A stretch of DNA of 64,000 bases from a phage. A model generated the notes under the pieces. That model did no database searches. It was not told where the DNA came from and saw nothing but the letters and a program-made list of their open reading frames with translations. The translations under genes were made by a program, and so were the position numbers. The DNA is taken from the sequence record PZ386974.1. One strand, written 5' to 3'. Positions 1 through 64,000 of the stretch are shown piece by piece; position 1 is the first letter of the stretch; the number at the start of each line of letters is the position of its first letter.

Positions 1-1839
<1,839 letters not shown>

Positions 1840-1866
1840 AAATAAAGCAAATTAAGAGGAATTAAA

Positions 1867-3849
1867 ATGACACTTCTCTCTCCGGGCGTTGAGCTCAAAG
1901 AAACTACCGTACAGAGTACTGTAGTTAATAACTCCACTGGTACTGCTGCCCTGGCTGGAAAATTCCAATGGGGACCTGCATTCCAGATTAAACAAATCAC
2001 TGATGAAGTTGCATTGGTTGATATGTTTGGTACTCCTAATACGGATACAGCAGATTATTTCATGTCTGCTATGAACTTCCTTCAATATGGTAATGACCTT
2101 CGTGTTGTACGCGCAGTTGACCGTGATACTGCTAAGAACTCATCTCCTGTAGCAGGCAATATTGAATTCACAATCTCTGCTGCTGGTAGTAACTATGCAG
2201 TTGGTGATAAAATTATCGTTAAGTATTTGACCGAAACTGTTGAAGCAGATGGTTATGTCACTTCAGTTGATGTCGATGGTAAAATTCTTAACATTTATAT
2301 CCCAACCGGTAAAATTATTGCTCGTGCAAAAGAAATTAATGAATATCCGGCATTGGGTTCTAACTGGACCGCCGAAGTTGCCAGTTCTTCTTCTGGTCTC
2401 TCTGGCGTTATTACAATTGGTTCTATCGTAACCGATTCGGGTATTCTGTTAACTGAAGTTGAAACTTCTGAAGAAGCTATTACTTCTCTAACTTTCCAAG
2501 AATCTATTAAAAAATATGGTGTCCCAGGCGTAGTTGCTCTTTATCCTGGTGAACTTGGCGACCAGCTCGAAATTGAAATCGTATCTAAAGCAGACTATGA
2601 CAAAGGTGCTTCAGCCCAGTTAAAAATTTATCCTGATGGTGGTACTCGTGCATCTACTGCTAAAGCAATCTTTGGGTATGGCCCACAAACTGATGACCAA
2701 TATGCAATTATCGTTCGTCGTAACGATGCTGTAGTTCAGAGCGTAGTTCTTTCTACTAAACGTGGTGAACGCGATATTTATGGTAGTAATATCTTTATTG
2801 ATGATTTCTTTGCTAAAGGCGCAAGCAATTATATTTTCGCTACTGCACAAGGTTGGCCAAAAGGTTTCTCTGGCGTAATCAAACTGGGTGGTGGCTTATC
2901 ATCTAATGAAACGGTTGACGCTGGTGATTTAATGGAAGCTTGGGATTTGTTTGCTGACCGTGAATCTGTTAATGCGCAGTTGTTTATTGCCGGTTCTTGT
3001 GCAGGTGAATCTTTAGAAGTTGCTTCTACAGTTCAGAAACATGTTGTAGCAATTGGTGATTCTCGCCAAGATTGCTTGGTTCTTTGCTCACCACCACGTG
3101 CAACTATAGTCGGTATTCCTGTTAATCGTGCAGTTGATAATCTGGTTGATTGGCGTACTGCAACAGGAACTTACACCGATAATAACTTTAATGTAAGTTC
3201 TACTTATGCTGCTATTGACGGTAACTATAAATATCAATATGACAAATATAATGATGTGAATCGTTGGGTTCCATTAGCCGCTGATATCGCTGGTCTTTGT
3301 GCTCGTACAGACAATATTTCTCAGCCTTGGATGTCTCCTGCCGGTTATAACCGTGGACAAATTCTTAACGTTATTAAGCTTGCAATTGAAACTCGCCAAG
3401 CGCAGCGTGATCGTTTGTATCAGGAAGCTATTAACCCTGTCACTGGTACCGGTGGTGATGGGTATGTTCTGTACGGTGATAAAACTGCCACTTCTGTTCC
3501 TTCACCATTTGACCGTATTAACGTTCGTCGTTTGTTCAATATGGTTAAAACGAACATTGGTTCAGCATCTAAATATCGCCTGTTTGAATTGAACAACGCA
3601 TTTACCCGTTCTTCTTTCCGTACAGAGACTTCTCAATATCTACAGGGTATTAAAGCTCTCGGTGGTGTATATAACTTTAAAGTTGTTTGTGATACTACCA
3701 ATAACACCCCAGCAGTTATCGACCGTAATGAATTTGTAGCTACTTTCTACTTACAACCTGCCCGCTCGATAAATTATATTACGTTGAACTTTGTAGCAAC
3801 AGCAACTGGTGCCGATTTCGACGAACTAATTGGTGCTGTAGGTGGTTAA
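1867..3849 (+). CDS. 18: tail sheath protein gp18
   Basis: 660-aa ORF; N-terminus MTLLSPGVELKETTVQ and length match T4 gp18. Confidence 0.95.
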   Translation: MTLLSPGVELKETTVQSTVVNNSTGTAALAGKFQWGPAFQIKQITDEVALVDMFGTPNTDTADYFMSAMNFLQYGNDLRVVRAVDRDTAKNSSPVAGNIEFTISAAGSNYAVGDKIIVKYLTETVEADGYVTSVDVDGKILNIYIPTGKIIARAKEINEYPALGSNWTAEVASSSSGLSGVITIGSIVTDSGILLTEVETSEEAITSLTFQESIKKYGVPGVVALYPGELGDQLEIEIVSKADYDKGASAQLKIYPDGGTRASTAKAIFGYGPQTDDQYAIIVRRNDAVVQSVVLSTKRGERDIYGSNIFIDDFFAKGASNYIFATAQGWPKGFSGVIKLGGGLSSNETVDAGDLMEAWDLFADRESVNAQLFIAGSCAGESLEVASTVQKHVVAIGDSRQDCLVLCSPPRATIVGIPVNRAVDNLVDWRTATGTYTDNNFNVSSTYAAIDGNYKYQYDKYNDVNRWVPLAADIAGLCARTDNISQPWMSPAGYNRGQILNVIKLAIETRQAQRDRLYQEAINPVTGTGGDGYVLYGDKTATSVPSPFDRINVRRLFNMVKTNIGSASKYRLFELNNAFTRSSFRTETSQYLQGIKALGGVYNFKVVCDTTNNTPAVIDRNEFVATFYLQPARSINYITLNFVATATGADFDELIGAVGG

Positions 3850-3862
3850 TAAGACGCCTGAT

Positions 3863-3880
3863 GGGCTATTTCGGTAGCCC
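3863..3880 (+). terminator. intergenic hairpin GGGCTA-tttcgg-TAGCCC after gene 18
   Basis: 6-bp GC-rich stem directly after gene 18 stop; followed by late promoter. Confidence 0.4.
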
Positions 3881-3881
3881 A

Positions 3882-3889
3882 TATAAATA
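3882..3889 (+). promoter_or_regulatory. T4-type late promoter TATAAATA for gene 19
   Basis: exact TATAAATA in 18-19 intergenic region. Confidence 0.6.
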
Positions 3890-3961
3890 TACTATATCGT
3901 TTAAAAATTAATTCTATGGGCATCTGGTTAATCCTAAGCCCATATTACTACAGAGGCTAAT

Positions 3962-4453
3962 ATGTTTGTAGATGACGTAACTCGTGCCTTCGAATCAGGT
4001 GATTTCGCTCGCCCTAACCTGTTCGAAGTAGAAATCTCTTATCTTGGGCAAAACTTTAGCTTCCAGTGTCGTGCTACGGCTCTTCCTGCTGCGATCGTTG
4101 AAAAGGTTCCTGTTTCTTATATGAACCGTAAAATTAACGTGGCCGGTGATCGTACATTCGATGATTGGACTATTACAGTAATGAACGATGATGCTCATAG
4201 CATTCGTCAGAAATTTGTTGATTGGCAAGGTATTGCAGCAGGACAAGGTAATGAAATTACCGGTGGTAAACCTGCTGAATATAAAAAGTCTGCTATTGTT
4301 CGCCAATTTGCTCGCGATGCTAAAACGGTCACTAAAGAAGTTGAAATTGTTGGCTTGTGGCCTACTAACGTTGGTGAAGTATCTCTTGATTGGGACAGCA
4401 ATAACGAGATTGAAACATTCGAAGTAACTCTTGCTCTCGATTGGTGGGAATAA
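3962..4453 (+). CDS. 19: tail tube protein gp19
   Basis: 163-aa ORF, same length and position as T4 gp19. Confidence 0.93.
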   Translation: MFVDDVTRAFESGDFARPNLFEVEISYLGQNFSFQCRATALPAAIVEKVPVSYMNRKINVAGDRTFDDWTITVMNDDAHSIRQKFVDWQGIAAGQGNEITGGKPAEYKKSAIVRQFARDAKTVTKEVEIVGLWPTNVGEVSLDWDSNNEIETFEVTLALDWWE

Positions 4454-4455
4454 TC

Positions 4456-4477
4456 TGGTTGGGGAGAAATCCCCAGC
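4456..4477 (+). terminator. intergenic hairpin (GGGGA-gaaa-TCCCC core) after gene 19
   Basis: GC stem with GAAA tetraloop immediately after gene 19 stop. Confidence 0.4.
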
Positions 4478-4501
4478 TTCCCGTGATGACGGAGAAGTCC
4501 A

Positions 4502-4509
4502 TATAAATA
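4502..4509 (+). promoter_or_regulatory. T4-type late promoter TATAAATA for gene 20
   Basis: exact TATAAATA about 28 nt upstream of gene 20 ATG. Confidence 0.6.
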
Positions 4510-4537
4510 TAACTATAATTCCCATTCGGAGAATACA

Positions 4538-6109
4538 ATGAAATTTAATATCTTAAGTTTGTTTGCTCCATGGGCAAAAATGGACGAACGTGATTACAAA
4601 GACCAAGAAAAAGAAAATTTAGAATCTATCACCACACCAAAATTAGACGACGGCGCTAAAGAATACGAAGTATCTGAAAATGAAGCACAGCAAACATATA
4701 ATGCTATGTTTCAGAGAATGTTTGGTAGTCAAGAACCAGGGCTCAAATCAACCCGTGAATTAATCGATACGTATCGAAATTTGATGACGAACTATGAAGT
4801 GGATAACGCGGTCTCTGAAATAGTTTCTGATGCTATCGTGTATGAAGATGATACAGAAGTCGTTTCTATAAATTTAGACAACACAAAATTTAGTCCAAAT
4901 ATAAAATCAATGATGTTGGATGAATTTAACGAAGTGTTGAATCATTTATCTTTCCAACGTAAAGGTTCAGACCATTTTAGGCGTTGGTATGTAGATTCTC
5001 GAATTTTCTTCCATAAAATTATTGACCCTAAACGCCCTAAAGAAGGTATTAAAGAGCTTCGTCGTTTAGACCCACGTCAAGTTCAATATGTCCGTGAAGT
5101 TATTACAACCACTGAAGCCGGTGTTAAAATAGTCAAGGGTTATAAAGAATATTTCATTTATGACACATCACACGAATCTTATGCTTGTGATGGTCGCATA
5201 TATGAAGCTGGCACAAAAATAAAAATCCCTAAAGCCGCGATTGTTTACGCCCATTCTGGTTTAGTTGATTGTTGTGGTAAAAATATCATCGGTTATTTGC
5301 ATAGGGCTATTAAGCCAGCGAACCAATTAAAACTTCTTGAAGATGCTGTCGTAATTTATCGTATTACTCGTGCTCCCGATCGTCGTGTATGGTACGTTGA
5401 TACAGGTAATATGCCTTCAAGAAAAGCAGCAGAACATATGCAACATGTTATGAATACGATGAAAAACCGTATTGCATATGATGCTACTACAGGCAAGATT
5501 AAAAACCAGCAGCATATTATGTCGATGACCGAAGATTATTGGTTACAACGACGTGATGGTAAAGCAGTAACAGAAGTTGACACATTACCGGGTGCAGATA
5601 ATACCGGAAATATGGAAGATGTACGTTGGTTCCGTAATGCGCTTTATATGGCTTTACGTATTCCTATTACCCGTATTCCAAGTGACCAAGGTGGTATACA
5701 GTTTGATGCTGGTACTTCTATTACACGAGATGAATTGTCATTTGGTAAATTTATTCGTGAGCTGCAACATAAATTTGAAGAGATATTCCTAGACCCGCTT
5801 AAAACTAATTTAATTCTTAAAGGAATTATTACAGAAGATGAGTGGAATGATGAAATAAATAATATTAAGATAAAATTTCATCGGGATAGTTATTTCTCGG
5901 AATTAAAGGATGCTGAGATTCTGGAGCGTCGCATTAATATGCTTCAGATGGCCGAACCATTTATTGGTAAATATATTTCTCACAGAACAGCTATGAAAGA
6001 TATTCTTCAGATGTCTGACGAGGAAATTGAACAAGAGGCTAAGCAAATTGAAGAAGAGTCGAAAGAGGCTCGTTTCCAAGACCCCGACCAAGAACAAGAG
6101 GATTTTTAA
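4538..6109 (+). CDS. 20: portal vertex protein gp20
   Basis: 523-aa ORF; T4 gp20 length and position downstream of gene 19. Confidence 0.93.
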
Positions 6110-6345
6110 TGGACGATTTAATTCAAGCTATTAAATCAAACGACCTCGTTGCTACTCGAAAGTTTTTTGAAAGTGCAATGGCAGAAAAAACGGTTCGTTT
6201 GATTGAAGCACGCAAAGCAGAAATCGCGTCTCAATTTTTGATTGAAGGCGAAGAACCTGAAGAAGAAAAGAAAGCTAAAGCTTCGGAAGACGACGCTGAT
6301 GAAGGCGATGACGACGAAGACGAAGATGATGAGGACGATGAATAA
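6109..6345 (+). CDS. 67: prohead core protein gp67
   Basis: 78-aa ORF with poly-acidic C-terminus ([12 protein letters not shown]), ATGA overlap with gene 20, as in T4. Confidence 0.85.
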
Positions 6346-6770
6346 TGTATCTTATCCCTGAATCTTATGAATTGGTACTCGAAAATGTCGAAGCACTTAT
6401 TCCTGAAGCACAGGGCCGAATCGATGCATTGTCTTCTGCTCTCGATATTGACGATATAAATACTATTATCGAGAACATGCTTGAAACTGAAACGGATTTA
6501 GCTGTTGCAATGGCTTCCATTATTAATGAAGAACAGTTAAATGAGTTTATCGTTAAACATGTTTCTTCTCGTGGTGAAGTCACCCGCACTAAAGACCGTA
6601 AAACTCGTGAACGTAATGCGTTCCAAACCACTGGTCTTTCTAAAGCAAAACGTAGACAAATCGCTCGTAAGGTCGTTAAAGCTAAAAAAGCTAACCCTTC
6701 AGGCCAAGTTAAAGGCTTGCGTAAGCGTAAAAAGGCTCTTAAACGTCGTAAAGCATTAGGATTAAGCTAA
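6345..6770 (+). CDS. 68: prohead core protein gp68
   Basis: 141-aa ORF, basic C-terminus, position between 67 and 21. Confidence 0.85.
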
Positions 6771-7411
6771 TGAATAAACCCGAGTTACTTATTGAAACTT
6801 GGGGTCAACCCGGTGAGATTATTGATGGCGTTCCAATGTTGGAATCTCATGATGGAAAAGATTCTGGCTTAAAACCAGGGCTTTATATAGAAGGTATTTT
6901 TCTTCAGGCAGAGGTTGTTAACCGAAATAAACGTTTATATCCTAAACGCGTTTTGGAAAAAGCAGTAAGTGACTATATTAAAGAACAAGTCGCAACCAAA
7001 CAAGCCCTTGGAGAATTAAACCATCCACCTCGCGCAAATGTTGACCCTATGCAAGCCGCTATCATTATTGAAGATATGTGGTGGAAAGGAAACGATGTAT
7101 ATGGACGTGCTAGAATTATTGAAGGTGACCATGGTCCCGGCGATAAATTAGCTGCTAATATACGAGCTGGTTGGATTCCAGGTGTTTCCTCTCGTGGTCT
7201 TGGTTCTTTAACCGACACCAATAAAGGGTACCGTATCGTGAACGAAGGATTTAAATTAACCGTCGGCGTAGATGCCGTATGGGGACCTTCTGCTCCAGAT
7301 GCTTGGGTTACTCCTAAACAAATATCAGAATCAGAAAATTCGGTGGAAATCACCAAAAACAGTGCTGATGAAGCATTTAAAGCTCTCGCAGAGAGTTTAA
7401 AAGCATTATAA
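6770..7411 (+). CDS. 21: prohead core protease gp21
   Basis: 213-aa ORF; T4 gp21 length and synteny. Confidence 0.92.
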   Translation: MNKPELLIETWGQPGEIIDGVPMLESHDGKDSGLKPGLYIEGIFLQAEVVNRNKRLYPKRVLEKAVSDYIKEQVATKQALGELNHPPRANVDPMQAAIIIEDMWWKGNDVYGRARIIEGDHGPGDKLAANIRAGWIPGVSSRGLGSLTDTNKGYRIVNEGFKLTVGVDAVWGPSAPDAWVTPKQISESENSVEITKNSADEAFKALAESLKAL

Positions 7412-7444
7412 ATAATAATGTAATCTAAACCACAGGACACTAAA

Positions 7445-8257
7445 ATGATCAAAGAACAACTTTTGAAAGAAGCTCAGAACATCGAGACTTCAGTTGCTCT
7501 TAATAGTGTTTTCGAATCAGTAGAACTGTCTCCGGACGTTAAAGCTAATTTCAGCACTGTATTCGAAGCCACCGTTAAGCAGGAAGCAGTCAAACTGGCT
7601 GAATCTCATATCAAAGCCATCGCCGAAAAGGCCGAAGAAGAAGTTGAAAAGGCTAAAGAAGATGCTGAAGAGAAAGCTGATAAAAAATTGGCTGAACAAG
7701 CTTCTAAATTCCTAGACCATCTTGCAAAAGAATGGCTCGCAGAAAACCAAATCGCAGTTGATAAAGGCATTAAAGCTGATTTGTTCGAATCCATGCTTGG
7801 TGGTCTGAAAGAACTGTTTGTTGAACATAACGTTGTTGTTCCAGAAGAATCTGTAGATGTTGTAGCAGAAATGGAAGAAGAGCTGGCCGAACATAAAGAA
7901 GAAACCGCTCGTTTGTTCGAAGAAGTTACCAAACGTGATGCATATATCAATTACGTTCAGCGTGAAACCGCTATTAATGAAAGCGTAAAAGACCTGACTG
8001 AATCTCAGAAAGAAAAAGTTATTGGCCTGGTTGAAGGTATGGATTATTCTGACGCATTTGGTACTAAGTTAACTGCTATTGTAGAAATGGTTAAAGGTTC
8101 TACTAAAGAAGAAGCCGCTATTACCGAAAGTATAAATACAGTTGACAATGACGCTGCCGGTCTTAATTTTGTTGCCGAAGCAGTTGACACTACCACAACT
8201 CAGGTAGAACAGAATTCTAATGTAAGTTTATATGCGAAAGTCGCATCTCGTTTCTAA
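7445..8257 (+). CDS. 22: prohead core scaffold protein gp22
   Basis: 270-aa highly acidic coiled-coil-like ORF between 21 and 23. Confidence 0.92.
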   Translation: MIKEQLLKEAQNIETSVALNSVFESVELSPDVKANFSTVFEATVKQEAVKLAESHIKAIAEKAEEEVEKAKEDAEEKADKKLAEQASKFLDHLAKEWLAENQIAVDKGIKADLFESMLGGLKELFVEHNVVVPEESVDVVAEMEEELAEHKEETARLFEEVTKRDAYINYVQRETAINESVKDLTESQKEKVIGLVEGMDYSDAFGTKLTAIVEMVKGSTKEEAAITESINTVDNDAAGLNFVAEAVDTTTTQVEQNSNVSLYAKVASRF

Positions 8258-8274
8258 TTTAAAGGTTAACACAA

Positions 8275-9843
8275 ATGACTACTATCAAAACTAAAGCTCA
8301 GCTCGTAGACAAATGGAAAGAACTGCTGGAAGGTGAAGGCCTGCCGGAAATCGCTAATAGCAAGCAGGCTATTATCGCTAAAATCTTCGAAAACCAGGAA
8401 AAAGATTTCGAAGTATCCCCTGAATATAAAGACGAGAAAATCGCTCAGGCATTTGGTTCTTTCTTGACCGAAGCTGAAATTGGTGGTGACCATGGTTATA
8501 ATGCTCAGAACATCGCAGCAGGTCAAACCTCTGGTGCAGTAACACAAATTGGGCCGGCAGTTATGGGTATGGTTCGTCGTGCTATTCCTAATCTGATCGC
8601 TTTTGATATTTGTGGTGTTCAGCCTATGAACAGCCCGACCGGTCAGGTATTTGCTCTCCGTGCAGTATATGGTAAAGACCCTATCGCTGCTGGCGCTAAA
8701 GAAGCTTTCCATCCGATGTATGCCCCAGACGCGATGTTCTCTGGTCAGGGTGCTGCTAAGAAATTCCCAGCTCTGGCTGCTGACACTACTACTGTTGTAG
8801 GTGATATCTATACTCACTTCTTCCAAGAAACTGGTACCGTATATCTGCAAGCTTCTGCTATCGTAACACTTGATTCTAGTGCAACTGATGCAGCTAAATT
8901 AGATGCAGAAGTTAAGAAACAAATGGAAGCTGGTGCACTGGTAGAAATCGCTGAAGGTATGGCTACTTCTATCGCTGAACTTCAGGAAGGTTTCAACGGT
9001 TCTACCGATAACCCATGGAATGAAATGGGCTTCCGTATCGATAAACAAGTTATCGAAGCTAAATCTCGTCAGCTGAAAGCTGCTTACTCTATCGAATTAG
9101 CACAAGACCTCCGTGCAGTACACGGTATGGATGCTGATGCTGAACTGAGCGGTATTCTGGCTACAGAAATTATGCTAGAAATCAACCGTGAAGTTGTTGA
9201 TTGGATTAACTACTCTGCACAGGTTGGTAAATCTGGTATGACCCTGACTCCGGGTTCTAAAGCTGGCGTATTTGACTTCCAGGACCCGATTGATATCCGT
9301 GGTGCTCGTTGGGCCGGTGAAAGCTTTAAATCTCTGTTGTTCCAGATTGATAAAGAAGCAGTTGAAATTGCTCGTCAAACCGGTCGTGGTGAAGGTAACT
9401 TCATTATCGCTTCCCGTAACGTAGTTAACGTACTGGCTTCAGTTGATACTGGTATTTCTTACGCTGCGCAGGGTCTGGCTTCTGGTTTTAATACCGACAC
9501 TACTAAGTCTGTATTTGCCGGTGTACTTGGTGGTAAATACCGCGTATACATCGACCAGTATGCTAAACAGGATTACTTCACCGTTGGTTACAAAGGCGCT
9601 AACGAAATGGATGCAGGTATTTACTATGCTCCTTACGTTGCACTTACCCCGCTGCGTGGTTCCGATCCTAAGAACTTCCAGCCGGTAATGGGCTTTAAAA
9701 CTCGTTACGGTATCGGTGTTAACCCGTTTGCTGAAAGTTCCCTGCAGGCTCCAGGTGCTCGCATCCAGTCCGGTATGCCGTCTATCCTGAACAGCCTTGG
9801 TAAGAACGCTTACTTCCGCCGTGTATATGTAAAAGGCATCTAA
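8275..9843 (+). CDS. 23: major capsid protein gp23
   Basis: 522-aa ORF; strong T4-like codon bias; matches T4 gp23 length and sequence by recall. Confidence 0.96.
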   Translation: MTTIKTKAQLVDKWKELLEGEGLPEIANSKQAIIAKIFENQEKDFEVSPEYKDEKIAQAFGSFLTEAEIGGDHGYNAQNIAAGQTSGAVTQIGPAVMGMVRRAIPNLIAFDICGVQPMNSPTGQVFALRAVYGKDPIAAGAKEAFHPMYAPDAMFSGQGAAKKFPALAADTTTVVGDIYTHFFQETGTVYLQASAIVTLDSSATDAAKLDAEVKKQMEAGALVEIAEGMATSIAELQEGFNGSTDNPWNEMGFRIDKQVIEAKSRQLKAAYSIELAQDLRAVHGMDADAELSGILATEIMLEINREVVDWINYSAQVGKSGMTLTPGSKAGVFDFQDPIDIRGARWAGESFKSLLFQIDKEAVEIARQTGRGEGNFIIASRNVVNVLASVDTGISYAAQGLASGFNTDTTKSVFAGVLGGKYRVYIDQYAKQDYFTVGYKGANEMDAGIYYAPYVALTPLRGSDPKNFQPVMGFKTRYGIGVNPFAESSLQAPGARIQSGMPSILNSLGKNAYFRRVYVKGI

Positions 9844-9867
9844 TCTTAATTGATTAAATCTTATTTT

Positions 9868-9892
9868 GGGAGACTTCGGTCTCCCATTTTTG
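9868..9892. terminator. rho-independent terminator GGGAGAC-ttcg-GTCTCCC + T-run after gene 23
   Basis: 7-bp GC stem with UUCG tetraloop followed by ATTTTTGG; same 25-mer recurs at 57319 and (reverse strand) 48993. Confidence 0.65.
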
Positions 9893-9895
9893 GTT

Positions 9896-10165
9896 TTATT
9901 TCTGTGCAATTTCGATGTAAGTTTTCAAAATATTTTGCCAATTAGGCATACCTTCTTGGTCATATGCCGGAGAACCGTCTTTGTTTTTGAATGATGCAAG
10001 TTTATCGGTGGCCCAATAACCTTTAGCTCGAGCTTCAGAATCAACTTTCATCCATACTTTGTTGAAGGCATTACCATTAACTTTTGCACCATATTTTTCT
10101 ACTAACTTAACTGCTTCAGCTTCCAGAACTTTTAAAGTATCTCGTAAGAAACGTGCTTTAGTCAT
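9896..10165 (-). CDS. hypothetical protein (antisense small gene between 23 and 24)
   Basis: 89-aa ORF with GAGGAG RBS and upstream early-type promoter; sits where I recall T4 carrying segD (uncertain). Confidence 0.55.
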   Translation of the reverse strand: MTKARFLRDTLKVLEAEAVKLVEKYGAKVNGNAFNKVWMKVDSEARAKGYWATDKLASFKNKDGSPAYDQEGMPNWQNILKTYIEIAQK

Positions 10166-10195
10166 TTTGTTTACTCCTCTGTAGTTGATAAGTCT

Positions 10196-10225
10196 ATAGT
10201 ATCATATACCAAATACGTTGTAAAC
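10196..10225 (-). promoter_or_regulatory. T4 early-type promoter (GTTTACA-N17-TACTAT) for ORF 9896-10165
   Basis: minus-strand GTTTACA, 17-nt spacer, TACTAT; same architecture at several other minus-strand gene starts. Confidence 0.45.
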
Positions 10226-10231
10226 AATCTT

Positions 10232-10239
10232 TATAAATA
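10232..10239 (+). promoter_or_regulatory. T4-type late promoter TATAAATA for gene 24
   Basis: exact TATAAATA about 28 nt upstream of gene 24 ATG. Confidence 0.6.
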
Positions 10240-10266
10240 ATCTATATCACATAAGGAAAAAATGCA

Positions 10267-11550
10267 ATGAGTAAAATCCAAAAATTATTGCGTGAATCTA
10301 CAACGTCTACCAGCAACTCAATTGGTCGCCCAAATCTCGTTGCTTTGACTCGCGCTACGACTAAATTAATATATTCTGACATTGTAGCAACACAAAGAAC
10401 TAATCAACCTGTTGCTGCTTTTTATGGTATCAAATATCTTAACCCAGATAACGAATTCACATTTAAAACTGGCGCTACTTATGCGGGTGAAGCTGGATAC
10501 GTAGACCGAGAAAAAATTACTGAGCTCACAGAAGAATCAAAAGTCACACTAAATAAAGGCGATTTTTTCAAATATAATAATATCGTCTATAAAGTGTTAG
10601 AAGATACACCATTTGCAGATATTCAAGAAAGTGATCTAGAATTAGCTCTTCAGATTGCAGTCGTTCATTTAAAGGTACGGTTATTTTCAGATGCAGCGGT
10701 AACAAGCAAATTTGAAAGCTCTGATAGCGAAATTTCTGATGCAAGATTCCAGATTAATAAATGGCAAACTTCAGTCAAATCTCGTAAACTTAAAACTGGT
10801 CTCACGGTTGAATTAGCGCAAGATTTGGAAGCGAATGGATTTGATGCCCCTAACTTCTTAGAAGATTTGCTTGCTACTGAAATGGCAGATGAAATTAATA
10901 AAGATATTCTTCAGTCTTTAATTACTGTATCGAAACGTTATAAAGTTACTGGAATTACTGACACTGGATTTATTGACTTGAGCTATGCGTCAGCTCCAGA
11001 AGCAGGTCGTTCATTATATCGAATGGTGTGTGAAATGGTATCACACATTCAAAAAGAGACAACTTATACTGCAACGTTTTGTGTAGCCTCAGCTCGTGCA
11101 GCTGCTATTCTTGCTGCTTCTGGTTGGTTAAAACATAAGCCAGAAGATGACAAGTATCTTTCACAAAATGCTTATGGATTCTTGGCAAATGGATTACCTC
11201 TTTACTGCGATACCAACAGCCCGTTAGATTATGTTATTGTGGGTGTTGTAGAAAATCTCGGCGAAAAAGAAATTGTAGGGTCCATCTTTTATGCTCCATA
11301 CACTGAAGGAGTAGATTTAGATGACCCAGAACATGTCGGTGCTTTTAAAGTTGTAGTTGATCCAGAAAGCTTGCAACCGTCTATCGGATTATTGGTTAGA
11401 TATGCTTTATCAGCAAATCCTTACACAGTGGCAAAAGACGAAAAAGAAGCGAGAATAATTGATGGTGGGGACATGGATAAAATGGCAGGACGTTCAGACT
11501 TGTCTGTTTTACTCGGTGTTAAATTGCCTAAAATTATTATAGATGAATAA
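10267..11550 (+). CDS. 24: head vertex protein gp24
   Basis: 427-aa ORF, T4 gp24 length; gp23 paralog. Confidence 0.93.
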   Translation: MSKIQKLLRESTTSTSNSIGRPNLVALTRATTKLIYSDIVATQRTNQPVAAFYGIKYLNPDNEFTFKTGATYAGEAGYVDREKITELTEESKVTLNKGDFFKYNNIVYKVLEDTPFADIQESDLELALQIAVVHLKVRLFSDAAVTSKFESSDSEISDARFQINKWQTSVKSRKLKTGLTVELAQDLEANGFDAPNFLEDLLATEMADEINKDILQSLITVSKRYKVTGITDTGFIDLSYASAPEAGRSLYRMVCEMVSHIQKETTYTATFCVASARAAAILAASGWLKHKPEDDKYLSQNAYGFLANGLPLYCDTNSPLDYVIVGVVENLGEKEIVGSIFYAPYTEGVDLDDPEHVGAFKVVVDPESLQPSIGLLVRYALSANPYTVAKDEKEARIIDGGDMDKMAGRSDLSVLLGVKLPKIIIDE

Positions 11551-11562
11551 ACAAAAAAAAAA

Positions 11563-11585
11563 GGGACCTTACGGTCCCTTTTTCG
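11563..11585. terminator. bidirectional terminator GGGACC-ttac-GGTCCC flanked by A-run and T-run
   Basis: between convergent genes 24 (+) and rnlB (-). Confidence 0.65.
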
Positions 11586-12584
11586 TTATGATACTAATTC
11601 AATCCATGCAGGACGCAGAACATCTTGCACCATTCGGACTAATTCTTTCTTAACAAGATTCGGATTATCAGATGATGTTAATACAATACCTTCACGAGAA
11701 GTTTCTTCCAGAATATCTTGAACAGTCAATCCCATCACTTTACCAAAATCTTTTGGCGTTACAGTCCCAATCTTAGAAATCACATTATTAATACGATTTA
11801 ATGTAACATAACAAGCTAGAACATCAATCAAGTTTTTGTCAGTTTCGGTTAATGGAACCTGAGTTTTAATAGGCTTATCAGACTTTTTCTTTTCACTGAA
11901 TTTAGAGTTCTTGCACTTAATAGCTACACGAGTACCGTTTGGCAGCCATTTAGGGAAACAGGGCTTCAGAACATAACCTTCTGCCGTATTATCGCCAATA
12001 ACATTAGCATCAAATACGCAATTATTTGCTTCGACAAGGTCTTCCGATGCCGTGGCGTTATAAGCGGCTAAGACGGAATCAAGGTCATTTGGAATCATGA
12101 TAAGAGAATCAAATGTTCCACGTCCAAGCATTGGTGCCATTTTAAAACCGAATTCATTACAGAAATCTTGCATTTCGTAATCGGTCAAATACGTATTATC
12201 ACCACTTTCTGTATTGATAAGGATATCGAACACGTAAAAATCTTTTTCACCGTAGTCAACACCTTTCTGGATTCCACCACCAGCGAATTCACCGAATACT
12301 TGATATGATACGGCTCGAGCTGTGTACATGAATTCCTGAACGGCTTTAATAGCTTTATCATACTTCTTGAGTACGATTTCATAACCATAAAAATCTTCTG
12401 CTGGAAGAATAGGGCCTGTGCGCTTGGCGCATGTGACGTTGTCACGTTCAATTATTAACGAGAAGTTAGTCCCATGGATTTTCTCACGTGCTACCCAAAC
12501 ACCAGTAGTCAAACCATTAGTGTAGAGTTTTTCAATAAACTTAGAGTTGTAGTGGTTTTCAAGACTGCTGTATTTCTTAAACAT
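11586..12584 (-). CDS. rnlB: RNA ligase 2 (Rnl2)
   Basis: 332-aa ORF; N-terminus [21 protein letters not shown] and KIHGTNF lysine-nucleotidyl motif match T4 Rnl2. Confidence 0.95.
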
Positions 12585-12703
12585 AAATCACCATTATAAA
12601 TAATAATATCAAAATAATTAGCAGAGACTCTGTCTCCGACCGGATGTTTAATTTGAATGGATAGAACCTAGATTCATTATACCATCAAAAAATGTAAAGC
12701 ATA

Positions 12704-12955
12704 TTAGAACTTGATTTCTATCCAATGACCATCACGCTGATCGTGATTAATTTTGTACTGGAAGCCATTATCACGTAACCACTGCCCGACTTGCTCAGTG
12801 ATAGTTAAATCATTCTTTGACGGGTAGTACGTGAATTGTGTCTGGCCTTTATCAGCGGCTTTCTCTGCCATCACAGAGAAGTTAGTAATAAAATCACTCA
12901 ACAAATTAGCTTTAGTGGCCAGAGCCCTTTCTCTTAATTCCTGTGCAAAACTCAT
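12704..12955 (-). CDS. hypothetical protein (24.2-like)
   Basis: 83-aa ORF in T4 24.2 position. Confidence 0.5.
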   Translation of the reverse strand: MSFAQELRERALATKANLLSDFITNFSVMAEKAADKGQTQFTYYPSKNDLTITEQVGQWLRDNGFQYKINHDQRDGHWIEIKF

Positions 12956-13152
12956 TTCTTCACCTTTTTGTTAATCAAACGTTTACGGTATACAACTTTT
13001 TCTTTTGCTTTAAACTTTGACCGAGCTGTCTCGGCTTTAGTCCATAGTAATCCAACTTCTTTAGGTTGTAAACCAATTTTTTGAGCAATTTCTACGAATG
13101 AAAATCCCGCCTCATGTAATGTATAAACTTCAACTTCAGCTCTCATAATCAA
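12952..13152 (-). CDS. hypothetical protein, possible HTH (24.3-like)
   Basis: 66-aa ORF; ATGA overlap with downstream ORF. Confidence 0.5.
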   Translation of the reverse strand: MIMRAEVEVYTLHEAGFSFVEIAQKIGLQPKEVGLLWTKAETARSKFKAKEKVVYRKRLINKKVKK

Positions 13153-13227
13153 TCCCGTATTATTTGGTTTGTGCCATTATATACATCAATCTCAAGATGT
13201 GTTTTGTATGCTTTAAAAACGAAGAAA

Positions 13228-13241
13228 GGGGCCGAAGCCCC
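13228..13241 (-). terminator. terminator hairpin GGGGC-ttcg-GCCCC + T-run after hoc
   Basis: minus-strand stem-loop then TTTCTTCGTTTTT directly after hoc stop. Confidence 0.55.
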
Positions 13242-13245
13242 TTGA

Positions 13246-14664
13246 TTATGGATATGTATAGATGATACCAGTTTCCAAAGCAGTTTTATGGATGATGTAT
13301 CCATTACGTGATTCTTGAACATCAACTTCTGGATAGTCTTTCATCATCTTCTGAAGCGTATAACGATGCAAGTAATACTTACTATCTGGATCTTCAGTTT
13401 TCCAATCTTTACCTTCTTCAGTCATTTTTTGGATTTCATCCATAACCCACCAACCGCACCAGATGTAAGCTGAAGTACGATGTGGAAGAGGATGAACATA
13501 AGGTAATTCACCTTCTGGTTCTGGAGCAACTTTATCGGTTACCTGAACTTGACCTTCTGCTGTAATAGTTTTGCTATCATAATCAGTAGCAGTAACAGAT
13601 GCAGTAACTTCAATAGTTTGACTTCCAATAGATGAGGTATCAACGGTATATACATTAGTTGACCCTTCTACAGGAGAAGAATCTTTCTTCCATGAATACT
13701 CAATTTGCGCTTCTTCTGGAGCATCAGTGACATTAGCGGTAAATGTAGCCGAAGCATCTTGCTGAACGTTAATAGAAGGAGGAGTCAATGTAACCCGTGG
13801 ATTCATTGTCTTCTTATTAACCGTTAATGATACTTCATTCGAAGTAACTTCCTTTGCATCATAATCTGTCGCGGTTACTTGGGCTACACATTTAATTCTT
13901 TTTACTCCACTTGTAGTCGGAGTATAGCTAAATGTAGAGTTAGTTTCTCCACCAACCTGTGAATCATCTACATACCACTGATACGTAGCAGACGCTCCAA
14001 CCGGTTGAGAAGCTAAGGCAGCAGTAAATTGAACTGGGGTTCCAATTACTCCGGCTGAAGGACTATTGGGAGTTACTGCCAACGTAGTTGTCTGTGTCTT
14101 TTTATTAACAGTCAGTGACACTTCATTAGAAGTAACTTCCTTTGCATCATAATCTGTTGCGGTTACTTGAGCCACACACTTAATTCTTTTTACCCCGCTT
14201 TCGGCAGGAGTGTAATTGAACGTAACGTTAGTTGCTTCGCCAACAGGAGAATCGTCTACATACCATTGATAAGTAGCGTTTGCGCCTGATGGCTGCGAAG
14301 CTAAAGCGGCGGTAAATTCAATAGCTGTTCCTATTACTCCAGCGTCAGGGCTATTGGGAGTTACTGCTAAGGTAGTCGTTTGTGTCTTGTTTTGAACTGT
14401 GATAGTTGTAGAAGCTTCTGCTGTTTCAGCTTCAGCTTCTGGAACTGTATTTGTTGCAACTACTTTAATAGTCTTTTGACCGGCAGGTCCTTTTAGTACA
14501 TAACTAAAAGTTGCTTCAGCTCCATCTTGTGGAACATCATCCACAGACCAAGCATATGTAATAGTTCCGCCCCCAGTTTCACCACTGGGTGTAGCATTAA
14601 ACTGCTTAGTCTCATCTATAACTCCAGTAGGTGTTTTAGGAGTTATATCAACTGTAAAAGCCAT
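13246..14664 (-). CDS. hoc: highly immunogenic outer capsid protein Hoc, with extra Ig-like domain
   Basis: 472-aa ORF; N- and C-termini match T4 Hoc (376 aa); contains two tandem ~96-aa Ig-like repeats where T4 has one. Confidence 0.9.
   Translation of the reverse strand: MAFTVDITPKTPTGVIDETKQFNATPSGETGGGTITYAWSVDDVPQDGAEATFSYVLKGPAGQKTIKVVATNTVPEAEAETAEASTTITVQNKTQTTTLAVTPNSPDAGVIGTAIEFTAALASQPSGANATYQWYVDDSPVGEATNVTFNYTPAESGVKRIKCVAQVTATDYDAKEVTSNEVSLTVNKKTQTTTLAVTPNSPSAGVIGTPVQFTAALASQPVGASATYQWYVDDSQVGGETNSTFSYTPTTSGVKRIKCVAQVTATDYDAKEVTSNEVSLTVNKKTMNPRVTLTPPSINVQQDASATFTANVTDAPEEAQIEYSWKKDSSPVEGSTNVYTVDTSSIGSQTIEVTASVTATDYDSKTITAEGQVQVTDKVAPEPEGELPYVHPLPHRTSAYIWCGWWVMDEIQKMTEEGKDWKTEDPDSKYYLHRYTLQKMMKDYPEVDVQESRNGYIIHKTALETGIIYTYP
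13813..14388 (-). repeat. tandem duplication of 288-bp Ig-like domain unit inside hoc
   Basis: two adjacent 96-codon units (14101-14388 and 13813-14100), clearly similar at nt level (identity not computed), encoding KTQTTTLAVTPNSP...SLTVNK. Confidence 0.8.
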
Positions 14665-14673
14665 AAGTTATCC

Positions 14674-15342
14674 TTATTTTAATGTTACGAAAGAAGAATT
14701 ACGAGTTTCACGAATTAGAACTGATCCATCGCGATTAATATAATAAATTAAGCTAAATAATGTTTGGTGAGCAGAAGCATGCACAAAACTAGTTGGACGA
14801 GATTTCCAATCTGGGGTTTCGGCTATCCATTGATAAATCCACCAAGGAACAGTAACATATCCTGGGCCTTTGCCTAATTTAATGAGTGTAGGACTAAAAT
14901 TTTCAGGCAGAACAAATTTTACTTCTTTATTTACCTCTGGCTCAGGCTCTTTTTCAGATTCAACAACCTGAGTAATTGCTTCTTCGAATTTATCATGGTC
15001 GAATTCTTTTTCTTGTTCGACAACTTCTAATACTTCAACTTGTTCTGTTGGAGAATCAAACAACAGAATAGCTTCTTCTTTAACTTCTTCGTTGGTGAAA
15101 TTAACACCGTCCACATCATCTGCGGCAGTAATTAAATCAGTGATAGATAATCCATCAGTTTCAGGTAATGGTTCATCAGCCAGTGCGTTAAGAGCTTCTT
15201 CGATATCAATAACAATATTATCGAATGATTTTGATTTCTTAACACTAATGCCGAATTGTTCCGCATATTCAAACAGTTTAGCTTTGGCTTCCTTTTTATC
15301 AGAAAGAGCACGTAACTCTTCAATATAGTCTTTATCGATCAT
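14674..15342 (-). CDS. inh: inhibitor of prohead protease (Inh)
   Basis: 222-aa acidic ORF directly downstream of hoc, T4 synteny. Confidence 0.8.
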   Translation of the reverse strand: MIDKDYIEELRALSDKKEAKAKLFEYAEQFGISVKKSKSFDNIVIDIEEALNALADEPLPETDGLSITDLITAADDVDGVNFTNEEVKEEAILLFDSPTEQVEVLEVVEQEKEFDHDKFEEAITQVVESEKEPEPEVNKEVKFVLPENFSPTLIKLGKGPGYVTVPWWIYQWIAETPDWKSRPTSFVHASAHQTLFSLIYYINRDGSVLIRETRNSSFVTLK

Positions 15343-15355
15343 GATATTTCCTCAT

Positions 15356-15363
15356 TATAAATA
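15356..15363 (+). promoter_or_regulatory. TATAAATA late-promoter motif upstream of segE
   Basis: exact TATAAATA 17 nt upstream of the MEKSMYHF ATG. Confidence 0.4.
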
Positions 15364-15379
15364 TAACTATATTTATTAC

Positions 15380-16123
15380 ATGGAAAAGAGTATGTATCAC
15401 TTTGTTTATGAGACCGTAAATTTAATCAATGGTAAAAAGTACATTGGCAAACATTCTACAGAAAATTTAAATGATTCGTATCTAGGGTCAGGTGTTGCCT
15501 TAAATCGCGCTATCAAAAAATACGGAGAAGAATCATTTAAACGTTCAATAATTAAACAATTTGAAACTTCCGCTGAAGCTTTAGAATACGAAGCTCAGTT
15601 AGTAACAGAGGATTTGGTCAAATCTAACGAGTATTATAATATGCGCCAAGGCGGTGAAGGTGGAAGGTATAAGTACACCGAAGCTGATAAGACTAAAATG
15701 TCTAATAGTGCTAAAGAACGAATAAAGAGGCTTGGTCATAATCTTTTAGGAAAACACAGATCGGAAGAAACAAAAAGAAAACTATCTGAAACAAATAAAC
15801 GTCGATACTCTGAAGACCCAACATGCCACGGGCGGTATGGTACAGGAAAGCCAAAGATTGATAAAATTAAAGGTCCTAAAAATCCTACAACTCTAAATAA
15901 AATTTGTGTTAACAACGGTAAAGAAAACAGATTTATATCAGCCGAGGACCCGATGCCTGAAGGATTTGTAAAAGGAATGGTCCAACTTAATAGAAAATCT
16001 AGAAAGGGTTGTGAAGTAAAACCTACGACCACCGGCAGAATATGGGTAAATAACGGGGCTATAAATAAATTAGTAAATCCGTTATCCATCCCAGATGGAT
16101 ATGTTAAAGGCCGTTTAAGGTAA
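15380..16123 (+). CDS. segE: GIY-YIG homing endonuclease SegE-like
   Basis: GIY-YIG module (YHFVYETVNLINGKKYIGKHS); same inh-uvsW location as T4 segE; start placed at ATG 15380 not the ORF-track ATG 15341. Confidence 0.8.
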   Translation: MEKSMYHFVYETVNLINGKKYIGKHSTENLNDSYLGSGVALNRAIKKYGEESFKRSIIKQFETSAEALEYEAQLVTEDLVKSNEYYNMRQGGEGGRYKYTEADKTKMSNSAKERIKRLGHNLLGKHRSEETKRKLSETNKRRYSEDPTCHGRYGTGKPKIDKIKGPKNPTTLNKICVNNGKENRFISAEDPMPEGFVKGMVQLNRKSRKGCEVKPTTTGRIWVNNGAINKLVNPLSIPDGYVKGRLR

Positions 16124-16128
16124 TTATT

Positions 16129-17643
16129 ATGACAGATATTAAAGTACATTTTCATGATTTTAGCCATGTAAGAATTGAATGCGACGAAAGCGTGTTCTAT
16201 GAATTACGCGACTTTTTTAGCTTTGAAGCCGATGGGTACAAATTCAACCCGCGTTACAAATATGGGAACTGGGATGGTAGAATTCGACTTTTAGATTACA
16301 ATCGTTTGTTACCATATGGACTTGTAGGACAAATAAAAAAGTTCTGTAACAATATGAGTTATTCTGTATGGATTGACCCTAAAATCTTTGAGACTGAAGA
16401 CCTTACCAGGGAAGATTTTGACGCATGGCTTTCTAAACAAGAAATTTATTCTGGCAACGCCAAAATTGAACCACATTGGTATCAAAAAGATGCAGTATAT
16501 GAAGGACTAGTTAATCGTCGTCGAATTTTAAACCTTCCGACATCAGCAGGTAAATCACTAATCCAAGCACTTTTAGCTCGGTATTATCTAGAGAACTATG
16601 AAGGTAAAATTCTCATTATCGTCCCTACAACGGCATTGACAACTCAGATGGCTAATGATTTTGTTGATTATCGCTTGTTTAGTCATTCGATGATTAAGAA
16701 AATTGGCGGTGGTGCTGATAAAGCGGACAAATCTAAAAACGACGCTCCAATTATTGTTGGCACATGGCAAACGGTAGTTAAGCAGCCTAAAGAATGGTTC
16801 TCTCAGTTCGGTATGATGATGAACGACGAATGCCACTTAGCAACAGGCAAAAGTATTTCTTCAATCATCTCAGGATTAAATAATTGCATGTTTAAATTCG
16901 GTTTATCCGGCTCATTAAGAGACGGAAAAGCCAATGTAATGCAGTATGTAGGCATGTTCGGCGAAATCTTCCGTCCTGTTAGCACGTCTAAATTAATGGA
17001 AGATGGACAGGTAACTGAGCTTAAGATTAATAGTATTTTCCTTCGTTATCCGGACGAATTCACCGTTAAATTAAAAGGTAAAACATACCAAGAAGAAGTT
17101 AAAATTATTACCGGACTAAAACGTCGTACAAAGTGGATTGCTCAACTTTCGGTCAAATTGGCTAAGAAAGACGAGAACGCCTTTGTAATGTTTAAACACG
17201 TTACACACGGTAAAGAAATATTTGAAGCTATTAAAGAGCTTGGATACGAAAAAGTTTATTACGTATCAGGTGAAGTTGATACTGAAACACGTAACGCGCT
17301 TAAAGTCATGGCAGAAAATGGTAAAGGCATTATTATTGTCGCATCATATGGAGTATTCTCTACTGGTATTTCAGTCAAGAATCTTCATCATGTTATTTTC
17401 GCCCATGGTGTTAAATCAAAAATTATCGTACTTCAAACAGTAGGTCGTGTGCTTCGTAAGCATGGTTCTAAAGCTGTTGCTACAGTTTGGGATCTCATCG
17501 ATGACGCAGGTGTAAAACCTAAATCATTAAATACTAAAAAGAAGTATACTCATCTTAATTACTTGTTAAAACACGGTATTGATCGTATCCAGCGTTACGC
17601 TGATGAGAAATTTAACTATGTAATGAAAACAATTAATTTATAA
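16129..17643 (+). CDS. uvsW: UvsW DNA/RNA-DNA helicase
   Basis: 504-aa ORF; SF2 helicase motifs (PTSAGKS Walker A, DECH box). Confidence 0.93.
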   Translation: MTDIKVHFHDFSHVRIECDESVFYELRDFFSFEADGYKFNPRYKYGNWDGRIRLLDYNRLLPYGLVGQIKKFCNNMSYSVWIDPKIFETEDLTREDFDAWLSKQEIYSGNAKIEPHWYQKDAVYEGLVNRRRILNLPTSAGKSLIQALLARYYLENYEGKILIIVPTTALTTQMANDFVDYRLFSHSMIKKIGGGADKADKSKNDAPIIVGTWQTVVKQPKEWFSQFGMMMNDECHLATGKSISSIISGLNNCMFKFGLSGSLRDGKANVMQYVGMFGEIFRPVSTSKLMEDGQVTELKINSIFLRYPDEFTVKLKGKTYQEEVKIITGLKRRTKWIAQLSVKLAKKDENAFVMFKHVTHGKEIFEAIKELGYEKVYYVSGEVDTETRNALKVMAENGKGIIIVASYGVFSTGISVKNLHHVIFAHGVKSKIIVLQTVGRVLRKHGSKAVATVWDLIDDAGVKPKSLNTKKKYTHLNYLLKHGIDRIQRYADEKFNYVMKTINL

Positions 17644-17668
17644 GGGCTTCGGCCCTTAGGAGATAAAA

Positions 17669-17899
17669 ATGGTACTTGAATTTAAACAATTTTTATACGA
17701 AGCATCTATTGACGAATTCATGGGTAAAATTGCTAGTTGTCATACCTTAGAAGGGCTTGAAGAATTGGAAGCTTATTATAAGAAACGTATAAAAGAAACG
17801 GAATTAAAAGATACAGATGATATTTCTGTCAGGGATGCCTTAGCAGGTAAGCGTGCCGAACTTGAAGGCGATGATGAGGATGTGGAAGAAGACTTCTAA
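17669..17899 (+). CDS. uvsW.1: UvsW.1 small acidic protein
   Basis: 76-aa ORF downstream of uvsW with AGGAG RBS. Confidence 0.75.
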   Translation: MVLEFKQFLYEASIDEFMGKIASCHTLEGLEELEAYYKKRIKETELKDTDDISVRDALAGKRAELEGDDEDVEEDF

Positions 17900-17959
17900 T
17901 TAAAAAAAGGCCCGACCTTTTTGGAAGGGCCAAAAACCATAGGCAAAAAAGGTAACACT

Positions 17960-18127
17960 ATAGTAAAAGTTGGGTTTCGTTCAATTGCTCTTCTGAACTT
18001 TCTGAAACCGGCAATTGTTGGACATAATTATAACAAGGACCAGGATGTGCTGGACCTTTGTCTGTTTCAACAACCAATGCAGAATCGATTGGAGTTTTAC
18101 AGACAACACAAATCTTATCTGACATGA
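17960..18127 (-). CDS. small Cys-containing protein (uvsY.-2-like), below ORF-track size cutoff
   Basis: 55-aa ORF MSDKICVVCKTPIDS...PGPCYNY with GGAGG RBS 7 nt upstream; hand-translated. Confidence 0.5.
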
Positions 18128-18157
18128 TTGCCTCCTAAGTTGAAATTACATATCTAT

Positions 18158-18382
18158 TTATACCACTCGCATGCACATATCGATACCCATATCTTTTGTA
18201 TAAAAATACTCGTCGATGTACCCAGCAAACTTCCCTTTAATATAAAGGACGTCTTCGCCACAAGGATGGTCTGCCAGGATACGAATATCCTGACGACGTA
18301 GACGATACTTTTCCATTAAGAATTTAATTTCAGTTTCAAATTCTTCATCATTATTAAAGGCATCTTCAATTGAATAACGCAT
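18158..18382 (-). CDS. hypothetical protein (uvsY.-1-like)
   Basis: 74-aa ORF downstream of uvsY, stop/start overlap. Confidence 0.6.
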   Translation of the reverse strand: MRYSIEDAFNNDEEFETEIKFLMEKYRLRRQDIRILADHPCGEDVLYIKGKFAGYIDEYFYTKDMGIDMCMRVV

Positions 18383-18795
18383 TATTGCCCCGCTTCAAAT
18401 TCTCGCATATCCTGGATATGTTTAAGTGCAAAACTACGAGACTTAACTGCGTCAAGTGCACCACTACAGAACTCAAGTAAAATTCCCCAGTATTGTAAAG
18501 TAGTCTCTATTTTAAGCACATCTTTATCTGCAGCCAGGACAGTTTTCATTTCAGATTTCTCGTATCGGTCCATACTGAATTCATCACCATCACCTCGTCC
18601 CGAGTAGTAGTCTAATCTCGCTTTTAGAGCAGTTTTCTTCTGAGTCTCTATACGCAACATTTCTTTACGAATAAATGAGTGCTTACGTAGCCATTTGCTG
18701 TATAACTTAACATTATTCGCTGTCTCATATTGCAACTTTGTCGTATCAATAGCTAAGTCTGCGTCTAACTCTTCCTGTAAATCTTCCAGCTTCAT
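18382..18795 (-). CDS. uvsY: UvsY recombination mediator
   Basis: 137-aa product from internal ATG (MKLEDLQEEL...) matches T4 UvsY; the 164-aa ORF-track version is an upstream extension. Confidence 0.9.
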   Translation of the reverse strand: MKLEDLQEELDADLAIDTTKLQYETANNVKLYSKWLRKHSFIRKEMLRIETQKKTALKARLDYYSGRGDGDEFSMDRYEKSEMKTVLAADKDVLKIETTLQYWGILLEFCSGALDAVKSRSFALKHIQDMREFEAGQ

Positions 18796-18875
18796 AATAT
18801 TCTCTCTTTTAACTAATAATCTCCCGGCTGTATCGGAAGGACCTAAAACCATTATACATAGGTTGCCTTGAAGCA

Positions 18876-19274
18876 TTACACTCTATTGCTTGATGCTAAC
18901 TGAAGTTTGATTTGTTCGATATCATCAGGGTTATCTACGACCGAAAATCTAATCTCTACTATAACTGTATAATCATCATATACTGGCGTTACACTTACAG
19001 AAAGTTTGTCGATGCGCGGCTCATAGTTACGGACGGCTGCCTGGATATTACGCTCAATCGTATCGGCTGTAAGTGGTGTCATGTTCTCGAAAAGTTCATC
19101 AACCAAATCGCATCCAAATTCAGGGTCGAAGGGGCGTGAGCCTTTTCTAGTTGTCACTATGCCAAGAAGACTATTTTTAATAGAACGAAGTCCTACAGAA
19201 CGAGCAACGTCCTTGTTCCAATCCATACGCATTTCTGGGTCGATATCTGAATAAAGTTTATTGATATTAGACAT
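18876..19274 (-). CDS. 25: baseplate wedge protein gp25
   Basis: 132 aa; MSNINKLYSDIDPEM... near-identical to T4 gp25. Confidence 0.95.
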   Translation of the reverse strand: MSNINKLYSDIDPEMRMDWNKDVARSVGLRSIKNSLLGIVTTRKGSRPFDPEFGCDLVDELFENMTPLTADTIERNIQAAVRNYEPRIDKLSVSVTPVYDDYTVIVEIRFSVVDNPDDIEQIKLQLASSNRV

Positions 19275-19900
19275 TATAGTAACTCAAAGAATTCTTTGAG
19301 GCCTCGTATTGTGTGAACGTGTGACGCCCCACATTTGGGACATTTAATAGGGGTTGCCAGATAAATTGATGGCGACACTAAAAGATTTTTAATATTGATC
19401 ATATCATCTTCTGTTATAAGGCCGTAAAGGTCGTTTATTTCTGCTTCAGTTAAATCTTCAACAGCGATGGACTCTCCATTTACAAAAACGGCCTCAATAC
19501 ATGAAGCAATCATTAATGCGATATTTTTATCGTCAAATAATTTAGGTTGACGGAACTTAATTTTAATACCACTAAACGAATACCAGGGATCGGCCTGTTC
19601 ATCTAATTGAGTGTGCAATAAATTCATATAGACTTGAAATGAATGCCCACAGGAACAATTCCAGGTGTGTTCTTGATTCACTTCACCTAATGAATGTGCC
19701 CACAGATTTACCAACAATAGCTCGGCTTCTTGTTTAGTCAAGTTTTTAGCGTTAGAGCAATTAGTGATAATATTGTTCACTGCTGATTCAATAGTACCGG
19801 TAGCCCGCGCACCTATGAGTCCTAAATATTCTTTTAAAGTAAAGGCTCTACAATTCACTTCTTTATCGCCTAAACGTACGGTAAACGTATATTTGTACAT
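19274..19900 (-). CDS. 26: baseplate hub protein gp26
   Basis: 208 aa, T4 gp26 length; ATGA overlap with gene 25. Confidence 0.9.
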   Translation of the reverse strand: MYKYTFTVRLGDKEVNCRAFTLKEYLGLIGARATGTIESAVNNIITNCSNAKNLTKQEAELLLVNLWAHSLGEVNQEHTWNCSCGHSFQVYMNLLHTQLDEQADPWYSFSGIKIKFRQPKLFDDKNIALMIASCIEAVFVNGESIAVEDLTEAEINDLYGLITEDDMINIKNLLVSPSIYLATPIKCPKCGASHVHTIRGLKEFFELL

Positions 19901-19918
19901 GTTAACTCCTTTATTGTG

Positions 19919-19930
19919 TATTTATAAATA
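19919..19930. promoter_or_regulatory. palindromic bidirectional late promoter TATTTATAAATA between genes 26 and 51
   Basis: 12-bp palindrome gives TATAAATA on both strands, correctly spaced upstream of gene 51 (+) and gene 26 (-). Confidence 0.5.
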
Positions 19931-19947
19931 ATAGAAAAGGAGTAATT

Positions 19948-20700
19948 ATGGCTAATATAATTCGTTGTAAATTACCGGATGGTGTTCATCGTTTTAAGCC
20001 GTTCACTGTGGCGGATTATAGAGACTTTTTACTAGTTAGAAATGACATCGAACATCGTTCGCCGCAAGAACAAAAAGAAATAATTGCCGATCTGATTGAT
20101 GATTATTTTGGCGAGTACCCTAAAACATGGCAACCATTTATATTCCTGCAAGTTTTTGCAGGCTCTATAGGCAAAACAAAAGTTCCCGTTATTTTCACTT
20201 GCCCTAAATGCTCTAAAGAAAAAACTGCACCATTTGAGATATATCAAAAAGAACTAGTCGAACCTGAACTTGATGTTGCTGGTATAAAAATACGGTTTTC
20301 TTTCCCTGAAAAGTTTTATGACAACAAGGCGTTAATGATAAGTGAAAACATAAAAGAAATATATTATAATGACGAATGGTACCCATGGAATGATTTGACT
20401 GAAGAGAACCAAATCCAAGTAATAGAAGCAATAGACATTGACTCGCTCGAGAAGGTTATTGCTTCTATGAACCCTATTAATTTAACTCTTAGATTAGGTT
20501 GTTGTGAACGACATGTTAAAACATATACTGATATCTTAGAGGTTTTTAAATTGTTAGTTAACCCTGATGAGATTTTTACATTCTATCAGATAAACCATTC
20601 ACTGGTAAAGAGTCAATACACATTGGATTCTATTATGCAAATGATTCCTGTTGAACGTGGTATTGCTTTAACATTAGTAGAAAAGGACCATAAAAAATGA
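19948..20700 (+). CDS. 51: baseplate hub assembly catalyst gp51
   Basis: 250 aa, T4 synteny 26-51-27. Confidence 0.9.
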
Positions 20701-21869
20701 AAGTATTCCAACGTCCAGGATATCCTAACTTAAGCGTTAAATTATACCAAGATTATTCGGCTTGGCAAGAAAATAGATACGTTGAACTCGCGGCAACAAT
20801 AACAACTTTAACCATGCGAGATTCGTTATATGGAAGAAATGAAGGGATTCTTCAATTTTATGACACTAAAAACATCCACACTAAAATGGACGGTAGACAG
20901 ATAGTTCAAATCTCTGTTTCAAATTCAAACACGCCTCTCCAAGTTAGAACTCGAATTTATGGATGCAAACATTATTCTGTGTCTGTGGACTCAAAAGGTG
21001 ACAATATTATTGCAATTGAGCTTGGAACAATACATTCTATAGAGAACCTTAAATTTGGGCGACCATTCTTCCCGGACGCAGGAGAATCTATACGTGAAAT
21101 GTTAGGTGTCATATACAAAGACCGTGCGTTAATTACTCCGCCAATAAACACTATTAATGCTTATGTTCCTGATATCCCTTGGACAAGCACATTTGATGAT
21201 TATTTGGCATATGTCAGAGAATTAGGACTTGCTACAGCGAGTGATAAGTTCGTATTCGTATGGCAAGATATTTTAGGCGTAAACATGATTGACTATGATA
21301 CTCTTATTGGTCAGGAAGGCATTAAGATGATTGTAGGCGAGCCAAATACCGTAGGTCAGTATATTCAAGAGCTTGAGTATCCATTAGTATGGGATTTCAC
21401 CTGGATGACTAAAGCTAACCAATTTACAAGAGACCCTATTAAAAACGCCACGATATTCGCTCATTCATTTTTAGATACATCTATTCCGGTTATTGTTACA
21501 GGCGATGGTGATAATGCTATTGTTGTGTCAAGATCCGGTGGATATTCCGAAATGACCTATCGTAATGGATTTGAAGAAGCAAGTCGTCTTCAGACAATGG
21601 CTCAATATGACGGATATGCTAAATGCACTACTACAGGTAATTTTAACATAACTCCTGCTACTAAAATTATATTTGTTGACCAAAAGAACCAATTCAAATC
21701 CGAATTTTACGTGGATGAAGTTATTCATGAGTTATCAAATAACAACTCACAAACTCATCTGTACATGTTTACCAACTCAATGGTGTTAGAACCTGTTAAC
21801 CCAGTTAAGGTTAAAAATGAACTTAAATCTGATTCTACCTCTAAAGAAAATAATTCTACCACAGTCTAA
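20697..21869 (+). CDS. 27: baseplate hub protein gp27
   Basis: 390 aa, T4 gp27 length. Confidence 0.92.
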
Positions 21870-22350
21870 TAAAAAGGTAATGATTCCCAAATTAGGGCTA
21901 AAACATTATAATCTTTTAAAGGACGTTAAAGGCCCTGATGAAAACATGAAAATCTTAGCTGATTCTATTTGTAAAAATATGAGTCCTGCAGATTTTGATT
22001 TTGCGTGTCTACACATATTGGAATTTAATAACAAACTTAAGTCTGAAGTTGAAAAAGACGGATTCACGTATAAACTAGATGACGTCTATGTATGTCAACG
22101 AACAGAATTCCAATTCCAAGGCAATACTTTTTATTTTAGACCCCCAGGCAAATTTGAACAATTCGCTACAATCAGTGAAATGCTATCAAATTGCTTAATA
22201 AAAGTTAATGACGAAGAGAAAGAAATTTCTTTCCTTGAGATGCCTGCTTTTGTAATCAAATGGGCAGAAGACCTTTCGACAACTATTGCTATTCCAGGCC
22301 CTAATGGCCCTATTAAGGGTATAGCAGAAATTATTGGATTGCTTGAATGA
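21817..22350 (+). CDS. 28: baseplate hub distal subunit gp28
   Basis: 177 aa; overlaps gene 27 3' end by 53 nt as in T4. Confidence 0.88.
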
Positions 22351-24119
22351 AACCTGAAGAAATGAAATCCATGCGTAGAAATAAGGTCATTGCCGATAAT
22401 AAACCACAAAAAGTAGCTGCAACAGCAGCTACCGATTCATTAGAAGCATTGAATGACATTTCATCAAAACTAGACGATGTCCAAGCCGCGTCTGAACTCA
22501 CATCACAAAGTGTAGAAGATAAAGGCAATGGAATTATTGAATCAATTGGAGACTTAAAGAATTCGACAGATAATACTGCTGAAGGCACAGAGCTTATCGC
22601 AGAAGTTATTGAAAAACAAACTGAAGTCACTAAAAGTATAAACGAAGTTTCTAGTGCAATAAGCTCTAAGTTAGACCGATTAGCTACATTATTAGAGCAA
22701 AAATTACAAACATCTACCGCTATTCAAAATACAGGAGGCACCTCTCTTGAAGTAATTGAGAACGCAATACCTGTTAAAGTGGTTGAGAATGAAACTTCTG
22801 ATGAGTTGTTTAAAGCATTACCTACACCTGAAAAGATTGATAATAAGCCAGACGAAGATTTCTTCCCAGCCCCGGTTCAAGAAAGTGCTAATTCTACTTC
22901 CGATTCTAAAGGTGGAATTAGCTTTAAATTGAGCGATAAAATTGCAATGCTCACCAAAACAGTTCAAACCGGGTTTAATAAATCAATATCAATTTCAGAC
23001 AGAATTGCTGGAATGCTTTTCAAATACACTATAACGGCTGCTATTGAAGCAGCAAAAATGGCCGCACTTATTCTTGGTATTGTTATCGGTATTGATTTAT
23101 TGATAGTCCATTTCAAATATTGGACAGACAAGTTCACTTCTGCCTGGGATTTATTTGATGAAAACTTTACTAAATTCTCCGATGAAGCTAAAGAGTGGGG
23201 TAAATTCTTAAGTGATATATTCACTTCTATTGACTCGATAAAACAAATGTGGGAAGCTGGAGACTGGGGTGGTTTAACCGTTGCTATTGTCAAAGGTGTA
23301 GGAACAGCATTAATGAACTTAGGTGAACTAATTCAATTAGGAATGGCTAAACTCTCCGCGTCTATATTGCGTGCTATAGGTTTTGGTGATACCGCGGACG
23401 AAATAGAAGGACGTGCTTTGGAAGGATTCCAAGAAACTACTGGGAACAAATTAAAGAAAGAAGACCAAGAGAAAGTCGCTAAATATCAAATGAAGCGTGA
23501 CGATGGGGAATTAGGAACCGTTTCTAAAGGTCTTGATATGTTACAACGCGGCAAAACATTCGTTACTAACTGGGTTCGTGGTAATGACAATAAAGAAGAG
23601 TTTAGTACAAGCGATGAGCGTGCTGCGGAATCAGCAAAATTAAAAGAGTTACCTGAAGAGGAGCGTAAAGAGGCGTATATAAAAGCTAATGAAACTCGTG
23701 CGGCACTGGTTAGATTTGAGGATTATATCGATAAAATCGATATGACTAATCCAGAAAATGCTAAAAACGTCGAGAAGTCTTATGCTGATTTAAGTAAACT
23801 TATTAAAGACCCTGAACTTAATAAAACTCCTGTTGTTAAAAAGGAAATAGATGCTAGATTTGAAAAGCTAAATAATAAAATGGCTGAAGCCAAAAAGGCT
23901 CAGACAACAGTTAAGCCTGAATCTTCGACTAAATCTCCGGAAGCAAAACAAGTTCAGTCAATAGAGAAAGGACGGGCTTCTGAATCTAAACAACAGCAAC
24001 CGGTAGCGGCGATTAGTAACACAAATAATGTCGTCAAAAAGAATACCGTAGTCCAGAATATGACCCCTGTAACAAGTACAACGGCTCCTGGAATTTTCCA
24101 TGCCACCGGTGTTAATTAA
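22347..24119 (+). CDS. 29: baseplate hub / tail length determinator gp29
   Basis: 590 aa, same length as T4 gp29. Confidence 0.92.
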   Translation: MKPEEMKSMRRNKVIADNKPQKVAATAATDSLEALNDISSKLDDVQAASELTSQSVEDKGNGIIESIGDLKNSTDNTAEGTELIAEVIEKQTEVTKSINEVSSAISSKLDRLATLLEQKLQTSTAIQNTGGTSLEVIENAIPVKVVENETSDELFKALPTPEKIDNKPDEDFFPAPVQESANSTSDSKGGISFKLSDKIAMLTKTVQTGFNKSISISDRIAGMLFKYTITAAIEAAKMAALILGIVIGIDLLIVHFKYWTDKFTSAWDLFDENFTKFSDEAKEWGKFLSDIFTSIDSIKQMWEAGDWGGLTVAIVKGVGTALMNLGELIQLGMAKLSASILRAIGFGDTADEIEGRALEGFQETTGNKLKKEDQEKVAKYQMKRDDGELGTVSKGLDMLQRGKTFVTNWVRGNDNKEEFSTSDERAAESAKLKELPEEERKEAYIKANETRAALVRFEDYIDKIDMTNPENAKNVEKSYADLSKLIKDPELNKTPVVKKEIDARFEKLNNKMAEAKKAQTTVKPESSTKSPEAKQVQSIEKGRASESKQQQPVAAISNTNNVVKKNTVVQNMTPVTSTTAPGIFHATGVN

Positions 24120-24127
24120 GGATTATT

Positions 24128-25237
24128 ATGATTAGTGTAAAAGAAATAGTAGTAGATGCAAAGGATTTAAATAAAGCAATCCCAGTCTCAGAAAGTGCTG
24201 GGCAAAGCACTAAAACCGAAACAACTACTAAAACTTATGTTGCTCAATTTCCTACAGGAAGAGCAGCCGGAAATGACTCCACAGGAGACTTCCAGGTAAC
24301 AGACCTTTATAAGAACGGATTATTATTTACCGCGTACAATATGTCTGCACGCGATTCAGGATCCCTCAGGAATTTACGTCCGGCATACGCCGGGACTTCA
24401 TCTAATGGTATCATATCGGATTTAACTGATAATGTGAAAGATGCGGTGACTAAATTCTCAAATGGATTGCTTCCTGCCGGAGCTAATAAGTCTACTATAA
24501 ATAAAACTCCTGTTGCTAATATCCTTTTGCCACGTTCCAAATCTGACGTTGATACAACTTCACATCGTTTTAATGATATCGGTGATAGTCTTATTACTAA
24601 AGGTGGAGGTACTGCTACAGGTGTTTTAAGTAACATTGCTTCTACTGCAGTCTTTGGTGCATTAGATTCTATTACTCAAGGGCTTATGGCTGATAACAAC
24701 GAACAGATTTATACGACTTCTCGTAGTATGTATGGCGGTGCTGAGAACCGTACTAAAGTCTTTACATGGGATTTAACTCCACGTTCGACTGAAGACCTTA
24801 TGGCTATTATAAACATTTACCAGTATTTTAACTATTTCTCTTATGGTGAGACTGGTAAATCACAGTATGCCCAAGAGATTAAAAGTTATTTAGACGAATG
24901 GTACCGTTCAACGTTTATTGAGCCTATGACGCCAGATGATGCAGTAAAAAATAAGACATTGTTTGAAAAGATTACTGCGTCATTAACAAACGTATTAGTT
25001 GTAAGCAACCCTACAATTTGGATGGTTAAAAACTTTGGTTATACATCTAAATTTGATGGATTAACTGACGTATTTGGCCCATGTCAAATTCAAAGCGTAC
25101 GTTTTGATAAAACTCCAAATGGACAATTTAATGGTCTCGCTGTTGCTCCTAACTTACCATCAACATTTACGTTAGAGATAACAATGCGAGAAATTATTAC
25201 ATTAAACCGTTCTTCACTTTATGCGGGGACTTTCTAA
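24128..25237 (+). CDS. 48: baseplate tail tube cap gp48
   Basis: 369 aa, T4 synteny 29-48-54. Confidence 0.9.
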   Translation: MISVKEIVVDAKDLNKAIPVSESAGQSTKTETTTKTYVAQFPTGRAAGNDSTGDFQVTDLYKNGLLFTAYNMSARDSGSLRNLRPAYAGTSSNGIISDLTDNVKDAVTKFSNGLLPAGANKSTINKTPVANILLPRSKSDVDTTSHRFNDIGDSLITKGGGTATGVLSNIASTAVFGALDSITQGLMADNNEQIYTTSRSMYGGAENRTKVFTWDLTPRSTEDLMAIINIYQYFNYFSYGETGKSQYAQEIKSYLDEWYRSTFIEPMTPDDAVKNKTLFEKITASLTNVLVVSNPTIWMVKNFGYTSKFDGLTDVFGPCQIQSVRFDKTPNGQFNGLAVAPNLPSTFTLEITMREIITLNRSSLYAGTF

Positions 25238-26199
25238 TGTACTCTTTAGAAGAATTTAATAACCACGCTATAAATGCGGATTTCCAACGAAACAATATGT
25301 TTAGTTGTGTATTTGCTACTACCCCATCGACCAAATCATCTTCACTAATTTCGTCAATTGGTAGTTTTGCTTATAATAACTTAGGGTTGGATTCAGATTG
25401 GCTAGGATTGTCTCAAGGTGATATCAATCAGGGCGTAACAACCCTGATTACAGCAGGAACACAGAAATTAATTCGAAAATCGGGTGCAAGTAAATATCTG
25501 ATTGGAGCAATGAGTCAACGTACGGTACAAAGCTTGTTAGGTGAGTTCACAGTAGGAACTTATCTGATAGACTTCTTCAATATGGCATATAATAATACAG
25601 GTTTAATGATTTATTCTGTAAAAATGCCTGAGAACCGATTATCTTATGAAACGGATTTCAACTATAACTCCCCGAACATCCGAATTACCGGTCGTGAAAT
25701 GGACCCGTTAGTAATAAGCTTTAGAATGGATTCCGAAGCATCTAACTTTAGAGCAATGCAAGACTGGGTAAACTCAGTCCAAGACCCTGTAACAGGTCTT
25801 CGTGCTTTACCACAAGACGTCGAAGCAGATATTCAGGTTAATTTACACGCACGAAATGGTTTACCACATACCGCTGTCATGTTCACAGGATGTATTCCTG
25901 TTAGTGTCTCTTCTCCTGAGTTAACGTATGATGGTGATAATCAGATAACAGTTTTTGATGTAACATTTGCTTATCGCGTTATGCAATCAGGTGCTGTAAA
26001 TAGACAGGCTGCTTTAGAATGGCTGGAATCAGGACTTATTAGTAGTGTTTCAGGAATGTTTGGAAATAATCAGAATGATTCTGGACTAGGAAGTGCAGTA
26101 TCAAGACTTTCTAGATTAGGTGGGACCGCTGGAGGTGTGTCTAATATAAACACATTGACAGGTGTGGTGAATTCTGCGTCAAGAGTTTTAGGACTATAA
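25237..26199 (+). CDS. 54: baseplate tail tube initiator gp54
   Basis: 320 aa, same length as T4 gp54. Confidence 0.9.
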   Translation: MYSLEEFNNHAINADFQRNNMFSCVFATTPSTKSSSLISSIGSFAYNNLGLDSDWLGLSQGDINQGVTTLITAGTQKLIRKSGASKYLIGAMSQRTVQSLLGEFTVGTYLIDFFNMAYNNTGLMIYSVKMPENRLSYETDFNYNSPNIRITGREMDPLVISFRMDSEASNFRAMQDWVNSVQDPVTGLRALPQDVEADIQVNLHARNGLPHTAVMFTGCIPVSVSSPELTYDGDNQITVFDVTFAYRVMQSGAVNRQAALEWLESGLISSVSGMFGNNQNDSGLGSAVSRLSRLGGTAGGVSNINTLTGVVNSASRVLGL

Positions 26200-26206
26200 A
26201 GAAAAA

Positions 26207-26226
26207 GGGAGACAACGTCTCCCTTT
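26207..26226. terminator. bidirectional terminator hairpin (GGGAGAC...TCTCCC) between gene 54 and alt-side genes
   Basis: GC stem flanked by A-run and T-run between convergent transcription units. Confidence 0.55.
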
Positions 26227-26232
26227 AGGGGT

Positions 26233-26526
26233 TTATTTACGGAATGAAAGGAATGCTGGTGCTCGGAATGGAGTATCATCTTTAGAGTATTTAACTAATA
26301 CGACCATTGGTACCTCTGTTTCTAAATGACCCGTCACTACACCGACAAAAATTTGATCAGTGTGTTCAGGGTCACGAAAGTTTTTAAGAGGTTCCATAGC
26401 AATATGGAATGCACCTGGGAATACTCGATTCAATTCGTCAATCACAGCTTCGTTAAAAGCATCATCCGCTGGGATAACATCTTCAACTACTAGTTCTTGA
26501 CCATTAAAGCGAAGCATAGATTTCAT
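26233..26526 (-). CDS. hypothetical protein (alt.-1-like)
   Basis: 97-aa product from ATG with GAGGAAA RBS; early-type promoter upstream at 26556-26585. Confidence 0.55.
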   Translation of the reverse strand: MKSMLRFNGQELVVEDVIPADDAFNEAVIDELNRVFPGAFHIAMEPLKNFRDPEHTDQIFVGVVTGHLETEVPMVVLVKYSKDDTPFRAPAFLSFRK

Positions 26527-26555
26527 AACGTTTTCCTCGTGTTGTTGATGGGATG

Positions 26556-26585
26556 ATAGTATCACACATCCATGTGTTTGTAAAC
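26556..26585 (-). promoter_or_regulatory. T4 early-type promoter (GTTTACA-N17-TACTAT)
   Basis: minus-strand GTTTACA, 17-nt spacer, TACTAT, overlapping 3' end of alt. Confidence 0.45.
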
Positions 26586-28672
26586 TATCCTTGGACAAAT
26601 TTAAACGGAACTGATTCTAAATCCATTAAAGATGCTAACAATTTCAATCCTTTAGGAGCACTAGTTTTTTCTACAAATGAAGAGAACGATACTGGCTCAT
26701 CCGATTCGATTTCACCCGTCATAGCAACCACCTCGCCTGTTTCCATGAGAACATCACCATCATAAATGACAGCTTCATCCAACTGGTCCGAGGACATGAC
26801 TTCAGCTTGAATAAATTTAAGGTTGGATTCTAAACCCGCACCAGTGTCAGATGACGCATCTGTAATTTTATTTATTTGCAAGAGAATGCCTCTAGGCAAA
26901 ATAATTTCTTGCTCATTAGGGTGATTACTCAACTGTCCTGGATAAATCACGTTAACTTTATGAGCGCCATCAATAGCCCATCCAACGTTAACACGGATTT
27001 GTTCTGGCGCATGCATAGCTGTTCTTACTTGACTAGGAGAAATAGTAACACCTTCGTCATTATTGTCAATGTTAAGCTCTTTGCGAACTTCTTCAGGAGC
27101 AAGTCCAAGGGCAACGTTCTCTTTAAACCCACCGAAAATAATAGGAGCTAGTGAAGTGGAAACATAGTTTCTGAAGTAGAATACCTTATTTTTAACCATT
27201 GCTTCGTAAATAGGCATTCTGATAGACTGAGCTCTATATAACGTTAGTCCTTCAGGTAAACGGTCTCCATTTAAAAACGCCGAATCAAGACCATCAATAG
27301 CGCGTTTAACTTCATCTTCATCCGCAACATCGTAAAAATCCGGTTTATAACGACCTAACAACATATTATTGATATCTATATATGCAGAAGAGGCATATTC
27401 ACGAATAGCTCGTTTTTCAGCAACAGAGTATTGTTTAGGGTCTCGATTCATTGTTATATTAAAGGTGCCTCTAGCCGATTCTCTGGCATAAGTATACATC
27501 ACATTAGACAAGAACGCTGATTTACGTTGTTTCCAAGTTCTTTCAGATACTTCAGCTAAAACGTCGTCAGGCAGTTGGAAATTATCACGTCTAAAATCTT
27601 CAAACCATTCGTCTTTAATAGAGTCTGCAATTTCATTTGCAGCTTCAACAAAAGCAGCTAATGCTTTAACAGATGTTGTTTTTTCGGTTTTAATTTTCTT
27701 AGCAAACTTTTCTAAAGTCGGCTTAATAACACTACCATAAGAAACTTCATCAGCAAATTTAAAGGATTCATCAATACGATTATAAATCTTATTTTCGATA
27801 TCAGCAACTAAAGTGCCTTTTGCTGTGGACGATGCTTGGGCTAGTACGATTTCATATGCTTCAGGAAGTAATTCGGCCGTAGCTGGGCCACTAACTTCTT
27901 TAGCAGAATTTTCGTATTTCTGGAATAACTCACCTTCTTGTCGGTCAGCTTCTAAAGATTGACTTGCTGCAATAGCACGACGAGAAATTTTAGTACGAGC
28001 AATAACAGGCTTATCTTTACGTTTTTCTTCTACAGCAGCAATAGAACCAGCGATAGCCGTTTCTTTGGTGACCTTTTCGCCAGTCTTTTTACTCACATAA
28101 ACTTCGCCAACATCAGAATCTACTTTCGCGTACAACTCTGTGTTAATGTTAGGGATGCCTTTAATATCTTCAATGTTGGCATTTTTACGAACCATCATCA
28201 CATAGGTGTGTTTACCTGTGAATTGATACATTGCCGACAATACTTTAAAACGACCACCGGTTTTAGTAGAAACTAAACGAGCAAGAAGAGTTTGAAGCTG
28301 TTGTCCACGTCCTTTCAATTTCTTGGTAGGGAATCGGAACAGAACTGCATCCATACGAAGAGCTTTAACCTGTTCATATACTGTATTGAAAATAGTGTTG
28401 ATTGCATCAATAGGAGCAGGACCAAGGCCATTTTTCAATTCAGCTAGATTACCCTTTTCAGACAGACTCATAATAACAACATGAGCGTATTTGTCGCCAA
28501 GTTTAACTTGTTTTACAGCGTCGCCTTCGGAAAGGTAAGAGAATAAACGAACTACAATATTTGTATCGATATCACCAATTTTCCAGACTTGTGGAACTTT
28601 AGCTTTAGGGTTCAAATTGACGACAGGAAGACTGCCTTCAGATTCAAACACTTCATTTAATTGTTCAGACAT
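26585..28672 (-). CDS. alt: Alt ADP-ribosyltransferase (packaged, modifies host RNA polymerase)
   Basis: 695 aa; C-terminal ART signatures (YVSTSLAP STS motif, EQEIILPRG catalytic Glu); T4 synteny next to gene 30. Confidence 0.88.
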   Translation of the reverse strand: MSEQLNEVFESEGSLPVVNLNPKAKVPQVWKIGDIDTNIVVRLFSYLSEGDAVKQVKLGDKYAHVVIMSLSEKGNLAELKNGLGPAPIDAINTIFNTVYEQVKALRMDAVLFRFPTKKLKGRGQQLQTLLARLVSTKTGGRFKVLSAMYQFTGKHTYVMMVRKNANIEDIKGIPNINTELYAKVDSDVGEVYVSKKTGEKVTKETAIAGSIAAVEEKRKDKPVIARTKISRRAIAASQSLEADRQEGELFQKYENSAKEVSGPATAELLPEAYEIVLAQASSTAKGTLVADIENKIYNRIDESFKFADEVSYGSVIKPTLEKFAKKIKTEKTTSVKALAAFVEAANEIADSIKDEWFEDFRRDNFQLPDDVLAEVSERTWKQRKSAFLSNVMYTYARESARGTFNITMNRDPKQYSVAEKRAIREYASSAYIDINNMLLGRYKPDFYDVADEDEVKRAIDGLDSAFLNGDRLPEGLTLYRAQSIRMPIYEAMVKNKVFYFRNYVSTSLAPIIFGGFKENVALGLAPEEVRKELNIDNNDEGVTISPSQVRTAMHAPEQIRVNVGWAIDGAHKVNVIYPGQLSNHPNEQEIILPRGILLQINKITDASSDTGAGLESNLKFIQAEVMSSDQLDEAVIYDGDVLMETGEVVAMTGEIESDEPVSFSSFVEKTSAPKGLKLLASLMDLESVPFKFVQG

Positions 28673-28712
28673 AGAGTTTTCCTTTTAGTAATAATTTATA
28701 TTTATGCCAAAA

Positions 28713-28728
28713 AGAGCCCGAAGGCTCT
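28713..28728 (-). terminator. hairpin AGAGCC-ttcg-GGCTCT + T-run upstream of alt
   Basis: minus-strand stem-loop followed by TTTTTGG between upstream ORF and alt. Confidence 0.5.
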
Positions 28729-28916
28729 TAATCCACAATCGGGAGCAAAGTACGATAAACTTCAAAATTAGGGCCTTTTTCGTACGTATCAAAATTGTCC
28801 ATAAAAATATTATAGGAATCGTTATTAGGAAAATCTAATATAATCTGAGAGCAAGAGGTGGAAACATCTCCACCATCCTTCTTAGCTACAATAACTGTTT
28901 CTAAATAAGCTTTCAT
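28728..28916 (-). CDS. hypothetical protein
   Basis: 62-aa ORF starting at ATG overlapping ligase stop (TAATG). Confidence 0.5.
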   Translation of the reverse strand: MKAYLETVIVAKKDGGDVSTSCSQIILDFPNNDSYNIFMDNFDTYEKGPNFEVYRTLLPIVD

Positions 28917-30409
28917 TATAAACCTGTCTGGGACCACGGTCCAAATACGTCTTCAAACGAATCCGCTTCTGTTTTATCAAAACGGAACCCTTTAATAATT
29001 GGAAGGAAAATACCTACAGTACCTTCACGGCCTTTAGAATGAACCCAACCATTACATTCACAATCAGCGATACGTCCAATTAATTTACCTTCACGAGCTT
29101 CGGTCATTAATCGTTCACGGTCCAAATCATGTCGCTCATCTAAAGGAATAAGAACCTTTACACCGTCAACTGTTTTATGAGTTGTATCTTTAAACCCTGA
29201 ACCACAATCAGTTGTAATACGACGACAACGTGATACGAGTTCGACACCACCTAATTTGTTAGGGTCTTTAGAGTGTTCATAGTATCCTACAACTTCTAAA
29301 GCGATATCAATAACTTCTTTAAATTTAATTAGGTTCTTAGAGCGTTTGTTTTCCCAATATGAATCACGGTTTTTAAGGATAATACCTTCAAGACCTTGGT
29401 CAACATATTTTTTATAAACCACTTTAGCTTCGTCAAGATTACGAACTAACTGATTTTCAATTGGCTCAATTCGTTTAAAGCCTTCAGCCATATTTTCAAG
29501 AGCAGCAAAACGAACATCGTATTTCTGACCTTTAATTTTGCCATCAGAATAGACTTCATCTAAAGGAACATAGTCCCAGGCTTGAAGAACCATACCTTCC
29601 GCTTCTTTAGGAGAAATAGTCCCTTGAAGAGATTTATTTGCTAAACCATTTGAAGTGCTACGGTCTGCAACTTGTACTTCTTCGGATTCTTCATTATCAC
29701 CAAATAAGAACGACAGGTCGTTTCCTGAGCTCACAGCCTTTTTAATATCGAATGAATGATAAACTAATTCACCATCGATTAAAACCCCATTAGGGTGTCT
29801 TTCACGAGCTTCTTTAGTCATTTCCATTAGTTCATCCGCTAATAGAGTAAGACCATGGTATTCGTTACCAGCACGAGAAAAGAATTGAACACCATCATCG
29901 CGAACTTCAGCGAAACAACGAGCACCATCTGCTTTTAATTGGGCAAATGCGGGCCATTTAATATTTTTAGTAATCAATTTCTCATCATATGCAGATGCTA
30001 ACATCTGTGGTTGCAATTGAATAAGTCCAGGCCACACCTTATTCGCGATAGACACTGAAGCACCTACTTCAAGGTCGCGCATCATTACACGACGAAGGAC
30101 TTCTACATCATCAGGTTTACCATCAGCGATATAACCCATGAGCTCTTTAATTGCAGCATTACCAGTGAGTTTACGAGTGGCTAATGTGAACTCAATAAAA
30201 TCCAACATGTCATCTAATTCAAGAAGACCATATGCTTGAGACCTTTCACCCGGTCCTGGCCATTTCTTAATATAATACTGGATACCACGTGCATATGTTA
30301 AACGATACACACGTTCAAGTAATTTGTTGTCCTTATTTTTCTTAAGGATTTCTTGTTTTGTTTTAGTAGAACCGATCGCAGCTATTTGGTTTAAAATATC
30401 TAAAATCAT
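28916..30409 (-). CDS. 30: ATP-dependent DNA ligase gp30
   Basis: 497 aa; N-terminus MILDILNQIAAIGSTKTKQ and active-site KADGAR match T4 DNA ligase. Confidence 0.95.
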   Translation of the reverse strand: MILDILNQIAAIGSTKTKQEILKKNKDNKLLERVYRLTYARGIQYYIKKWPGPGERSQAYGLLELDDMLDFIEFTLATRKLTGNAAIKELMGYIADGKPDDVEVLRRVMMRDLEVGASVSIANKVWPGLIQLQPQMLASAYDEKLITKNIKWPAFAQLKADGARCFAEVRDDGVQFFSRAGNEYHGLTLLADELMEMTKEARERHPNGVLIDGELVYHSFDIKKAVSSGNDLSFLFGDNEESEEVQVADRSTSNGLANKSLQGTISPKEAEGMVLQAWDYVPLDEVYSDGKIKGQKYDVRFAALENMAEGFKRIEPIENQLVRNLDEAKVVYKKYVDQGLEGIILKNRDSYWENKRSKNLIKFKEVIDIALEVVGYYEHSKDPNKLGGVELVSRCRRITTDCGSGFKDTTHKTVDGVKVLIPLDERHDLDRERLMTEAREGKLIGRIADCECNGWVHSKGREGTVGIFLPIIKGFRFDKTEADSFEDVFGPWSQTGL

Positions 30410-30675
30410 TTGATGACCTCGATTTTGGTTACGGTTCTATTATAAGCCACTTCATCTAGAAGCGATTTCAGCGTTTTCTGATAAGTGGTAATCCATTTAC
30501 CGAGTCCTTCAACATAATATTCTGAAATGTAGATGAACCCTTGTTCAACACACTCTTTAAATATTTCTGCGTCTTTTACTGAACGAAACACCGGCCAGTC
30601 TCGAAAGAACATGTTAACATGACCGTAGTCACGCGTTGTGTTTTTGCCATCTGTAATATCATGAACTACAAACAT
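30406..30675 (-). CDS. hypothetical protein (30.1-like)
   Basis: 89-aa ORF, ATGA overlap with gene 30. Confidence 0.6.
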   Translation of the reverse strand: MFVVHDITDGKNTTRDYGHVNMFFRDWPVFRSVKDAEIFKECVEQGFIYISEYYVEGLGKWITTYQKTLKSLLDEVAYNRTVTKIEVIK

Positions 30676-30684
30676 AATTAGCCC

Positions 30685-31500
30685 TTAACAATTTATAGAC
30701 CAAGTCCATTTAGACGAATCTAAAGGAAAGTTTTGAATCGTCCACCATGGCTGCATATCGGTTGGTCCTGGGGTTCGCCAGGTATACGGATTCGACGGAG
30801 CACCAATTTGATTAGGCCATGCGCCTGGACTTGTTGTACCAGATTCTTTAAGCAAATCCGCCAATCGTTTTAAAAGGTCTTCACGATCTGAATCTGAATT
30901 ATGCTCTGGTGGAACCAAACGAGATTCAATATCATCCCACGTGTGTACACGTTGTGCAGTACGAGGAATGGCATCACGTTCACCACGAGCCAACCAATAA
31001 ATCGGTACATTAAGAATTTCTGCTGCATGGTCACAGTGATGAGCTAAATCGTCAACGTAACAAATCACGTTATATTTTGTTTTAGCTAGTTCAAATAATT
31101 GTTCCTTTGAAGAATCATGACCACACATCATTACTTCAGAGAAAGCGCCTGGGAACAAAGCATTCAAATTAAATTGTCTATTCAATCGAGCATCAATTGA
31201 ATCACCTAGCGCCGTCACAGCTACAAAATTATAGTCTTCTTTTAGTTTATTGATAACTCGAAGAGCATCCGAATAAGGCGCTAAGTAACGAATAAAATCA
31301 GAGCTATTATATTTTTCTATTAATTGTTTACCAAGGTTATCGTCGGTATTGAACAGTTTACCAGGAGAAATAAATTTTTCGTCCTGAATCATTTTTAAAA
31401 TATGTTCTAATGGAAGGTTATATTTTTGGGCAAAATAAGGAAGTCCAGATTGCCAGCTTAAACATACACCATCAATATCAGTCAAAATAGTAGGCTTCAT
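30685..31500 (-). CDS. HAD-superfamily phosphatase-like protein (30.2-like)
   Basis: 271 aa; N-terminal DIDGV motif typical of HAD hydrolases. Confidence 0.65.
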   Translation of the reverse strand: MKPTILTDIDGVCLSWQSGLPYFAQKYNLPLEHILKMIQDEKFISPGKLFNTDDNLGKQLIEKYNSSDFIRYLAPYSDALRVINKLKEDYNFVAVTALGDSIDARLNRQFNLNALFPGAFSEVMMCGHDSSKEQLFELAKTKYNVICYVDDLAHHCDHAAEILNVPIYWLARGERDAIPRTAQRVHTWDDIESRLVPPEHNSDSDREDLLKRLADLLKESGTTSPGAWPNQIGAPSNPYTWRTPGPTDMQPWWTIQNFPLDSSKWTWSINC

Positions 31501-31964
31501 AAAGAGTCTCTTAATAGGTTTAACACATCAATAAATTCAGCTTCAGTTAGTATTGTATCATCTTTTGTTAGGTGGCTAGCCATGCTGTGCTTCAAAATTT
31601 TTCCTTTAGAGGCTTGTAAGGCATCACGAAATCCCTTATTTTGGATCGCGGCTTCAAAATATGCATTTGTGTATAATTCTTTCCACGCTTCAGAGTATCT
31701 TGAAAATGGAACTCCTAACCAGAAGAGAGTCCCACGGTCCTGAGCTCTTGCGTAAGACCTTCCAGCTTGCTGTGCAGCCAATCCAGACAACCCAAATATA
31801 CGTCTTTGTTGTTCAACATTTTTCACCTTACATCCTTGGAGAAATCCTTCAAGACCTCCGAATTGAATACCATCCATAACAAAAGGCCATTGAGCAAAGT
31901 TACTTAATGCACATGACGGCCACTTGAAATTACTTCTTATTTCTAATTCAGACATCTTTAACAC
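31497..31964 (-). CDS. NADAR/YbiA (DUF1768)-family protein (30.3-like)
   Basis: 155 aa; FKWPSCALSNFAQWPF...DGIQFGGLEGFLQGCK resembles YbiA/NADAR N-terminal signature. Confidence 0.6.
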   Translation of the reverse strand: MLKMSELEIRSNFKWPSCALSNFAQWPFVMDGIQFGGLEGFLQGCKVKNVEQQRRIFGLSGLAAQQAGRSYARAQDRGTLFWLGVPFSRYSEAWKELYTNAYFEAAIQNKGFRDALQASKGKILKHSMASHLTKDDTILTEAEFIDVLNLLRDSL

Positions 31965-32166
31965 TTATAATTTCAACATCAGCCCAATGGCCGTATCCAG
32001 GTATACGGTCTTCGATAGATAAATTTCCGTCATTTTTAGGCATTTTAATTGACGTAACGTATGGTTCTAAACGGTTTTCTGCATAATATGGAAAAACGTC
32101 TGTTACACGATAAGTAACTTCGATCATTTCCGTACCAAACAATTTCTGGATTAATTTATTCAACAT
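31948..32166 (-). CDS. hypothetical protein (30.x)
   Basis: 72-aa ORF in gene-30 operon. Confidence 0.5.
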   Translation of the reverse strand: MLNKLIQKLFGTEMIEVTYRVTDVFPYYAENRLEPYVTSIKMPKNDGNLSIEDRIPGYGHWADVEIISVKDV

Positions 32167-32353
32167 GTTTCAACCCTTTAATAGGAGATAACTCTTTACC
32201 CATACGTATGTCAGAAGTCCAATCAACCCATTGAACAGCATACGCTTCATTGATAATTCCAGCGGCGGTTTTAAATTCAGGGAGAACTTTAAAAATCACC
32301 CCAGGAATTCCAACACCTTTTAATTGGACTGTTTGTGCTATTAAAAATTTCAT
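32156..32353 (-). CDS. hypothetical protein (30.x)
   Basis: 65-aa ORF; early-type promoter upstream. Confidence 0.5.
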   Translation of the reverse strand: MKFLIAQTVQLKGVGIPGVIFKVLPEFKTAAGIINEAYAVQWVDWTSDIRMGKELSPIKGLKHVE

Positions 32354-32407
32354 ATTTTTCCACTTACTAAAGAAATCATTATACTCTAATCCGTCCTTGG
32401 ATGTAAA

Positions 32408-33022
32408 CTACTTAATGAAATTAATTTCTACCGGATGAACAACAGGTTGAGCAGTGATATATTGAGTAATTGCTTTCATGACTAGAGCTTCAGAACCAGG
32501 ATTTTTCTCAACGAATTCACGTGCTTGGTTATGAGCTTCAAGTTCACTTAGTAAACCACTTCGTTGACATCCACGGTCTTGAGTACCCTGTTCAGATAAA
32601 AAGGCGACGATGTATTTTTCATCGTCATACGGTTTAGACGGTTGAGCAAATGTTCCTTTACTTCCAAAAGGAGAGTTATGACGCCACATCACGCCGTTAG
32701 GAGTTTCAACCTTCGTATATTCGTGTGGGCCATTTTTCTTAGTTTCTTGATGTGGAACTTCATGGACCTTAGGGTTAGGACATTCAATAAAATGCTCATC
32801 TAAATCAGTCGAGAATATTAAAGTAAAACAATTACTAAATTTACCAACACCTGCCTGATAAATTTTACCTTCAGACGTTCTAATTTCACAAACCGAGCCA
32901 GCATCAGTAACTTCTAAAACTTCAAAAGGCTCGATAAGGTCATATGAGAACATGTTTTTAAGGCGTGGAGTAATATCCCCATTTTTAAAATTCATTTTAT
33001 AAAAAGTATTAACTTTAAACAT
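32408..33022 (-). CDS. hypothetical protein (30.x, 204 aa)
   Basis: 204-aa ORF in T4-like codon usage. Confidence 0.6.
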   Translation of the reverse strand: MFKVNTFYKMNFKNGDITPRLKNMFSYDLIEPFEVLEVTDAGSVCEIRTSEGKIYQAGVGKFSNCFTLIFSTDLDEHFIECPNPKVHEVPHQETKKNGPHEYTKVETPNGVMWRHNSPFGSKGTFAQPSKPYDDEKYIVAFLSEQGTQDRGCQRSGLLSELEAHNQAREFVEKNPGSEALVMKAITQYITAQPVVHPVEINFIK

Positions 33023-33034
33023 AATTTCCTCAAT

Positions 33035-33050
33035 GGGAGCCGAAGCTCCC
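33035..33050 (-). other. intergenic RNA hairpin GGGAGC-ttcg-GCTCCC
   Basis: identical 16-mer hairpin also at 33974-33989. Confidence 0.45.
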
Positions 33051-33057
33051 AGTTAAA

Positions 33058-33423
33058 TTAGATATCAAATTCGTTAAGAACTACATCAAAGATTGCTTCG
33101 AGATGTTCAGGTTTAGCTCGGTTACTCAGGATATGACGAATCCAAGTTTTAACCAGAAGTTTACGATTAACACCATTCCAGCAAGGATGAGTACCTAAAT
33201 CACGTTGACGGAAATCATCATCTAATGCAATTTTGAAGTTGGAACCTTCCATTGTGATTGAAACCGTGATGCCATTTTCAAATCGCATATAAACATAATT
33301 AGGAGTCATATACTGCTCAATTTCACATACTGAACCATTTTTATGCTTCCACAAACAAACCATATCGATAGAACCAGCGATACCGTTAGAAACATATTTG
33401 CGTTCGAAGTTGGTGTAGTTCAT
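33058..33423 (-). CDS. hypothetical protein (30.x, 121 aa)
   Basis: 121-aa ORF. Confidence 0.6.
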   Translation of the reverse strand: MNYTNFERKYVSNGIAGSIDMVCLWKHKNGSVCEIEQYMTPNYVYMRFENGITVSITMEGSNFKIALDDDFRQRDLGTHPCWNGVNRKLLVKTWIRHILSNRAKPEHLEAIFDVVLNEFDI

Positions 33424-33497
33424 TTTATTCTCCAGATGTTTAAGTTGTTTGTTGGTACAGGTCTATAATAACATAACCTGTACCAAAGTAAACTGTT

Positions 33498-33866
33498 TTA
33501 TGCAACTTTAATCCAATTGTCTAAATTTAAAACACCTTTGGCTTTCATTTTTTCGATCAGGTTATCTGCTGTAATGCGTCCATTTTGATACCATGTAACA
33601 TCTTCAGAGTAACCAGTTTCTTCGTCAACATATGTTTCTGAACGAATTTTACCGGTAATAATAGTTTTTAATTCGTATGTGTCACCTGTGAAAAAGTTTG
33701 CTAACACAATTTTCCAAGAGAAATCATCTGAAGGACCTTCAGGGGTCATACAACTTACGATCTCAAATTGCTCTTTGTATAACATCCACTGGAATTCTTT
33801 AATTTCGATAGCTTTATAACCATCGTGGTCTTTACATTTGATGTATGAGTTCAGATTGATTTTCAT
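33498..33866 (-). CDS. hypothetical protein (30.x, 122 aa)
   Basis: 122-aa ORF with early-type promoter upstream (33909-33937). Confidence 0.6.
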   Translation of the reverse strand: MKINLNSYIKCKDHDGYKAIEIKEFQWMLYKEQFEIVSCMTPEGPSDDFSWKIVLANFFTGDTYELKTIITGKIRSETYVDEETGYSEDVTWYQNGRITADNLIEKMKAKGVLNLDNWIKVA

Positions 33867-33908
33867 TTTGTTCTCCAGGTTGTTTTATTGATTAGGTGGT
33901 ACAAGTCT

Positions 33909-33937
33909 ATAGTAACACATCCTACAGGAGAGTAAAC
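33909..33937 (-). promoter_or_regulatory. T4 early-type promoter (GTTTAC-N17-TACTAT)
   Basis: minus-strand GTTTACT, 17-nt spacer, TACTAT, upstream of ORF 33498-33866. Confidence 0.45.
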
Positions 33938-33973
33938 ATCTTTTTAAACTTTTTCTGCCCTAAACGCACAAAA

Positions 33974-33989
33974 GGGAGCCGAAGCTCCC
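33974..33989 (-). terminator. terminator hairpin GGGAGC-ttcg-GCTCCC + TTTTGTG
   Basis: directly after stop of the 59-aa ORF on minus strand. Confidence 0.55.
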
Positions 33990-33994
33990 TAAAA

Positions 33995-34174
33995 TTATGC
34001 AACAACCTTTCCAAAACGAGAAGCATCATCTCGAAGAACTGCACGTGCTCTGCGCATGATCTTCTCAACTGTTTGATTAATACGAGAGTTCGACCCACGC
34101 TTGTATCCAGCGCGTTTAGAGGTACCATCAACTTTCTTTTCAACTGCTTTCTTTGCTTTAGCTTGTTTTGCCAT
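33995..34174 (-). CDS. small highly basic protein (30.9-like), below ORF-track size cutoff
   Basis: 59-aa ORF MAKQAKAKKAVEKK... hand-translated; T4-like codon usage; terminator downstream. Confidence 0.55.
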   Translation of the reverse strand: MAKQAKAKKAVEKKVDGTSKRAGYKRGSNSRINQTVEKIMRRARAVLRDDASRFGKVVA

Positions 34175-34469
34175 TATAAATTCTCTTTAAATGAAAATGC
34201 AGGACTTATTGACATTGCCTGCGCAAGTCCTCAAGGGGAACATAGGTTTTGGATATTTAACGACAGGATAACCATAAACCCGTCATCATACCACCCACGA
34301 CTTAGACAGATAACCTTTTTCTGACGCGTGATAGTATAAAATACATTCAAGAGGTACACCGTAAAACTGCCGGGGTCTTAAAACTATAATGATTCGCAAA
34401 TCATTAATCAGACAGTTCGACGGCTCCTCGATTTTCTAGCCGCACTTAAGGTAGCGAATCACCTAAAAC

Positions 34470-34718
34470 TTATTTAAGGGTGATAACAAAATGACGTACT
34501 GCTTTACGAGCTGCAGAAGCCAAAGGCTTAGCGTATTTCAGTTCATCTTTTGCTTCCAGTTCAGAAGCCAAAGCTGCCTGTACCGGGTTCAGATGTTTGA
34601 AATATCGCAGGATTTCAAGAGCTTCGGCTTCAACATCAATAGATGCGCCATAGTTTTCGTGGCCGTTATTCCATGCGTTTCGTTGCAGTTCAAGAGCGTG
34701 TTGTAATTGTTTAATCAT
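34470..34718 (-). CDS. rIII: rIII lysis-inhibition accessory protein
   Basis: 82 aa; MIKQLQHALELQRNAWNNGHENYGASIDVEAEALEILRYFKHLNP matches T4 RIII. Confidence 0.93.
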   Translation of the reverse strand: MIKQLQHALELQRNAWNNGHENYGASIDVEAEALEILRYFKHLNPVQAALASELEAKDELKYAKPLASAARKAVRHFVITLK

Positions 34719-34834
34719 TTTAAATTCTCAATTCGAGATAATATTTAGTAGCCACGTTCGTCTGAATTTCACTTCCTTTCGACAAGTCTCTCAGTTGTAG
34801 GCTACCGCTTAGAAGAGTGTTCTCTTCATATAGT

Positions 34835-34842
34835 TATTTATA
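34835..34842 (-). promoter_or_regulatory. late promoter TATAAATA (minus strand) for rIII
   Basis: exact motif just downstream of gene 31 stop. Confidence 0.5.
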
Positions 34843-35175
34843 TCACTTATAAAGACACGGAATAGCTTTATAGTGGCATGTTACGAATTTCTGTTTAATT
34901 TCTTTAGGATGTTTAAGTCCCAAAGCCACAAATGGATGTGGAACATTTCGAATTTGTCCAACTGGTAGTGGAGTCAAATCACCGACTTCAACAAAACCTT
35001 CAGGAACATCAGGACCTACAGAATGAACTACACATAGTTCAGGAACTTCACCTTGAACACGTTTACCAATCACAAGTCCTGATTCGGTAACTTCTTCATC
35101 ACCTGCTTGAGCGGGTTCAGAAACCAGAATGACATATTCACCAACAGCACGAATTGGGAGTTGTACTTCAGACAT
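34843..35175 (-). CDS. 31: head assembly co-chaperonin gp31 (GroES analog)
   Basis: 110 aa; [21 protein letters not shown]... matches T4 gp31. Confidence 0.95.
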
Positions 35176-35205
35176 CTTATTTCCTTGTTGTTTGACGATA
35201 GATTA

Positions 35206-35230
35206 ATAATACCATACTATTCGTAAAGCA
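35206..35230 (-). promoter_or_regulatory. candidate MotA-dependent middle promoter for gene 31
   Basis: minus strand TGCTTTA (MotA box) followed 12 nt later by TATTAT. Confidence 0.4.
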
Positions 35231-35232
35231 TA

Positions 35233-35541
35233 TTACATAAGAAGCAAACGTTCTACTGGAGTACCATCAACCGAAATTACTTTATCAAGGCGGAAAGAAC
35301 GCCACTGACCTAACTCGGTATCGAATGCTCGAACTGATTCACGAGGTTCAGAACGAACTTCTGTTGATGGGTTACTATTTTCATATTTGACTTCAAGTTC
35401 ATCGCGGGAGGCAAACATCGTACGAACATCACCGTTAGCCTTTTCAAATACAACACAATGAACGCCTACAGACAGAATAGTTTTAATACGTTCACGAAGA
35501 ACCATAGTTTCTCGTTCAGTTAAAATCATATTATTCACCAC
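35233..35541 (-). CDS. hypothetical protein
   Basis: 102-aa ORF between cd and gene 31. Confidence 0.5.
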   Translation of the reverse strand: MVNNMILTERETMVLRERIKTILSVGVHCVVFEKANGDVRTMFASRDELEVKYENSNPSTEVRSEPRESVRAFDTELGQWRSFRLDKVISVDGTPVERLLLM

Positions 35542-36112
35542 AAAAGTTTCGGATTTGTTCCCAATTCAGAGAACGAAGATTATTACGAGAGTACTGAATT
35601 ACTTCAATACCGGCTTGTTTTAGAATTTCGGCCCAATTTTCAGGAGATCTGTCATATAATTCCGCGTATACAACCTTTTTAATACCTGACTGCGTAATAG
35701 CTTTAGTGCAATCAGGACACGGAGAAAGCGTAGTATATAACGTAGCACCTTCAATAGAATTACCTTTACGAGCTGCAAACAAAATTGCGTTCAGTTCCGC
35801 ATGGATTTCGTTATTAGCAGACCATGCACTATGAGCGGCCCGATGTTCTTTAGCCAAAACAAAATTATCCACCCGTCCAAATGCTGTAGTGCCTTCTTTA
35901 TGCCCAGCAACGATGACCGGGCTTGGTTTATTCTTCAACCAACCGTTTTCGGATGCATGTTCGCAACAGTTTGTACCACCTGAAGGAGAGCCATTATAAC
36001 CTGTAGAAATAATGCGTCCATCCTTTTCAATGACGGCACCAACTTTCCATGAACAACATTTTGATTCTTGAGAAATCAGATATGCAATCTGAAGGTATGT
36101 GCTAGCTTTCAT
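35531..36112 (-). CDS. cd: dCMP deaminase
   Basis: 193 aa; zinc-binding CDA motifs (HAE..., PCPDC); T4 Cd length. Confidence 0.93.
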   Translation of the reverse strand: MKASTYLQIAYLISQESKCCSWKVGAVIEKDGRIISTGYNGSPSGGTNCCEHASENGWLKNKPSPVIVAGHKEGTTAFGRVDNFVLAKEHRAAHSAWSANNEIHAELNAILFAARKGNSIEGATLYTTLSPCPDCTKAITQSGIKKVVYAELYDRSPENWAEILKQAGIEVIQYSRNNLRSLNWEQIRNFCGE

Positions 36113-37104
36113 TATTGAACCTTATTAATATAAGTTAACAGCTCTTTAGTTTGTTCCCAACTGATGCACGCATCGGTAACGGAAACGCCATAGGACATAT
36201 TATCAGAAATTTTTTGATTTCCTTCATGTAGGAATGATTCTATCATAATTCCTTTGACCAAATCATTAGCTGCTAAATTTTTACCAATACCAATTTGATT
36301 GCTATAATGCCCATCAGCGTTTGCATGGCTACAGTCAACCATTACATAATGATTCAGACCTACTGCCCTTGCTTTGTTAGAAGCTTCTTGAATATCAGAA
36401 GAATGATAGTTCGGGCCGTTGGTCCCACCACGCAATACGATATGCGTATTCTGATTACCTTCAGCTTCAACAATGCCTACAGTACCATCGACGTCCATAC
36501 CCATATACCGATGAGGCCAGGCGGCACTATACATCGCGTCTGTAGCTACTTTAATAGAACCATTGGTTGCGTTCTTGAAGCCTACGCACATCGGTAGACC
36601 TGAAGCAATTTCACGATGTGTCTGACTTTCAGTCGTACGGGCGCCAATAGCAACCCATGAGAAAATACCAGAAAGATACTTAATCGTGAATGGGTCTAAT
36701 ACTTCAGTTGCTAATGGAAGTCCCATACGTAGAAGTTTACGACACAATGTTCGTGCAACTATAAGACCGTGGTTCATATCAAAACTTCCGTCAAGATATG
36801 GATCATTTACAAGACCTTTCCAACCTACGGTAGTTCGAGGCTTTTCAAAATAAACGCGCATCACTAACAGAACATTAGGAAGACGAGTTTGAAGTTCGGC
36901 CAGACGTTTGCCGTATTCAACAGCAGCAATAGGGTCATGAATTGAACAAGGACCTACAACAATAAGTTTGCGTGGGTCTTCACCGTTCATAATCGAATTA
37001 ACTTGTTCGCGATGAGAAGCCACTTGTGATGCGTAAGCTTCCGACAAAGGAATAATCTCAGCCAGTTCTTTTGGAGAAATAAGTTTTCCGACGACAGGTA
37101 ACAT
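36112..37104 (-). CDS. class I 3-deoxy-D-arabino-heptulosonate-7-phosphate (DAHP) synthase
   Basis: 330 aa; full-length similarity by recall to E. coli AroG/AroF/AroH incl. VVGPCSIHD, KPRTTVGWKGL, IGARTTESQ, DCSHAN, ESFLHEGNQ, TDACISW; stop overlaps cd start (TAATG). Confidence 0.9.
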   Translation of the reverse strand: MLPVVGKLISPKELAEIIPLSEAYASQVASHREQVNSIMNGEDPRKLIVVGPCSIHDPIAAVEYGKRLAELQTRLPNVLLVMRVYFEKPRTTVGWKGLVNDPYLDGSFDMNHGLIVARTLCRKLLRMGLPLATEVLDPFTIKYLSGIFSWVAIGARTTESQTHREIASGLPMCVGFKNATNGSIKVATDAMYSAAWPHRYMGMDVDGTVGIVEAEGNQNTHIVLRGGTNGPNYHSSDIQEASNKARAVGLNHYVMVDCSHANADGHYSNQIGIGKNLAANDLVKGIMIESFLHEGNQKISDNMSYGVSVTDACISWEQTKELLTYINKVQ

Positions 37105-37225
37105 AACAATCCTTAGGAGATATAAACAGATTCTGATTCAACAATACCTTTAACCGGACCACGCCAGGCTAAGTTGGTAGTGCTCAGATTTATGACCATT
37201 CTCGATAGTAATGAGATAGCTCTCA

Positions 37226-37462
37226 TTATAGTGTTCCATATACTCGAGTTGCTTCAACAAGACCATCACTGCCTAATTTAAGGCTAGTAATCTGGCCACC
37301 ATCTTTAGGATTAACGATTATGAGAAAAGAACGTGGAGATTCTTGAATAACTCGTAATGTTGCATCCTGGAAACGTTCAGACACTTTATTGATGAGTGCT
37401 TGAGCAAATTCTTTTACTTTAATCTGAAATTCGTGCACTGTAATTGGGTTTTCACTTAGCAT
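37226..37462 (-). CDS. hypothetical protein
   Basis: 78-aa ORF with GAGGAAA RBS and early promoter upstream. Confidence 0.55.
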   Translation of the reverse strand: MLSENPITVHEFQIKVKEFAQALINKVSERFQDATLRVIQESPRSFLIIVNPKDGGQITSLKLGSDGLVEATRVYGTL

Positions 37463-37491
37463 TCTGTTTTCCTCATTGTGTTGGTAGAGTT

Positions 37492-37521
37492 ATAGTATCA
37501 CAACTCTACCATGTTGTAAAC
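37492..37521 (-). promoter_or_regulatory. T4 early-type promoter (GTTTACA-N17-TACTAT)
   Basis: minus strand GTTTACA, 17-nt spacer, TACTAT upstream of ORF 37226-37462 and DAHP synthase. Confidence 0.45.
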
Positions 37522-37523
37522 CA

Positions 37524-37799
37524 TTAAATTGCTTTGCATTCAATTTTTTGTGTACCGAAATTGATATCACATTGGATAACTAAATCGCCGTCAAGATCAA
37601 ATACCACGATGACGTGTGCAGACCCAGGGAGAAGAGTAATAGCAATAGAATCTACTTGGTCTGGGAGCAAAGCATTGAGTACATGAGTTAGTTGAGCATG
37701 AACTCTGAGTTCGGCTGCATTATCAAGCACTTCAAACATATTATTAGCAATAATCTGACTGAAGACTACCTTTACAATTTCAGAATAAGTTGGGAACAT
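37524..37799 (-). CDS. hypothetical protein
   Basis: 91-aa ORF. Confidence 0.5.
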   Translation of the reverse strand: MFPTYSEIVKVVFSQIIANNMFEVLDNAAELRVHAQLTHVLNALLPDQVDSIAITLLPGSAHVIVVFDLDGDLVIQCDINFGTQKIECKAI

Positions 37800-37806
37800 A
37801 ATTACC

Positions 37807-38031
37807 TCAGTGTACAGTATTTACTTTAACTCGAACAACAAATCGCTCGGTCGGTTCACCTACAGGAACAAACTCTACATGATATTCGCCTTTGTAACGA
37901 GTATTCAGATCATTACGAATTCCTGCGAGTTTGTTGATTAATGTAGGACTCATATTAAGTCCCACTAGTTTACGAAGCATTTTGTATGCTTCATCTTCGA
38001 TTTCATGATGTTTATCGTACATAGTTTTCAT
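37807..38031 (-). CDS. hypothetical protein
   Basis: 74-aa ORF. Confidence 0.5.
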   Translation of the reverse strand: MKTMYDKHHEIEDEAYKMLRKLVGLNMSPTLINKLAGIRNDLNTRYKGEYHVEFVPVGEPTERFVVRVKVNTVH

Positions 38032-38202
38032 TTAACCATTCAATTGCCTGGTCGACGTTATCAAATATACCGCCGTCCAACCATTCTTCATGTTCATAGT
38101 CCAGCACATCAATACCGAACCGTCCATTTACTAAAGGCCATACTACAAACAAATATTCTTTATGCTGTTCGATGACCTCAATCACTTCATATAATCGTTT
38201 CA

Positions 38203-38203
<1 letters not shown>
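38012..38203 (-). CDS. hypothetical protein
   Basis: 63-aa acidic ORF. Confidence 0.45.
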
Positions 38204-39289
<1,086 letters not shown>

Positions 39290-39290
<1 letters not shown>

Positions 39291-39589
39291 TATTTGATTC
39301 CTAAGAAAGCTTCAAGAATACGAATGTTGAGTTCGCGCCGGTCTTTATTAATTTCAGCAACGTTTTTATTAATTGACGTACTTCTAACGTTTGAAGAAAT
39401 AAATTTAATCATATGACTTTTGAGTTGATGCAAATCCAACCCTTTTTCTTTAGCAGCTTTACGAAGAGCTTTACCTGCTTCATCTAGTGCTTTTGCCGCA
39501 TCTTTATCATAATTGCCAAGTGGCATTCCGCGGCAGATATCAATATACTCATCAGACCGTTTGATGTAATTCTCTAGTAATGTTTTCAT
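39290..39589 (-). CDS. hypothetical protein
   Basis: 99-aa ORF. Confidence 0.5.
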
Positions 39590-39617
39590 TTAGATTTCCT
39601 CAATTATCCATAGGAGC

Positions 39618-39647
39618 ATTATACTCTGCTCCCGAGAGTTTGTAAAC
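39618..39647 (-). promoter_or_regulatory. T4 early-type promoter (GTTTACA-N17-TATAAT)
   Basis: minus strand GTTTACA, 17 nt, TATAAT. Confidence 0.5.
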
Positions 39648-39871
39648 TATTTTACTAAAGATTCAATATACTCATGAAGAGCTTTAGTCGCTACTGCCCA
39701 CTTATTCTGATATTCATTTTTCAGATTAGCACGAGACTGAACTAACAAGCGATCATTAGTCGGAGGCAAAGATTCTAATCGTTGAATCTGGCGTCCATAA
39801 ATCATAGCCGCCATTTCAGATTCATAGATAAGCCCTTTAATGTATTCATGCTGTTCTTTAGTCATTGGCAT
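39647..39871 (-). CDS. hypothetical protein (pseT.1-like)
   Basis: 74-aa ORF. Confidence 0.5.
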   Translation of the reverse strand: MPMTKEQHEYIKGLIYESEMAAMIYGRQIQRLESLPPTNDRLLVQSRANLKNEYQNKWAVATKALHEYIESLVK

Positions 39872-40152
39872 TTTTCCTCTTTTAAACCACTACGATAATA
39901 ACATATCATAGTCTTCTGGTCGTGTACATATCTTTTTACGTCGTTTAACCAGATACGAAATTCTTGAGAGTCTTCAAATGGCATTCCGACCCACGGATTA
40001 CCATCAATAACCTTTACTTGCCATTTCTGGTTATATTCAGCAATAGATTCTGGCCATGGCGGATGTAAAGTTTCTTTAGGGCTTAAGGGCACATCCTGGG
40101 CACATCCGGCCAAAATGCCAATAGATAATACAACTGCGGTTAATTTAATCAT
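39862..40152 (-). CDS. outer-membrane spanin lipoprotein (o-spanin, PseT.2-like)
   Basis: 96 aa; signal peptide with lipobox LAGC; immediately downstream of i-spanin-like gene. Confidence 0.65.
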   Translation of the reverse strand: MIKLTAVVLSIGILAGCAQDVPLSPKETLHPPWPESIAEYNQKWQVKVIDGNPWVGMPFEDSQEFRIWLNDVKRYVHDQKTMICYYRSGLKEEKCQ

Positions 40153-40505
40153 TCTGAGAGCTTCCTGAGGTCTTCTGCAAAGGAATCGAAGGACCTGTTG
40201 ATTTGTTTTTCGACCAATCCTGGCTTACTTGCCACCACGTTCTTCTTCTTCGAATCCTTACGGAGCTTTTCATTTTCGGCCTTAAGTTGGTCAACTAAAA
40301 CACGGTTCTTATAAGTCATTTCTTCGATTGACTGATATTGAACCTTGAAGTCGTCTAATACTTTAGCATTGTTTTTAGCGGTCTCTTTGACAGAAGCTAA
40401 TTCAGTATTCAACGAATCAACTTTGTTGTTTAAGACAACTATTGTTATCGTAGAAACTAGAGCAAAAGCTGCTACTATAGCATAAATCGGATTTACTTTA
40501 AGCAT
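40149..40505 (-). CDS. inner-membrane spanin (i-spanin, PseT.3-like)
   Basis: 118 aa; N-terminal TM helix (IYAIVAAFALVSTITIVVL) then charged coiled-coil. Confidence 0.65.
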   Translation of the reverse strand: MLKVNPIYAIVAAFALVSTITIVVLNNKVDSLNTELASVKETAKNNAKVLDDFKVQYQSIEEMTYKNRVLVDQLKAENEKLRKDSKKKNVVASKPGLVEKQINRSFDSFAEDLRKLSE

Positions 40506-40993
40506 GTTTTAATAATCTCAATGATTTCATCTCGGGATAATCCATTGATAAGAACGGTTTTCGGACCATCGCACTGGATTTTGTACGATTCAAACAATAC
40601 ACACAACTCTTCTGCTGTATGATACGGACTTGAGATTCCGAGACGGTTGAATTTGTCGGTAAGAGGGTCGCAAATAATGTAGAATTTTATACCTGAGATA
40701 TGTACGTTTGGTTGACTAATATTAATGAACACATTAGCGTCATATTTAGTCAAATTGTTTTGAAGAAATTCTACCATGGCATTAACTGCTTCCGGCATCG
40801 CTTCACGTTTCTCTTCGGTGTAACGTGTTGAATATTCCTTTTGCTTTAACTTCTTTTTAGCATTTTTCGCTAGAGTAACACGTAGGTCAGTAAGATAACC
40901 AACTGCACGGCCTTTCTTAAAGACCCTGATTCCGTCTGTAGAATCACCAAATGCTGCCACAACCATATCGTTAGTAATCAATTGCATATTCAT
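40493..40993 (-). CDS. alc: Alc, inhibitor of host transcription on cytosine-containing DNA
   Basis: 167-aa product from internal ATG (MNMQLIT...) with GAGGAG RBS; matches T4 Alc. Confidence 0.9.
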   Translation of the reverse strand: MNMQLITNDMVVAAFGDSTDGIRVFKKGRAVGYLTDLRVTLAKNAKKKLKQKEYSTRYTEEKREAMPEAVNAMVEFLQNNLTKYDANVFINISQPNVHISGIKFYIICDPLTDKFNRLGISSPYHTAEELCVLFESYKIQCDGPKTVLINGLSRDEIIEIIKTCLK

Positions 40994-41023
40994 AATTTTC
41001 TCCTCGTGTTGTTGATAAAAGCC

Positions 41024-41053
41024 ATAGTAACACCTTCCTTGGTGTTTGTAAAC
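41024..41053 (-). promoter_or_regulatory. T4 early-type promoter (GTTTACA-N17-TACTAT) for alc
   Basis: located in the alc leader (the ORF-track N-terminal extension) just downstream of the rnlA stop. Confidence 0.45.
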
Positions 41054-41055
41054 CA

Positions 41056-42189
<1,134 letters not shown>

Positions 42190-42205
42190 TCAGTTAGTTT
42201 TTTAA

Positions 42206-42235
42206 ATTGTACCACAATCCTTGTGGTATGTAAAC
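42206..42235 (-). promoter_or_regulatory. T4 early-type promoter (GTTTACA-N17-TACAAT) for rnlA
   Basis: minus strand GTTTACA, 17 nt, TACAAT, then GAGGA RBS. Confidence 0.45.
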
Positions 42236-42645
42236 TACTTTTTCTTATGTTGGATATTCCAAGGCGGGTTGAACTTTTTGATAAAAAGTGGTTCTTCAAG
42301 GTCCATTGTTGCGATGGTCATTGAACCAAGTTCGTTGGTGACTGAAAGGTCAAAACATTGGCGGGCCCAGAATTCAACCTTTTTGCCTTGCATTAAGGCA
42401 TCCAAAATCATAAGTGATTTTCTTGAATCTGAAGTCTGGTCTTTTCGATTTATGGCTGTTCGATAATAGTTAATGCGTTTCTTTAAATTCTTGGTTTTAC
42501 CAATATACACAAGTTCGTCATCTATAGCAATAGCGTATATGACATTTTTCTTATTAGGGACATCAACTGTTTTAATTGTTGCATCTTCTAATAGCTCCAA
42601 TTCTGTATATTTAATAAAGGAATATTCGGCGGCAATATCTTTCAT
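42235..42645 (-). CDS. denA: endonuclease II (GIY-YIG family)
   Basis: 136 aa, same as T4 EndoII; VYIGKT motif. Confidence 0.9.
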   Translation of the reverse strand: MKDIAAEYSFIKYTELELLEDATIKTVDVPNKKNVIYAIAIDDELVYIGKTKNLKKRINYYRTAINRKDQTSDSRKSLMILDALMQGKKVEFWARQCFDLSVTNELGSMTIATMDLEEPLFIKKFNPPWNIQHKKK

Positions 42646-42671
42646 AATAAAGTGGGACCGAAGTCCCGTCC

Positions 42672-43859
42672 TTAGAAATATTTTTTGTATGAATTGATTA
42701 CATTTTGGTCTACATCATTATCAATTTGTGCGACAAGATAAGAACTGATTTCAACTTCCTGAGGAGCTGCTTGAACTAAATCAGAGTTCAGATATTCACG
42801 AATCCAAGGATACGGATGCTTTGTCGGAGCATCAGTGATTGGGCATGGCAAACCACACTGTTTCATACGAGACACAGTCAAGTAATCAACAAAAGCACAC
42901 ATACTCTGTGTATTGATGCCTGGGCATGTACCGTCTTTAAAGAGGTGTGCAGCCCATTCCTTCTCTTGACTATTTACTTCCATAAAAATGTCAACTGCTT
43001 CTTGTTCACATTCTTTAGCAATTTGAACCCACTCATCACCGTCAGTACCAGATTGAAGTTGACGGATAATGTACTGAGTACCCTTGAGATGGAGTTGTTC
43101 GTCACGAGCAATGAACTTCATAATCTTTGCATTACCTTCCATAATTTCCATATTTTTATGGAAGTTGAAAGTACATGCAAATGATACGTAAAAACGAATA
43201 GCTTCTAAGGCGTTGATAACATGCAAACAGAGATAAAGAGACTTCATTAAATCACGCTTGGCGTTAAACATTATTTCTTCGTACATCTCAATATCATTCT
43301 GCTGGCATGAGCCTATTGAATACTCATAATTTTCCTTAGCATTTTCCCAATGACGAGTCTTGACTAGAACATCATCGTAATATTTACCTATTGATTCAGC
43401 TCGTTTCATGATTGCTTCGTCTAATACAATCTCATCAAATACCTTAGATGGGTCTGTATAAAGATTTCGCATAATATGAGTATACGAACGAGAGTGAATA
43501 GTTTCACTGAAAGTCCATGTTGCAACCCATGTATCTAATGAAGGGTCAGAAATCAGTGCCATAAGTACCGCAGATGGGGCCCTGCCTTGGATAGAATCTA
43601 ATAATGATTGATACTTAAGATTGTTTGTAAAGATGTCCTGTTGGAACTGAGGAAGCTTATTGAACTGCGCAGAGTCCAACATCAAGTTTACCTCTTCGGG
43701 GCGCCAGAAAAATGACAATTGCTTTTCGGTCAAATCTTCAAAAACTTTATGGCGTTGAATATCATAACGCGCAATACCAAGACCAGAACCAAAGAACATC
43801 GGTTCATTCAAAACATCGACTTGTTGTGTGTTAAAAACTGTACTCATTATATTTCTCAC
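42672..43859 (-). CDS. nrdB: ribonucleotide reductase small subunit NrdB (intron-less)
   Basis: 395-aa uninterrupted ORF with diiron ligand motifs. Confidence 0.93.
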   Translation of the reverse strand: MRNIMSTVFNTQQVDVLNEPMFFGSGLGIARYDIQRHKVFEDLTEKQLSFFWRPEEVNLMLDSAQFNKLPQFQQDIFTNNLKYQSLLDSIQGRAPSAVLMALISDPSLDTWVATWTFSETIHSRSYTHIMRNLYTDPSKVFDEIVLDEAIMKRAESIGKYYDDVLVKTRHWENAKENYEYSIGSCQQNDIEMYEEIMFNAKRDLMKSLYLCLHVINALEAIRFYVSFACTFNFHKNMEIMEGNAKIMKFIARDEQLHLKGTQYIIRQLQSGTDGDEWVQIAKECEQEAVDIFMEVNSQEKEWAAHLFKDGTCPGINTQSMCAFVDYLTVSRMKQCGLPCPITDAPTKHPYPWIREYLNSDLVQAAPQEVEISSYLVAQIDNDVDQNVINSYKKYF

Positions 43860-43900
43860 TTAGTTTTAACTCATCCATGAGTAAATTATAATCAAAAGTC

Positions 43901-46156
43901 TTAAAGCTTACAAGCAGAACAATCTTCAGCTTTAGGTGTTTCTAATTCATAGTCATCTGTACCCGACCCATCACGAGTGTTATGATAGTAGAGGTTTTTT
44001 CCGCCAAAGTACCAGAAGTAAAGCAGATCGTCAAGCATTACTGACATTGGCACTTTACCTTTCTCAAATACTGCAGGGTCATAGTAAGTATTAGCAGAAG
44101 CAGATTGGCACACCCATTTCAACATGATAGCAACTTGGGTCAAATAAGGTTTATTACCTTTCTTAGCAAGTTTCCACGCGTAGTCGTAAAGACTCATGTT
44201 ATGTTCGATATTAGGAACAACCTGTCGGAAGTTGCCTTCTTTAGATTCTTTAATACTTACTGGACCGCGCGGAGGCTCAATCCCGTTTGTAGAGTTCGAT
44301 ACTTGACTGCTTGACTCACAAGGCATGAGTGCAGACAACGTTGAGTTACGAATTCCATGTTCTTTGAGTTCAGCTCGAAGTTCTTCCCAGTCACAGACGT
44401 AGTTCGGGGCTGCGATTTGGTCAATCTTTTTATTGTACCAGTCGATAGGTAATTCGCCTCTAGACCATTTAGTGTCTGAATAATACTCGCAACGTCCTTT
44501 TTCTTTGGCGAGTTTGATTGAAGCTTTGATAAGGCCATATTGCAATCTCTCAAACAATTCATGAGTCAAATCGTTAGCGTCTTCATATGAAGCAAAGTTA
44601 GAAGCTAACCATGCAGCATAGTTCGTCACACCGACACCGAGGTTTCGACGCTTTTTAGCTTTTAAAGCTTCTGGAACCGGATAATCTTGATAGTCTAACA
44701 GGTTATCAAGTGCACGTACTTGTACTTCAGCAAGTTCATTAATTTTATCTTGGTCTTGCCAATCAAATTTATCTAATACAAAAGCAGATAATGTGCATAA
44801 ACCGATTTCAGCGTCAGGTCCATTCACATCATTAGTTGGAATAGCGATTTCACAACATAAGTTACTTTGACGAATTGGAGCTTTTTCACGAATAAATGGA
44901 GTGTAGTTATTCGTGTTATCAACAAACTGCGGATAAATTCGAGCAGTGCCAGAACGTTCAGTCATGAACAATTCAAAGAGTTCTAGTGCTTTGATTCTTT
45001 TCTTTCTGATTGTTGGGTCTTTTTCAGCTTTCTCATAAAGCTCACGGAATTTATCTTGATCTTCAAAGAACGAGTAGTATAGTTCGCCTGACATTTCGTG
45101 AGGGCTAAATAAAGTAATATAATCATTTTTGCCAAGGCGTTCCATCATGAGGTCATTAATCTGAATTCCATAGTCCATATGTCGAATACGGTTTTCATCC
45201 ACGCCTTTGTTATTTTTCAGAACTAATAGGTTCTCTACTTCTAAGTGCCACATCGGATAATACGCTGTAGCAGCACCGCCACGAATACCACCTTGAGAAC
45301 AAGATTTTACTGCAGTTTGGAAATGTTTCCAGAATGGAATAACACCTGTATGTCGAACTTCACCCATACCGATCTTAGAACCTTCTGCACGAAGCATACC
45401 AACGTTGATACCGATACCAGCTCGTTTAGAAATATATTCAATAATTGATGCTGAAGTTTTGTTAATAGATTTTAACGAATCACCGGCTTCAATAACTACA
45501 CAACTAGAGAACTGGCGAGTCGGAGTACGAGCACCTGCCATAATTGGGGTTGGCAATGAAACTTGATGAGTAGAAACGGCATCATAAAAACGAATAATAT
45601 GTTTCAAACGGTCATGAGTTTCGTTTTGGTGTAAGGCCATGCCAATAGCCATGATAGCAAACTGGGGAGTTTCATAAATCTTCCCAGTTGTTTTATCTTT
45701 AACTAGATATTTTTCTTTAAGCTGCATAGCACCAGCATAAGTCAGGTCAAAGTCTCGTCCATGTTTAATCTGTGAATCGAGATAAATGATTTCTTCTGCT
45801 GAATATTGAGACAACAGCTCAGGGTCATATTTGCCTTCATTAACACAATAAGAAATATGGTCGATAAAAGCAGGCGGTTCAAACTGCCCATATACATCTT
45901 TACGAAGTGCAAACATTAGCCCTTTGGCGGCGACATACTGATAATCAGGTTCTTCGACAGAAATCGAGTTAGCTGCAACTTTAATACAAATCTTCTGAAT
46001 ATCTTTGGTGCTCATCCCGTCAACAAGATGGGTCTTAATTTCTTCGTACAATTCATATGGGTCAATTTGTGTTCCTTCACATTGCCAAGTTAAGACTTGA
46101 ATAATTTTCTGTGCATCAAAATTTTGGGATACACCACTGCTCTTAGTTACTTGCAT
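43901..46156 (-). CDS. nrdA: ribonucleotide reductase large subunit NrdA
   Basis: 751 aa; class Ia RNR catalytic motifs, C-terminal CSACKL. Confidence 0.95.
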   Translation of the reverse strand: MQVTKSSGVSQNFDAQKIIQVLTWQCEGTQIDPYELYEEIKTHLVDGMSTKDIQKICIKVAANSISVEEPDYQYVAAKGLMFALRKDVYGQFEPPAFIDHISYCVNEGKYDPELLSQYSAEEIIYLDSQIKHGRDFDLTYAGAMQLKEKYLVKDKTTGKIYETPQFAIMAIGMALHQNETHDRLKHIIRFYDAVSTHQVSLPTPIMAGARTPTRQFSSCVVIEAGDSLKSINKTSASIIEYISKRAGIGINVGMLRAEGSKIGMGEVRHTGVIPFWKHFQTAVKSCSQGGIRGGAATAYYPMWHLEVENLLVLKNNKGVDENRIRHMDYGIQINDLMMERLGKNDYITLFSPHEMSGELYYSFFEDQDKFRELYEKAEKDPTIRKKRIKALELFELFMTERSGTARIYPQFVDNTNNYTPFIREKAPIRQSNLCCEIAIPTNDVNGPDAEIGLCTLSAFVLDKFDWQDQDKINELAEVQVRALDNLLDYQDYPVPEALKAKKRRNLGVGVTNYAAWLASNFASYEDANDLTHELFERLQYGLIKASIKLAKEKGRCEYYSDTKWSRGELPIDWYNKKIDQIAAPNYVCDWEELRAELKEHGIRNSTLSALMPCESSSQVSNSTNGIEPPRGPVSIKESKEGNFRQVVPNIEHNMSLYDYAWKLAKKGNKPYLTQVAIMLKWVCQSASANTYYDPAVFEKGKVPMSVMLDDLLYFWYFGGKNLYYHNTRDGSGTDDYELETPKAEDCSACKL

Positions 46157-46243
46157 ATATTCCTCAGTATAGGTTGATAGACATTACTCCAAACGGGATA
46201 GTATTTATCCCGTTAATTTATTATACACCTTTAAACTGAAGCG

Positions 46244-46498
46244 TTAATTATCCTTAGCAATAATTTCTTCGTATTCTTTAGGTGTCAAGACTGTGATATT
46301 GAAATAAACCAACGGTTCTTTTTCCATACCGAATCCACCACAGAATTCACGATATTCATAAATTCGTTCATGTGAATAACAAATGAATCGTTCACCTTTA
46401 ACTGTGATTTCACTATTTGGTGAAGGGATATCCAGTTCACTTGGATTTTTCATTTCAAAAATTGTGGTGCCATATGAATTAATAAAACGTAAAATCAT
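46244..46498 (-). CDS. hypothetical protein (nrdA.1-like)
   Basis: 84-aa ORF between td and nrdA. Confidence 0.5.
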   Translation of the reverse strand: MILRFINSYGTTIFEMKNPSELDIPSPNSEITVKGERFICYSHERIYEYREFCGGFGMEKEPLVYFNITVLTPKEYEEIIAKDN

Positions 46499-46499
46499 T

Positions 46500-48185
<1,686 letters not shown>

Positions 48186-48187
48186 AA

Positions 48188-48451
48188 TTATTTCCTCAGA
48201 TTTTTCTTAACAACTTTCCAATCAGCTTTAAACTGATCGACGTCAGAATGATAAATCCAGAATCCTGCACTTTCACCATCTTCGTAGAGTGGACATCCAT
48301 CACATTCTTCGTTCCAACCCATTTCGCGTAAAGCTTCTTCAGCTTGTTCAAGGAGTTCAGCGTCTTTACCAACAATGTTGAAGTACCATTTACCTCTAAC
48401 TTCAGAATCTTTGATGCTCTGGCGTTGCAATCTCATTTTATTCTCCTTCAC
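48188..48451 (-). CDS. hypothetical protein (frd.2-like)
   Basis: 87-aa ORF. Confidence 0.5.
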   Translation of the reverse strand: MKENKMRLQRQSIKDSEVRGKWYFNIVGKDAELLEQAEEALREMGWNEECDGCPLYEDGESAGFWIYHSDVDQFKADWKVVKKNLRK

Positions 48452-48498
48452 TTTTGATTTGATAGGGCTACTATAACATAACCCTATCTGATTGTATA

Positions 48499-48903
48499 CT
48501 ACTTTTTAAAAGTTTTTTGCAAAAGTTTGATGATTTCGTCGACGTTGGTTTCATCTACGATACAATGGATTTTTGTTACACCTAAAGTTATACCTTCGTT
48601 AGTAGGTTGAGGCTTTACTAAATCTACCTCAGTAAAGTACTCAATAAAGTATTTGAACTCGTCAGGATAAATCTCAAAATAAGTTTCAATTTCACCACCG
48701 GCAGAACATACAGTACCATCTTCCATAGTTACACTTACTACGTTTGACGTATCGCTATCATAATCAGGTTCCATTCCGTTTACAACAAAACTAGGCCCGT
48801 GGAGTTCAATCAATTTTAACATCTTAGCGTTATTATGTGGTGCTTCTTGAACAAAGTCGTCTTTAAATAAAGGGTTAATGATATAAGATTTTCCGATTTC
48901 CAT
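48499..48903 (-). CDS. hypothetical protein (frd.3-like)
   Basis: 134-aa ORF; early promoter upstream. Confidence 0.55.
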   Translation of the reverse strand: MEIGKSYIINPLFKDDFVQEAPHNNAKMLKLIELHGPSFVVNGMEPDYDSDTSNVVSVTMEDGTVCSAGGEIETYFEIYPDEFKYFIEYFTEVDLVKPQPTNEGITLGVTKIHCIVDETNVDEIIKLLQKTFKK

Positions 48904-48932
48904 TTTGATTTCCTCATGTTGTTGATATGACT

Positions 48933-48961
48933 ATACTAACACATCTAGTGAAGAAGTAAAC
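48933..48961 (-). promoter_or_regulatory. T4 early-type promoter (GTTTAC-N17-TAGTAT)
   Basis: minus-strand GTTTAC, 17-nt spacer, TAGTAT upstream of ORF 48499-48903. Confidence 0.4.
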
Positions 48962-48992
48962 AACTTTTTCGGTAATTTATAGATACTCAAAA

Positions 48993-49010
48993 GGGAGACC
49001 GAAGTCTCCC
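48993..49010 (-). terminator. terminator GGGAGAC-ttcg-GTCTCCC + TTTTGAG after gene 32
   Basis: same hairpin as after genes 23 and 35, here on the minus strand. Confidence 0.6.
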
Positions 49011-49016
49011 GATTTA

Positions 49017-49919
49017 TTATAGACCAGCTAACAGGTCATCGAGGTCGCCATCATCAGAGGATGAGGTAGAGCTCATGAAGTCATCTTCAGTTTTTGCAGA
49101 ACTAAAGGCTTCCATGTCTTTATCAAAATCGTCAAGGTCAGAAGCAACTTTATCTGCAACAGAAGCTGCGGCAGCTGCTGCACCACCAAGAGCGGCAGTA
49201 CCAAGAACCTTAGCGAAAGATTCATTTAATTTTTCAAATGATTTGAACTGGTCTTTAGCCGTCAAAGTAGTAAGGTCTACCATCTGGTCATATAGTTCTT
49301 TCTGGAATGCTTCGTCATTAATACGAGGAATTTCAGACTGACCCAAGAATTTAGATTCGTCATAGTTGCTAAAACCGGAAACCTGCTTAGCTTTCAGAAC
49401 GAAGTTAGCACCTTCAAACGGACAAGTAACATCAACTGGAGTTTCACCCATTTCGGTATCAACTGCAATCATTGCATTGATTTTGTCCCAAATCTTTTTA
49501 CCGAAACGATATTTAAATACTTTACCTTCGTTATCTGGAGCTTGAGGATCTTTAACAACCAGAATATTAGCCCAATAAGAAGTTTTACGTTTCAGTTGAG
49601 AATATTCAGCTTTGTTGGTATTGTACAGGTCATTTTTACTAATGTACTGACATACAGGACAAGAGTCATAATCACCATGTGTAGAAGAGCAATTTTCAAT
49701 ATACCATTTACCATTTTTCTTGAAACCATGGTTAACAAGAATTGCAAATGGTAGTGCATCATCAGTTTTTGCTGGCAAGAAACGAATTACCGCTTGACCA
49801 TTACCGGATGCATCTAGCTTCAGCTTCCATTCGCCTTTATCTTCTGAAGAGAAACCTTTGTTACCATTCAGTTTAGCCATTTGAGCAGCGAGGTCAGCAG
49901 TAGATTTACGTTTAAACAT
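49017..49919 (-). CDS. 32: single-stranded DNA-binding protein gp32
   Basis: 300 aa; MFKRKSTA..., zinc-binding H/C cluster, acidic C-terminus. Confidence 0.95.
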
Positions 49920-50037
49920 GGATTATTACCTTTTATTTAGATTATTTAATTTATTTACAGTTGGTTGCTACGACACTTATACCTCGTAGCTGGTATGATT
50001 TATTTATAAAGTAATTTTAACACACAAGAAATAAAGC
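49920..50037 (-). promoter_or_regulatory. gene 32 leader: A/U-rich tract plus stem (candidate translational operator) and late-promoter motif
   Basis: minus strand has stem GCTACGA...TCGTAGC, then ~40 nt A/U-rich before ATG; TATAAATA upstream. Confidence 0.4.
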
Positions 50038-50691
50038 TTAATACTTACATGATTTGATTGTTTCTATGAACAATTTCTTAGCAGCATTTCCATCGATTTG
50101 AAGTATTTTTCGATATGCCTTTAATTTGGTAGAATAATTTTGCCAGACTAAGTTATCGGTGAGTTCGTCGTGCTTATCTATAATATTCAAAAATGAATCT
50201 AACAACAAGAAGGTTTCAAATGAAATTACATTGCTTTGTAGCAATTTAAATATGTAGCTCGACTGAACTTTATTATTATAATCAAATATCTCTTGAAGCG
50301 CGCTAACTTCAACTTTCTTACTGAAATAGTAGATGTTACGTACATCTTCAGCAAACGTCTCCTTGGCTTGTTTGAGACGTCCAATATATTCCCTATAGAA
50401 AACTAATGCATCAGCGTCTGATATCTCACCAATCCATGCGTCTTGGTTAGCAACTAAGTTGCTTATGAATATCAAGGTGAGTTCCTTCAATTTATATTTC
50501 TCTGCTAGTTTTTCAAAGAAATATTTATCTCGGCGTTTTTGATACGCATTATCCGAAACACGCATGCACCAGTTATATTTGATTACGTCATACCGACCAT
50601 TAAAATGTTGTTTGCACATCAAGTATAGTTTGTATACCGATTTTCCGTTAATATAACGTTCTCCATCAGGAGGCATGCGTATTTTAATCAT
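50038..50691 (-). CDS. 59: helicase loader gp59
   Basis: 217 aa, matches T4 gp59. Confidence 0.93.
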   Translation of the reverse strand: MIKIRMPPDGERYINGKSVYKLYLMCKQHFNGRYDVIKYNWCMRVSDNAYQKRRDKYFFEKLAEKYKLKELTLIFISNLVANQDAWIGEISDADALVFYREYIGRLKQAKETFAEDVRNIYYFSKKVEVSALQEIFDYNNKVQSSYIFKLLQSNVISFETFLLLDSFLNIIDKHDELTDNLVWQNYSTKLKAYRKILQIDGNAAKKLFIETIKSCKY

Positions 50692-51026
50692 AATAAGAAA
50701 TCTAACGTATTAGTTTTTTCACCACGAGCAACTGATGGGCGAAGCATATTTTCGTCAATTGCTTCGCTTGTAATTTTTTCAACAATTCCTGTAGGAATAA
50801 ATTTAGCAAATTGTGTTTCTGGGATAGAATTTTCTTCCAAGAAAGCAGTTGTTGCTTCTAAATAAGACATACCAAATTGTTCAACCATGGATTCGATAAT
50901 GAATCCGTTTTCTTGTCGGTCAAGCAATTTAGCGATATCATCTTTATCGTGTTTTACTGCTAATTCTTGTTCAGATAAACCGGCCTCATCAACCGGTTTA
51001 ATATCACTTAGTGAAAACTGTGTCAT
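50688..51026 (-). CDS. 33: late transcription co-activator gp33
   Basis: 112 aa, matches T4 gp33. Confidence 0.92.
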   Translation of the reverse strand: MTQFSLSDIKPVDEAGLSEQELAVKHDKDDIAKLLDRQENGFIIESMVEQFGMSYLEATTAFLEENSIPETQFAKFIPTGIVEKITSEAIDENMLRPSVARGEKTNTLDFLL

Positions 51027-51273
51027 AAAGCTCGACTACCTCTTCGTTTTCAGCTTCAAATTGGTCACGAGCGTCTTTATGATAAAGAGCTAACAAACGA
51101 TTAAACATTTTTCCATCGACACCAAGCTCTTCTTTAGCACGAGTACGAATGTCTTTAATCAGTTCATTATAACCAGAAATTTTAAGTTTGTTATCGGAAG
51201 CTTCCTTGACTAGTTTAGCCAGTTCTTCACCATGCACATCTTGATTAAATTCAACTGCTTCTTTCTTAGCCAT
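51004..51273 (-). CDS. dsbA: dsDNA-binding protein DsbA
   Basis: 89-aa product from internal ATG (MAKKEAVEF...) with GAGGT RBS. Confidence 0.85.
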   Translation of the reverse strand: MAKKEAVEFNQDVHGEELAKLVKEASDNKLKISGYNELIKDIRTRAKEELGVDGKMFNRLLALYHKDARDQFEAENEEVVELYDTVFTK

Positions 51274-51280
51274 GTTTACC

Positions 51281-52198
51281 TCAGAATTCATTAATTACAC
51301 TTGTTAATTTAGAAAGGCCAGATTTTACAAAGTATGAATAAATCTTGCCTTTAGGTTGTTGTTTATATGAGTTATAATACTCTATAATGGTTGAAGCAAT
51401 ATTATCAGGGATATAATCAAAATCAATGAGAACCAAATTTTCTTGATACCGTTTATATTCTTCTGCACTTAATAATACTTCAGCTTGAGAACGGTCATTA
51501 GCAATTGCTTCAATAATTGATGTTTTCATGCTTGGAGTTCGTTCACCATCAACTCTGGTAAACCAGAAGTCGCCACGAACTCGAACAGATGCAACGCCGT
51601 CTTTACGGTCACCTTTAAGAATTTTAGTCATGCAATCAATTTCAGCAGAACCGTTCTTAATTTTAACCCATTTTTTCTGTGGTGGCGACCACTGTTTAAC
51701 GTTAGGATATTTGTGTAATTGTGTAAAGTCACCATCTGATGCAACAATACATACCTTATGACCAGCTAATGACAAATATTTAGTTAATACACCGATATGG
51801 TCGTCCGCTTCATACTTGTCAATATCCATTACAACGTATGGCATGTATTTCTTAATCTCATCAACAACTTGATGGAGTGCAGTAAAATATCCTTCCCAAT
51901 CCCACTTTGAAGCTTCACGATCGGTTTTACGATTTTTCTTGTAATAGTAAGCAAAGTCACGACGCCAATAACCTGAAGTAGCATTATCCATACACAATAC
52001 AAATTTTGTATAGCCTTGCTTACGGAACATCACTACGTTTTTACGAATTGAATTCAAGATTACATGTCGAACCATTGGAACAGTAATTTTATCACCGTCT
52101 TCAAAGTTGTTTAATGCGGCTGCCAACGCAATGTTACTAAAGTCGGCAAGTGCAATACCTTCTTTGTAATCTTCATCCAACATCATTTCTAAATCCAT
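51281..52198 (-). CDS. rnh: RNase H (5'-3' exonuclease / flap endonuclease)
   Basis: 305 aa, matches T4 RNase H. Confidence 0.93.
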   Translation of the reverse strand: MDLEMMLDEDYKEGIALADFSNIALAAALNNFEDGDKITVPMVRHVILNSIRKNVVMFRKQGYTKFVLCMDNATSGYWRRDFAYYYKKNRKTDREASKWDWEGYFTALHQVVDEIKKYMPYVVMDIDKYEADDHIGVLTKYLSLAGHKVCIVASDGDFTQLHKYPNVKQWSPPQKKWVKIKNGSAEIDCMTKILKGDRKDGVASVRVRGDFWFTRVDGERTPSMKTSIIEAIANDRSQAEVLLSAEEYKRYQENLVLIDFDYIPDNIASTIIEYYNSYKQQPKGKIYSYFVKSGLSKLTSVINEF

Positions 52199-52230
52199 AT
52201 GAACCTCTTGTTCAGTTAGTCAACTTGTCT

Positions 52231-52260
52231 ATAGTAACACACTCATTTGAAAGCGTAAAC
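52231..52260 (-). promoter_or_regulatory. T4 early-type promoter for rnh
   Basis: minus strand GTTTACG, 18-nt spacer, TACTAT. Confidence 0.4.
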
Positions 52261-52263
52261 TGG

Positions 52264-52271
52264 TATAAATA
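52264..52271 (+). promoter_or_regulatory. T4-type late promoter TATAAATA for gene 34
   Basis: exact motif about 30 nt upstream of gene 34 ATG. Confidence 0.6.
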
Positions 52272-52301
52272 AGTATTATTGAAACAATAAAGGAAAAACG
52301 A

Positions 52302-55300
52302 ATGGCCGACATCAAACGTAAGTTCAGAGCCGAAGACGGTCTGGACGCCGGTGGCGACAAGATTGTTAACGTAGCATTAGCCGACCGTACAGTAGGTACT
52401 GATGGCGTAAACGTTGACTTCCTGGTACAAGAAAACACCGTTCAAGTATATGATTCTACGCGTGGATATAACAAAGGATTTGTTGTTCTTTATGACAACC
52501 GTTTATATCAAGCAATAAATGATATCGTGTCTCCTTCCGGGGCATTTAACCTTTTACAATGGCGTGCAGTTCGTACCGATGCACAATGGATAACTGTAGC
52601 TTCTGGGACTTATCAACTTTCTTCAGGTGAATCGATTTCGGTTAACACCAGTGCCGGCAATGATATGGTTTTCACGTTGCCAAATGCGCCGGTTGATGGT
52701 GACACTATTGTTTTGGCTGATATTGGTGGAAGAACCGGGGCAGTTAAAGTACAGATTAACGCGTCTGTGCAGAGTATTTTAAACTTTAGAGGCGAACAAG
52801 TTCGTACAGTTTTAATGACGCGTCCGCGTTCACAACTAGTGTTTGTGTTTAGTAATCGTTTGTGGCAGATGTATATCATTGATTACGGTAAAGAATCAAT
52901 CACTGTTACACCTGCTACACCATATCAAGCGCAAGCAAACGATTTTATTGTTCTTCGTTTTACTAGTGCAGCACCAATCAACATTACACTTCCACGTAAT
53001 GCTAACAATGGTGATATAATCAGCCTAGTTGATTTAGATAAATTAAACCCACTGTATCATACGATTATTAAAACATTTGATGATACAACGTCTATTGGCG
53101 AAGTCGGGACTCATATCGTCGAAGGTAGAACTTCTTCTGACGCGTTTTTTGTTTTTGATGCTGCAAATAGTTTATGGCGTATATGGGAAGGCGACCAGAA
53201 ATCACGTCTTCGTATTATCCGTACAGATTCAAATATTCGCCCAAATGAAGAAGTTCTTATTTTTGGTACAAATAACGCTACAGCAGAAACTATTAACCTT
53301 ACGCTTCCTACAGGAATTTTGACCGGTGACACTGTTAAAATTTCAATGAACTACATGCGTAAAGGCCAAACAGTAAAAATTAAAGCTGCCGAAGGTGATA
53401 CAATTGCTTCTTCTGTCGCATTACTTCAGTTCCCTAAACGTTCTGAATATCCACCTGATACTCAATGGGTCTCTGTTACTGAACTAGAATTCAATGGCAC
53501 TACTTCATATGTTCCTGTATTAGAATTAGCGTATATCGAAGACACCGATTCTGACACTCATTATTGGGTTGTGCAACAGAATGTCCCTACAGTAGAACGT
53601 GTTGATGCCGGAACTGATGCTACACGAGCTCGTTTAGGTGTTATTGCTCTTGCTACTCAAGCGCAAGCAAATGCTGATTTAGAGAATACTCCAGCTAAAG
53701 AAGTGGCTATTACTCCTGAAACGTTGGCAAATCGTACAGCAACTGAAGCTCGACGTGGTATCGCTAAAATTGCTACAACAGCACAAGTTAACCAGAATTC
53801 CACAGCATCATTTGTGGACGATACTGTTGTTACGCCTAAAAAACTAAATGAGCGTACAGCAACTGAAACTCGTCGTGGTCTTGCTGAAATTGCTACTCAG
53901 ACTGAAACCGATGCTGGTCTTGATGACACAACGATTATTACACCTAAGAAATTGCAGGCACGTCAGGGTTCTGAAACACTATCTGGTATAGTTAAATATG
54001 TATCAACTACTTCTGCTACTCCGGCTGCATCTCGTGGAGCTGCAGGCACTAATGTTTATAATAAAGACACAACCACGTTAACTATTTCTCCTAAAGCCCT
54101 TGACCAATATAAAGCAACTTATGCTCAACAAGGTGCAGTAATTTTAGCTGTTGATAGTGAAGTAATTGCTGGTCAATCACAAGCAGGTTATTCTCATGCT
54201 GTAGTAACTCCTGAAACACTACATAAGAAAACTTCTACTGATGGACGTATTGGTTTAATTGAAATTGCTACGCAAGCAGAAACTAATGCTGGGACTGATT
54301 ATACGCGGGCAGTAACGCCTAAGACGTTAAATGATAGGAAAGCTACGGAAGGATTATCCGGCATAGCCGAACTTGCTACGCAAGTTGAATTTGATACTGG
54401 AACTGATGATACTCGTATCTCGACTCCACTGAAAATTAAAACTCATTTTGATTCTTCTGACCGTACCAGTGTTAATTCTGATTCCGGACTTATTGAAGAA
54501 GGAACCTTGTGGAACCATTATACTCTTGATATTTCTAAAGCAAATGAAACACAACGTGGTACACTTCGCGTAGCGACTCAGGCAGAATCTAATGCAGGAA
54601 CTTTAGATGATGTTCTTATTACTCCTAAAAAGCTTTTAGGGACTAAGTCCACTGAAACGTCTGAAGGTGTAATTAAGGTTGCTACTCGGGCTGAAACTGT
54701 AACAGGAACTTCTGCTAATACTGCTGTATCGCCTAAGAATTTAAAATGGATTGTCCAGAATGAACCAACATGGGCTGCTACTACGGCAATTCGTGGATTC
54801 GTTAAAACTTCATCCGGTTCTATTACATTCGTTGGTAATGATACAGTTGGTTCAACACAACCTTTAGAATCATATGAGAAAAATAGTTATGCGGTATCAC
54901 CATATGAATTAAACCGTGTACTTGCTAACTATTTGCCATTAAAAGCAAAAGCTGCTGACTCAAATTTATTAGATGGCCTAGATTCATCTCAGTTCATTCG
55001 TAGGGACATTGCACAGACGGTTAATGGTTCACTAACCTTAACCCAACAAACGAATCTGAGTGCCCCTCTTGTATCATCTAGTACTGCTACGTTTGGTGGT
55101 TCAGTTTCGGCAAATAGTACATTAACTATTTCTAATACTGGAACGGCAACTCGTCTGATTTTTGAGAAAGGACCTCAAACTGGAACTAACCCAGTGCAGA
55201 CGATGACTATCAGAGTTTGGGGAAATCAGTTTGGTGGCGGTTCAGATACAACACGTTCTACTGTATTTGAGGTTGGTGATGAAACATCTAATCACTTTTA

Positions 55301-56177
55301 TTCTCAACGTAATAAAGATGGGAATATAGCGTTTAGCATTAATGGCACTGTAATGCCAATAAACATTAACGCTTCCGGTTTGATGAATGTTAATGGCGTT
55401 GCAACATTCGGTCGTTCAGTTACTGCTAATGGCGAATTTATCAGTAAATCATCAAATGCTTTTAGAGCAATAAATGGAAATTACGGATTCTTTATTCGTA
55501 ATGCTGGTAATGACACTTATTTTATGCTCACTGCAGCTGGTGATCAGAACGGTGGATATAATGGATTACGTCCATTATCAATTAATAATCAATCCGGTCA
55601 AGTTACAATCGGTGAAAGCTTAATTATTGCCAAAGGTGTTACTATAAATTCAGGTGGTTTAACTGTTAACTCGAGAATTCGTTCTCAGGGTACTAAAACA
55701 TCTGATTTATATACCCGTGCACCAACATCTGATACTGTAGGATTCTGGTCAATCGATATTAACGATTCAGACACTTATAACCAGTTCCCAGGTTATTTTA
55801 AAATGGTTGAAAAAACTAATGAAGTGTCTGGACTTCCATACTTAGAACGTGGTGAAGAAGTTAAATCTCCTGGTACTTTGACTCAATTTGGCAATACTCT
55901 TGATTCACTTTACCAAGATTGGATTACTTATCCAACAACTCCAGACGCACGTACCACTCGCTGGACACGTACATGGCAGAAAACTAAAAATTCTTGGTCA
56001 AGTTTTGTTCAAGTATTTGATGGCGGAAACCCTCCTCAACCTTCTGATATTGGCGCTTTACCTTCTGATAATGCAACAATCGGAAACTTGACAATACGGG
56101 ATTTCTTAAGGATTGGTAATGTCCGCGTTATTCCAGACCCTGTGAATAAATCTGTTAAATTCGAGTGGATTGAATAA
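52302..56177 (+). CDS. 34: long tail fibre proximal subunit gp34
   Basis: 1291 aa (T4 about 1289 from memory); repetitive beta-rich sequence. Confidence 0.93.
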   Translation: MADIKRKFRAEDGLDAGGDKIVNVALADRTVGTDGVNVDFLVQENTVQVYDSTRGYNKGFVVLYDNRLYQAINDIVSPSGAFNLLQWRAVRTDAQWITVASGTYQLSSGESISVNTSAGNDMVFTLPNAPVDGDTIVLADIGGRTGAVKVQINASVQSILNFRGEQVRTVLMTRPRSQLVFVFSNRLWQMYIIDYGKESITVTPATPYQAQANDFIVLRFTSAAPINITLPRNANNGDIISLVDLDKLNPLYHTIIKTFDDTTSIGEVGTHIVEGRTSSDAFFVFDAANSLWRIWEGDQKSRLRIIRTDSNIRPNEEVLIFGTNNATAETINLTLPTGILTGDTVKISMNYMRKGQTVKIKAAEGDTIASSVALLQFPKRSEYPPDTQWVSVTELEFNGTTSYVPVLELAYIEDTDSDTHYWVVQQNVPTVERVDAGTDATRARLGVIALATQAQANADLENTPAKEVAITPETLANRTATEARRGIAKIATTAQVNQNSTASFVDDTVVTPKKLNERTATETRRGLAEIATQTETDAGLDDTTIITPKKLQARQGSETLSGIVKYVSTTSATPAASRGAAGTNVYNKDTTTLTISPKALDQYKATYAQQGAVILAVDSEVIAGQSQAGYSHAVVTPETLHKKTSTDGRIGLIEIATQAETNAGTDYTRAVTPKTLNDRKATEGLSGIAELATQVEFDTGTDDTRISTPLKIKTHFDSSDRTSVNSDSGLIEEGTLWNHYTLDISKANETQRGTLRVATQAESNAGTLDDVLITPKKLLGTKSTETSEGVIKVATRAETVTGTSANTAVSPKNLKWIVQNEPTWAATTAIRGFVKTSSGSITFVGNDTVGSTQPLESYEKNSYAVSPYELNRVLANYLPLKAKAADSNLLDGLDSSQFIRRDIAQTVNGSLTLTQQTNLSAPLVSSSTATFGGSVSANSTLTISNTGTATRLIFEKGPQTGTNPVQTMTIRVWGNQFGGGSDTTRSTVFEVGDETSNHFYSQRNKDGNIAFSINGTVMPININASGLMNVNGVATFGRSVTANGEFISKSSNAFRAINGNYGFFIRNAGNDTYFMLTAAGDQNGGYNGLRPLSINNQSGQVTIGESLIIAKGVTINSGGLTVNSRIRSQGTKTSDLYTRAPTSDTVGFWSIDINDSDTYNQFPGYFKMVEKTNEVSGLPYLERGEEVKSPGTLTQFGNTLDSLYQDWITYPTTPDARTTRWTRTWQKTKNSWSSFVQVFDGGNPPQPSDIGALPSDNATIGNLTIRDFLRIGNVRVIPDPVNKSVKFEWIE

Positions 56178-56185
56178 GAGGTATT

Positions 56186-57313
56186 ATGGAAAAATTTATG
56201 GCTAAGTTTGGACAAGGATACGTCCAAACGCCATTTTTATCGGAAAGCAATTCGGTACGATTTAAATTAAGCATAGCGGGCTCTTGTCCGCTATCAACAT
56301 CTCCTGCCTATATTAAGTTCCAAGATAATCCACTTGGGTCCCAGGTTTTTTCTGTTGGATTAAACGTTCGTGTAATAAATCCTACAACAGGTGCAGTAGT
56401 TGAATCTAAGTCATATAATTTCTCTACTGAAAACGACGCCACGTCAAGTGCATTTGTTACTTTCATGGACACATATGCTTCAAATTTTATATTTGCTCTT
56501 GTTACTAACGCTAAAACAAACTTTCCACCCGAAGTTCTTACATGGTTTAATAAAGCCGGAAGTTCTGCTATTCCATTAGCTCAACAAGTTTTAAATATAG
56601 TGGACATTTCTTATTCTGCGTTTTATATTTCTGGTAAGAATGCTATAGCACTAGAACATATTAAGTATAGTAATAAGAAAACTTCAACCGACTATAGTAC
56701 ACCACTTGATGTTGTGTACGACACGATCGATGATATTGGTGCTACCGGCTTCCCTAGACGTACGTACGAATCGACAGACACATTTTTATCTGCTGTTGGA
56801 GGTGCTAATAATGAAATTAAAAGGATGCCTACAACGTCCGTTATTACACCTCTCACTGGGTATAAATTGAAGCCTGGAGATTTCCTTTATATGAAATTCC
56901 AACTAATGGCCGATGCCGATTTGTTAGCACAAGGGACGACACGACTTTCTATTCGTTTCTTTAAATCTCCTTCTACTTCACCTATTTCATTTAAGGATAT
57001 AAACTTTGATGGGGCTGCAGGTGAATGGAAGATATATGAAGACTACATAGAAATTCCTGCTGGTGCTGACGGGTTCACGATTTATTGTTATCGTACAGCT
57101 CCAGTCGGGCAAGGTGGATTAAGAAACGTTATATTCACTGAAGTATCATGTAATGGAAGCGTTTCAAAACCTGCCGAGTTTGGTATAAATGGTATTCGTG
57201 TAAATTATGTTTCAGAATCTTTAAGTGCCCCAGACATAATGACATTACCTACTCAATCTTCAACCGATACTGGTAAGGTATTTGGTCAAGAATTTAAAGA
57301 AGCATCAGAATAA
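56186..57313 (+). CDS. 35: long tail fibre hinge protein gp35
   Basis: 375 aa, T4 synteny. Confidence 0.9.
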   Translation: MEKFMAKFGQGYVQTPFLSESNSVRFKLSIAGSCPLSTSPAYIKFQDNPLGSQVFSVGLNVRVINPTTGAVVESKSYNFSTENDATSSAFVTFMDTYASNFIFALVTNAKTNFPPEVLTWFNKAGSSAIPLAQQVLNIVDISYSAFYISGKNAIALEHIKYSNKKTSTDYSTPLDVVYDTIDDIGATGFPRRTYESTDTFLSAVGGANNEIKRMPTTSVITPLTGYKLKPGDFLYMKFQLMADADLLAQGTTRLSIRFFKSPSTSPISFKDINFDGAAGEWKIYEDYIEIPAGADGFTIYCYRTAPVGQGGLRNVIFTEVSCNGSVSKPAEFGINGIRVNYVSESLSAPDIMTLPTQSSTDTGKVFGQEFKEASE

Positions 57314-57318
57314 ATTTA

Positions 57319-57343
57319 GGGAGACTTCGGTCTCCCATTTTTG
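57319..57343 (+). terminator. terminator GGGAGAC-ttcg-GTCTCCC + T-run after gene 35
   Basis: identical 25-mer to 9868-9892. Confidence 0.6.
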
Positions 57344-57351
57344 TATAAATA
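57344..57351 (+). promoter_or_regulatory. T4-type late promoter TATAAATA for gene 36
   Basis: exact motif immediately after the terminator. Confidence 0.6.
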
Positions 57352-57375
57352 TGGTATACATATAAGGAGACAACT

Positions 57376-58041
57376 ATGGCCGATTTAAAAGCTGGTAGTA
57401 CAACTGGCGGTGCTGTCATATGGCATCAAGGTAATTTCCCTTTAATGCCAGCAGGTGATGACGTCCTGTATAAAACGTTTAAACTCTATTCAGAATATAA
57501 TAAACCACAAGCTGCTGATAACGATTTCGTTTCTAAAGCTAATGGTGGTACGTATGCCGCTCGAGTAACATTTAATAATGGTGTGCAAGTACCTTATGCC
57601 GTAAATAACACAAATCAAAGTGGTATTTATCCTGGCAATGGCGATGCTGCTACTTTTGATACAGCAAATATTGATATTGTTTCATGGTATGGCATTGGTT
57701 TTAAATCATCACAAGGATCTGCAGGTAGAACTGTTGTTGTTAACACTCGTACTGGTGATATCAGCACTAAAGGTGGTATTTATGCAACTGGTCCTGTCCG
57801 TTCTAATGCTACTGCTCCGGTTGCAGCAAATGATCTCACAAGAAAAGATTATGTTGATGGACGAATAAATATTGTTACGGATAACGCAAATTCCCGTGTA
57901 TTGCGTAAAGGCGATACCATGACTGGTACTTTAACAGCACCAAACTTTTTCTCACAGAATCCGGCGTCTGAGGCTAATCATGTTCCTCGTTTCGACCAGA
58001 TTGTAATTAAAGATTCTGTTCAAGATTTCGGCTATTATTAA
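57376..58041 (+). CDS. 36: long tail fibre distal connector gp36
   Basis: 221 aa, same length as T4 gp36. Confidence 0.9.
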
Positions 58042-58049
58042 GAGGACTT

Positions 58050-61000
58050 ATGGCTACATTAAAACAGATACAATTTAAAAGAAGCAAAGTAGCAGGAGTT
58101 AATCCTACTGCAGCACAATTAGCCGAAGGCGAATTAGCGATAAACTTAAAAGATCGAACTCTTTTTACTAAAGATGACCTCGGTAATATTATTAGCCTAG
58201 GCTTTGCTAAGGGTGGGGATATTAACGGTAATGTAACTCAAAATGGTGATTATTTACAAAACGGCACATTTAACCTCAATGGAAATCAGTTTGTTTATGC
58301 AGGAAAATACATTGAATTTTTACCTAAAACCACTGGAAATGGCGCTTGGGCTAACCAACATTCGAATAAAGCCCCTATCTTTACAGATTTGAGTTCAACT
58401 ACTTCTATTTCAGAATACCACCCTTTGATTAAACAACGCTATAAAGATGGAACTTTTTCTGCTGGTACATTAGTAAACGAAGGTAGTTTTAAATTCCATT
58501 ATATTGATGAAACCGGGACTTCAAAATACTGGACTTTTAATCGAAACGGTAATTTTCAAGTTGATTCTGGAAGTTTATTAGTATCTAATGGATATTTAGT
58601 TACTCAAAGTAATATTGAAACTAAAGCTGGTTCTTTAATTGGTCCTAAAGTTATTACCAAAAATATCAATGTGAGCACTAAATCTTGGGGCACTAATATT
58701 GATACTGCATATGATTTAGTTTCATTACCGACTTGGCACTATACTCCAACCGAAACAGATTTGGATACTAATGGTATAAACTACCTTCGTAAATTCCGCG
58801 GACATGTTTCTTCTGCTATTTTCCATGAAGTTGCTGATGCTCGTTCAGGTAAACCACAGAATATTTCGTATTGGACGGGACGTAATGCTGAAGTTTATCA
58901 ATGGTCTTATACCACAGATGGGCGTATGTCTGTTGCTAATTCGATAGGTATAGGTCTTGCTGATGTTGGTGACCAAGGACGTTATCCATTGGTTTCGTTT
59001 GGTAAAGGTATTGCAATTGGTGACAATGATACTGGTATTAAATGGGTTCGTGACGGGGTTATCGATTTAGTTGCGAATGGTATTTCTGCCGGCACTATTC
59101 TTAATAACGGCATTAACAGTACTAAAAAATTGATGGTTGGTTATAGTCGAGATTCTGGTTCTACTTGGGATTACCCAAATAACAACCAAGCAATGTTTAC
59201 TGCGCGTACCGATGTTGATGGTAATAATAACGGTGACGGTCAGACTCATATTGGTTATAGCAGCAATGCCAAGATGTATCACTATTTCCGTGGCACTGGT
59301 CGTATGTCCGTTAGTATGGGCGATGGACTTCTTGTTGAGCCTGGCATTTTAGATATTAAAACTGGTTCAAATTCGTTAAATTTGCGTGCTGATGGTACCA
59401 TCGCTTCCGTTCAAACGTTAAAACTTAATAATGGATTATATTTTAATGGCGATGGAACTAATGCTTCTCTAGTTTTTAAAGCAGCTTCAGGTATTGATGG
59501 CACTAAGCAAATCATGTGGGAAGGCGGTACTCGAGCAGGTCAGAATAAGAGTTATGTAACGGCTAAAGCATGGGGTAATTCATTTAATGCCACTGGTGAT
59601 AAATCTCGTGAAACTGTATTTGAAGTTAGTGACGGGCATGGATACCATTTTTATTCTCAACGTGTAGCTCCTGCGCCTGGTTCTACCGTCGGACCTATTC
59701 AATTTCGAGTTAATGGTGGTTTATTAACTTCAGGTAGTATTGTTACTTCTGGTTCTATTACAACTGAATCTTCTTTAAGTGTTAATAATGGCATGTCAGT
59801 AAATGGACAAGCTAAATTCGGTGGAACTGCTGATGCATTAAGAATTTGGAATGCTGAATACGGTGCTATTTTCCGTCGTTCAGAGGCGGCATTGCATATT
59901 ATTCCAACTCCTAAAGATGCAGGTGAATCTGGCGGAATAAGTAATCTTCGCCCATTAAGTATCAGCCTTAATAATGGTATGGTGCAAATGCGTCATTCTG
60001 TCACGTTAGGTGACGATGGTGCTGGCGGTAATATGATTACAGTGGACAATGATAACAAACTTGTTGTTGTTACTAGTAATAGTCGCATTTCTCCTAATTT
60101 CAGAATGCAGATAGGTCAGTCGGCATACATTGATGCAGAATGTACTGATAGAGCACGTCCGGCCGGAGCGGGTTCTTTTGCTTCCCAAAATAATGAAAAT
60201 GTACGTGCGCCGTTCTATATGAATATTGATAGAACTGATACTAGTACATATGTTCCTATTTTGAAACAACGATATGTTCAAGGAAATAGCTGTTATTCTT
60301 TAGGAACTCTAATTAATGGTGGTAACTTTAGAGTTCATTATCATGAAGGTGGTGATAATGATTCGACGGGCCCTTTAATTAAGGACTTCGGGTGGGAATT
60401 CAATAGAACCGGTGATTTTATTTCCCCTGGTAAATTAGGCGCTGGTACGGTTCGTATTGGTACTGACGGTAACATCACAGGTGGTTCTGGTAATTTTGCC
60501 AACTTAAATAGTACAATTGAATCACTTAAAACTGATATTGTCTCAAGTTATCCAATTGGTGCTCCGATTCCATGGCCTACTGATACACCTCCTGAAGGTT
60601 ATGCCATAATGGAAGGTCAAACATTTGATGCTGGCTTGTATCCTAAGTTAGCTGCGGTGTATCCTTCCGGCTCTCTGCCTGATATGCGTGGTCAAACTAT
60701 CAAGGGTAAACCATCTGGGCGTGCTGTATTGAGTACAGAAGCAGACGGTGTTAAGTCACATAGCCATAGTGCAAGTGCATCAAGCACAGATTTGGGTACT
60801 AAGACCACTTCTAGTTTTGATTACGGTAGCAAAACGACTTCAAGCTTTGATTATGGTACTAAGACCAGTAATACCACTGGCAACCATAACCATACAGTGA
60901 GTGGTAATACTAGTTCCGCAGGAGCTCACCACCACGCGCGTTCAGGTCCTCAGGTACAAGGCGGCATACCCACTAGCGTATTCTATGATGGATACAATAG

Positions 61001-61304
61001 TGCTGGTCCAAACGGCAACGCTAAATTCACTGCAACCGTGAGCGGTGCTACTGCATCGTCGAATATGGCCAAAACTTCTTCAGACGGTGCCCACACCCAT
61101 AGTTGGTCAGGAACTACTAGCTCTACGGGTAACCACGCGCATACTGTAGGTATCGGTGCCCATAGCCATTCGGTCGGTATTGGTGCTCATACCCACACGG
61201 TAGCTATTGGTTCGCACGGTCATACTATCACTGTAAATAGTACAGGAAATACAGAAAACACAGTTAAAAACGTTGCTTTTAACTATATCGTTCGTTTAGC
61301 ATAA
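58050..61304 (+). CDS. 37: long tail fibre distal subunit / receptor-binding protein gp37
   Basis: 1084 aa; C-terminal His-box (HxH) repeats and terminal ...NYIVRLA as in T4 gp37. Confidence 0.93.
60795..60854 (+). repeat. tandem 30-bp (10-codon) repeat [10 protein letters not shown] x2 in gp37 tip region
   Basis: two adjacent units with conserved peptide but many synonymous differences; T4 has a single copy by recall. Confidence 0.6.
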
Positions 61305-61310
61305 GGAGAA

Positions 61311-61330
61311 GGGACCTCAGTCCCTTTTTA
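61311..61330 (+). terminator. hairpin GGGAC-ctca-GTCCC + T-run between genes 37 and 38
   Basis: lies between the gene 38 SD-like GGAG (61305-61308) and its ATG (61335). Confidence 0.5.
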
Positions 61331-61334
61331 TAAT

Positions 61335-61886
61335 ATGAAACTCTATCATTATTATTTTGACACTAAAGAATTTTACAAAGAAGAAAATTATAAACCATTA
61401 AAAGGCGTAGGATTTCCGGCTCATTCGACACCAAAAAAACCTTTAGACCCTAAAGAAGGCTATGCTGTTATATTTGATGAACGCGAACAAGAATGGGTAT
61501 ATGTTGAAGACCATCGTGGAAAAACGGTATGGACTTATGATAAGCAAAAAATTGTTATTGACACTCCAGGTGCTCTTCAAAATGTTACTACAGAAGAACC
61601 TGGTGAATTTGACATTTGGACCGACGACGGGTGGAAGGAAGATGAAGCATATAAACGTGTAGTTCAACGTGATAAGAAAATTCATGAACTCTATAAATTA
61701 TTCAGTGTTTTAAGTTCTCTTATTGATGCAGAGGTTGCTAATAGAGAAGAAAAACGAAAATTTAAAGAGCTCAAAAAATTCTTTGCCCTTTTAGAAAAAC
61801 ATGAACATCTTGGCGGCGAATTCCCTAAATTCCCTGACCTTGAAAGCAAATCACTTGTTAAACGAATTATAAATATCTTTAAGTAA
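61335..61886 (+). CDS. 38: tail fibre assembly chaperone gp38 (T4-type)
   Basis: 183 aa; MKLYHYYFDTKEFYKEENYKP... matches T4 gp38. Confidence 0.93.
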   Translation: MKLYHYYFDTKEFYKEENYKPLKGVGFPAHSTPKKPLDPKEGYAVIFDEREQEWVYVEDHRGKTVWTYDKQKIVIDTPGALQNVTTEEPGEFDIWTDDGWKEDEAYKRVVQRDKKIHELYKLFSVLSSLIDAEVANREEKRKFKELKKFFALLEKHEHLGGEFPKFPDLESKSLVKRIINIFK

Positions 61887-61895
61887 GGAGGTATT

Positions 61896-62555
61896 ATGGC
61901 AACACCAAAAGTGTCATTTTCGCCTAGTGATATTCTATTTGGGTTGCTAGATCGTATTTTCAAAGATAACGCTACTGGAAAGGTTTTAATGTCCCGAGTA
62001 GCGGTAATTATTCTTTTGTTCCTAATGGCACTAATATGGTACAAAGGAAGTATTTTGCTGGATTATTATGTAAGAGCTAAGTATGATACTTATACTGAAA
62101 TAATCCAAAAAGAACGAGCTTTACGTTTTGAATCTGCGGCTCTAGAACAACTGCAAATAGTTCATATCTCATCTGGTGCAGATTTTAGTGCTGTGTATTC
62201 TTTCAGACCTAAAAACTTAAATTATTTTGTCGACCTTATAGCTTATGAAGGCAAACTACCTAGCACAATTTCTGAAAAGTCCCTTGGCGGATTCCCGGTG
62301 GATAAAACGGCCAATGAATATATAATTCATTTAAGCGGCCGTCATTTCTCATCTAAATCAGAATTTGCATTTTTGCCTACAAAATCTAAGACTGCCGAAC
62401 TTTCTTATATGTATAGCTGTCCATACTTTAATTTGGATAACATCTATGCTGGAACTGTGACGATGTATTGGTATAAGGGGAATAATATACTTGAGGAGGA
62501 CCGCTTAGCGGCTATATGCAACCAAGCGGTCCGAATACTAGGAAGGGCTAAATAA
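61896..62555 (+). CDS. t: holin T
   Basis: 219 aa; single N-terminal TM segment, large periplasmic domain; matches T4 T. Confidence 0.93.
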   Translation: MATPKVSFSPSDILFGLLDRIFKDNATGKVLMSRVAVIILLFLMALIWYKGSILLDYYVRAKYDTYTEIIQKERALRFESAALEQLQIVHISSGADFSAVYSFRPKNLNYFVDLIAYEGKLPSTISEKSLGGFPVDKTANEYIIHLSGRHFSSKSEFAFLPTKSKTAELSYMYSCPYFNLDNIYAGTVTMYWYKGNNILEEDRLAAICNQAVRILGRAK

Positions 62556-62828
62556 TTAGTTGTTAGAATACATCGCTAAATGACGATAAATATTTTCAAA
62601 ACCTTCATTGAATTCACTAATCAGTGTTTTCTTTTCTTCGGCAGTTAAATTTGTAATTAGTTTTCTAAAAGAATTCTGATTTAGCTGCCGACCATCTTTT
62701 TTAATTCCAATCTCATTCAAGAATCCGATGAAACTTGCTCGGTCTTCAACAATATCTTCCCTAGAGAATTTAATCAAAATAGAAGCAATAGTAATAATTT
62801 CACGTACGATTTCAATGTCTTTATTCAT
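62556..62828 (-). CDS. asiA: anti-sigma70 factor AsiA
   Basis: 90 aa; MNKDIEIVREIITIASILIKFSREDIVE matches T4 AsiA. Confidence 0.93.
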   Translation of the reverse strand: MNKDIEIVREIITIASILIKFSREDIVEDRASFIGFLNEIGIKKDGRQLNQNSFRKLITNLTAEEKKTLISEFNEGFENIYRHLAMYSNN

Positions 62829-62874
62829 AACGTTTTATTCATTCCACTTAGTTGATATGGATATAGTACCATTA

Positions 62875-63036
62875 TCAGTGTTGATTGTAAACGGCTTTTT
62901 CTACGCTTTTAACGTAATTGGTATAGTCTTCCTGTTCGTACGAGTGTAAGGCTAAGAACAGAGCTAATAATTCATTATAGACTAAAGCCTCACGCTCACG
63001 TTCGGCCTCTACTACGTTCTGAAGATTATGACTCAT
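62875..63036 (-). CDS. hypothetical protein (asiA.5-like)
   Basis: 53-aa product from internal ATG with AAGGA RBS. Confidence 0.45.
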   Translation of the reverse strand: MSHNLQNVVEAEREREALVYNELLALFLALHSYEQEDYTNYVKSVEKAVYNQH

Positions 63037-63325
63037 ATCGTTCCTTATAACTATCAATATAGTCCTGTATGTCGAAAAACGACATTTCATATTCTAGGGC
63101 GTTAAGAGCCCGTTCTTCAGTATAGTCAGAACCAAAGACGATAGTGATTTCGCCAGGCTTCATGTGATTGAAATCGACACTAAAAGGAATACGAGAACAT
63201 ACTTCGTCTGCCATATCTACGATAACACTACGACACACTTCTCGGTTAACCCGATAAAGCTCTGCAAGTTCTTCACATCGAATAACAAGTTCAGTGGCAG
63301 GATTTTCTTTGATTTTAGTAAGCAT
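63026..63325 (-). CDS. arn: Arn-like anti-restriction protein (tentative)
   Basis: 99-aa product from internal ATG (MLTKIKENP...); position upstream of asiA as T4 arn. Confidence 0.55.
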   Translation of the reverse strand: MLTKIKENPATELVIRCEELAELYRVNREVCRSVIVDMADEVCSRIPFSVDFNHMKPGEITIVFGSDYTEERALNALEYEMSFFDIQDYIDSYKERYES

Positions 63326-63408
63326 AGTCTTTACCCTTATGTTTTTGTTTACGTTTAGATTGAAGTTCTGATTTCTTTTTGTCCTTATGGACGGAAGCCT
63401 TATTGAAA

Positions 63409-63627
63409 TCATGTTTTGCCACAAGATTGTTCATAATGCTTTATAACCTCGTTTAAACATTTACTAGTGAAAGAAAACTTTTTAGCCACAGAACATTCGA
63501 TAATGTGCTCTTTCAAATCTTTAGAGTCGGTATAACCCATCTCAATAATAAAGTGGCGAATTAAAGCTTTATTCTTATCATTAACAGAATTAAAATAATC
63601 TGCTTTAGAATCAATTATTCTCATCAT
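63409..63627 (-). CDS. hypothetical protein (arn.x-like)
   Basis: 72-aa ORF. Confidence 0.5.
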   Translation of the reverse strand: MMRIIDSKADYFNSVNDKNKALIRHFIIEMGYTDSKDLKEHIIECSVAKKFSFTSKCLNEVIKHYEQSCGKT

Positions 63628-63892
63628 CTAATTTCCTTAATTGATATTGCAACGAGCTAATAATTTCTTCGTTCATTTTAATATACATGTCACGCAAGAA
63701 AGGTTTTAATCCATCACGAATAATTGCTAACGTATCACCTTTACATAAATTAACCAAATAAGGATGGTCTAAAGCGTCCCAACCAGGCTGATTAGCATAC
63801 ATACCATAGTTTTCTTCCATCATAGCATTCAGGCGTTTGATATGATTAATGTGGGCTTCAATAGCATCAATCTGGAGTTGTTTAAGATTCAT
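63611..63892 (-). CDS. hypothetical protein (arn.x-like)
   Basis: 93-aa ORF; start overlaps upstream stop (TAATG). Confidence 0.5.
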   Translation of the reverse strand: MNLKQLQIDAIEAHINHIKRLNAMMEENYGMYANQPGWDALDHPYLVNLCKGDTLAIIRDGLKPFLRDMYIKMNEEIISSLQYQLRKLDDENN

Positions 63893-64000
63893 TAGTAAAG
63901 GTCCTCAGAGTAAAGTTCTTTTTCATTACCACCACGTTCAATACGTACTTGTCCAGCGTAAGTTGCAATAATCATTGCTTCTTCACGTGTCCAGTAATTA
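63892..64000 (-). CDS. hypothetical protein, 3' end only (gene continues beyond window)
   Basis: open minus-strand frame ...[11 protein letters not shown] running to window edge. Confidence 0.4.

Follow-up and report, generated by a model that had tools for sequence, protein, structure and literature searches.

Why does a phage genome carry one and the same hairpin sequence behind three separate genes? We addressed this question in a window of 64,000 nucleotides, the whole stretch of DNA analysed (sequence record PZ386974.1). The 18-mer GGGAGACTTCGGTCTCCC is found in the window exactly three times: at 9868-9885 and 57319-57336 on the plus strand, and at 48993-49010 on the minus strand. There was no fourth copy in the window at up to two mismatches, and no copy in 100 dinucleotide-preserving shuffles. 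The original prediction had placed the repeat after genes 23, 32 and 35, and had proposed a search of both strands in this and related phages. Positions, strands and gene names agreed with our exact matches and with annotated relatives, and the search returned four copies in the relative AV110. A 25-nt identical module had also been described. This is correct for the two plus strand copies, after genes 23 and 35, which have GGGAGACTTCGGTCTCCCATTTTTG in common, including the sequence ATTTTTG. The minus strand copy, after gene 32, shares the 18-mer only and continues with TTTTGAG. Identity among the window's own copies ends at 18-25 nt.

Around the first site, a 2-kb piece of the window shares 99.8% identity with Escherichia phage AV110 and ~99% with other Mosigvirus genomes. 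By its sequence, the window is an RB69-like T4-type phage (Mosigvirus). Annotated relatives identify the genes as those for gp23, the major capsid protein (8275-9843, plus strand), gp32, the ssDNA-binding protein (49017-49919, minus strand), and gp35, the tail-fibre hinge (56186-57313, plus strand); gp36 lies at 57376-58041 on the plus strand. All three genes had been called highly expressed. This was an overstatement, since gp35 in T4 is a low-copy tail-fibre hinge protein and is not highly expressed. Hence, strong expression is no explanation for why these sites carry the hairpin.

The three copies are positioned 5-24 nt past the stop codon and on the same strand as the gene. Their stems are 7-8 bp long with five G-C pairs, the 4-nt UUCG loop is closed by a C-G pair, and a U-run is present on the 3' side only. 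Predicted RNA folds of the three sites range from -13 to -16 kcal/mol, and each site was the top-ranked terminator-like site of its region in a consensus scan. After gene 23, the putative terminator (9867-9892, plus strand) has the 8 bp stem UGGGAGAC-UUCG-GUCUCCCA, then UUUUUG, with further U-rich sequence to about 9905. It has a predicted fold of -16.1 kcal/mol (z -4.2) and is the top terminator-like match; the gene downstream is convergent. We considered a bidirectional terminator here and rejected it, because the antisense RNA has a CGAA loop and then an A-rich stretch, with no U-run. After gene 32, the putative terminator (48986-49010, minus strand) reads GGGAGAC-UUCG-GUCUCCC, then UUUUGAG. 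This hairpin is the first block of a terminator, early promoter, SD and ATG cassette that reaches 48903 and aligns end to end, block by block, with the 30.9 intergenic region. After gene 35, the putative terminator (57319-57343, plus strand) has the same stem and loop, then AUUUUUG. It is directly followed by the T4-type late-promoter motif TATAAATA (57344-57351, plus strand), 25 nt before the gene 36 start codon. There are 20 matches to this motif in the window, compared with 7.1 expected, and its place after the gene 35 hairpin is also kept in T4, RB69 and PhAPEC2.

All three sites thus have the makings of a Rho-independent terminator: a G+C stem, a short loop, a U-run and a location at the sense strand end of a gene. 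The U-runs are short and interrupted, with 4-5 U (4 U after gene 32). Hence, the efficiency of termination could be low. A scan of the whole window against Rfam, at gathering thresholds, gave no match.

The three hairpins belong to a larger set. Counting stems of at least 5 bp with at least three G-C pairs and a C-UUCG-G loop, we found nine hairpins in the window, compared with 0.07 in shuffles. Every one of them is intergenic or overlaps with a stop codon, and in every case the sense strand of the neighbouring genes carries UUCG and not CGAA. This asymmetry indicates a function in RNA and not in DNA. With the exception of the reverse complement of C-UUCG-G, no other tetraloop motif occurred more than three times in the window. 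Chance was ruled out as the origin of the repeats by the shuffle counts, be it for the 18-mer, for the second hairpin discussed below or for the whole set. Five copies of two hairpin types had been predicted. These are real, but they form a single class and are part of the nine. In AV110, a near-identical phage, there are 26 cUNCGg hairpins genome-wide, including the four copies of the 18-mer.

Four members of the set had not been listed. The hairpin after hoc (13226-13243, minus strand), AAGGGGC-UUCG-GCCCCUU with a U-rich tail, is identical in T4. The hoc ORF itself (13246-14664, minus strand) encodes 472 aa in the window, moskry and RB69 and 376 aa in AV110 and PhAPEC2. Given that the moskry record annotates internal repeats in hoc, these lengths suggest that close relatives carry different numbers of domain repeats. 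After alt.1 (28712-28729, minus strand) the hairpin is AAGAGCC-UUCG-GGCUCUU, then UUUGG; a different stem occupies the orthologous site of T4. The uvsW stop codon overlaps with the hairpin UAAGGGC-UUCG-GCCCUUA (17641-17658, plus strand), which has no U-run; GGAG and the uvsW.1 ATG come directly after it. The uvsW hairpin region (17641-17668, plus strand) is identical in five Mosigvirus genomes. Finally, GGGAC-UUCG-GUCCC (42654-42667, minus strand) lies between the nrdB stop and AAGGA on one side and the denA ATG on the other, and is followed by ACUUUAUU and not by a U-run. Folding of this nrdB/denA hairpin (42645-42674, minus strand) would set the SD-like AAGGA at a normal distance from the start codon and so would make a split ribosome-binding site. 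It is annotated as a terminator in PhAPEC2. Absence of a U-run sets aside the hairpins at 17641-17658 and 33034-33051, and the one at 42654-42667 was also not classed as a terminator. A hairpin alone is therefore no proof of termination, since hairpins of the same class occur in the window without a U-run.

Two further structures were observed. After gp18 (3861-3889, plus strand) a 9-bp hairpin, AUGGGCUAU-UUCG-GUAGCCCAU, has a U-G closing pair; it abuts the late-promoter motif TATAAATA (3882-3889) and has no U-run. Between gp24 and rnlB (11557-11584) lies a putative bidirectional terminator, AAAAAGGGACC-loop-GGTCCCTTTTTT. On the minus strand its loop is GTAA in the window, moskry and RB69 and TTAC in AV110 and PhAPEC2, even though these phages are ~99% identical. 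Inversion of the loop thus shows a GNRA loop to one or the other convergent transcript.

The second hairpin, GGGAGCCGAAGCTCCC, was found where it had been predicted, at 33035-33050 and 33974-33989. Its recurrence is real, whereas its description as a hairpin with a cgaa loop came from the non-coding strand. Genes at 33-34 kb are on the minus strand, and the RNA there reads GGGAGC-UUCG-GCUCCC. Hence, it belongs to the same UUCG class as the first hairpin. The two copies have different surroundings. After the 30.9 homologue, a putative terminator (33961-33990, minus strand) reads AGGGAGC-UUCG-GCUCCCU, then UUUGUGCGUUU; the hairpin proper (33973-33990) is followed by the U-run UUUUGUGCGUUU and by a GTTTAC-N17-TACTAT early-type promoter. 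After the 30.7 homologue, the intercistronic hairpin UGGGAGC-UUCG-GCUCCCA (33034-33051, minus strand) has no U-run and leads directly into UUGAGGAAAUUAUG, the SD and start of the next gene. Because it lacks a U-run and runs into a ribosome-binding site and start codon, this copy is not a terminator.

At the 30.9 site, AV110, moskry, PhAPEC2 and RB69 carry the 18-mer hairpin GGGAGAC-UUCG-GUCUCCC, and the window alone carries GGGAGC-UUCG-GCUCCC. The window's hairpin is shorter by one pair, having lost an A from the 5' arm and the paired T from the 3' arm. The flanks are identical between the window and its relatives for more than 100 nt upstream. Both the window's form and that of the relatives are identical to another hairpin of their own genome. 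Thus, the recurrence of the second hairpin looks to be the product of a recent, window-specific change, which made the 30.9 hairpin match one 940 nt away. A short conversion, quasi-palindrome correction, two selected mutations or an assembly error could each account for this change. A sequencing artefact at 33973-33990 is possible because a few single-base homopolymer differences occur nearby.

We next turn to other T4-like phages. Loci for gp32 and gp23 from IMG/VR were compared, together with regions of T4, RB69, PhAPEC2, moskry and AV110. A hairpin with a T-run occupies the orthologous gp23, gp32 and gp35 sites in nearly all of the T4-like genomes sampled; at the gp23 site, most of the 57 T4-like loci listed have an orthologous hairpin. 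The stems at orthologous sites number more than 10. Depending on the lineage, these are GGGAGAC, GGAGCC, GGGAGCC, GGGACC, GGGAACC, GGACTC, GGCTACTC, GGGAGAGC and others. The loops are mostly UUCG, and sometimes UACG or UCCG (UNCG) or GCAA or GAAA (GNRA). In T4, the site after gene 23 has AGGGAACC-UUCG-GGUUCCCU, that after gene 32 has GGGGACC-CUAGA-GGUCCCC, with the loop CUAGA, and that after gene 35 has GGGACC-CUUCG-GGUUCC, with a CUUCG pentaloop, then TATAAATA. Position is kept while the stem sequence turns over with pairing maintained, and this points to selection on RNA structure. The argument rests on a hairpin being kept in place while its stem takes many forms; orthologues were extracted as the best perfect hairpin per region, so that a formal covariation count on such a set would be circular. 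In the GenBank record of PhAPEC2, 'putative terminators' called by ARNold are annotated after gp23, gp32, gp35, hoc, alt.1, 30.9 and nrdB.

Sequences beyond the stem also recur. Terminator hairpins at two or three non-homologous sites share the tail motif TTGTTGTTTCT(GGA), including hairpins with different stems. It was seen in the IMG/VR lineage of contig 650627040 (loci L005-L008, L216, L219 and L261) and in Citrobacter phages Moon and CF1 (loci L009, L012, L013, L211, L212 and L251). Related tails, TTCTTGTTTCT and TTAGTTGTTTTT, follow the gp23 hairpin in many genera. These recurrent tails suggest a constraint on the distal U-rich tract.

The gp35 site has a history of its own. In RB69 and PhAPEC2 the hairpin there is AAGGAGAC-UUCG-GUCUCCUU. 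The form seen in the window arrived as part of a tail-fibre module whose identity to that of RB69 is only 55-88% on both sides. The gp35-gp36-gp37 region (56186-58600) as a whole is 55-88% identical to RB69 and PhAPEC2, and the head genes are ~99% identical, a pattern indicating that the tail-fibre module of the window was swapped. We considered whether the gp35 hairpin is the recombination junction of this module. This was rejected, as divergence from RB69 spans both gp35 and gp36, on either side of the hairpin.

How unusual is the 18-mer itself? It was found exactly in at least 120 viral stretches of IMG/VR, in contigs of 30-63% G+C with unrelated flanks. Among the 122 viral sites listed, 107 have at least 5 T within the next 8 nt and 120 lie behind a sense ORF. 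It is also present in at least 120 bacterial stretches from many phyla, in a scan of one genome per species; T-runs follow at 103 of the 126 bacterial sites listed. An arm-swapped control, GTCTCCC-TTCG-GGGAGAC, was found in five stretches of the viral collection, a difference of at least 24-fold, and a reversed stem with a G-C closing pair had no match in that collection. Hence, GGGAGAC-UUCG-GUCUCCC is apparently a privileged terminator hairpin that has evolved many times. We infer that the polarity of the arms matters because a pyrimidine-rich 3' arm leading into the U-run would leave a weak RNA:DNA hybrid in the polymerase. Since unrelated viruses and bacteria so often carry the 18-mer, an exact match between copies does little to support copying. 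More generally, exact repeats of short stable hairpins are not proof of common descent; this one appears to have arisen independently in hundreds of viral and bacterial genomes.

Taken together, we assign a probability of roughly 0.85 to the following reading: the three 18-mers are Rho-independent terminators that also cap the mRNA 3' end, and are built on the extra-stable c(UUCG)g hairpin of T4-type phages. Once E. coli RNA polymerase has moved beyond the stop codon in gene 23, 32 or 35, the emerging transcript would fold into a G+C-rich stem of 7-8 bp, with folding nucleated by the UUCG loop and its C-G closing pair. The U-run (AUUUUUG or UUUUGAG) would leave a weak rU:dA hybrid, the transcript would be released, and the released RNA would end in a hairpin able to resist 3'-to-5' exonucleases. 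The short U-runs, of 4-5 U, suggest that termination would be partial. New promoters probably lie just downstream: a late one, TATAAATA, before gene 36 and one of early type after gene 32. The second hairpin, with its stem of 6 bp, would be a further instance of this device; one of its copies would serve as a terminator and the one lacking a U-run as an intercistronic structural element. Identity of the stems would come mainly from the privileged status of the repeatedly evolved GGGAGAC-UUCG-GUCUCCC, with its purine-rich 5' arm and its pyrimidine-rich 3' arm running into the U-run, and limited homogenisation within the genome may contribute. Both termination and stabilisation of the transcript are what we infer from anatomy and conservation; our literature search found no usable genome-wide 3'-end mapping (Term-seq) of T4. 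The original prediction had offered a terminator or RNA stability element, or copying by recombination, as the meaning of exact reuse. The former fits all of the evidence that sequence can provide, and ARNold terminators are annotated at the same sites in PhAPEC2. The case for copying is weakened by the viral and bacterial occurrences of the 18-mer (at least 120 stretches in each).

Copying nevertheless deserves consideration as the cause of identity between the stems. Terminators could exchange short patches by ectopic gene conversion or template switching, as PeSL cassettes recombine, and we regard this as possible but doubtful. Stem-loop and promoter cassettes of the PeSL type are documented recombination substrates in T4-like phages (PMC2839356, PMC4122927). 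Across the gp23, gp32 and gp35 sites of 14 lineages, the loop-proximal 5 bp matched within a genome 13 times, compared with 4.9 expected (P ~0.001), although these lineages are not phylogenetically independent. Similarly, taking two regions of 20 kb from each lineage and all of their cUNCGg hairpins, 12.2% of within-genome pairs matched and 6.5% of pairs between lineages (P = 0.006, permutation test). All three sites hold the 18-mer in Serratia phage CHI14 and GGACC in phage VR25, and in Citrobacter phages CF1 and Moon a 34-nt module recurs after gp23 and gp32. On the gp23 tree, the states 'GGGAGAC x3' and 'GGACC' alternate between sister lineages. The paired A/T change between the window and four relatives at the 30.9 hairpin, within identical flanks, is also as copying would predict; however, quasi-palindrome correction in one hairpin could produce a paired indel with no need for a second copy. 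Furthermore, the window's copies are identical over 18-25 nt and no further, a length that corresponds to the functional unit, and the gp35 allele of the window arrived together with an entire tail-fibre module of divergent sequence. Only a few stems predominate, and the 18-mer is at home in hundreds of unrelated viral and bacterial contexts, so that chance matches are common. Because the lineages are non-independent and few stems dominate, the signal of homogenisation within genomes is only suggestive. A broader form of the idea is that T4-like terminator hairpins evolve in concert, template switching or ectopic conversion of short patches keeping terminators tens of kilobases apart identical and allowing a lineage to replace its stem at several sites at once. 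We put this forward tentatively, and do not expect it to prove correct. If it did, GGGAGAC in Mosigvirus and CHI14, GGACC in VR25 and GGAGCC with a 16-nt tail in Moon and CF1 would be examples, and the paired A/T change in the window's 30.9 hairpin would show this process under way.

Two other explanations appeal to the sequence or the DNA rather than to the folded RNA. The shared stem might be recognised or processed by a factor of the phage or the host, such as an RNase or RNA-binding protein that reads GGAG or GGGAGAC, in which case the sequence would be conserved as well as the fold. T4 RegB cleaves GGAG, a RegB homologue is annotated in AV110, and many T4-like terminator stems start with GGGAG or GGAG. 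The core GGAGAC-UUCG-GUCUCC is also kept at the gp35 site in modules only 55-88% identical. However, other lineages keep a hairpin at the orthologous sites with unrelated stems (GGGACC, GGGAACC, GGACTC, GGCTACTC), bacteria of many phyla carry the 18-mer and lack T4 factors, and GGAG is buried in a very stable helix. In addition, the account of the motif given in PMC4371310 states that no protein binds the UUCG loop. A recognition site is therefore improbable. Still more remote is a role for the inverted repeat as DNA, whether as a cruciform, a recombination hotspot or a replication or packaging signal. Signs of template switching exist, namely the paired indel at the 30.9 site and the loop inversion, GTAA for TTAC, at the gp24/rnlB terminator. 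Set against these, the hairpins have UUCG on the transcribed sense strand in nine cases of nine, the T-run is on the 3' side only, and positions are tied to stop codons.

Of these readings, a terminator that also stabilises the RNA has the strongest support. For annotation of the genome, the three sites and the six further hairpins of the window mark transcript ends or intercistronic structures. Should the hint of homogenisation hold, the PeSL idea would extend from cassettes of early genes to the terminators of conserved late regions, a modest refinement of how T4-like genomes evolve. The class of element has been known since 1988 and is already annotated in a relative; the hint that stems evolve in concert is only mildly new.

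The known systems are close at hand. According to the summary of Tuerk et al. 1988 (PNAS 85:1364) in PMC4371310, it was in T4 mRNA that UUCG hairpins first came to light, and their stability is extraordinary. The high thermal stability of the class is taken from that source, and stability of the window's own hairpins is a nearest-neighbour prediction. A statement in PMC8948821, citing the same work, describes (X)nCUUCGG(Y)n hairpins as abundant in T4 phage intergenic regions and tied to several processes. The window's hairpins resemble these C(UUCG)G hairpins of T4 in the UUCG loop, the C-G closing pair, the G+C stem, the intergenic location and the mRNA sense. Some of the T4 hairpins are at terminators and others lie between cistrons, as in the window. 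All five hairpins with which this study began have the loop and closing pair of the class, and over-representation and intergenic placement are likewise as in T4. Terminators of T4 comprise a GC-rich stem, a 4-nt loop and poly(U) (PMC2988022), and strong termination is favoured by a 7-bp stem with a tetraloop, while 3' hairpins protect mRNA (PMC9257418). Like Rho-independent terminators of E. coli and T4, those of the window have a GC stem, a 4-nt loop and a U-run just past the stop codon (PMC2988022, PMC2988021). They differ in their short U-runs of 4-5 U, and termination in the window is predicted from sequence.

In T4-like phages, PeSL (promoter-early stem-loop) cassettes have been shown both to terminate transcription and to act as substrates for recombination (Arbiol et al. 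2010, PMC2839356; Comeau et al. 2014, PMC4122927). Their full architecture is found at the gp32 and 30.9 sites: a stem-loop, a GTTTAC-N17-TA(G/C)TAT early-type (sigma-70-like) promoter, an SD and an ATG. Outside the hairpin, the likeness between gp32 and 30.9 is limited to the promoter and SD consensus blocks, and changes between close relatives at the hairpins compared are internal to the hairpin. The gp23 and gp35 copies are not PeSLs; they are in late-gene regions, have no early promoter, and have a convergent gene or a late promoter next to them. T4 itself has C(UUCG)G hairpins at the orthologous sites after gene 23, hoc, alt.1 and 30.9. However, unlike T4, which has GGGAACC after gene 23 and other loops at 32 and 35, the window has one and the same stem at three sites, a number that rises to four in its relatives.

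Follow-up and report, generated by a model that had tools for sequence, protein, structure and literature searches.

A conserved small antisense gene with a probable early promoter in the slot between capsid genes 23 and 24 of T4-like phages

Introduction

The closest described counterpart of the gene considered here is RB69ORF188c/189c of phage RB69 (PHROG 6003), whose surroundings were catalogued by Nolan et al. (2006; PMC1524935): their supplement lists an early promoter (Pe:109605, minus strand, score 29.9), and they also give a late promoter on the plus strand (Pl:109573) and a terminator at 109234–109251 labelled "23-><-RB69ORF188c". As the RB69 gene, its early promoter, the late promoter and the terminator were all on record in 2006, the feature itself is not new. 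The same paper provides the T4 early consensus, in which GTTTAC at −36 to −31 is separated by an 18-nt gap from a TAnnnT −10 box bearing a TG extension and is preceded by an A/T-rich stretch.

Comparable organizations are known from the morons (Hendrix et al. 2000) and the PeSL cassettes (Arbiol et al. 2010; PMC2839356), in which an orphan gene, equipped with a sigma-70-type early promoter of its own and a terminal stem-loop, opposes a conserved late block in direction and is found in some close relatives but not in others. The PeSL cassettes are further marked by a composite motif, namely a stem-loop in or next to the promoter that is repeated on both sides of the ORFan; they lie in hyperplastic regions, and their recombination, seen as mini-circle crossovers, was mapped to the interval between the −10 box and the Shine–Dalgarno sequence. 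The place between genes 23 and 24 also has a described occupant in T4, the homing-endonuclease gene segD; according to a review of T4 mobile elements from 2010 (PMC2988022), no promoter specific to this gene could be identified.

Genomic setting and comparison with described systems

The window, by which we mean the whole 64,000-nucleotide stretch of phage DNA that was analyzed (PZ386974.1), is about 99% identical over the full length of positions 9700–10400 to many Mosigvirus coliphages, such as PhAPEC2, APCEc01, ST0 and JS09 (megablast), and we assign its source to Mosigvirus, i.e., to the RB69-like, T4-type phages. The gene of interest, an intact orthologue of RB69ORF188c/189c, occupies positions 9896–10165 on the minus strand (ATG at 10165–10163) and encodes an 89-aa protein of 10.2 kDa with a pI of 9.5. 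It is flanked on the left by the convergent gene 23 for the major capsid protein (8275–9843, plus strand) and on the right by the divergent gene 24 for the capsid vertex protein (10267–11550, plus strand), beyond which lies rnlB (11586–12584, minus strand). This order of gene 23, ORF, gene 24 and rnlB agrees with that of PhAPEC2, where gp21, gp22 and gp23 are followed by a minus-strand hypothetical protein, gp24 and rnlB (minus). Gene 24 is single in the window and in other Mosigviruses; a tandem duplicate (24a, 24b) is found in several ORF-bearing phages, namely JS98, VR20 and those of loci L011 and L013.

A first-pass annotation of this DNA had noticed an 89-aa minus-strand ORF between genes 23 and 24, a GAGGAG ribosome-binding site, an early promoter of the form GTTTACA-N17-TACTAT and a hairpin following the ORF, and all of these are present: the ORF with its ATG start as given above; the Shine–Dalgarno GAGGAG at 10174–10179, read on the minus strand from 10179 to 10174 and located 8 nt upstream of the ATG; the promoter at 10196–10225 (minus strand); and the hairpin, which is stable, at 9867–9886, 10 nt past the ORF stop.

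RB69 has the same gene in the same position and on the same strand, with the same promoter and hairpin. Unlike the intact copy in the window, however, the RB69 reference copy is split, its annotation comprising the fragments 188c (41 aa) and 189c (29 aa); relative to the window it carries a +1 and a −1 indel, amounting to two frameshifts, together with a cluster of substitutions (L006 5292–5532). This could represent either decay in a laboratory strain or errors in the 2003 sequence. Shortened copies are also seen in mogra and 310Ecol104PP.

With the morons and the PeSL cassettes, the locus shares an orphan gene served by an early promoter of the sigma-70 type and a 3′ stem-loop of its own, an orientation against the conserved late block, placement between conserved genes, and presence or absence among close relatives; in its sequence organization it would thereby qualify as a moron. 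It differs from the PeSL cassettes in that their composite motif is absent: neither the terminator scan nor reading of the sequence revealed a stem-loop adjoining the early promoter, the only stem-loop of the gap being the gene 23 terminator. Further, whereas those cassettes reside in hyperplastic regions, the present slot is inside a conserved virion module. T4 segD, in turn, has in common with the ORF its slot, its strand, a homologous promoter-like sequence (ATTTACA-N17-TATTAT) and a homologous hairpin. The cargo is nevertheless distinct: SegD is a 223-aa protein with a GIY-YIG domain, whereas the 89-aa product of the ORF lacks a nuclease motif and is unrelated to it.

A conserved family of small phage genes

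The ORF product matches phrog_6003 with E = 5.9e-44, residues 1–89 aligning to the 90 profile positions; this PHROG is annotated as "unknown function", and the PhAPEC2 copy, PhAPEC2_170, as "similar to RB69ORF188c". In tblastn searches the protein was matched in 219 phage records, near full-length in all except two of them (217/219), with an identity of 98–99% within Mosigvirus (98.9% to many of its copies), and a family profile recovers the window ORF at 2.5e-35. More divergent copies, with 30–38% identity, are present in the same place and orientation in JS98 (Dhakavirus) and VR20 (Gaprivervirus); the named members from these genera, JS98 orf173, VR20 gp246 and VR7 gp190, are all annotated as "hypothetical protein" between genes 23 and 24. 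Three uncultured T4-like contigs from metagenomes code for further copies at 60–70% and 34% identity, and the antisense position between genes 23 and 24 is shared by PhAPEC2, JS98, VR20, RB69 and these three contigs. A scan of IMG/VR returned nine loci and no further genomic context, the loci checked being those of VR20, JS98 and IME341.

Across a range of 30–98% identity, the members of the family are 87–93 aa long and can be aligned over their entire length, beginning with Met1. Residues M1, K3, F6, N30, G31, N32, N35, A45 and Q70 are invariant in the family alignment, and among them is the NGNxxN motif that opens helix 2. Estimates of dN/dS by the Nei–Gojobori method, which are usable only where dS is unsaturated, the more distant pairs being saturated at synonymous sites, are 0.10 for JS98 versus mobillu, 0.16 for the window versus the family member P0006, and 0.09–0.13 inside the JS98 group. 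Ratios of 0.10–0.16 indicate that the ORF is under purifying selection. The sole amino-acid difference between the window protein and that of PhAPEC2 is Asp69 (codon 69, window 9959–9961); PhAPEC2, the main 62-member Mosigvirus cluster (P0001) and the 60–70% identical relatives all have Val at this position.

Outside the T4 group, homologues with 27–39% identity are encoded by the Acinetobacter phage ABPH49 (L004 3001–3267) and a related contig (L010 6001–6264), in both cases in a long same-strand run of small unknown genes, far from the head genes. Elsewhere in the window no paralogue was detected, the best other six-frame match having E = 0.0095 with a fragmentary alignment.

The checks proposed in the first-pass annotation, a homology search with the protein and a comparison of the 23–24 gap, thus brought to light a same-sized family in a shared slot. 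Its suggestion of a lineage-specific accessory function holds in so far as the gene is accessory, the slot being empty in many relatives and the RB69 copy broken, but not in so far as it is lineage-specific, with the family extending over at least three Tevenvirinae genera, uncultured relatives and an Acinetobacter phage. The annotation had also allowed that the ORF might turn out to be a truncated fragment of a known gene. Such a decayed remnant of a homing endonuclease or of some larger gene, or else a chance non-coding ORF, could be entertained given that the T4 slot holds segD and that the RB69 reference copy is fragmented. Against this, the homologues are all of the same length (87–93 aa), dN/dS is well below 1, comparison with the SegD profile gives a probability of only 0.8% (hhalign), the predicted domain is compact and confidently modelled, and an exhaustive profile search yielded solely same-sized members, short truncations of these and three artefacts, one a chimera and the others repeat proteins. 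On the strength of the SegD comparison, the conserved length, the dN/dS values and the compact model we consider both the SegD-remnant and the chance-ORF readings refuted, and give virtually no credence to any version of them. By all its sequence attributes, the ORF is a genuine, conserved small phage gene.

The predicted protein and its lack of relatives

AlphaFold2, provided with an 18-sequence alignment, produced a model with a pLDDT of 94.3 and a pTM of 0.80. Its predicted topology is H-H-β hairpin-H, with helices at residues 3–25 and 31–48, the β hairpin at 52–70 and the terminal helix at 76–88. The protein is basic (pI 9.5, charge +4.5), as is the family at large (pI 9.2–9.9 in 17 of 18 members), and the family alignment displays no conserved set of Asp, Glu, His or Cys residues of the catalytic type.

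Searches for relatives returned little beyond the family itself. Pfam gave no match above threshold; a sub-threshold match to DUF4859 (E = 0.014), obtained for the three closest members alone, was rejected as chance, since it lies below the curated cut-off and these three members are nearly identical. There were 0 matches in NCBIfam and 0 in PADLOC, the PDB sequence search gave a best E of at least 0.12, and Foldseek searches with the model returned E values of at least 0.32 against PDB and a family member only in BFVD. When 1.84 billion representative proteins were searched with a profile and without filters, only about six true family clusters, short truncations and artefacts were recovered. 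Among the artefacts, P0025 and P0026 were set aside as repeat proteins matched via low-complexity repeats, and P0023 as a chimeric contig with a JS98-type fragment. The remark in the first-pass annotation that the ORF has no GIY-YIG motif agrees with the Pfam result and with the hhalign comparison to T4 SegD, and by these profile comparisons the ORF protein is unrelated to SegD. The model thus represents a confidently predicted fold without a known relative. As neither sequence nor structure provides a functional homologue, a role can be argued from general properties only, and of these the basic pI and the missing catalytic residues have little discriminating power. Nucleic acids or acidic proteins would be fitting partners for a basic surface.

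Predicted early promoter and shared hairpin

The early promoter consists of GTTTACA (10225–10219), a 17-nt spacer and TACTAT (10201–10196), and a promoter scanner recorded it as TTTACA-17-TACTAT, the −10 box being extended by TG. Set against the T4 early consensus, the site reads GTTTAC-N15-TGATACTAT, and it combines GTTTAC, a TAnnnT −10 box with the TG extension and an A/T-rich upstream region, such that it would represent a sigma-70 promoter of the T4 early type. The upstream A/T-rich stretch overlaps TATAAATA, the gene 24 late promoter read from the sequence at 10232–10239 on the plus strand; the two promoters are back to back, and the A/T-rich sequence of the late promoter fills the place of the upstream A/T-rich region of the early one. 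The late promoter is kept as TATTTATA in all aligned gaps. Transcription of the ORF would start near 10189 on the minus strand.

A plain sigma-70 scan reports no more promoters than expected by chance (2 found, 2.0 expected). The phage-specific motif GTTTAC-N15-TGNTANNAT, on the other hand, is present in 8 copies in the window versus 0.67 expected, a count reached by none of 100 shuffles. Seven of the eight copies are perfect; all seven are on the minus strand and lie 25–34 nt upstream of an ATG opening a minus-strand ORF of at least 78 aa (30 nt in the case of our ORF), and six of them, that of the ORF included, are followed by a GAGG-type Shine–Dalgarno sequence. Given these seven perfect copies with their shared ORF and leader context, the ORF promoter appears to be one of the stereotyped early promoters of the phage. 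The six other perfect copies are situated at 26556–26585, 37492–37521, 41024–41053, 42206–42235, 52231–52260 and 62863–62892, all minus; the ORFs behind them are 78–374 aa long, and spacing and leader are strikingly uniform, with a GAGG-type leader in five of the six and no clear one at the 62863 site. Searches of the literature on RB69ORF188c, on Mosigvirus transcriptomics and on segD expression turned up no RNA or protein expression data for the ORF in any phage.

At the other end of the gene, the GC-rich hairpin (GGGAGAC-loop-GUCUCCC, 9867–9886) serves gene 23, on the plus strand, as its intrinsic terminator; for the ORF, on the minus strand, it is a 3′ hairpin. Whichever strand is considered, the hairpin folds stably (−16.1 and −13.5 kcal/mol, z = −4.2 and −4.8), and it is kept in all gaps, occupied or empty. 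The first-pass annotation had held that it can terminate transcription in both directions. However, a U-run follows the stem on the plus strand only, the ORF strand continuing with AAAAUAAG, and the terminator scan likewise reports the hairpin on the plus strand alone; since the U-tract is thus confined to the gene 23 strand, bidirectional termination is unsupported for the window phage. The ORF-strand U-tract is absent in JS98 and T4 as well, and the equivalent hairpin of VR20 has U-runs on both sides, as is expected of a bidirectional terminator. With no U-tract behind the hairpin on their strand, transcripts of the ORF may read on antisense into gene 23.

Such read-through bears on a different interpretation of the locus, namely that the antisense early RNA is itself the functional product, extending as an "anti-late" RNA into gene 23, where it would damp premature capsid expression or be cleared as double-stranded RNA. 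Anti-late RNA is established in T4, and both the missing ORF-strand U-tract in the window, JS98 and T4 and the retention of the promoter under any cargo, be it the ORF, segD or both, are in line with a function at the RNA level. Nevertheless, empty slots such as that of RB7 have no promoter, which implies that most T4-like phages manage without such an RNA; the constraint on the ORF acts at the level of the protein, its length and strong ribosome site are conserved, and VR20 possesses a proper U-tract on the ORF strand. Hence, we regard a functional RNA as quite unlikely to be what the locus is maintained for.

The 23/24 slot across T4-like phages

We compared the gap between the two genes in a phage collection, taking as its size the span of the match to a joined query made of 600 nt of the gene 23 end and 600 nt of the gene 24 start. 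The gap measures 423 nt and holds the ORF in Mosigvirus (e.g., moskry, APCEc01 and mar005P1), and about 414 nt, again with the ORF, in Dhakavirus (e.g., QL01, MX01 and LQ5). It is 83 nt long and empty in RB7 and other Tequatroviruses (20 of 20 sampled records, at 87–90% identity) and similarly empty, at about 60–80 nt, in the T4-like phages of Klebsiella, Enterobacter and Serratia that were sampled. The ORF is joined by a homing endonuclease in the gaps of about 1090 nt of the Mosigviruses mobillu and AV109, and a homing endonuclease without the ORF is present in the gap of about 800 nt of CGG4-1 (Gelderlandvirus). T4 has segD antisense in this gap, in agreement with the first-pass annotation.

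In the empty RB7 gap, the hairpin and the late promoter of gene 24 are the only elements, an early promoter being absent. Occupied slots have a common order, in which the gene 24 start is followed by TATTTATA, (G/A)TTTACA, a spacer, TG-n-TA(C/T/A)(T/A)AT, the Shine–Dalgarno sequence and the ATG, whatever the cargo. P0006 has a variant −35 element, GTGTACA; VR20 deviates a little in that its −10 box is CATAAT and lacks the TG extension; and segD of CGG4-1 is preceded by GTTTACA-N17-TAAAAT. In the alignment upstream of the cargo, the orthologous early promoter is kept in every occupied slot, including that of T4 segD. There, ATTTACA-N17-TATTAT, GGAG and an ATG are found upstream of segD (L005 6234–6300, minus strand), at a position matching that of the ORF early promoter, which suggests this element as a candidate segD promoter.

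The gap therefore appears to behave as a cassette slot that can be empty or contain the ORF, segD or both. The proposal in the first-pass annotation that the ORF occupies a former homing-endonuclease site is superseded by this picture, in which the ORF and the endonuclease are alternative or joint cargos of one promoter–hairpin cassette. The distribution also speaks to the notion that the gene was placed here by function, as a head-morphogenesis accessory acting as chaperone or regulator of gp23 and gp24. Although in T4-type genomes it is always between genes 23 and 24, its promoter is early rather than late, its orientation opposes that of the late operon, most T4-like phages, whose gp23 and gp24 are closely similar, lack it, its homologues in ABPH49 and the related contig are far from head genes, and an unrelated selfish gene can occupy the slot. 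A head-assembly role is accordingly unlikely, and in our estimation very much so.

Shared operons with homing endonucleases and probable exchange in mobillu

In mobillu, an 88-aa ORF allele of the JS98 type is followed after 3 nt by a 219-aa segD-like gene and then by the hairpin (L007 858–1787). An operon of the ORF and a segD-like GIY-YIG gene is also found in LF82-1 (L016 931–1860), and the same operon occurs in IME341 (L021 2501–3442) on a Dhakavirus-type backbone (gene 23 product of 519 aa). As mobillu, AV109 and LF82-1, with both genes, have Mosigvirus-type backbones and IME341 one of the Dhakavirus type, the two-gene cassette has crossed genus boundaries.

The flanks of the mobillu cassette are 98.3% identical to the window. 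Its sequence turns from the window type to the JS98 type just past the −10 box, at TACTATAGACTTATCAA, and reverts to the window type within gene 23, about 28 nt from its 3′ end. The upstream crossover thus falls in the same interval between the −10 box and the Shine–Dalgarno sequence as those of the PeSL cassettes. At the other boundary, the last 30 nt of gene 23 (L007 771–800, corresponding to window 9814–9843) contain 9 synonymous differences, and the 570 nt before this cluster are about 99.5% identical to the window. The cluster resembles either the terminus of a co-conversion tract or a homing-endonuclease target site that has been recoded, and the pattern as a whole is the expected footprint of a cassette exchange, possibly one driven by the endonuclease through co-conversion. 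A similarly recoded gene 23 3′ end is observed in CGG4-1, which also bears a homing endonuclease.

These observations raise the question of whether the ORF is inherently tied to segD-type endonucleases, as a helper, regulator, immunity factor or mere passenger spread by gene conversion. The shared one-promoter operons in mobillu, AV109, LF82-1 and IME341, the replacement of the native allele in mobillu by a JS98-type one with a tract end in gene 23 that fits co-conversion, and the use of a homologous promoter and hairpin by segD in T4 and CGG4-1 would all be compatible with such a tie. Yet most ORF-bearing genomes have no homing endonuclease (moskry, APCEc01, mar005P1, QL01, MX01 and LQ5, together with JS98 and VR20, which carry the ORF alone), whereas T4 and CGG4-1 have the endonuclease without the ORF. 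Likewise, the homologues in the Acinetobacter phage and the related contig lie among small genes with no endonuclease nearby, and the ORF is under purifying selection in lineages free of the endonuclease. Moreover, co-transfer would account for the movement of the ORF, not for its function. A functional dependence on the endonuclease thus strikes us as improbable.

Proposed role

Our preferred reading, to which we would assign a probability of roughly 0.6, is that the locus is an autonomous early accessory cassette of the moron type, i.e., an early promoter joined to an ORFan, inserted antisense in the 23/24 gap and coding for a small basic binding protein. Our confidence is fairly high as regards the cassette and the early gene and low as regards binding as the mode of action. 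Under this proposal, the sigma-70 RNA polymerase of the host would fire the early promoter (10225–10196) in the first minutes of infection, giving rise to a monocistronic mRNA of about 320 nt with a short leader and the strong GAGGAG site, the 3′ end of which would be set by partial termination at, or protection by, the GC hairpin held in common with gene 23. Later in infection, the shut-off of the early promoters and late transcription of gene 23 towards the ORF would silence it, as expected from established T4 biology, and the region would be taken over by late transcription of gene 23 and, in the divergent direction, of gene 24. The product is predicted to be a soluble 10-kDa basic three-helix bundle with a β hairpin. 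As it has no conserved residues of the catalytic type, it most likely acts by binding, probably in a stoichiometric manner, to a macromolecule of the host or the phage, as would a host-takeover or counter-defence factor. The ORF is probably dispensable for growth on laboratory hosts, given that most relatives do without it and that the RB69 reference has a broken copy.

A more far-reaching proposal, which we put forward tentatively as a possible though doubtful one, is that the ORF represents a class of early effectors with an orphan fold, for instance inhibitors of host defence or nucleic-acid handling, and that its cassette serves as a landing pad which segD-type homing endonucleases exploit to move both themselves and the ORF allele between genera of T-even phages. 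In that event, segD of T4 would likewise be transcribed from an early promoter.

Significance

As it stands, the locus adds one more conserved hypothetical early gene to a well-sequenced group of phages, and both the gene and its promoter were already public; the incremental points are the predicted orphan fold, the slot held in common with segD and the candidate segD promoter. Nevertheless, the number of coliphage genomes with an intact ORF exceeds 200, and many of these phages were isolated as candidate therapeutic or biocontrol agents. The confidently predicted orphan fold and this wide retention would make the protein a clean small target for screens of anti-defence and host-takeover functions. 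Likewise, the slot, with the ORF, segD or both as its cargo, offers a natural system in which to see how free-standing homing endonucleases may move their neighbouring genes.

Follow-up and report, generated by a model that had tools for sequence, protein, structure and literature searches.

The hoc gene examined here encodes a capsid decoration protein in which four Ig-like modules precede the capsid-binding domain, with the second module of the T4 arrangement (D2) present as two tandem, diverged copies, here designated A and B. It lies in a 64,000-nucleotide stretch of phage sequence (record PZ386974.1), referred to below as the window, which was assigned to Mosigvirus and is 98.4% identical to phage mar005p1 over 25 kb. 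Taken as a whole, the gene is very probably best explained as a T4-type Ig array carrying an old A+B pair of D2 modules within an RB69-like backbone, and as a copy-number variant made by recombination.

From the ORF list of the window, the hoc coding sequence was placed on the minus strand and comprises 472 codons and a stop. A comparison of ORF order found the gene between inh and 24.3/24.2/rnlB, as in the T4 and RB69 annotations; the T4 record gives a Hoc of 376 aa and the gene order rnlB, 24.2, 24.3, hoc, inh, segE, uvsW. The features of the locus are as follows.

13246..14664, minus strand: hoc coding sequence, with modules in the order D1, D2-A, D2-B, D3 and C-terminal capsid-binding domain.
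14389..14664, minus strand: Ig-like module D1 (aa 1-92), 88% identical in amino acids to T4 D1 and 60% to RB69 D1.
14101..14388, minus strand: D2 copy A (aa 93-188), of the A-type allele class and additional in comparison with T4; Pfam Ig_2/PKD_4 match at residues 111-177.
13813..14100, minus strand: D2 copy B (aa 189-284), of T4 type; Pfam PKD match at residues 195-253.
13525..13812, minus strand: Ig-like module D3 (aa 285-380), 84% identical in amino acids to T4 D3; Pfam Ig_3/I-set match at residues 289-373.
13249..13524, minus strand: C-terminal capsid-binding domain (aa 381-472), amino acid-identical to RB69 Hoc from residue 382.
About 13500..14700: T4-type Ig cassette within the RB69-like (Mosigvirus) backbone, mapped by sliding identity in 100-nt bins.

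The encoded protein is a Hoc by its C-domain, homologous to T4 Hoc residues ~281-376, its N-terminal string of Ig-like modules and its conserved gene position. Against T4 Hoc (PDB 5vf3_Z, 376 aa) it was aligned in two stretches (E = 1e-221), with query residues 1-109 matching T4 residues 1-109 and query residues 189-472 matching T4 residues 93-376 (572.9 bits for the latter), and it follows from this alignment that exactly one 96-aa unit is extra in the window Hoc. T4 Hoc (PDB 5vf3/8t1x; P18056) shares the inh-hoc-24.3 position, and amino acid identity to the window modules is 84-95% for its D1, D2 (the counterpart of copy B) and D3, whereas the window protein has copy A, 83% identical to T4 D2 in amino acids, inserted between D1 and the T4-like D2. 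Copy B matches T4 domain 2 at 264 of 288 nucleotides and 91 of 96 residues, compared with 221 of 288 and 80 of 96 for copy A. The C-domain was found to be near-identical in amino acids to T4 Hoc residues 285-376 in the alignment to 5vf3_Z, and its DNA is 97.8% identical to that of RB69 (query positions 1147-1419).

The Pfam families PKD, Ig_2, PKD_3 and PKD_4 exceeded their cut-offs in the window Hoc, and PKD/Ig-type matches were present on copies A and B alike. An AlphaFold2 model computed with 45 homologues as input contained four consecutive beta-sandwich modules with a pLDDT of about 90 across residues 1-380, including a beta-strand module at D1 (pLDDT 87-93), and a C-domain modelled with low confidence (pLDDT 31-65). 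When the model was searched against the PDB with Foldseek, the best matches were the four-Ig proteins Dscam1 Ig1-4, ICAM-5 D1-D4 and Sidekick Ig1-4 (E ~1e-13). The calculated mass and pI are 50.8 kDa and 4.52 for the window Hoc and 40.4 kDa and 4.74 for T4 Hoc.

At the nucleotide level, two repeat finders agreed on a 288-nt in-frame tandem direct repeat within hoc, with 2.0 copies at 78-79% identity and a TRF score of 735. Copies A and B match at 226 of 288 nucleotides and 83 of 96 residues. When copy A was compared with all other 288-nt windows on both strands of the 64 kb, matches averaged 74.3 (sd 8.5) and reached 116 in the next best window; the binomial probability of the A/B match by chance is about 1e-76. 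The amino acid differences between the copies are confined to unit residues 15-63, mainly positions 15, 22-24, 34, 37 and 48-63, so that the copies agree completely over the first 14 and the last 33 residues. Stretches of peptide specific to copy A include the region with SPVGEATNVTFNYTPAESGVK. Within the Hoc family, 15 of the 26 most variable D2 columns lie outside the predicted strands; the variable D2 positions are 12, 15, 22-24, 34, 46-55, 62-64 and 78-84. It was also noted that the module boundaries have a common microhomology, AAGACA with GTTnAnAA before it, which could have mediated the original out-of-register exchange.

An earlier note on this DNA, made from the letters alone, had described a Hoc of 472 aa against 376 aa in T4, lengthened by one Ig-like module of about 96 aa, and the ORF list, the T4 record and the 5vf3_Z alignment agree with it on both counts. 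The repeat reported by the repeat finders lies exactly where the note had placed its adjacent units (14101-14388 and 13813-14100), the copy downstream in the protein is indeed the T4-like one and the upstream copy the more diverged, and the domain searches and the structural model bear out the Ig-like nature of both. Its description of the substitutions as only scattered holds for the protein but not for the DNA, where the copies differ at 62 of 288 positions and 43 of the 62 differences fall at third codon positions.

We then considered the age of the two copies using Nei-Gojobori estimates of dS and dN. For A versus B, dS was 1.24, dN 0.093 and dN/dS 0.075, which puts synonymous divergence between the copies close to saturation (dS ~1.2). 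The corresponding values were 0.24, 0.043 and 0.176 for copy B versus T4 D2, 0.27, 0.068 and 0.252 for D1 versus T4 D1, and 0.33, 0.115 and 0.349 for D3 versus T4 D3. The bias toward third positions, together with this dS, indicates that A and B are old rather than freshly duplicated. Because the dS of 1.24 between A and B stands against 0.24-0.33 for the window and T4 modules, the A/B split is much older than the divergence of T4-type hoc alleles. The A/B dN/dS of about 0.08 further shows that both copies are under purifying selection, which keeps A and B functional.

To place the gene among its relatives, the window hoc was compared by megablast with 50,697 phage records, of which 659 matched. 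Among the best-ranked 40 of these 659, a collinear 1419-nt gene was found in 36, and the closest match was the hoc of vB_EQ1 (PQ516281), with 99.2% nucleotide identity. An even sample of 60 of the 659 records contained the 1419-nt gene in 16, a 1131-nt gene in 35 (1117 nt in T2) and an 852-nt gene in two; the 16 of 60 translate into a four-Ig frequency of about 27% of matching records, which is an estimate from 60 records evenly spaced down the ranking and not a full count. A comparable picture was obtained from protein clusters drawn from a collection of 5.8 billion proteins, where the best 120 clusters comprised 80 of 376 aa, one of 377 aa, 30 of 468-472 aa, eight of 568-570 aa and one of 567 aa. 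The 30 clusters of 468-472 aa among these 120 hold approximately 444 member sequences by the sum of their listed counts. A scan of IMG/VR for DNA of hoc alleles returned only 21 loci, few of them close.

The two-copy A-B gene was encountered in both Tequatrovirus, in teqskov (NC_054934) and HP3 (NC_041919), and Mosigvirus, in moskry (MN850651), mar005p1 (OZ035759) and pEB20. The 472-aa Hocs of these and other deposited phages, including vB_EQ1, share the architecture of the window protein, with A followed by B and 89-99.2% nucleotide identity across the gene, and differ from it by allelic substitutions only. The moskry record carries an annotated repeat_region inside hoc. The rarity that the earlier note had implied is thus contradicted, since a Hoc with four Ig modules is widespread both in close relatives and across two genera, and RB69 Hoc has four as well; the note had itself allowed that finding this state in close relatives would lower the novelty of the observation, and the comparison of Hoc lengths across the sampled records gave that result.

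Among the nearest relatives at the genome level, record spans indicated two copies in mar005p1, Ec3-ASingh and pEK20, and one copy in NicPhage, p000y, JM17, NBG1, LF82-41 and KMB38, whose spans are about 290 nt shorter. A neighbouring SegE-like gene is absent in some relatives with a 472-aa Hoc. No association between this neighbour and hoc copy number was found among four phages, as mar005p1 has two copies and the seg gene, NicPhage one copy and the seg gene, and vB_EQ1 and moskry two copies without it.

The diversity of the D2 module was assessed from 165 units excised from 120 proteins. In the two-copy genes (468-472 aa), the first copy was nearer to window A in 29 of 30 and the second nearer to window B in 29 of 30. 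The two classes were also recognized by motif, with an A-type PV[GSD]EA in the first copy and a B-type Q[VI]GGE in the second, and the window copies define both types. Genes with three D2 copies have the order A-B-B', and among the single-copy genes D2 was B-like in 59, including T4, and A-like in 22. At the DNA level, copy A resembles the sole D2 of ChristianSchoenbein (93.7% nucleotide identity), RB18 (92%) and Yersinia phage PST (89.6%), and since an A-type unit serves as the only D2 in these phages, copy A is no degenerate spare. Judged by their sequences, both copies represent old versions of one and the same module.

Relatives of the window Hoc form a series of two, three, four and five Ig modules, corresponding to 283, 376, 472 and 568-570 aa. 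The longest proteins (UGKSEcP1/UGKSEcP2 type) have the T4-type modules and C-domain of the window Hoc and differ from it in carrying three D2 copies, A-B-B'. The 283-aa Hocs of BYEP01 and PNJ-9 likewise have T4-type modules and the same C-domain but differ by the loss of D3, which was deleted with the end of D2 joined to the end of D3. NicPhage shares 98.2% identity with the window across 25 kb and has one D2. Of the 62 sites at which A and B differ, the first four in this D2 are of A type (AAAA) and nearly all the others of B type, so that an A head is joined to a B body; the flanking parts of its hoc are 96-98% identical to the window. The D2 of ChristianSchoenbein is A nearly throughout and B at the last seven informative sites (an A body with a B tail), and the proteins P0079 and P0099 are A/B chimeras at the protein level. 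The A-type, B-type and A-to-B chimeric single-copy modules fit what would be expected from unequal recombination between modules. Unequal crossover of A with B in a gene like that of the window, with the exchange falling in the conserved head (unit nt 22-38) or tail (nt 193-288), would yield both the NicPhage and the ChristianSchoenbein arrangement. The remark of the earlier note that the repeat is a recombination substrate gains backing from these chimeric alleles and from the two- to five-module series.

The relation of the array to its genomic surroundings was examined through sliding identity. Compared with RB69, the flanks (inh, the hoc C-domain, 24.3, 24.2 and rnlB) are mostly 95-100% identical at the nucleotide level, with a few bins near 90%, while the Ig array reaches only 45-74%. 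The comparison with T4 gave the reverse, with 52-78% in the flanks and 86-96% across the Ig array (~13500-14660), apart from one bin at 73%; the hoc C-domain, at 91-96% to T4, lies above the other flanks in this comparison. RB69-like flanks around a T4-like array identify the array as a cassette of T4 type set into an RB69-like backbone; the breakpoints fall at the start of the gene and where D3 meets the C-domain. RB69 Hoc (AAP76093; 471 aa) resembles the window Hoc in its four Ig-like modules, which are collinear module by module, in a C-domain identical in amino acids from residue 382 and in flanking genes of 95-100% nucleotide identity. It differs in its Ig modules, which reach only 39-60% amino acid identity and form a separate cassette, and in that its extra module, R_3, is not the A/B duplicate. 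RB69 module 2 is 53% identical to A and 54% to B in amino acids, and RB69 module 3 is 41% and 39% identical to them, respectively. On these identities the window Hoc is not a four-Ig protein of the RB69 type, as its extra module is not orthologous to RB69 module 3.

Several other origins of the extra module were weighed. Tandem repeats are liable to mis-assembly, and an assembler might have written one D2 module twice; this is extremely improbable, because copies that differ at 62 of 288 nucleotides lead reads neither to collapse nor to expand, both copies are in frame with a dN/dS of 0.075, and the A-B arrangement occurs in many independently sequenced phages, including the 99.2%-identical vB_EQ1. 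An artefact was accordingly rejected on the 22% nucleotide distance between the copies, the selection on both and the recurrence of the arrangement in independent genomes. A recent duplication in place, unique to the window phage or its immediate clade, would agree with the single copy seen in most of the closest relatives at the genome level (NicPhage, p000y, JM17, NBG1, LF82-41 and KMB38). It is nevertheless highly unlikely and was rejected on the A/B dS of about 1.2, against 0.24-0.33 for the window and T4 hoc modules, and on the spread of the A-B form over two genera; A-type units also stand as the sole D2 in RB18, ChristianSchoenbein and PST. Synonymous divergence and purifying selection between A and B together exclude both the artefact and the recent duplication. 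Inheritance of the fourth module from a Mosigvirus ancestor has in its favor the RB69-like backbone of the window and a 471-aa RB69 Hoc that is collinear module for module, but A and B are co-orthologous to RB69 module 2 (53% and 54%) and have just 39-41% identity to module 3, and nucleotide identity over the Ig array is 45-74% to RB69 as against 86-96% to T4. Descent from the RB69 four-Ig Hoc is therefore very improbable, and it was rejected on the matrix of module identities and the nucleotide mosaic.

The direction of change in copy number is a separate matter. It is possible, and we put it forward tentatively, that an array of two or more D2 copies is the older state and that the three-Ig Hoc of T4 and many relatives derives from it through deletion by unequal crossover, in which case T4 would have lost a module rather than the window phage gaining one. 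The single-copy alleles of NicPhage and ChristianSchoenbein are A-to-B ordered chimeras at the DNA level, as P0079 and P0099 are among proteins, deletion within a tandem repeat is mechanistically easier than duplication, and the D3 loss in BYEP01 shows that module deletion has happened. However, old single-copy alleles that merely have their D1- and D3-facing edges in common with two-copy alleles predict the identical pattern, and the head/tail test of informative sites is inherently symmetric between duplication and deletion, with A-head/B-tail chimeras equally expected from either history. Single-copy forms are moreover in the majority (80 of the best 120 clusters and 35 of the 60 sampled records), and RB69 R_2 is equidistant from A (53%) and B (54%), so it provides no outgroup polarization. 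A further reading, which seems rather unlikely, takes A and B as two ancient D2 classes that selection keeps in the population, shuffled by unequal and homologous recombination into arrays of one to three copies and moved as whole arrays between genera; its basis is the A/B dS of about 1.2 against about 0.3 for the rest of hoc. Were it true, Hoc would carry an adhesin cassette of variable copy number, driven by recombination, through which the length of the capsid fibre and its glycan specificity are matched to the niche, and A-B tandems would be bivalent for two different ligands.

Under the favored explanation, a recombination-made variant of a T4-type array in an RB69-like backbone, the A-then-B hoc would be one state within a copy-number polymorphism of two, three, four or five Ig modules that is widespread in T-even Hoc. 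These states most likely arise, and change into one another, when modules recombine homologously but out of register during co-infection. Entire Ig arrays would additionally pass between phage genera through ordinary recombination that breaks at the gene start and the D3/C-domain boundary.

In T4, one Hoc monomer binds at the centre of each gp23* hexamer through its C-terminal domain, giving 155 per capsid, and its three Ig-like domains form a fibre of ~180 angstroms (PMC10385173, PMC9958956). The protein is acidic and dispensable, and affects virion dispersal as well as adhesion to bacterial and mucosal surfaces (PMC10385173, PMC9958956). The Ig-like domains of T4 Hoc bind mucin or fucosylated glycans, and a single Ig-domain substitution alters glycan binding and mucus persistence (PMC9271167). 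The conserved C-domain suggests that the window Hoc likewise binds the gp23* hexamer, and would seat one Hoc per hexamer as in T4. The extra module would lengthen the projecting fibre, ~18 nm in T4, by about one Ig domain or ~4 nm. As an added binding module, copy A may also supply a second, sequence-distinct D2 surface for adhesion to glycans or cell surfaces.

Variation in the number of Ig-like domains in Hoc has been described in general terms. A search with the Hoc C-domain by Fokine et al. 2023 returned 650 homologues, most with strings of Ig-like domains, ranging from one domain in Enterobacter phage PG7 to ten in Serratia phage Muldoon (PMC10385173). Those homologues resemble the window Hoc in combining a conserved capsid-binding domain with an Ig string of variable number, but they are distant homologues, whereas the variation seen here lies between nearly identical alleles and comes from tandem copies of a single module. 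Literature searches on T4-type Hoc yielded no explicit description of D2 tandem copy number; what they did yield was the general remark that Ig number varies (Fokine 2023). Public four-Ig entries are labelled Hoc or PKD-domain protein, and the repeat is marked in at least one record. As the allele is present in hundreds of public sequences and a variable Ig number has been published, the finding is already known and ordinary, and the discovery value of the four-Ig allele is small. The deep A/B dimorphism, the two- to five-module series among near-identical alleles and the exchange of cassettes between genera may be under-described.

Because Hoc serves as the display and vaccine scaffold of T4 and as the model for bacteriophage adherence to mucus (BAM), natural versions with two, three, four and five Ig modules built from interchangeable units are worth knowing. 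Such natural variants offer material for tests of the influence of fibre length and module identity on adhesion. The natural four-Ig Hoc indicates that the fibre tolerates insertion of a module at the D1/D2 boundary.

The Ig array of the window hoc gene (~13500-14700) is a T4-type cassette carried within an RB69-like Mosigvirus backbone. Relative to RB69, the flanks of the array were 95-100% identical, whereas the array itself was only 45-74% identical, and the comparison with T4 gave the opposite pattern. It was noted that identity switched sharply at the start of the hoc gene and at the boundary between D3 and the C-terminal domain.

Two neighboring genes were also noted.

15341-16123, + strand: SegE-like GIY-YIG homing endonuclease ORF, between inh and uvsW (Pfam)
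11586-12584: rnlB (RNA ligase 2), single intact 332-aa ORF

The SegE-like ORF matched the Pfam families SegE_GIY-YIG, GIY-YIG, and, weakly, NUMOD3. It occupies the same position as T4 SegE with 49% amino acid identity, differing by an insertion of ~51 aa, and translation probably begins at M14 (15380) or M18 (15392). Copies of at least 99% were found in only 11 phage records. Both mar005p1 and NicPhage carry the gene at 100% identity, and it is missing from vB_EQ1 and moskry, leaving a gap at ~15400-16200 in window coordinates; among these four relatives, its presence did not track hoc copy number. In vB_EQ1, the closest hoc relative, the rnlB counterpart is annotated as two CDS (record L003, 5081-6080), and this split suggests a frameshift or sequencing error.

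Across 165 D2 units, most of the variation was held in a few short patches, with the remaining columns almost invariant.

Unit positions 12, 15, 22-24, 34, 46-55, 62-64, 78-84: variable D2 patches, in both window copies (A and B)

Comparison of the 165 units revealed mosaic recombination among them in these patches, with alternatives such as PV[GSD]EA vs Q[VI]GGE vs LVDGE and TDYDAKE vs ENYNEKE vs DYDALS.

Whole modules were also found to vary. Three tandem D2 copies (A-B-B') were present in the 568-570-aa Hoc proteins of the UGKSEcP1/UGKSEcP2 type (P0001-P0008), and another Hoc (P0091) was a 567-aa chimera in which a T4-type D1 and an A-type D2 are followed by RB69-type modules 2-4. A Hoc of 283 aa, missing the third Ig module, was encountered in Escherichia phage BYEP01 (OR757453; L029 601-1452) and in PNJ-9. 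At its junction, the end of D2 runs in frame into that of D3 (…SLTVN/DKVAPEPE…), a fusion that makes this Hoc a two-Ig member of the module series.

Follow-up and report, generated by a model that had tools for sequence, protein, structure and literature searches.

A probable SegE-family homing endonuclease gene on a 737-bp cassette in the inh–uvsW spacer of a Mosigvirus genome

We analyzed a window of 64,000 nt (the whole stretch studied from phage record PZ386974.1, one strand, 5′ to 3′) and found that a segE-like open reading frame (ORF) is very likely a free-standing GIY-YIG homing endonuclease gene (HEG) that belongs to the T4 SegE family and lies on a 737-bp cassette in the inh–uvsW spacer of a Mosigvirus. 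The window genome is that of an RB69/JS09-like T-even coliphage of this genus. The ORF is a real gene, and the candidate element is probably still mobile. It is of an ordinary kind that has been annotated before, namely the known T4 SegE type; an NCBI ‘GIY-YIG nuclease family protein’ has the same sequence as the encoded 243-aa protein (100% identity), which also matches PHROG 314 ‘homing endonuclease’ (5.9e-43). The locus is laid out as follows:

14674..15342, minus strand: inh (hoc.1), prohead protease inhibitor; an ORF annotated as inh in relatives
15384..16120, plus strand: insertion cassette, 737 bp, missing from HEG-less relatives
15392..16123, plus strand: segE-like coding sequence, 243 aa plus stop codon
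16129..17643, plus strand: uvsW helicase gene, right neighbor and presumed target, from the ORF and the annotation of relatives

The left neighbor, inh, is transcribed away from the element. As expected of a SegE-family gene, the segE-like ORF lies in the inh(hoc.1)–uvsW spacer and is co-oriented with uvsW. The initial annotation of this DNA had proposed a GIY-YIG ORF between inh and uvsW, placed as T4 segE is, and this was borne out by ORF calls, Pfam, and the T4 position (PMC2988022, Table 1). Both Pfam SegE_GIY-YIG (PF19835; 29.7 bits, cut-off 25) and Pfam GIY-YIG (PF01541; 25.8 bits, cut-off 22.6) match above threshold. A direct phmmer search of the 243-aa protein against PDB sequences gave nothing meaningful; a family profile was required, and it matches I-TevI (1LN0) with E = 0.003. 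The AlphaFold model has pLDDT values of 91–98 across the N-terminal domain, and the best Foldseek matches are 1MK0 and 1LN0 (probability 1.00), placing the predicted fold nearest to the I-TevI catalytic domain. The protein can be divided into three regions:

15392..15676, plus strand: GIY-YIG catalytic domain, aa 1–95 (PF19835, PF01541, family profile, AlphaFold, Foldseek)
15680..15805, plus strand: two NUMOD3-like helices, aa 97–114 and 125–138 (sub-threshold NUMOD3 match, model)
15899..16120, plus strand: C-terminal putative DNA-binding region, aa 170–243 (alignments, model)

None of the residues Y6, Y17, E67, and N83 varies across a family alignment of 47 sequences, and their I-TevI counterparts are Y6, Y17, E75, and N90. 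The GIY-YIG catalytic residues, whose absence on alignment would have spoken against the initial assignment, are therefore present. Arg27, which is essential in I-TevI, falls within a segment that is inserted when I-TevI is compared with the SegE-family profile and has no alignable counterpart; no Arg is invariant in the SegE family, and K20, H21, and K43 are conserved instead. This gap is weak evidence against activity because the whole SegE family shares it, including T4 SegE, which is an active enzyme. The NUMOD3 match falls below threshold (17.1 bits vs a cut-off of 20.4), and the second NUMOD3-like helix together with the disordered linker that follows it forms a 51-aa stretch absent from T4 SegE in the pairwise alignment. 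Residues 170–243 contain two ‘xNNGxxN...PxGFxKG’ β-hairpin modules, with model strands at 170–183 and 217–228, and are the part most conserved with T4 SegE. By analogy with modular GIY-YIG homing enzymes, they are predicted to bind DNA.

The best-supported start codon is ATG 15392, which lies 12 nt 3′ of the start assumed initially. We favor it because the T4 SegE N-terminus, MYHFVYET, is identical to that of the protein started at 15392 and because T4 has no ATG at the equivalent of 15380. The HEG-carrying records NBG1, p000y, KAW3E185, and KMB38 are annotated with this start, and the LF82-41 annotation gives a 732-nt gene, equal in length to the 15392 version; the JM17 annotation differs, with a start at 15380. 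A start at 15380 was rejected, as it is not found in T4 and would have a leader of ~10 nt without a Shine–Dalgarno sequence. The ORF called by a mechanical rule spans 15341..16123 on the plus strand (260 aa), and its start at 15341 was also rejected; LF82-41 reads CATA there and the ATG is missing. The Shine–Dalgarno sequence of ATG 15392 is weak (GGA, 7–9 nt upstream).

We compared the inh–uvsW junction across relatives, as the initial annotation had suggested, and found the gene present in some and absent from others, with a precise block distinguishing the two. HEG-less genomes read TTATTACATGG joined directly to TAATTTGACATGACT, and carriers read TTATTACATGG, then the cassette, then TAATTATTATGACA; a shared GG leaves the exact cassette boundaries ambiguous. 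Of 668 phage records with matching flanks, only 11 carry the gene, and the rest are without exactly 736–737 bp (megablast record spans of 1065 nt vs 1801 nt). Because this block is precisely missing in non-carriers, the gene is an insertion that is either present or absent, not part of the core, and the possibility that the gene is universal among relatives, which would have counted against the initial proposal, did not hold. The empty site is identical to the base in 6 Mosigviruses and almost the same in T2. A mobile HEG would be expected to vary between presence and absence in this way among close relatives, with precise boundaries. Our detailed comparison was confined to 13 Mosigvirus loci, 7 carriers and 6 non-carriers.

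Three matches to the T4-type late-promoter motif bear on how this locus is expressed:

15356..15363, plus strand: exact T4-type late-promoter motif TATAAATA, read as the native uvsW late promoter; predicted transcript start ~15369
15370..15377, minus strand: AATAAATA, a 7-of-8 late-motif match 35 nt before the inh ATG (direct reading)
16060..16067, plus strand: second exact TATAAATA, at codons A-I-N-K in the 3′ end of the endonuclease gene

The upstream TATAAATA begins 36 nt before ATG 15392, within the spacing typical of late promoters (~25–40 nt); for other late genes in the window, the motif-to-start distance is mostly 25–38 nt. An identical copy is found in 6 HEG-less Mosigviruses, where it lies 37 nt before the uvsW ATG, and the motif is also found in T2 and T4. 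Its presence in HEG-less relatives and T2 indicates that it is the native uvsW late promoter, captured by the insertion; judged from sequence comparison, a pre-existing promoter would now serve the endonuclease gene. In T4, a late promoter directs UvsW expression (PMC3016281, citing Derr and Kreuzer 1990). The initial annotation had credited the gene with a late-promoter motif, placing an exact TATAAATA 17 nt upstream of the likely start and inside the inh/segE overlap. The motif is indeed present, with its last base 17 nt before ATG 15380, but the likely start is 15392 instead, and the motif is shared by HEG-less relatives and so is not the element's own. The location in the overlap was mistaken: the mechanical ORF and inh overlap by just 2 nt (CATG, 15340–15343), and with the start at 15392, TATAAATA falls within a 49-nt intergenic spacer. 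For annotation, the value of these results is that the start codon is fixed at 15392 and that the late promoter belongs to uvsW, not to the element.

The second exact TATAAATA, which had been missed initially, lies 61 nt before the uvsW ATG (69 nt from motif start to ATG). It occurs in 7/7 carriers, and an independent allele of 187 aa on a metagenome contig (L017) has it at the homologous codons; the T4 equivalent is AATAAATA, a 7-of-8 match. This internal motif is a candidate embedded late promoter that may restore uvsW expression, a role made uncertain by its 69-nt spacing, which exceeds the usual 25–38 nt, and by the 7-of-8 match of the T4 copy. The T4 segE promoter has been placed in the noncoding region upstream of the gene, and segE itself contains promoter(s) for the gene downstream (PMC2988022). 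On the minus strand, conservation of the sequence at 15370..15377 extends to T4, T2, and every Mosigvirus locus compared, and this sequence is a candidate for a divergent late promoter of inh; a late promoter ahead of inh has been mentioned (PMC2988022). A sigma-70 scan of 14600–18200 found fewer promoter-like sites than in shuffles, and a terminator scan of the same region found none between the endonuclease gene and uvsW. RBS-sequestering hairpins at the endonuclease gene and uvsW were unsupported by fold z-scores of −0.05, −1.07, and −0.76. Such RNA hairpins sequester the RBS of I-TevI and segB.

It is quite unlikely that both TATAAATA motifs arose by chance in AT-rich DNA and are uninformative on expression. 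About 7 copies would be expected by chance in the window, and conserved codons (A/I-I-N-K) coincide with the internal copy, so that the protein sequence could explain most of the internal motif. The motif is nonetheless enriched, with 20 copies in the window vs 7.1 ± 2.7 in shuffles (0/100 shuffles reach 20), the majority shortly before late genes. T4, T2, and every Mosigvirus locus compared retain the upstream copy at a standard distance to the first ATG, and a late promoter is documented for uvsW (PMC3016281). For the internal copy, only ~0.04 exact matches are expected in 737 nt on one strand.

Pairwise diversity is 0.0036 in the cassette vs 0.017–0.022 in the flanks, a 5–6 times lower value. 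All 7 carriers examined retain an intact ORF of 243 aa; 7 sites vary, with only 2 amino-acid polymorphisms among them. Carriers are not mutually nearest by flank sequence, and the nearest neighbor of the window is the HEG-less phage Mizar. The low diversity and differing flank backgrounds fit recent horizontal spread over old vertical inheritance; the low cassette diversity could owe partly to purifying selection. These same features, the intact ORF, and the retention of all family-invariant residues argue against a decaying or retired endonuclease, a relic that neither cuts nor homes, is inherited vertically, and is kept for a promoter that uvsW now needs. We assign this explanation a low probability, although the I-TevI Arg27 counterpart is not identifiable, the RBS of the endonuclease gene is weak, there is an internal TATAAATA at 16060–67, and embedded promoters have been argued to favor retention of endonuclease genes (PMC2988022).

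Very improbable, finally, is a gene ancestral to Mosigvirus and repeatedly lost, in which case the polymorphism would reflect deletions and not homing insertion: several SegE alleles do occupy one site in several Tevenvirinae lineages, making an old association with the site plausible, but ~90% or more of closely matching records are without the gene, cassette diversity is very low, uvsW is normally promoter-spaced at the empty site, and independent deletions are unlikely because they would not repeatedly recreate the same exact site, base-identical in the 6 Mosigviruses and nearly so in T2.

A homing insertion that is probably still mobile is also consistent with the right flank, where differences linked to the element, another pattern expected of a mobile HEG, define one further feature:

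16121..16209, plus strand: element-linked tract, comprising an 8-nt spacer and uvsW codons 1–27 (fixed differences)

Between the 7 carriers and 6 non-carriers, 21/21 right-flank fixed differences lie in the first 90 nt beyond the right end of the insertion. The left flank has 1 fixed difference in 720 nt, and there is no element-linked haplotype at inh. Between-group divergence reaches 0.227 over the first 95 nt on the right vs ~0.02 elsewhere. The tract contains 16 coding differences, of which 13 are synonymous and 3 are non-synonymous, giving H9Y and V22T. The asymmetry of fixed differences between right and left matches a target within uvsW, and we consider 16121..16209 a putative co-conversion tract and immune target site. 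By analogy, the cleavable version would be the sequence of HEG-less relatives; the predicted target is thus the uvsW 5′ end of these relatives, equivalent to window positions 16121–16209. Alternatively, the linked part of uvsW could be ancestral sequence that hitch-hiked, not the product of selection for immunity. [quoted passage not shown]

All steps of the mechanism we propose rest on analogy with T4 SegE. The cassette would have been placed between the divergent late promoters of the inh–uvsW spacer and the uvsW start codon. Late in infection, as the anatomy and the comparison with relatives suggest, transcription would begin at the pre-existing uvsW late promoter (TATAAATA, 15356–63); since the endonuclease ATG at 15392 occupies the former place of the uvsW ATG, the late transcript would make the 243-aa enzyme. 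In mixed infection, the behavior of T4 SegE and the position of the linked tract suggest that the enzyme would cut the HEG-less genome at or near the uvsW 5′ end. Recombination repair from the carrier would then copy the cassette together with ~90 nt of the donor uvsW 5′ end, a process that would leave the footprint observed here. The carrier uvsW 5′ end, with 21 differences that are mostly synonymous, would escape cutting. Having been displaced by 737 bp, uvsW would be expressed by read-through and maybe also from the second TATAAATA in the last 70 nt of the endonuclease gene. The locus would then be a clean example of a selfish gene wedged between a host promoter and its gene and bringing a replacement promoter. 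The practical value of the finding is small.

The initial annotation had called this the only such gene in the window. It is the sole homing endonuclease gene but not the sole GIY-YIG-fold nuclease, as denA also has this fold:

42235..42645, minus strand: denA, GIY-YIG-fold nuclease, not a homing gene (Pfam GIY-YIG 28.1 bits, above threshold)

Nothing beyond 15392–16120 emerged from a Pfam scan of all hypothetical ORFs in the window for hidden homing genes or from tblastn of T4 SegD and SegE against the window, and colinearity with LF82-41 revealed no further homing-gene insertion. Rfam at gathering thresholds gave 0 matches in the window, which therefore contains no group I intron. The other T4 homing sites had been described as empty, and we likewise found no homing endonuclease at 23/24, 32/59, td, or nrdB. 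Gaps of 41 nt and 118 nt separate nrdB/nrdA and 32/59, respectively, and td and nrdB are uninterrupted. The 23/24 gap is occupied by an unrelated 89-aa ORF (9896–10165, minus strand; PHROG 6003, function unknown). Because of its position, which is that of T4 segD, this ORF was considered as a SegD remnant and rejected for want of similarity (BLASTP E = 0.22).

The closest known system is T4 SegE (205 aa). Both it and the 243-aa protein belong to PF19835, and BLASTP aligns them along their full length with 49% identity over 243 columns (E = 3e-77), with one 51-aa gap and the highest conservation in the C-terminal 70 aa. T4 segE has the same insertion site, orientation, and upstream TATAAATA as the Mosigvirus gene, and the uvsW 5′ end is diverged between T4 and T2 just as it is between carriers and HEG-less relatives. 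The Mosigvirus allele differs in having 51 additional residues (the second NUMOD3-like helix and linker) and in lacking the 12-aa C-terminal tail of the T4 protein. At its right junction, the stop codon lies 5 nt before uvsW and uvsW codon 2 is kept, whereas T4 has a 2-nt gap and a uvsW without Thr2. The internal motif is an exact TATAAATA in the Mosigvirus allele and AATAAATA in T4. The Mosigvirus allele is rare (11 records), whereas the T4-type allele occurs in 159/588 matching records. We know the Mosigvirus allele here from sequence, and its mechanism is likened to that of an enzyme with which it shares only 49% identity.

The three diverged SegE alleles that we compared (T4-type, Mosigvirus, and 187-aa metagenomic) have one common site and are linked to partly shared synonymous states at uvsW codons 3, 9, 13, 21, and 23. 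When HEG-linked states are compared between the T4 and Mosigvirus alleles, 7 of 16 agree, 3 are opposed, and 6 carry no information, making this sharing suggestive only. It is possible, but on balance unlikely, that the first ~90 nt of uvsW move with the SegE cassette as one unit across T-even genera. If the alleles recognize one shared conserved target, SegE homing could cross genera. UvsW is the switch from origin-dependent to recombination-dependent replication, and, if the proposal is true, SegE could rewire its timing via promoter capture and the embedded promoter, and the extra NUMOD3 linker might alter the distance from binding site to cut.

Among other phage homing enzymes, T4 SegD has 46% identity to the 243-aa protein over the first 90 aa. 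SegA–D, F, G, and related phage HEGs share its GIY-YIG N-terminal domain, NUMOD3 linker, and modular C-terminal DNA-binding organization. SegA–D, F, and G are free-standing and intergenic, as is the segE-like gene, but they have unrelated C-terminal halves, insertion sites, and targets (PMC2988022, Table 1). I-TevI has the same catalytic fold, and its Tyr, Tyr, Glu, and Asn align with those of the 243-aa protein. It differs in being encoded in the T4 td intron, in having the Arg27 α-helix that is absent from the SegE family, and in its zinc-finger and helix-turn-helix DNA-binding region. Expression of I-TevI is driven by a late promoter (PMC2988022), and an RBS-sequestering hairpin of the I-TevI type was undetected at the Mosigvirus locus (z-scores −0.05 to −1.07). 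RB69, the classic phage of the genus, was reported to lack introns, and none of its listed ORFs is a T4-like mob or seg gene (PMC1524935). The T4 segE site is used in Mosigvirus too, by a diverged allele.

The segE-like ORF appears in the ORF listing of the window as a plus-strand frame at 15341..16123 (260 aa) with the following neighbors:

14674..15342, minus strand: inh, the left neighbor, an ORF annotated in relatives as inhibitor of prohead protease
16129..17643, plus strand: uvsW, the right neighbor, a 504-aa ORF annotated in relatives as UvsW helicase

Megablast of 14600-16400 placed the window in Mosigvirus (RB69/JS09-like T-even coliphages), with JM17, NBG1, NicPhage, p000y, KAW3E185, and LF82-41 as the best matches (99% identity). 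In matching records, the ORF is labeled "homing endonuclease," "group I intron endonuclease," or "hypothetical protein."

Three in-frame ATGs could open this ORF, at 15341, 15380, and 15392. We rejected 15341, an ATG inside a CATG common with the inh start on the opposite strand, where LF82-41 has CATA, and also 15380, where T4 and RB5 lack an ATG and read CTCGG. Translation from 15392 begins MYHFVYET, the same N-terminus as T4 SegE. Among the annotations read, four records carrying the gene (NBG1, p000y, KAW3E185, and KMB38) start at 15392, and the 732-nt gene annotated in LF82-41 matches this version in length; JM17 is annotated from 15380. Because of the shared N-terminus, the relatives' annotations, and the absence of the two upstream starts in LF82-41 or T4, we take the gene to be 15392-16123, encoding 243 aa. 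In relatives without the gene (3782-3796 of one such locus, L002, and equivalents), the ATG matching 15380 opens a three-codon mini-ORF, ATG GTA ATT TGA, that stops 1 nt ahead of the uvsW start codon. Carriers have this ATG (window 15380-15391) in the reading frame of the endonuclease gene, to which it would add MEKS. The mini-ORF may serve in translational coupling of uvsW, or it may be meaningless.

Family, fold, and position identify the predicted protein as the product of a free-standing homing endonuclease gene of the SegE family, located at the canonical T4 inh/uvsW site, in agreement with the initial annotation. Pfam scores were 29.7 bits for SegE_GIY-YIG (PF19835; cut-off 25) and 25.8 bits for GIY-YIG (PF01541; cut-off 22.6), with a NUMOD3 match below threshold, and the PHROGs match was "homing endonuclease" (5.9e-43). 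BLASTP aligned T4-type SegE (205 aa, from RB5) end to end at 49% identity (E = 3e-77); a single 51-residue gap lies in the linker, which is longer here. A large protein collection held 826 homologues at E <= 1e-5, including an identical (100%) protein named "GIY-YIG nuclease family protein" by NCBI.

The GIY-YIG catalytic residues are present. Invariant positions in a 47-sequence alignment are Y6, Y17, G19, Y30, G32, G34, K43, F49, E67, N83, G87, and G88. The family profile built from this alignment found the I-TevI catalytic domain (1LN0, E = 0.003), aligning I-TevI Y6, Y17, E75, and N90 with Y6, Y17, E67, and N83 here. I-TevI Arg27 has no alignable counterpart in this protein or anywhere in the SegE family; since the experimentally active T4 enzyme shares this feature, it is no argument for inactivity. 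An AlphaFold model (mean pLDDT 81.6; 91-98 over residues 1-90) had 1MK0 and 1LN0 as its best PDB fold matches (probability 1.00, TM-score 0.65 on target). The modeled domain order is a GIY-YIG domain, NUMOD3-like helices at 97-114 and 125-138, a disordered linker, and two β-hairpin modules of the form xNNGxxN...PxGFxKG, which are the parts best conserved with T4 SegE.

The possibility that this is a universal core gene in relatives did not hold up, as the gene was covered by only 11 of the 668 phage records matching its flanks by megablast. The remaining records aligned as two pieces lying 736 bp nearer each other, and tblastn returned exactly 11 records with a protein at least 99% identical. 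Comparison of seven carriers with six non-carriers resolved one precise junction, from the empty site TTATTACATGG|TAATTTGACATGACT to the filled site TTATTACATGG[15384-16120]TAATTATTATGACA. T2, of a different genus, has an almost identical empty site. By these alignments, the gene is an insertion and not a core gene. In Tequatrovirus, the T4-type allele is likewise polymorphic for presence or absence, being carried by 159 of 588 matching records, and a third allele (P0003, 187 aa) adjoins inh on a metagenomic contig.

We also examined the late-promoter motif TATAAATA, which occurs 20 times in the window against 7.1 ± 2.7 in shuffles, none of which reached 20; most copies start 25-38 nt upstream of the ATG of late genes. 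An exact copy lies at 15356-63, as initially annotated, although not inside an inh/segE overlap: the two genes are separated by a 49-nt spacer. This copy is identical base for base in Mosigviruses lacking the gene, is found in T2 and T4 too, and lies 37 nt from the uvsW ATG in non-carriers versus 36 nt from that of the endonuclease gene in carriers. A late promoter is known to drive UvsW synthesis (PMC3016281, citing Derr and Kreuzer 1990). Because the motif stands at like spacing in genomes without the gene and uvsW is late-promoter-driven, we assign it as the native uvsW promoter, outside the mobile cassette and captured by the insertion; the endonuclease gene would be expressed from it. In T4, the segE promoter is described as sitting in non-coding DNA ahead of the gene (PMC2988022). 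A 7-of-8 match on the minus strand, AATAAATA at 15377-15370, lies 35 nt ahead of the inh ATG and may be a divergent inh late promoter. Entry of the cassette 6 nt past it would leave both promoters intact.

The final 70 nt of the endonuclease gene contain another exact TATAAATA (16060-67), which is 61 nt upstream of the uvsW ATG; shuffle counts give an expectation of about 0.04 for 737 nt of one strand. This internal copy is present in all carriers and at homologous codons of the metagenomic allele, whereas the T4 gene has AATAAATA there. It is a candidate embedded uvsW promoter, which fits the report of promoters for the downstream gene embedded in segE (PMC2988022). Elsewhere in the window, two exact copies overlap on opposite strands at 19919-19930 (TATTTATAAATA), forming a tight back-to-back pair of late promoters where the divergent genes 26 (-) and 51 (+) are 47 nt apart, and another (12595-12602, +) lies between the minus-strand genes rnlB and 24.2, antisense to both.

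The segE-like gene is, as initially claimed, the only homing nuclease in the window, although not the only one of GIY-YIG fold. LF82-41 is colinear with the entire 64 kb, from gene 17 to past asiA; relative to it the window has no insertion, and across the span LF82-41 has a single "homing endonuclease" annotation, the counterpart of the segE-like gene. The sizeable differences are confined to a 288-nt hoc length change and a diverged tail-fiber tip. In the window, hoc (13246-14664, -; 472 aa) has two near-identical tandem 96-aa Ig-like repeats. It encodes 472 aa in Mizar, 376 aa in most close relatives (NBG1, LF82-41, JS09), and about 280 aa in JQD51 (843 nt), which looks like copy-number variation of a capsid-decoration Ig domain; T2 has two short "hypothetical" ORFs at this position (L006 479-1335) and no intact hoc. 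Distal gene 37 (long tail fiber; 58238-61134) has 75% or no match to LF82-41, against 90-98% identity elsewhere, and is the usual host-range hypervariable region. Pfam scans of all hypothetical ORFs found no HNH, LAGLIDADG, GIY-YIG, or NUMOD domain, except in denA (42235..42645, -; GIY-YIG at 28.1 bits, threshold 22.6). This gene encodes endonuclease II, which degrades host DNA, and is not a homing gene. A 204-aa ORF in the gene 30.x cluster (32408-33022, -) matched solely PHROG 17531, of unknown function, with no Pfam family at E <= 0.1. By the T4 gene order, six homing genes fall in the interval that the window spans. In the window, the nrdB/nrdA (41 nt) and 32/59 (118 nt) gaps are empty, td (286 aa) and nrdB are uninterrupted, Rfam found no intron, and tblastn of T4 SegD and SegE matched solely at 15392-16120. 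An 89-aa antisense ORF of unknown function (9896-10165, -; PHROG 6003) occupies the 23/24 gap, the T4 segD position, and was rejected as a SegD relative, being unrelated to SegD. The six T4 genes are segD, segE, I-TevIII, mobE, I-TevI, and segG (Table 1, PMC2988022).

Finally, we compared haplotypes of the seven carriers and six non-carriers. The left flank (720 nt) has one fixed difference, distant from the junction, versus 21 on the right, all within the first 90 nt past the cassette (16121-16209; an 8-nt spacer and uvsW codons 1-27). Divergence between the groups is 0.227 in this tract versus about 0.02 in the remaining uvsW and beyond. Thirteen of the 16 coding differences are synonymous, and the amino acid changes are H9Y and V22T. 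Most carriers have His at codon 9 (16153-16155), the most variable amino acid position within the putative target tract; the carrier LF82-41 has Arg there, and T2 and all non-carriers have Tyr. Among carriers, the ORF is intact in 7/7 and the cassette nearly uniform (mean pairwise difference 0.0036; seven variable sites; two amino acid polymorphisms). Diversity in their flanks matches that of the entire sample (0.017-0.022), and their nearest flank neighbors are often non-carriers; that of the window is phage Mizar. This pattern would be expected after recent spread by homing with a short co-conversion tract, and the element is probably still mobile or was so very recently.

The flank asymmetry puts the putative target toward uvsW, in line with T4 SegE, which is reported to insert at inh/uvsW and to target uvsW (Table 1, PMC2988022). 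At 7 of the 16 Mosigvirus differences, T4 has the carrier state and T2 the non-carrier state, with three reversed; the metagenomic allele (L017) has five of the seven T4-concordant carrier states. These shared states, not significant alone, hint at common immunity positions or a common origin of the tract. Our literature search found no specific description of this allele. The family is well studied; this member of it is diverged (49% identity, longer linker), and identical copies are already deposited and annotated. Crosses of T4 with RB30 gave almost 100% homing with co-conversion (PMC2330249), and T4 and T2 differ by the same kind of tract at the 5' end of uvsW.

Follow-up and report, generated by a model that had tools for sequence, protein, structure and literature searches.

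In bacteriophage T4, uvsY.-2 lies between uvsY.-1 and uvsW.1 and is described as an [quoted passage not shown] No published domain architecture for uvsY.-2 or its family, DUF2685, was found in a literature search. Among the systems that resemble it in build are zinc fingers and acidic tails. LIM fingers are protein-binding modules, and the Escherichia coli protein YacG, with about 60 amino acids, one zinc site, and an acidic C-terminal tail for protein binding, inhibits gyrase. In T4, the C-terminal region of gp32 recruits UvsY, UvsX, gp59, and Dda, and gp32 residues 271-301 are disordered in the gp32-Dda crystal structure (PMC11551737). A T4 CRISPRi-ART screen places uvsY.-2 in the "Semi-Fit" class and uvsY, uvsY.-1, and uvsW in the "Not Fit" class (PMC11879866). 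Single-guide knockdown of uvsY.-2 leaves the titre about unchanged (5e9 vs. 5e9-1e10 in the control), and the plaque area falls from about 112-293 px to about 37-137 px, a defect that is complemented (PMC11879866). Among T4 genes whose function is wholly unknown, few besides uvsY.-2 have a confirmed, complementable fitness cost upon knockdown, and the authors of the screen propose that such genes might inhibit defences (PMC11879866). Since uvsY.-2 is classed apart from uvsY, uvsY.-1, and uvsW, its role may lie outside their pathway.

The window, the whole stretch of phage DNA analysed here (64,000 nucleotides, record PZ386974.1), comes from an RB69-like Mosigvirus. The 901 bases spanning uvsY.-2 show 99.9% identity with Mosigvirus (RB69-like) phages such as moskry and AV110. 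The genes of the locus, in window positions, are:

16129-17643, plus strand: uvsW, the neighbour beyond uvsW.1
17669-17899, plus strand: uvsW.1, 76 aa, the converging neighbour (Pfam UvsW-1, E 5e-27)
17921-18127, plus strand: antisense ORF starting with TTG, 68 aa, an artefact, the frame being broken by at least one stop in 15 of the 20 relatives compared
17958-18125, minus strand: uvsY.-2 coding sequence, DUF2685 member, 55 codons plus TAG
18158-18382, minus strand: uvsY.-1, 74 aa, the same-strand upstream neighbour (PHROG 1541, E 2e-45)
18382-18795, minus strand: uvsY, the recombination mediator, 137 aa (from homologues and annotation)

Genes 25 and 26 are found beyond uvsY. In the ORF list, uvsY appears as a frame of 164 aa (18382-18876, minus strand), which is over-extended: the real start is at 18795 (MKLEDLQ...), and the extension overlaps the end of gene 25.

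The 55-codon ORF is a genuine gene, the Mosigvirus orthologue of T4 uvsY.-2, and its product is a 6-kDa protein restricted to T4-like phages. On the minus strand, within window positions 17700-18400, its ATG is at 18125-18123 and its TAG at 17960-17958, and its translation is MSDKICVVCKTPIDSALVVETDKGPAHPGPCYNYVQQLPVSESSEEQLNETQLLL. A preliminary description had correctly recognised a minus-strand ORF of 55 codons between uvsW.1 and uvsY.-1, although it placed it at 17960-18127, two nucleotides off. It had also called the ORF "unlisted," and this real coding gene is indeed missing from the ORF track, solely because of the 60-aa cutoff used there. It is not a new ORF, as it has long been annotated in T4 (uvsY.-2/y11A), is likewise annotated in hundreds of relatives, and has its own Pfam and PHROG families. 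The Pfam DUF2685 model (PF10886) matches residues 3-55 over model positions 1-55 with an E of 9.9e-32 and 109.4 bits, against a cutoff of 25, and PHROG 1043, labelled "unknown function," matches with an E of 7.5e-30. The comparison with T4 uvsY.-2 (NP_049797) that had been proposed reveals an orthologue with 51 of 55 residues identical, and close relatives carry the annotation "putative 6.1 kDa protein," similar to T4 y11A. When the protein is used in tblastn searches, relatives appear in 1251 phage records, with hosts that include Escherichia, Klebsiella, Shigella, Acinetobacter, Vibrio, Aeromonas, and others. DUF2685 is found only in phages, and their hosts are confined to Gammaproteobacteria. 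Scanned exhaustively with HMMER, 1.84 billion cluster representatives yield only 55 clusters, nearly all of them stand-alone proteins of 51-66 aa, and identity among the UvsY.-2 proteins of enterobacterial phages is 68-98%.

The nucleotide sequences bear out this coding status. In 20 distinct orthologous 168-nt coding sequences, the differences from the window at codon positions 1, 2, and 3 number 163, 95, and 334, respectively, and this concentration at third positions supports uvsY.-2 as a coding gene. The 68-aa frame on the plus strand is interrupted in three quarters of these same relatives, which makes it the artefact that it had been suspected to be.

Signals for expression accompany the gene on both sides:

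17902-17931, minus strand: intrinsic-terminator-like hairpin GGCCC...GGGCC followed by a run of seven T, within the 58 nt that separate uvsY.-2 from uvsW.1, which converges on it
18131-18136, minus strand: Shine-Dalgarno sequence AGGAGG, with a 5-nt spacer (CAATC) to the ATG
18155-18162, minus strand: late promoter box of the T4 type, TATAAATA, which shares bases with the stop codon of uvsY.-1 and starts 37 nt upstream of the uvsY.-2 ATG

The strong ribosome-binding site noticed earlier is thus present, but its distance to the start is 5 nt and not the 7 that had been given. Across enterobacterial relatives, AGGAG or GAGG followed by ACAATC-ATG is kept. The TATAAATA pattern occurs 20 times in the window vs. 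7.1 expected. The box upstream of uvsY.-2 bears a late-promoter annotation in phage SA79RD and recurs at its place in T4 and an Acinetobacter phage. Of 69 distinct upstream contexts, 19 have it exactly, and in many others inspection shows a version with one mismatch at that position. The hairpin has an unexceptional folding energy by itself (z -0.74), and it recurs with its T-run in relatives whose stem and loop sequences differ; the annotations of SA79RD and Makalu list it as a terminator. Judging from sequence motifs and the annotation of relatives, we infer that the box serves as a late promoter and the hairpin as a terminator. The gene would then be expressed both by read-through of uvsY and baseplate-gene transcripts and from its own late promoter box, and its transcripts would end at the hairpin shared with the converging uvsW.1. 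The hairpin's loop (17917-17924) contains AAAAA in the window vs. TTTTT in T4 (locus L003), while the GGCCC/GGGCC stem is kept, and the element is nearly palindromic and may stop transcription from both converging genes. Elsewhere in the window, two exact copies of TATAAATA, one on each strand, share bases shortly past the start of gene 26 (19919-19926, minus strand; 19923-19930, plus strand). In relatives gene 51 diverges from gene 26 near 19919-19930, and the arrangement looks like a compact divergent pair of late promoters.

The protein itself can be divided into two parts:

18015-18116, minus strand: predicted CCHC treble-clef zinc finger, residues 4-37 (from alignments and the AlphaFold2 model; K10, P12, G24, and G29 are also conserved)
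17961-18014, minus strand: acidic Ser/Glu-rich tail, residues 38-55, ending in ETQLLL (conserved E42, family motif at the C-terminus)

The family has a conserved C-x2-C-K ... H-x-G-x-C core and a hydrophobic end, and the corresponding residues C6, C9, K10, H27, G29, C31, and L53 are all present in the window ORF. The preliminary description had reported the CxxC pair (C6, C9) and the PGPC (C31), and it had looked to related phages for conservation of the ORF and its cysteines. These are indeed conserved: in an alignment of 88 relatives reaching down to 36% identity, C6, C9, K10, and C31 are invariant, and G24, H27, G29, E42, and L53 are at least 90% conserved. The putative metal site is made up of Cys6, Cys9, His27, and Cys31, spaced C-x2-C-x17-H-x3-C. 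One clade (P0112, P0113, and Cronobacter phage leE) has Cys in place of His27 (GPIC-x3-C), which is the behaviour expected of a metal ligand.

The AlphaFold2 model built on the 88-sequence alignment has a mean pLDDT of 79, with block values of 81-89 in the finger. There, strands are formed by residues 4-5, 12-13, 19-21, and 24-26, and a helix by residues 30-37. The CxxC lies in the loop of the first hairpin (4-13), His27 ends the second hairpin (19-26), and Cys31 is within the first turn of the helix. The DSSP assignment of the model shows all the elements that define a treble clef: a zinc knuckle, followed by a beta-hairpin and by a helix with the last ligand at its N-terminus. A Foldseek search of the PDB brings up mainly treble-clef domains, with single LIM fingers first and L24e, PHD, RING, and GATA also present; the best matches, LIM fingers 2dlo and 1iml, superpose with an rmsd of 1.4-1.6 Å over 29 residues at E values above 0.4, which are not significant. 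Against viral models, Foldseek scores are significant only for other DUF2685 proteins. Sequence searches of the PDB with the single protein and with the 88-sequence profile find no family structure, only noise such as lysostaphin repeats and the Vps39 zinc finger (E 0.02), and an NCBIfam search with UvsY.-2 finds nothing. Together, alignment and model allow one to predict fairly safely that the protein binds one zinc ion through Cys6, Cys9, His27, and Cys31 in a treble-clef fold. The zinc-ribbon-like fold suggested earlier as a possibility, where the putative ligand His27 had been overlooked, does not agree with the predicted structure. A zinc ribbon has two CxxC-type knuckles, each on a beta-hairpin, and a three-stranded sheet, whereas here there is only one CxxC knuckle, and the second pair is H27-x3-C31, with C31 on a helix in the model. 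Membership among LIM domains was rejected as well. These comprise two tandem zinc fingers in about 55 aa, with eight ligands; DUF2685 has four conserved ligands in a single finger of about 35 aa and no Pfam LIM match.

The tail, with its hydrophobic C-terminal end, is the most conserved feature outside the metal site and had been missed in the preliminary description. In the AlphaFold2 model, residues 38-55 have no secondary structure (block pLDDT 59-71). The tail has an acidic run as well as an (S/T)-E-(S/N) element that is conserved, and in 139 of 140 family members the chain ends with a hydrophobic pair that has no more than two residues after it. The full motif [DE]-x-[QE]-h-h-(0-2 residues)-COOH is found in 119 of the 140, its near-universal form being [DE]-x-[QE]-L-L-(L/M/I). 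The family is acidic throughout, with a mean pI of 4.5; the finger has a mean net charge of -1.8 and the tail one of -4. This composition makes nucleic-acid binding, and hence DNA binding by UvsY.-2, appear unlikely, and favours binding to proteins. Longer family members were considered as possible fusions and discarded. The 100-101-aa members P0024, P0029, P0039, and P0041 read ...LLIQ and then junk, and look like gene calls running through a stop codon, perhaps owing to an alternative genetic code on metagenome contigs. The 126-aa P0119 (phrog_26998) has an unrelated-looking N-terminal extension and an internal Met exactly at the normal start.

What such a tail might bind was considered by comparison with known C-terminal peptides. 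The bacterial beta-clamp motif (QL[SD]LF or QLxLxL) has a conserved Gln at position 1 and an aromatic residue or Leu at position 5. The C-termini of DUF2685 proteins do not fit it: the Gln is often Glu, ELLL is the commonest ending (29 of 140 members), many members end after two hydrophobic residues, and an aromatic residue is present there only in one QFLA. Another comparison is with gp32, encoded in the window at 49017-49919 on the minus strand. The gp32 of an Acinetobacter phage ends in ...ELNDLLNGL. Among the 257 window ORFs of at least 45 aa, only eight, including gp32, UvsW.1, and UvsY.-2, combine acidic last 14 residues with a hydrophobic end. The shared acidic and hydrophobic tails of gp32 and UvsY.-2 are suggestive as a likeness of sequence rather than as evidence of a common partner. 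Mimicry of the gp32 tail is kept only as speculation: the composition is alike, but the register differs, and no structure shows the extreme end of gp32 bound to a partner. UvsW.1 (17669-17899, plus strand) has a strongly acidic tail ending in an aromatic residue (...AELEGDDEDVEEDF), a pattern that recurs in relatives (EEEDF, EEESF, EPDEF), with a few distant members ending otherwise. The tail is similar to those through which SSB proteins interact at their C-terminus, and UvsW.1 joins gp32 and UvsY.-2 as the third DNA-metabolism protein of the window whose acidic tail has a hydrophobic end.

To see how the gene is placed elsewhere, 76 loci from phage records, IMG/VR, and metagenome assemblies were compared, 75 of them with DUF2685, and neighbours were classed by iterated HMMs. 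The arrangements are:

32 loci, the commonest arrangement: gp25, uvsY, and uvsY.-2 in one direction, with uvsW.1 and uvsW converging on them
10 loci with the exact six-gene order, including the window: the same order with uvsY.-1 between uvsY and uvsY.-2, a layout identical to that of T4
8 metagenomic loci of four sequence types: the reversed order, with the DUF2685 gene followed by uvsY at a 4-nt overlap
Cronobacter phage leE, the CCCC variant: uvsY and then the DUF2685 gene, 1 nt apart

In all but three of the 75 loci (the short contigs L017, L018, and L020), the DUF2685 gene adjoins uvsY and/or faces uvsW.1-uvsW. Of the 76 loci, 63 have uvsW.1, which in every case points towards the uvsY.-2/uvsY unit, and a uvsW-family match is nearby except in five DUF2685 loci, which are short or cut contigs; uvsY.-1 is found in only 14 of the 76. 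In the reversed loci, the upstream genes encode a dda-like helicase, a ligase, and an Alt-like ADP-ribosyltransferase, with no baseplate gene, and the further neighbours are uvsY, uvsW, and RNA ligase 2. Across lineages, then, the gene adjoins uvsY in both possible orders. Because T4-like genomes are strongly syntenic, most of this adjacency is inherited and does not count as independent evidence. Adjacency to uvsY outlasts rearrangement while adjacency to baseplate genes does not, which favours a role in DNA metabolism over a morphogenetic one.

The association of the two genes is not strict. Cyanophages have UvsY only, as in Bellamy, where unrelated small ORFs occupy the position of DUF2685, and most Acinetobacter phages have DUF2685 without detectable UvsY. 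Relatives of uvsY.-2 are present in 69 Acinetobacter records in the tblastn search, and the gene directly follows gene 25 in Acinetobacter phage Morttis (L004, 2315-2501) and in five IMG/VR loci (L064-L067, L070). When enterobacterial UvsY or that of phage 133 is the tblastn query, Acinetobacter does not figure among the organism counts listed, which speaks against UvsY being a partner that is always required. In the Acinetobacter T4-like lineage, UvsY may have been lost, moved, or replaced.

Other features of these loci are worth recording. In T4-like phages of Aeromonas and from metagenomes, immediate neighbours of the DUF2685 gene encode proteins with weak, sub-threshold YqeY-like matches (PF09424; L005:2004-2474, L015:82-522, L019:38-709, L006:1912-2325), and a Vibrio phage gene between the DUF2685 gene and uvsY is annotated as "tRNA amidotransferase." In Aeromonas Biquartavirus, a protein of this kind takes up the slot of T4 uvsY, and the UvsY HMM found no UvsY there. 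In two metagenomic loci (L009:6875-9394, L010:5638-8157), UvsW has 839 aa instead of about 500, with weak or faint LAGLIDADG and Hom_end matches, which suggests an intein or a homing-endonuclease insertion in the helicase. L010 also has an I-TevI-like gene between uvsW.1 and uvsW.

The best explanation, and on balance a probable one, is that this orthologue of uvsY.-2, consisting of a zinc finger and a tail, is a protein-binding accessory of the UvsY/UvsW recombination module. Residues 1-37 would fold around one zinc ion as a treble-clef finger like a single LIM finger, and residues 38-55 would be a tail, acidic and flexible, with the terminal [DE]-x-[QE]-L-L-(L/M/I)-COOH as a conserved docking peptide. 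The protein would bind other proteins and not nucleic acids. More tentatively, charge, fold class, and gene neighbourhood weakly point to a small protein that serves UvsY/UvsW recombination and repair as an adaptor or regulator, its finger contacting one partner while the C-terminal peptide plugs into another, much as the acidic C-terminal tails of ssDNA-binding proteins recruit theirs. Its loss would cause a mild growth defect rather than lethality. A further extension, by analogy with gp32 and distinctly unlikely as a specific claim, would make UvsY.-2 a regulatory subunit of the T4 machinery for recombination and recombination-dependent replication, acting through a gp32-like C-terminal peptide. 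This peptide might compete with or replace the gp32 tail on UvsY, UvsW, or a helicase or loader. If this were true, UvsY.-2 would tune the assembly of the presynaptic filament, or the late switch from origin-dependent to recombination-dependent replication. At the level of description, the analysis provides uvsY.-2 with a domain architecture (a CCHC treble-clef finger and an acidic tail with a near-universal hydrophobic C-terminal peptide), documents its lasting linkage to uvsY/uvsW, and leads to testable hypotheses in a classic model system.

The main rival is a host-directed inhibitor or counter-defence protein, an acidic zinc finger that would block a conserved protein of Gammaproteobacteria (for example a nuclease, a topoisomerase, a protease, or a defence sensor) with its C-terminal peptide as a plug. 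We consider it rather unlikely, although several observations agree with it: the low pI throughout the family, the restriction to phages of Gammaproteobacteria, and retention in Acinetobacter phages that apparently lack UvsY. In addition, the knockdown phenotype exceeds that of uvsY or uvsW in the same screen, whose authors raise defence inhibition as a possibility for such genes (PMC11879866). However, a search of the PADLOC-DB HMMs for anti-defence and defence proteins gives no match at E <= 1, nor is there any other family match. Host take-over genes are also typically early, whereas this gene has a late promoter box, its place beside uvsY/uvsW is kept even after rearrangement, and the identity of 68-98% across enterobacterial phages is unusual for genes engaged in an arms race.

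A part in late morphogenesis, as a small assembly chaperone, a minor virion component, or another baseplate accessory, is highly improbable. It would suit a gene that has a late promoter box and comes last, on the 3' side, in the late transcription unit of genes 26-25, following gp25, with or without uvsY between them, in most loci and directly so in Acinetobacter phages. It does not suit the rearranged metagenomic loci where no baseplate gene is nearby, nor phage leE, where the gene lies between the capsid genes and uvsY on one side and uvsW on the other. Even less probable is a nucleic-acid-binding zinc ribbon, a small regulator of transcription or translation, which would extend the earlier zinc-ribbon idea: many phage zinc ribbons do bind nucleic acids, and the CxxC motif and small size are what one would look for, but the second pair is H-x3-C with its Cys on a helix instead of a second CxxC knuckle, the finger is negatively charged on average in a protein of pI 4.5, and Foldseek ranks protein-binding LIM, RING, and PHD fingers first. 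A chance ORF or non-coding spacer, conceivable for a short frame in an AT-rich genome, is already refuted by the Pfam match (E about 1e-31), the 1251 phage records, the codon-position bias, the conserved Shine-Dalgarno sequence, promoter box, and terminator, and the complementable phenotype in T4.

UvsY.-2 can finally be set beside the known systems. T4 uvsY.-2 is of equal length, gives a full-length HMM match, and has the same place between uvsY.-1 and uvsW.1, with the same Shine-Dalgarno sequence, late promoter box, and terminator. Relative to T4, the window protein carries the substitutions A26V, V35I, Q36K, and Q37E, none at a conserved position, and no functional difference is apparent. 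The first finger of LIM domains (C-x2-C-x16-23-H-x2-C) has the same CCHC ligand order and the same succession of knuckle, beta-hairpin, and helix with the last ligand as the UvsY.-2 model. However, a LIM domain has two fingers and UvsY.-2 one, and the spacing is H-x3-C vs. H-x2-C in LIM, so that with sequence and Foldseek scores that are not significant, this is a resemblance of fold without membership. The acidic C-terminal domain of gp32 (the A-domain) and the C-terminus of E. coli SSB (SSB-Ct) share with UvsY.-2 a flexible Ser/Asp/Glu-rich segment and a short hydrophobic free C-terminus, but UvsY.-2 lacks an OB fold, and the motif register differs (QLNETQLLL in UvsY.-2 vs. DLDDLLAGL in gp32). 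YacG, which serves only as an analogy for the host-directed rival, has in common with UvsY.-2 its small size, a single zinc site (predicted in UvsY.-2), and an acidic C-terminal tail; it differs in being a host protein with a CCCC site and no detectable sequence relationship to UvsY.-2.
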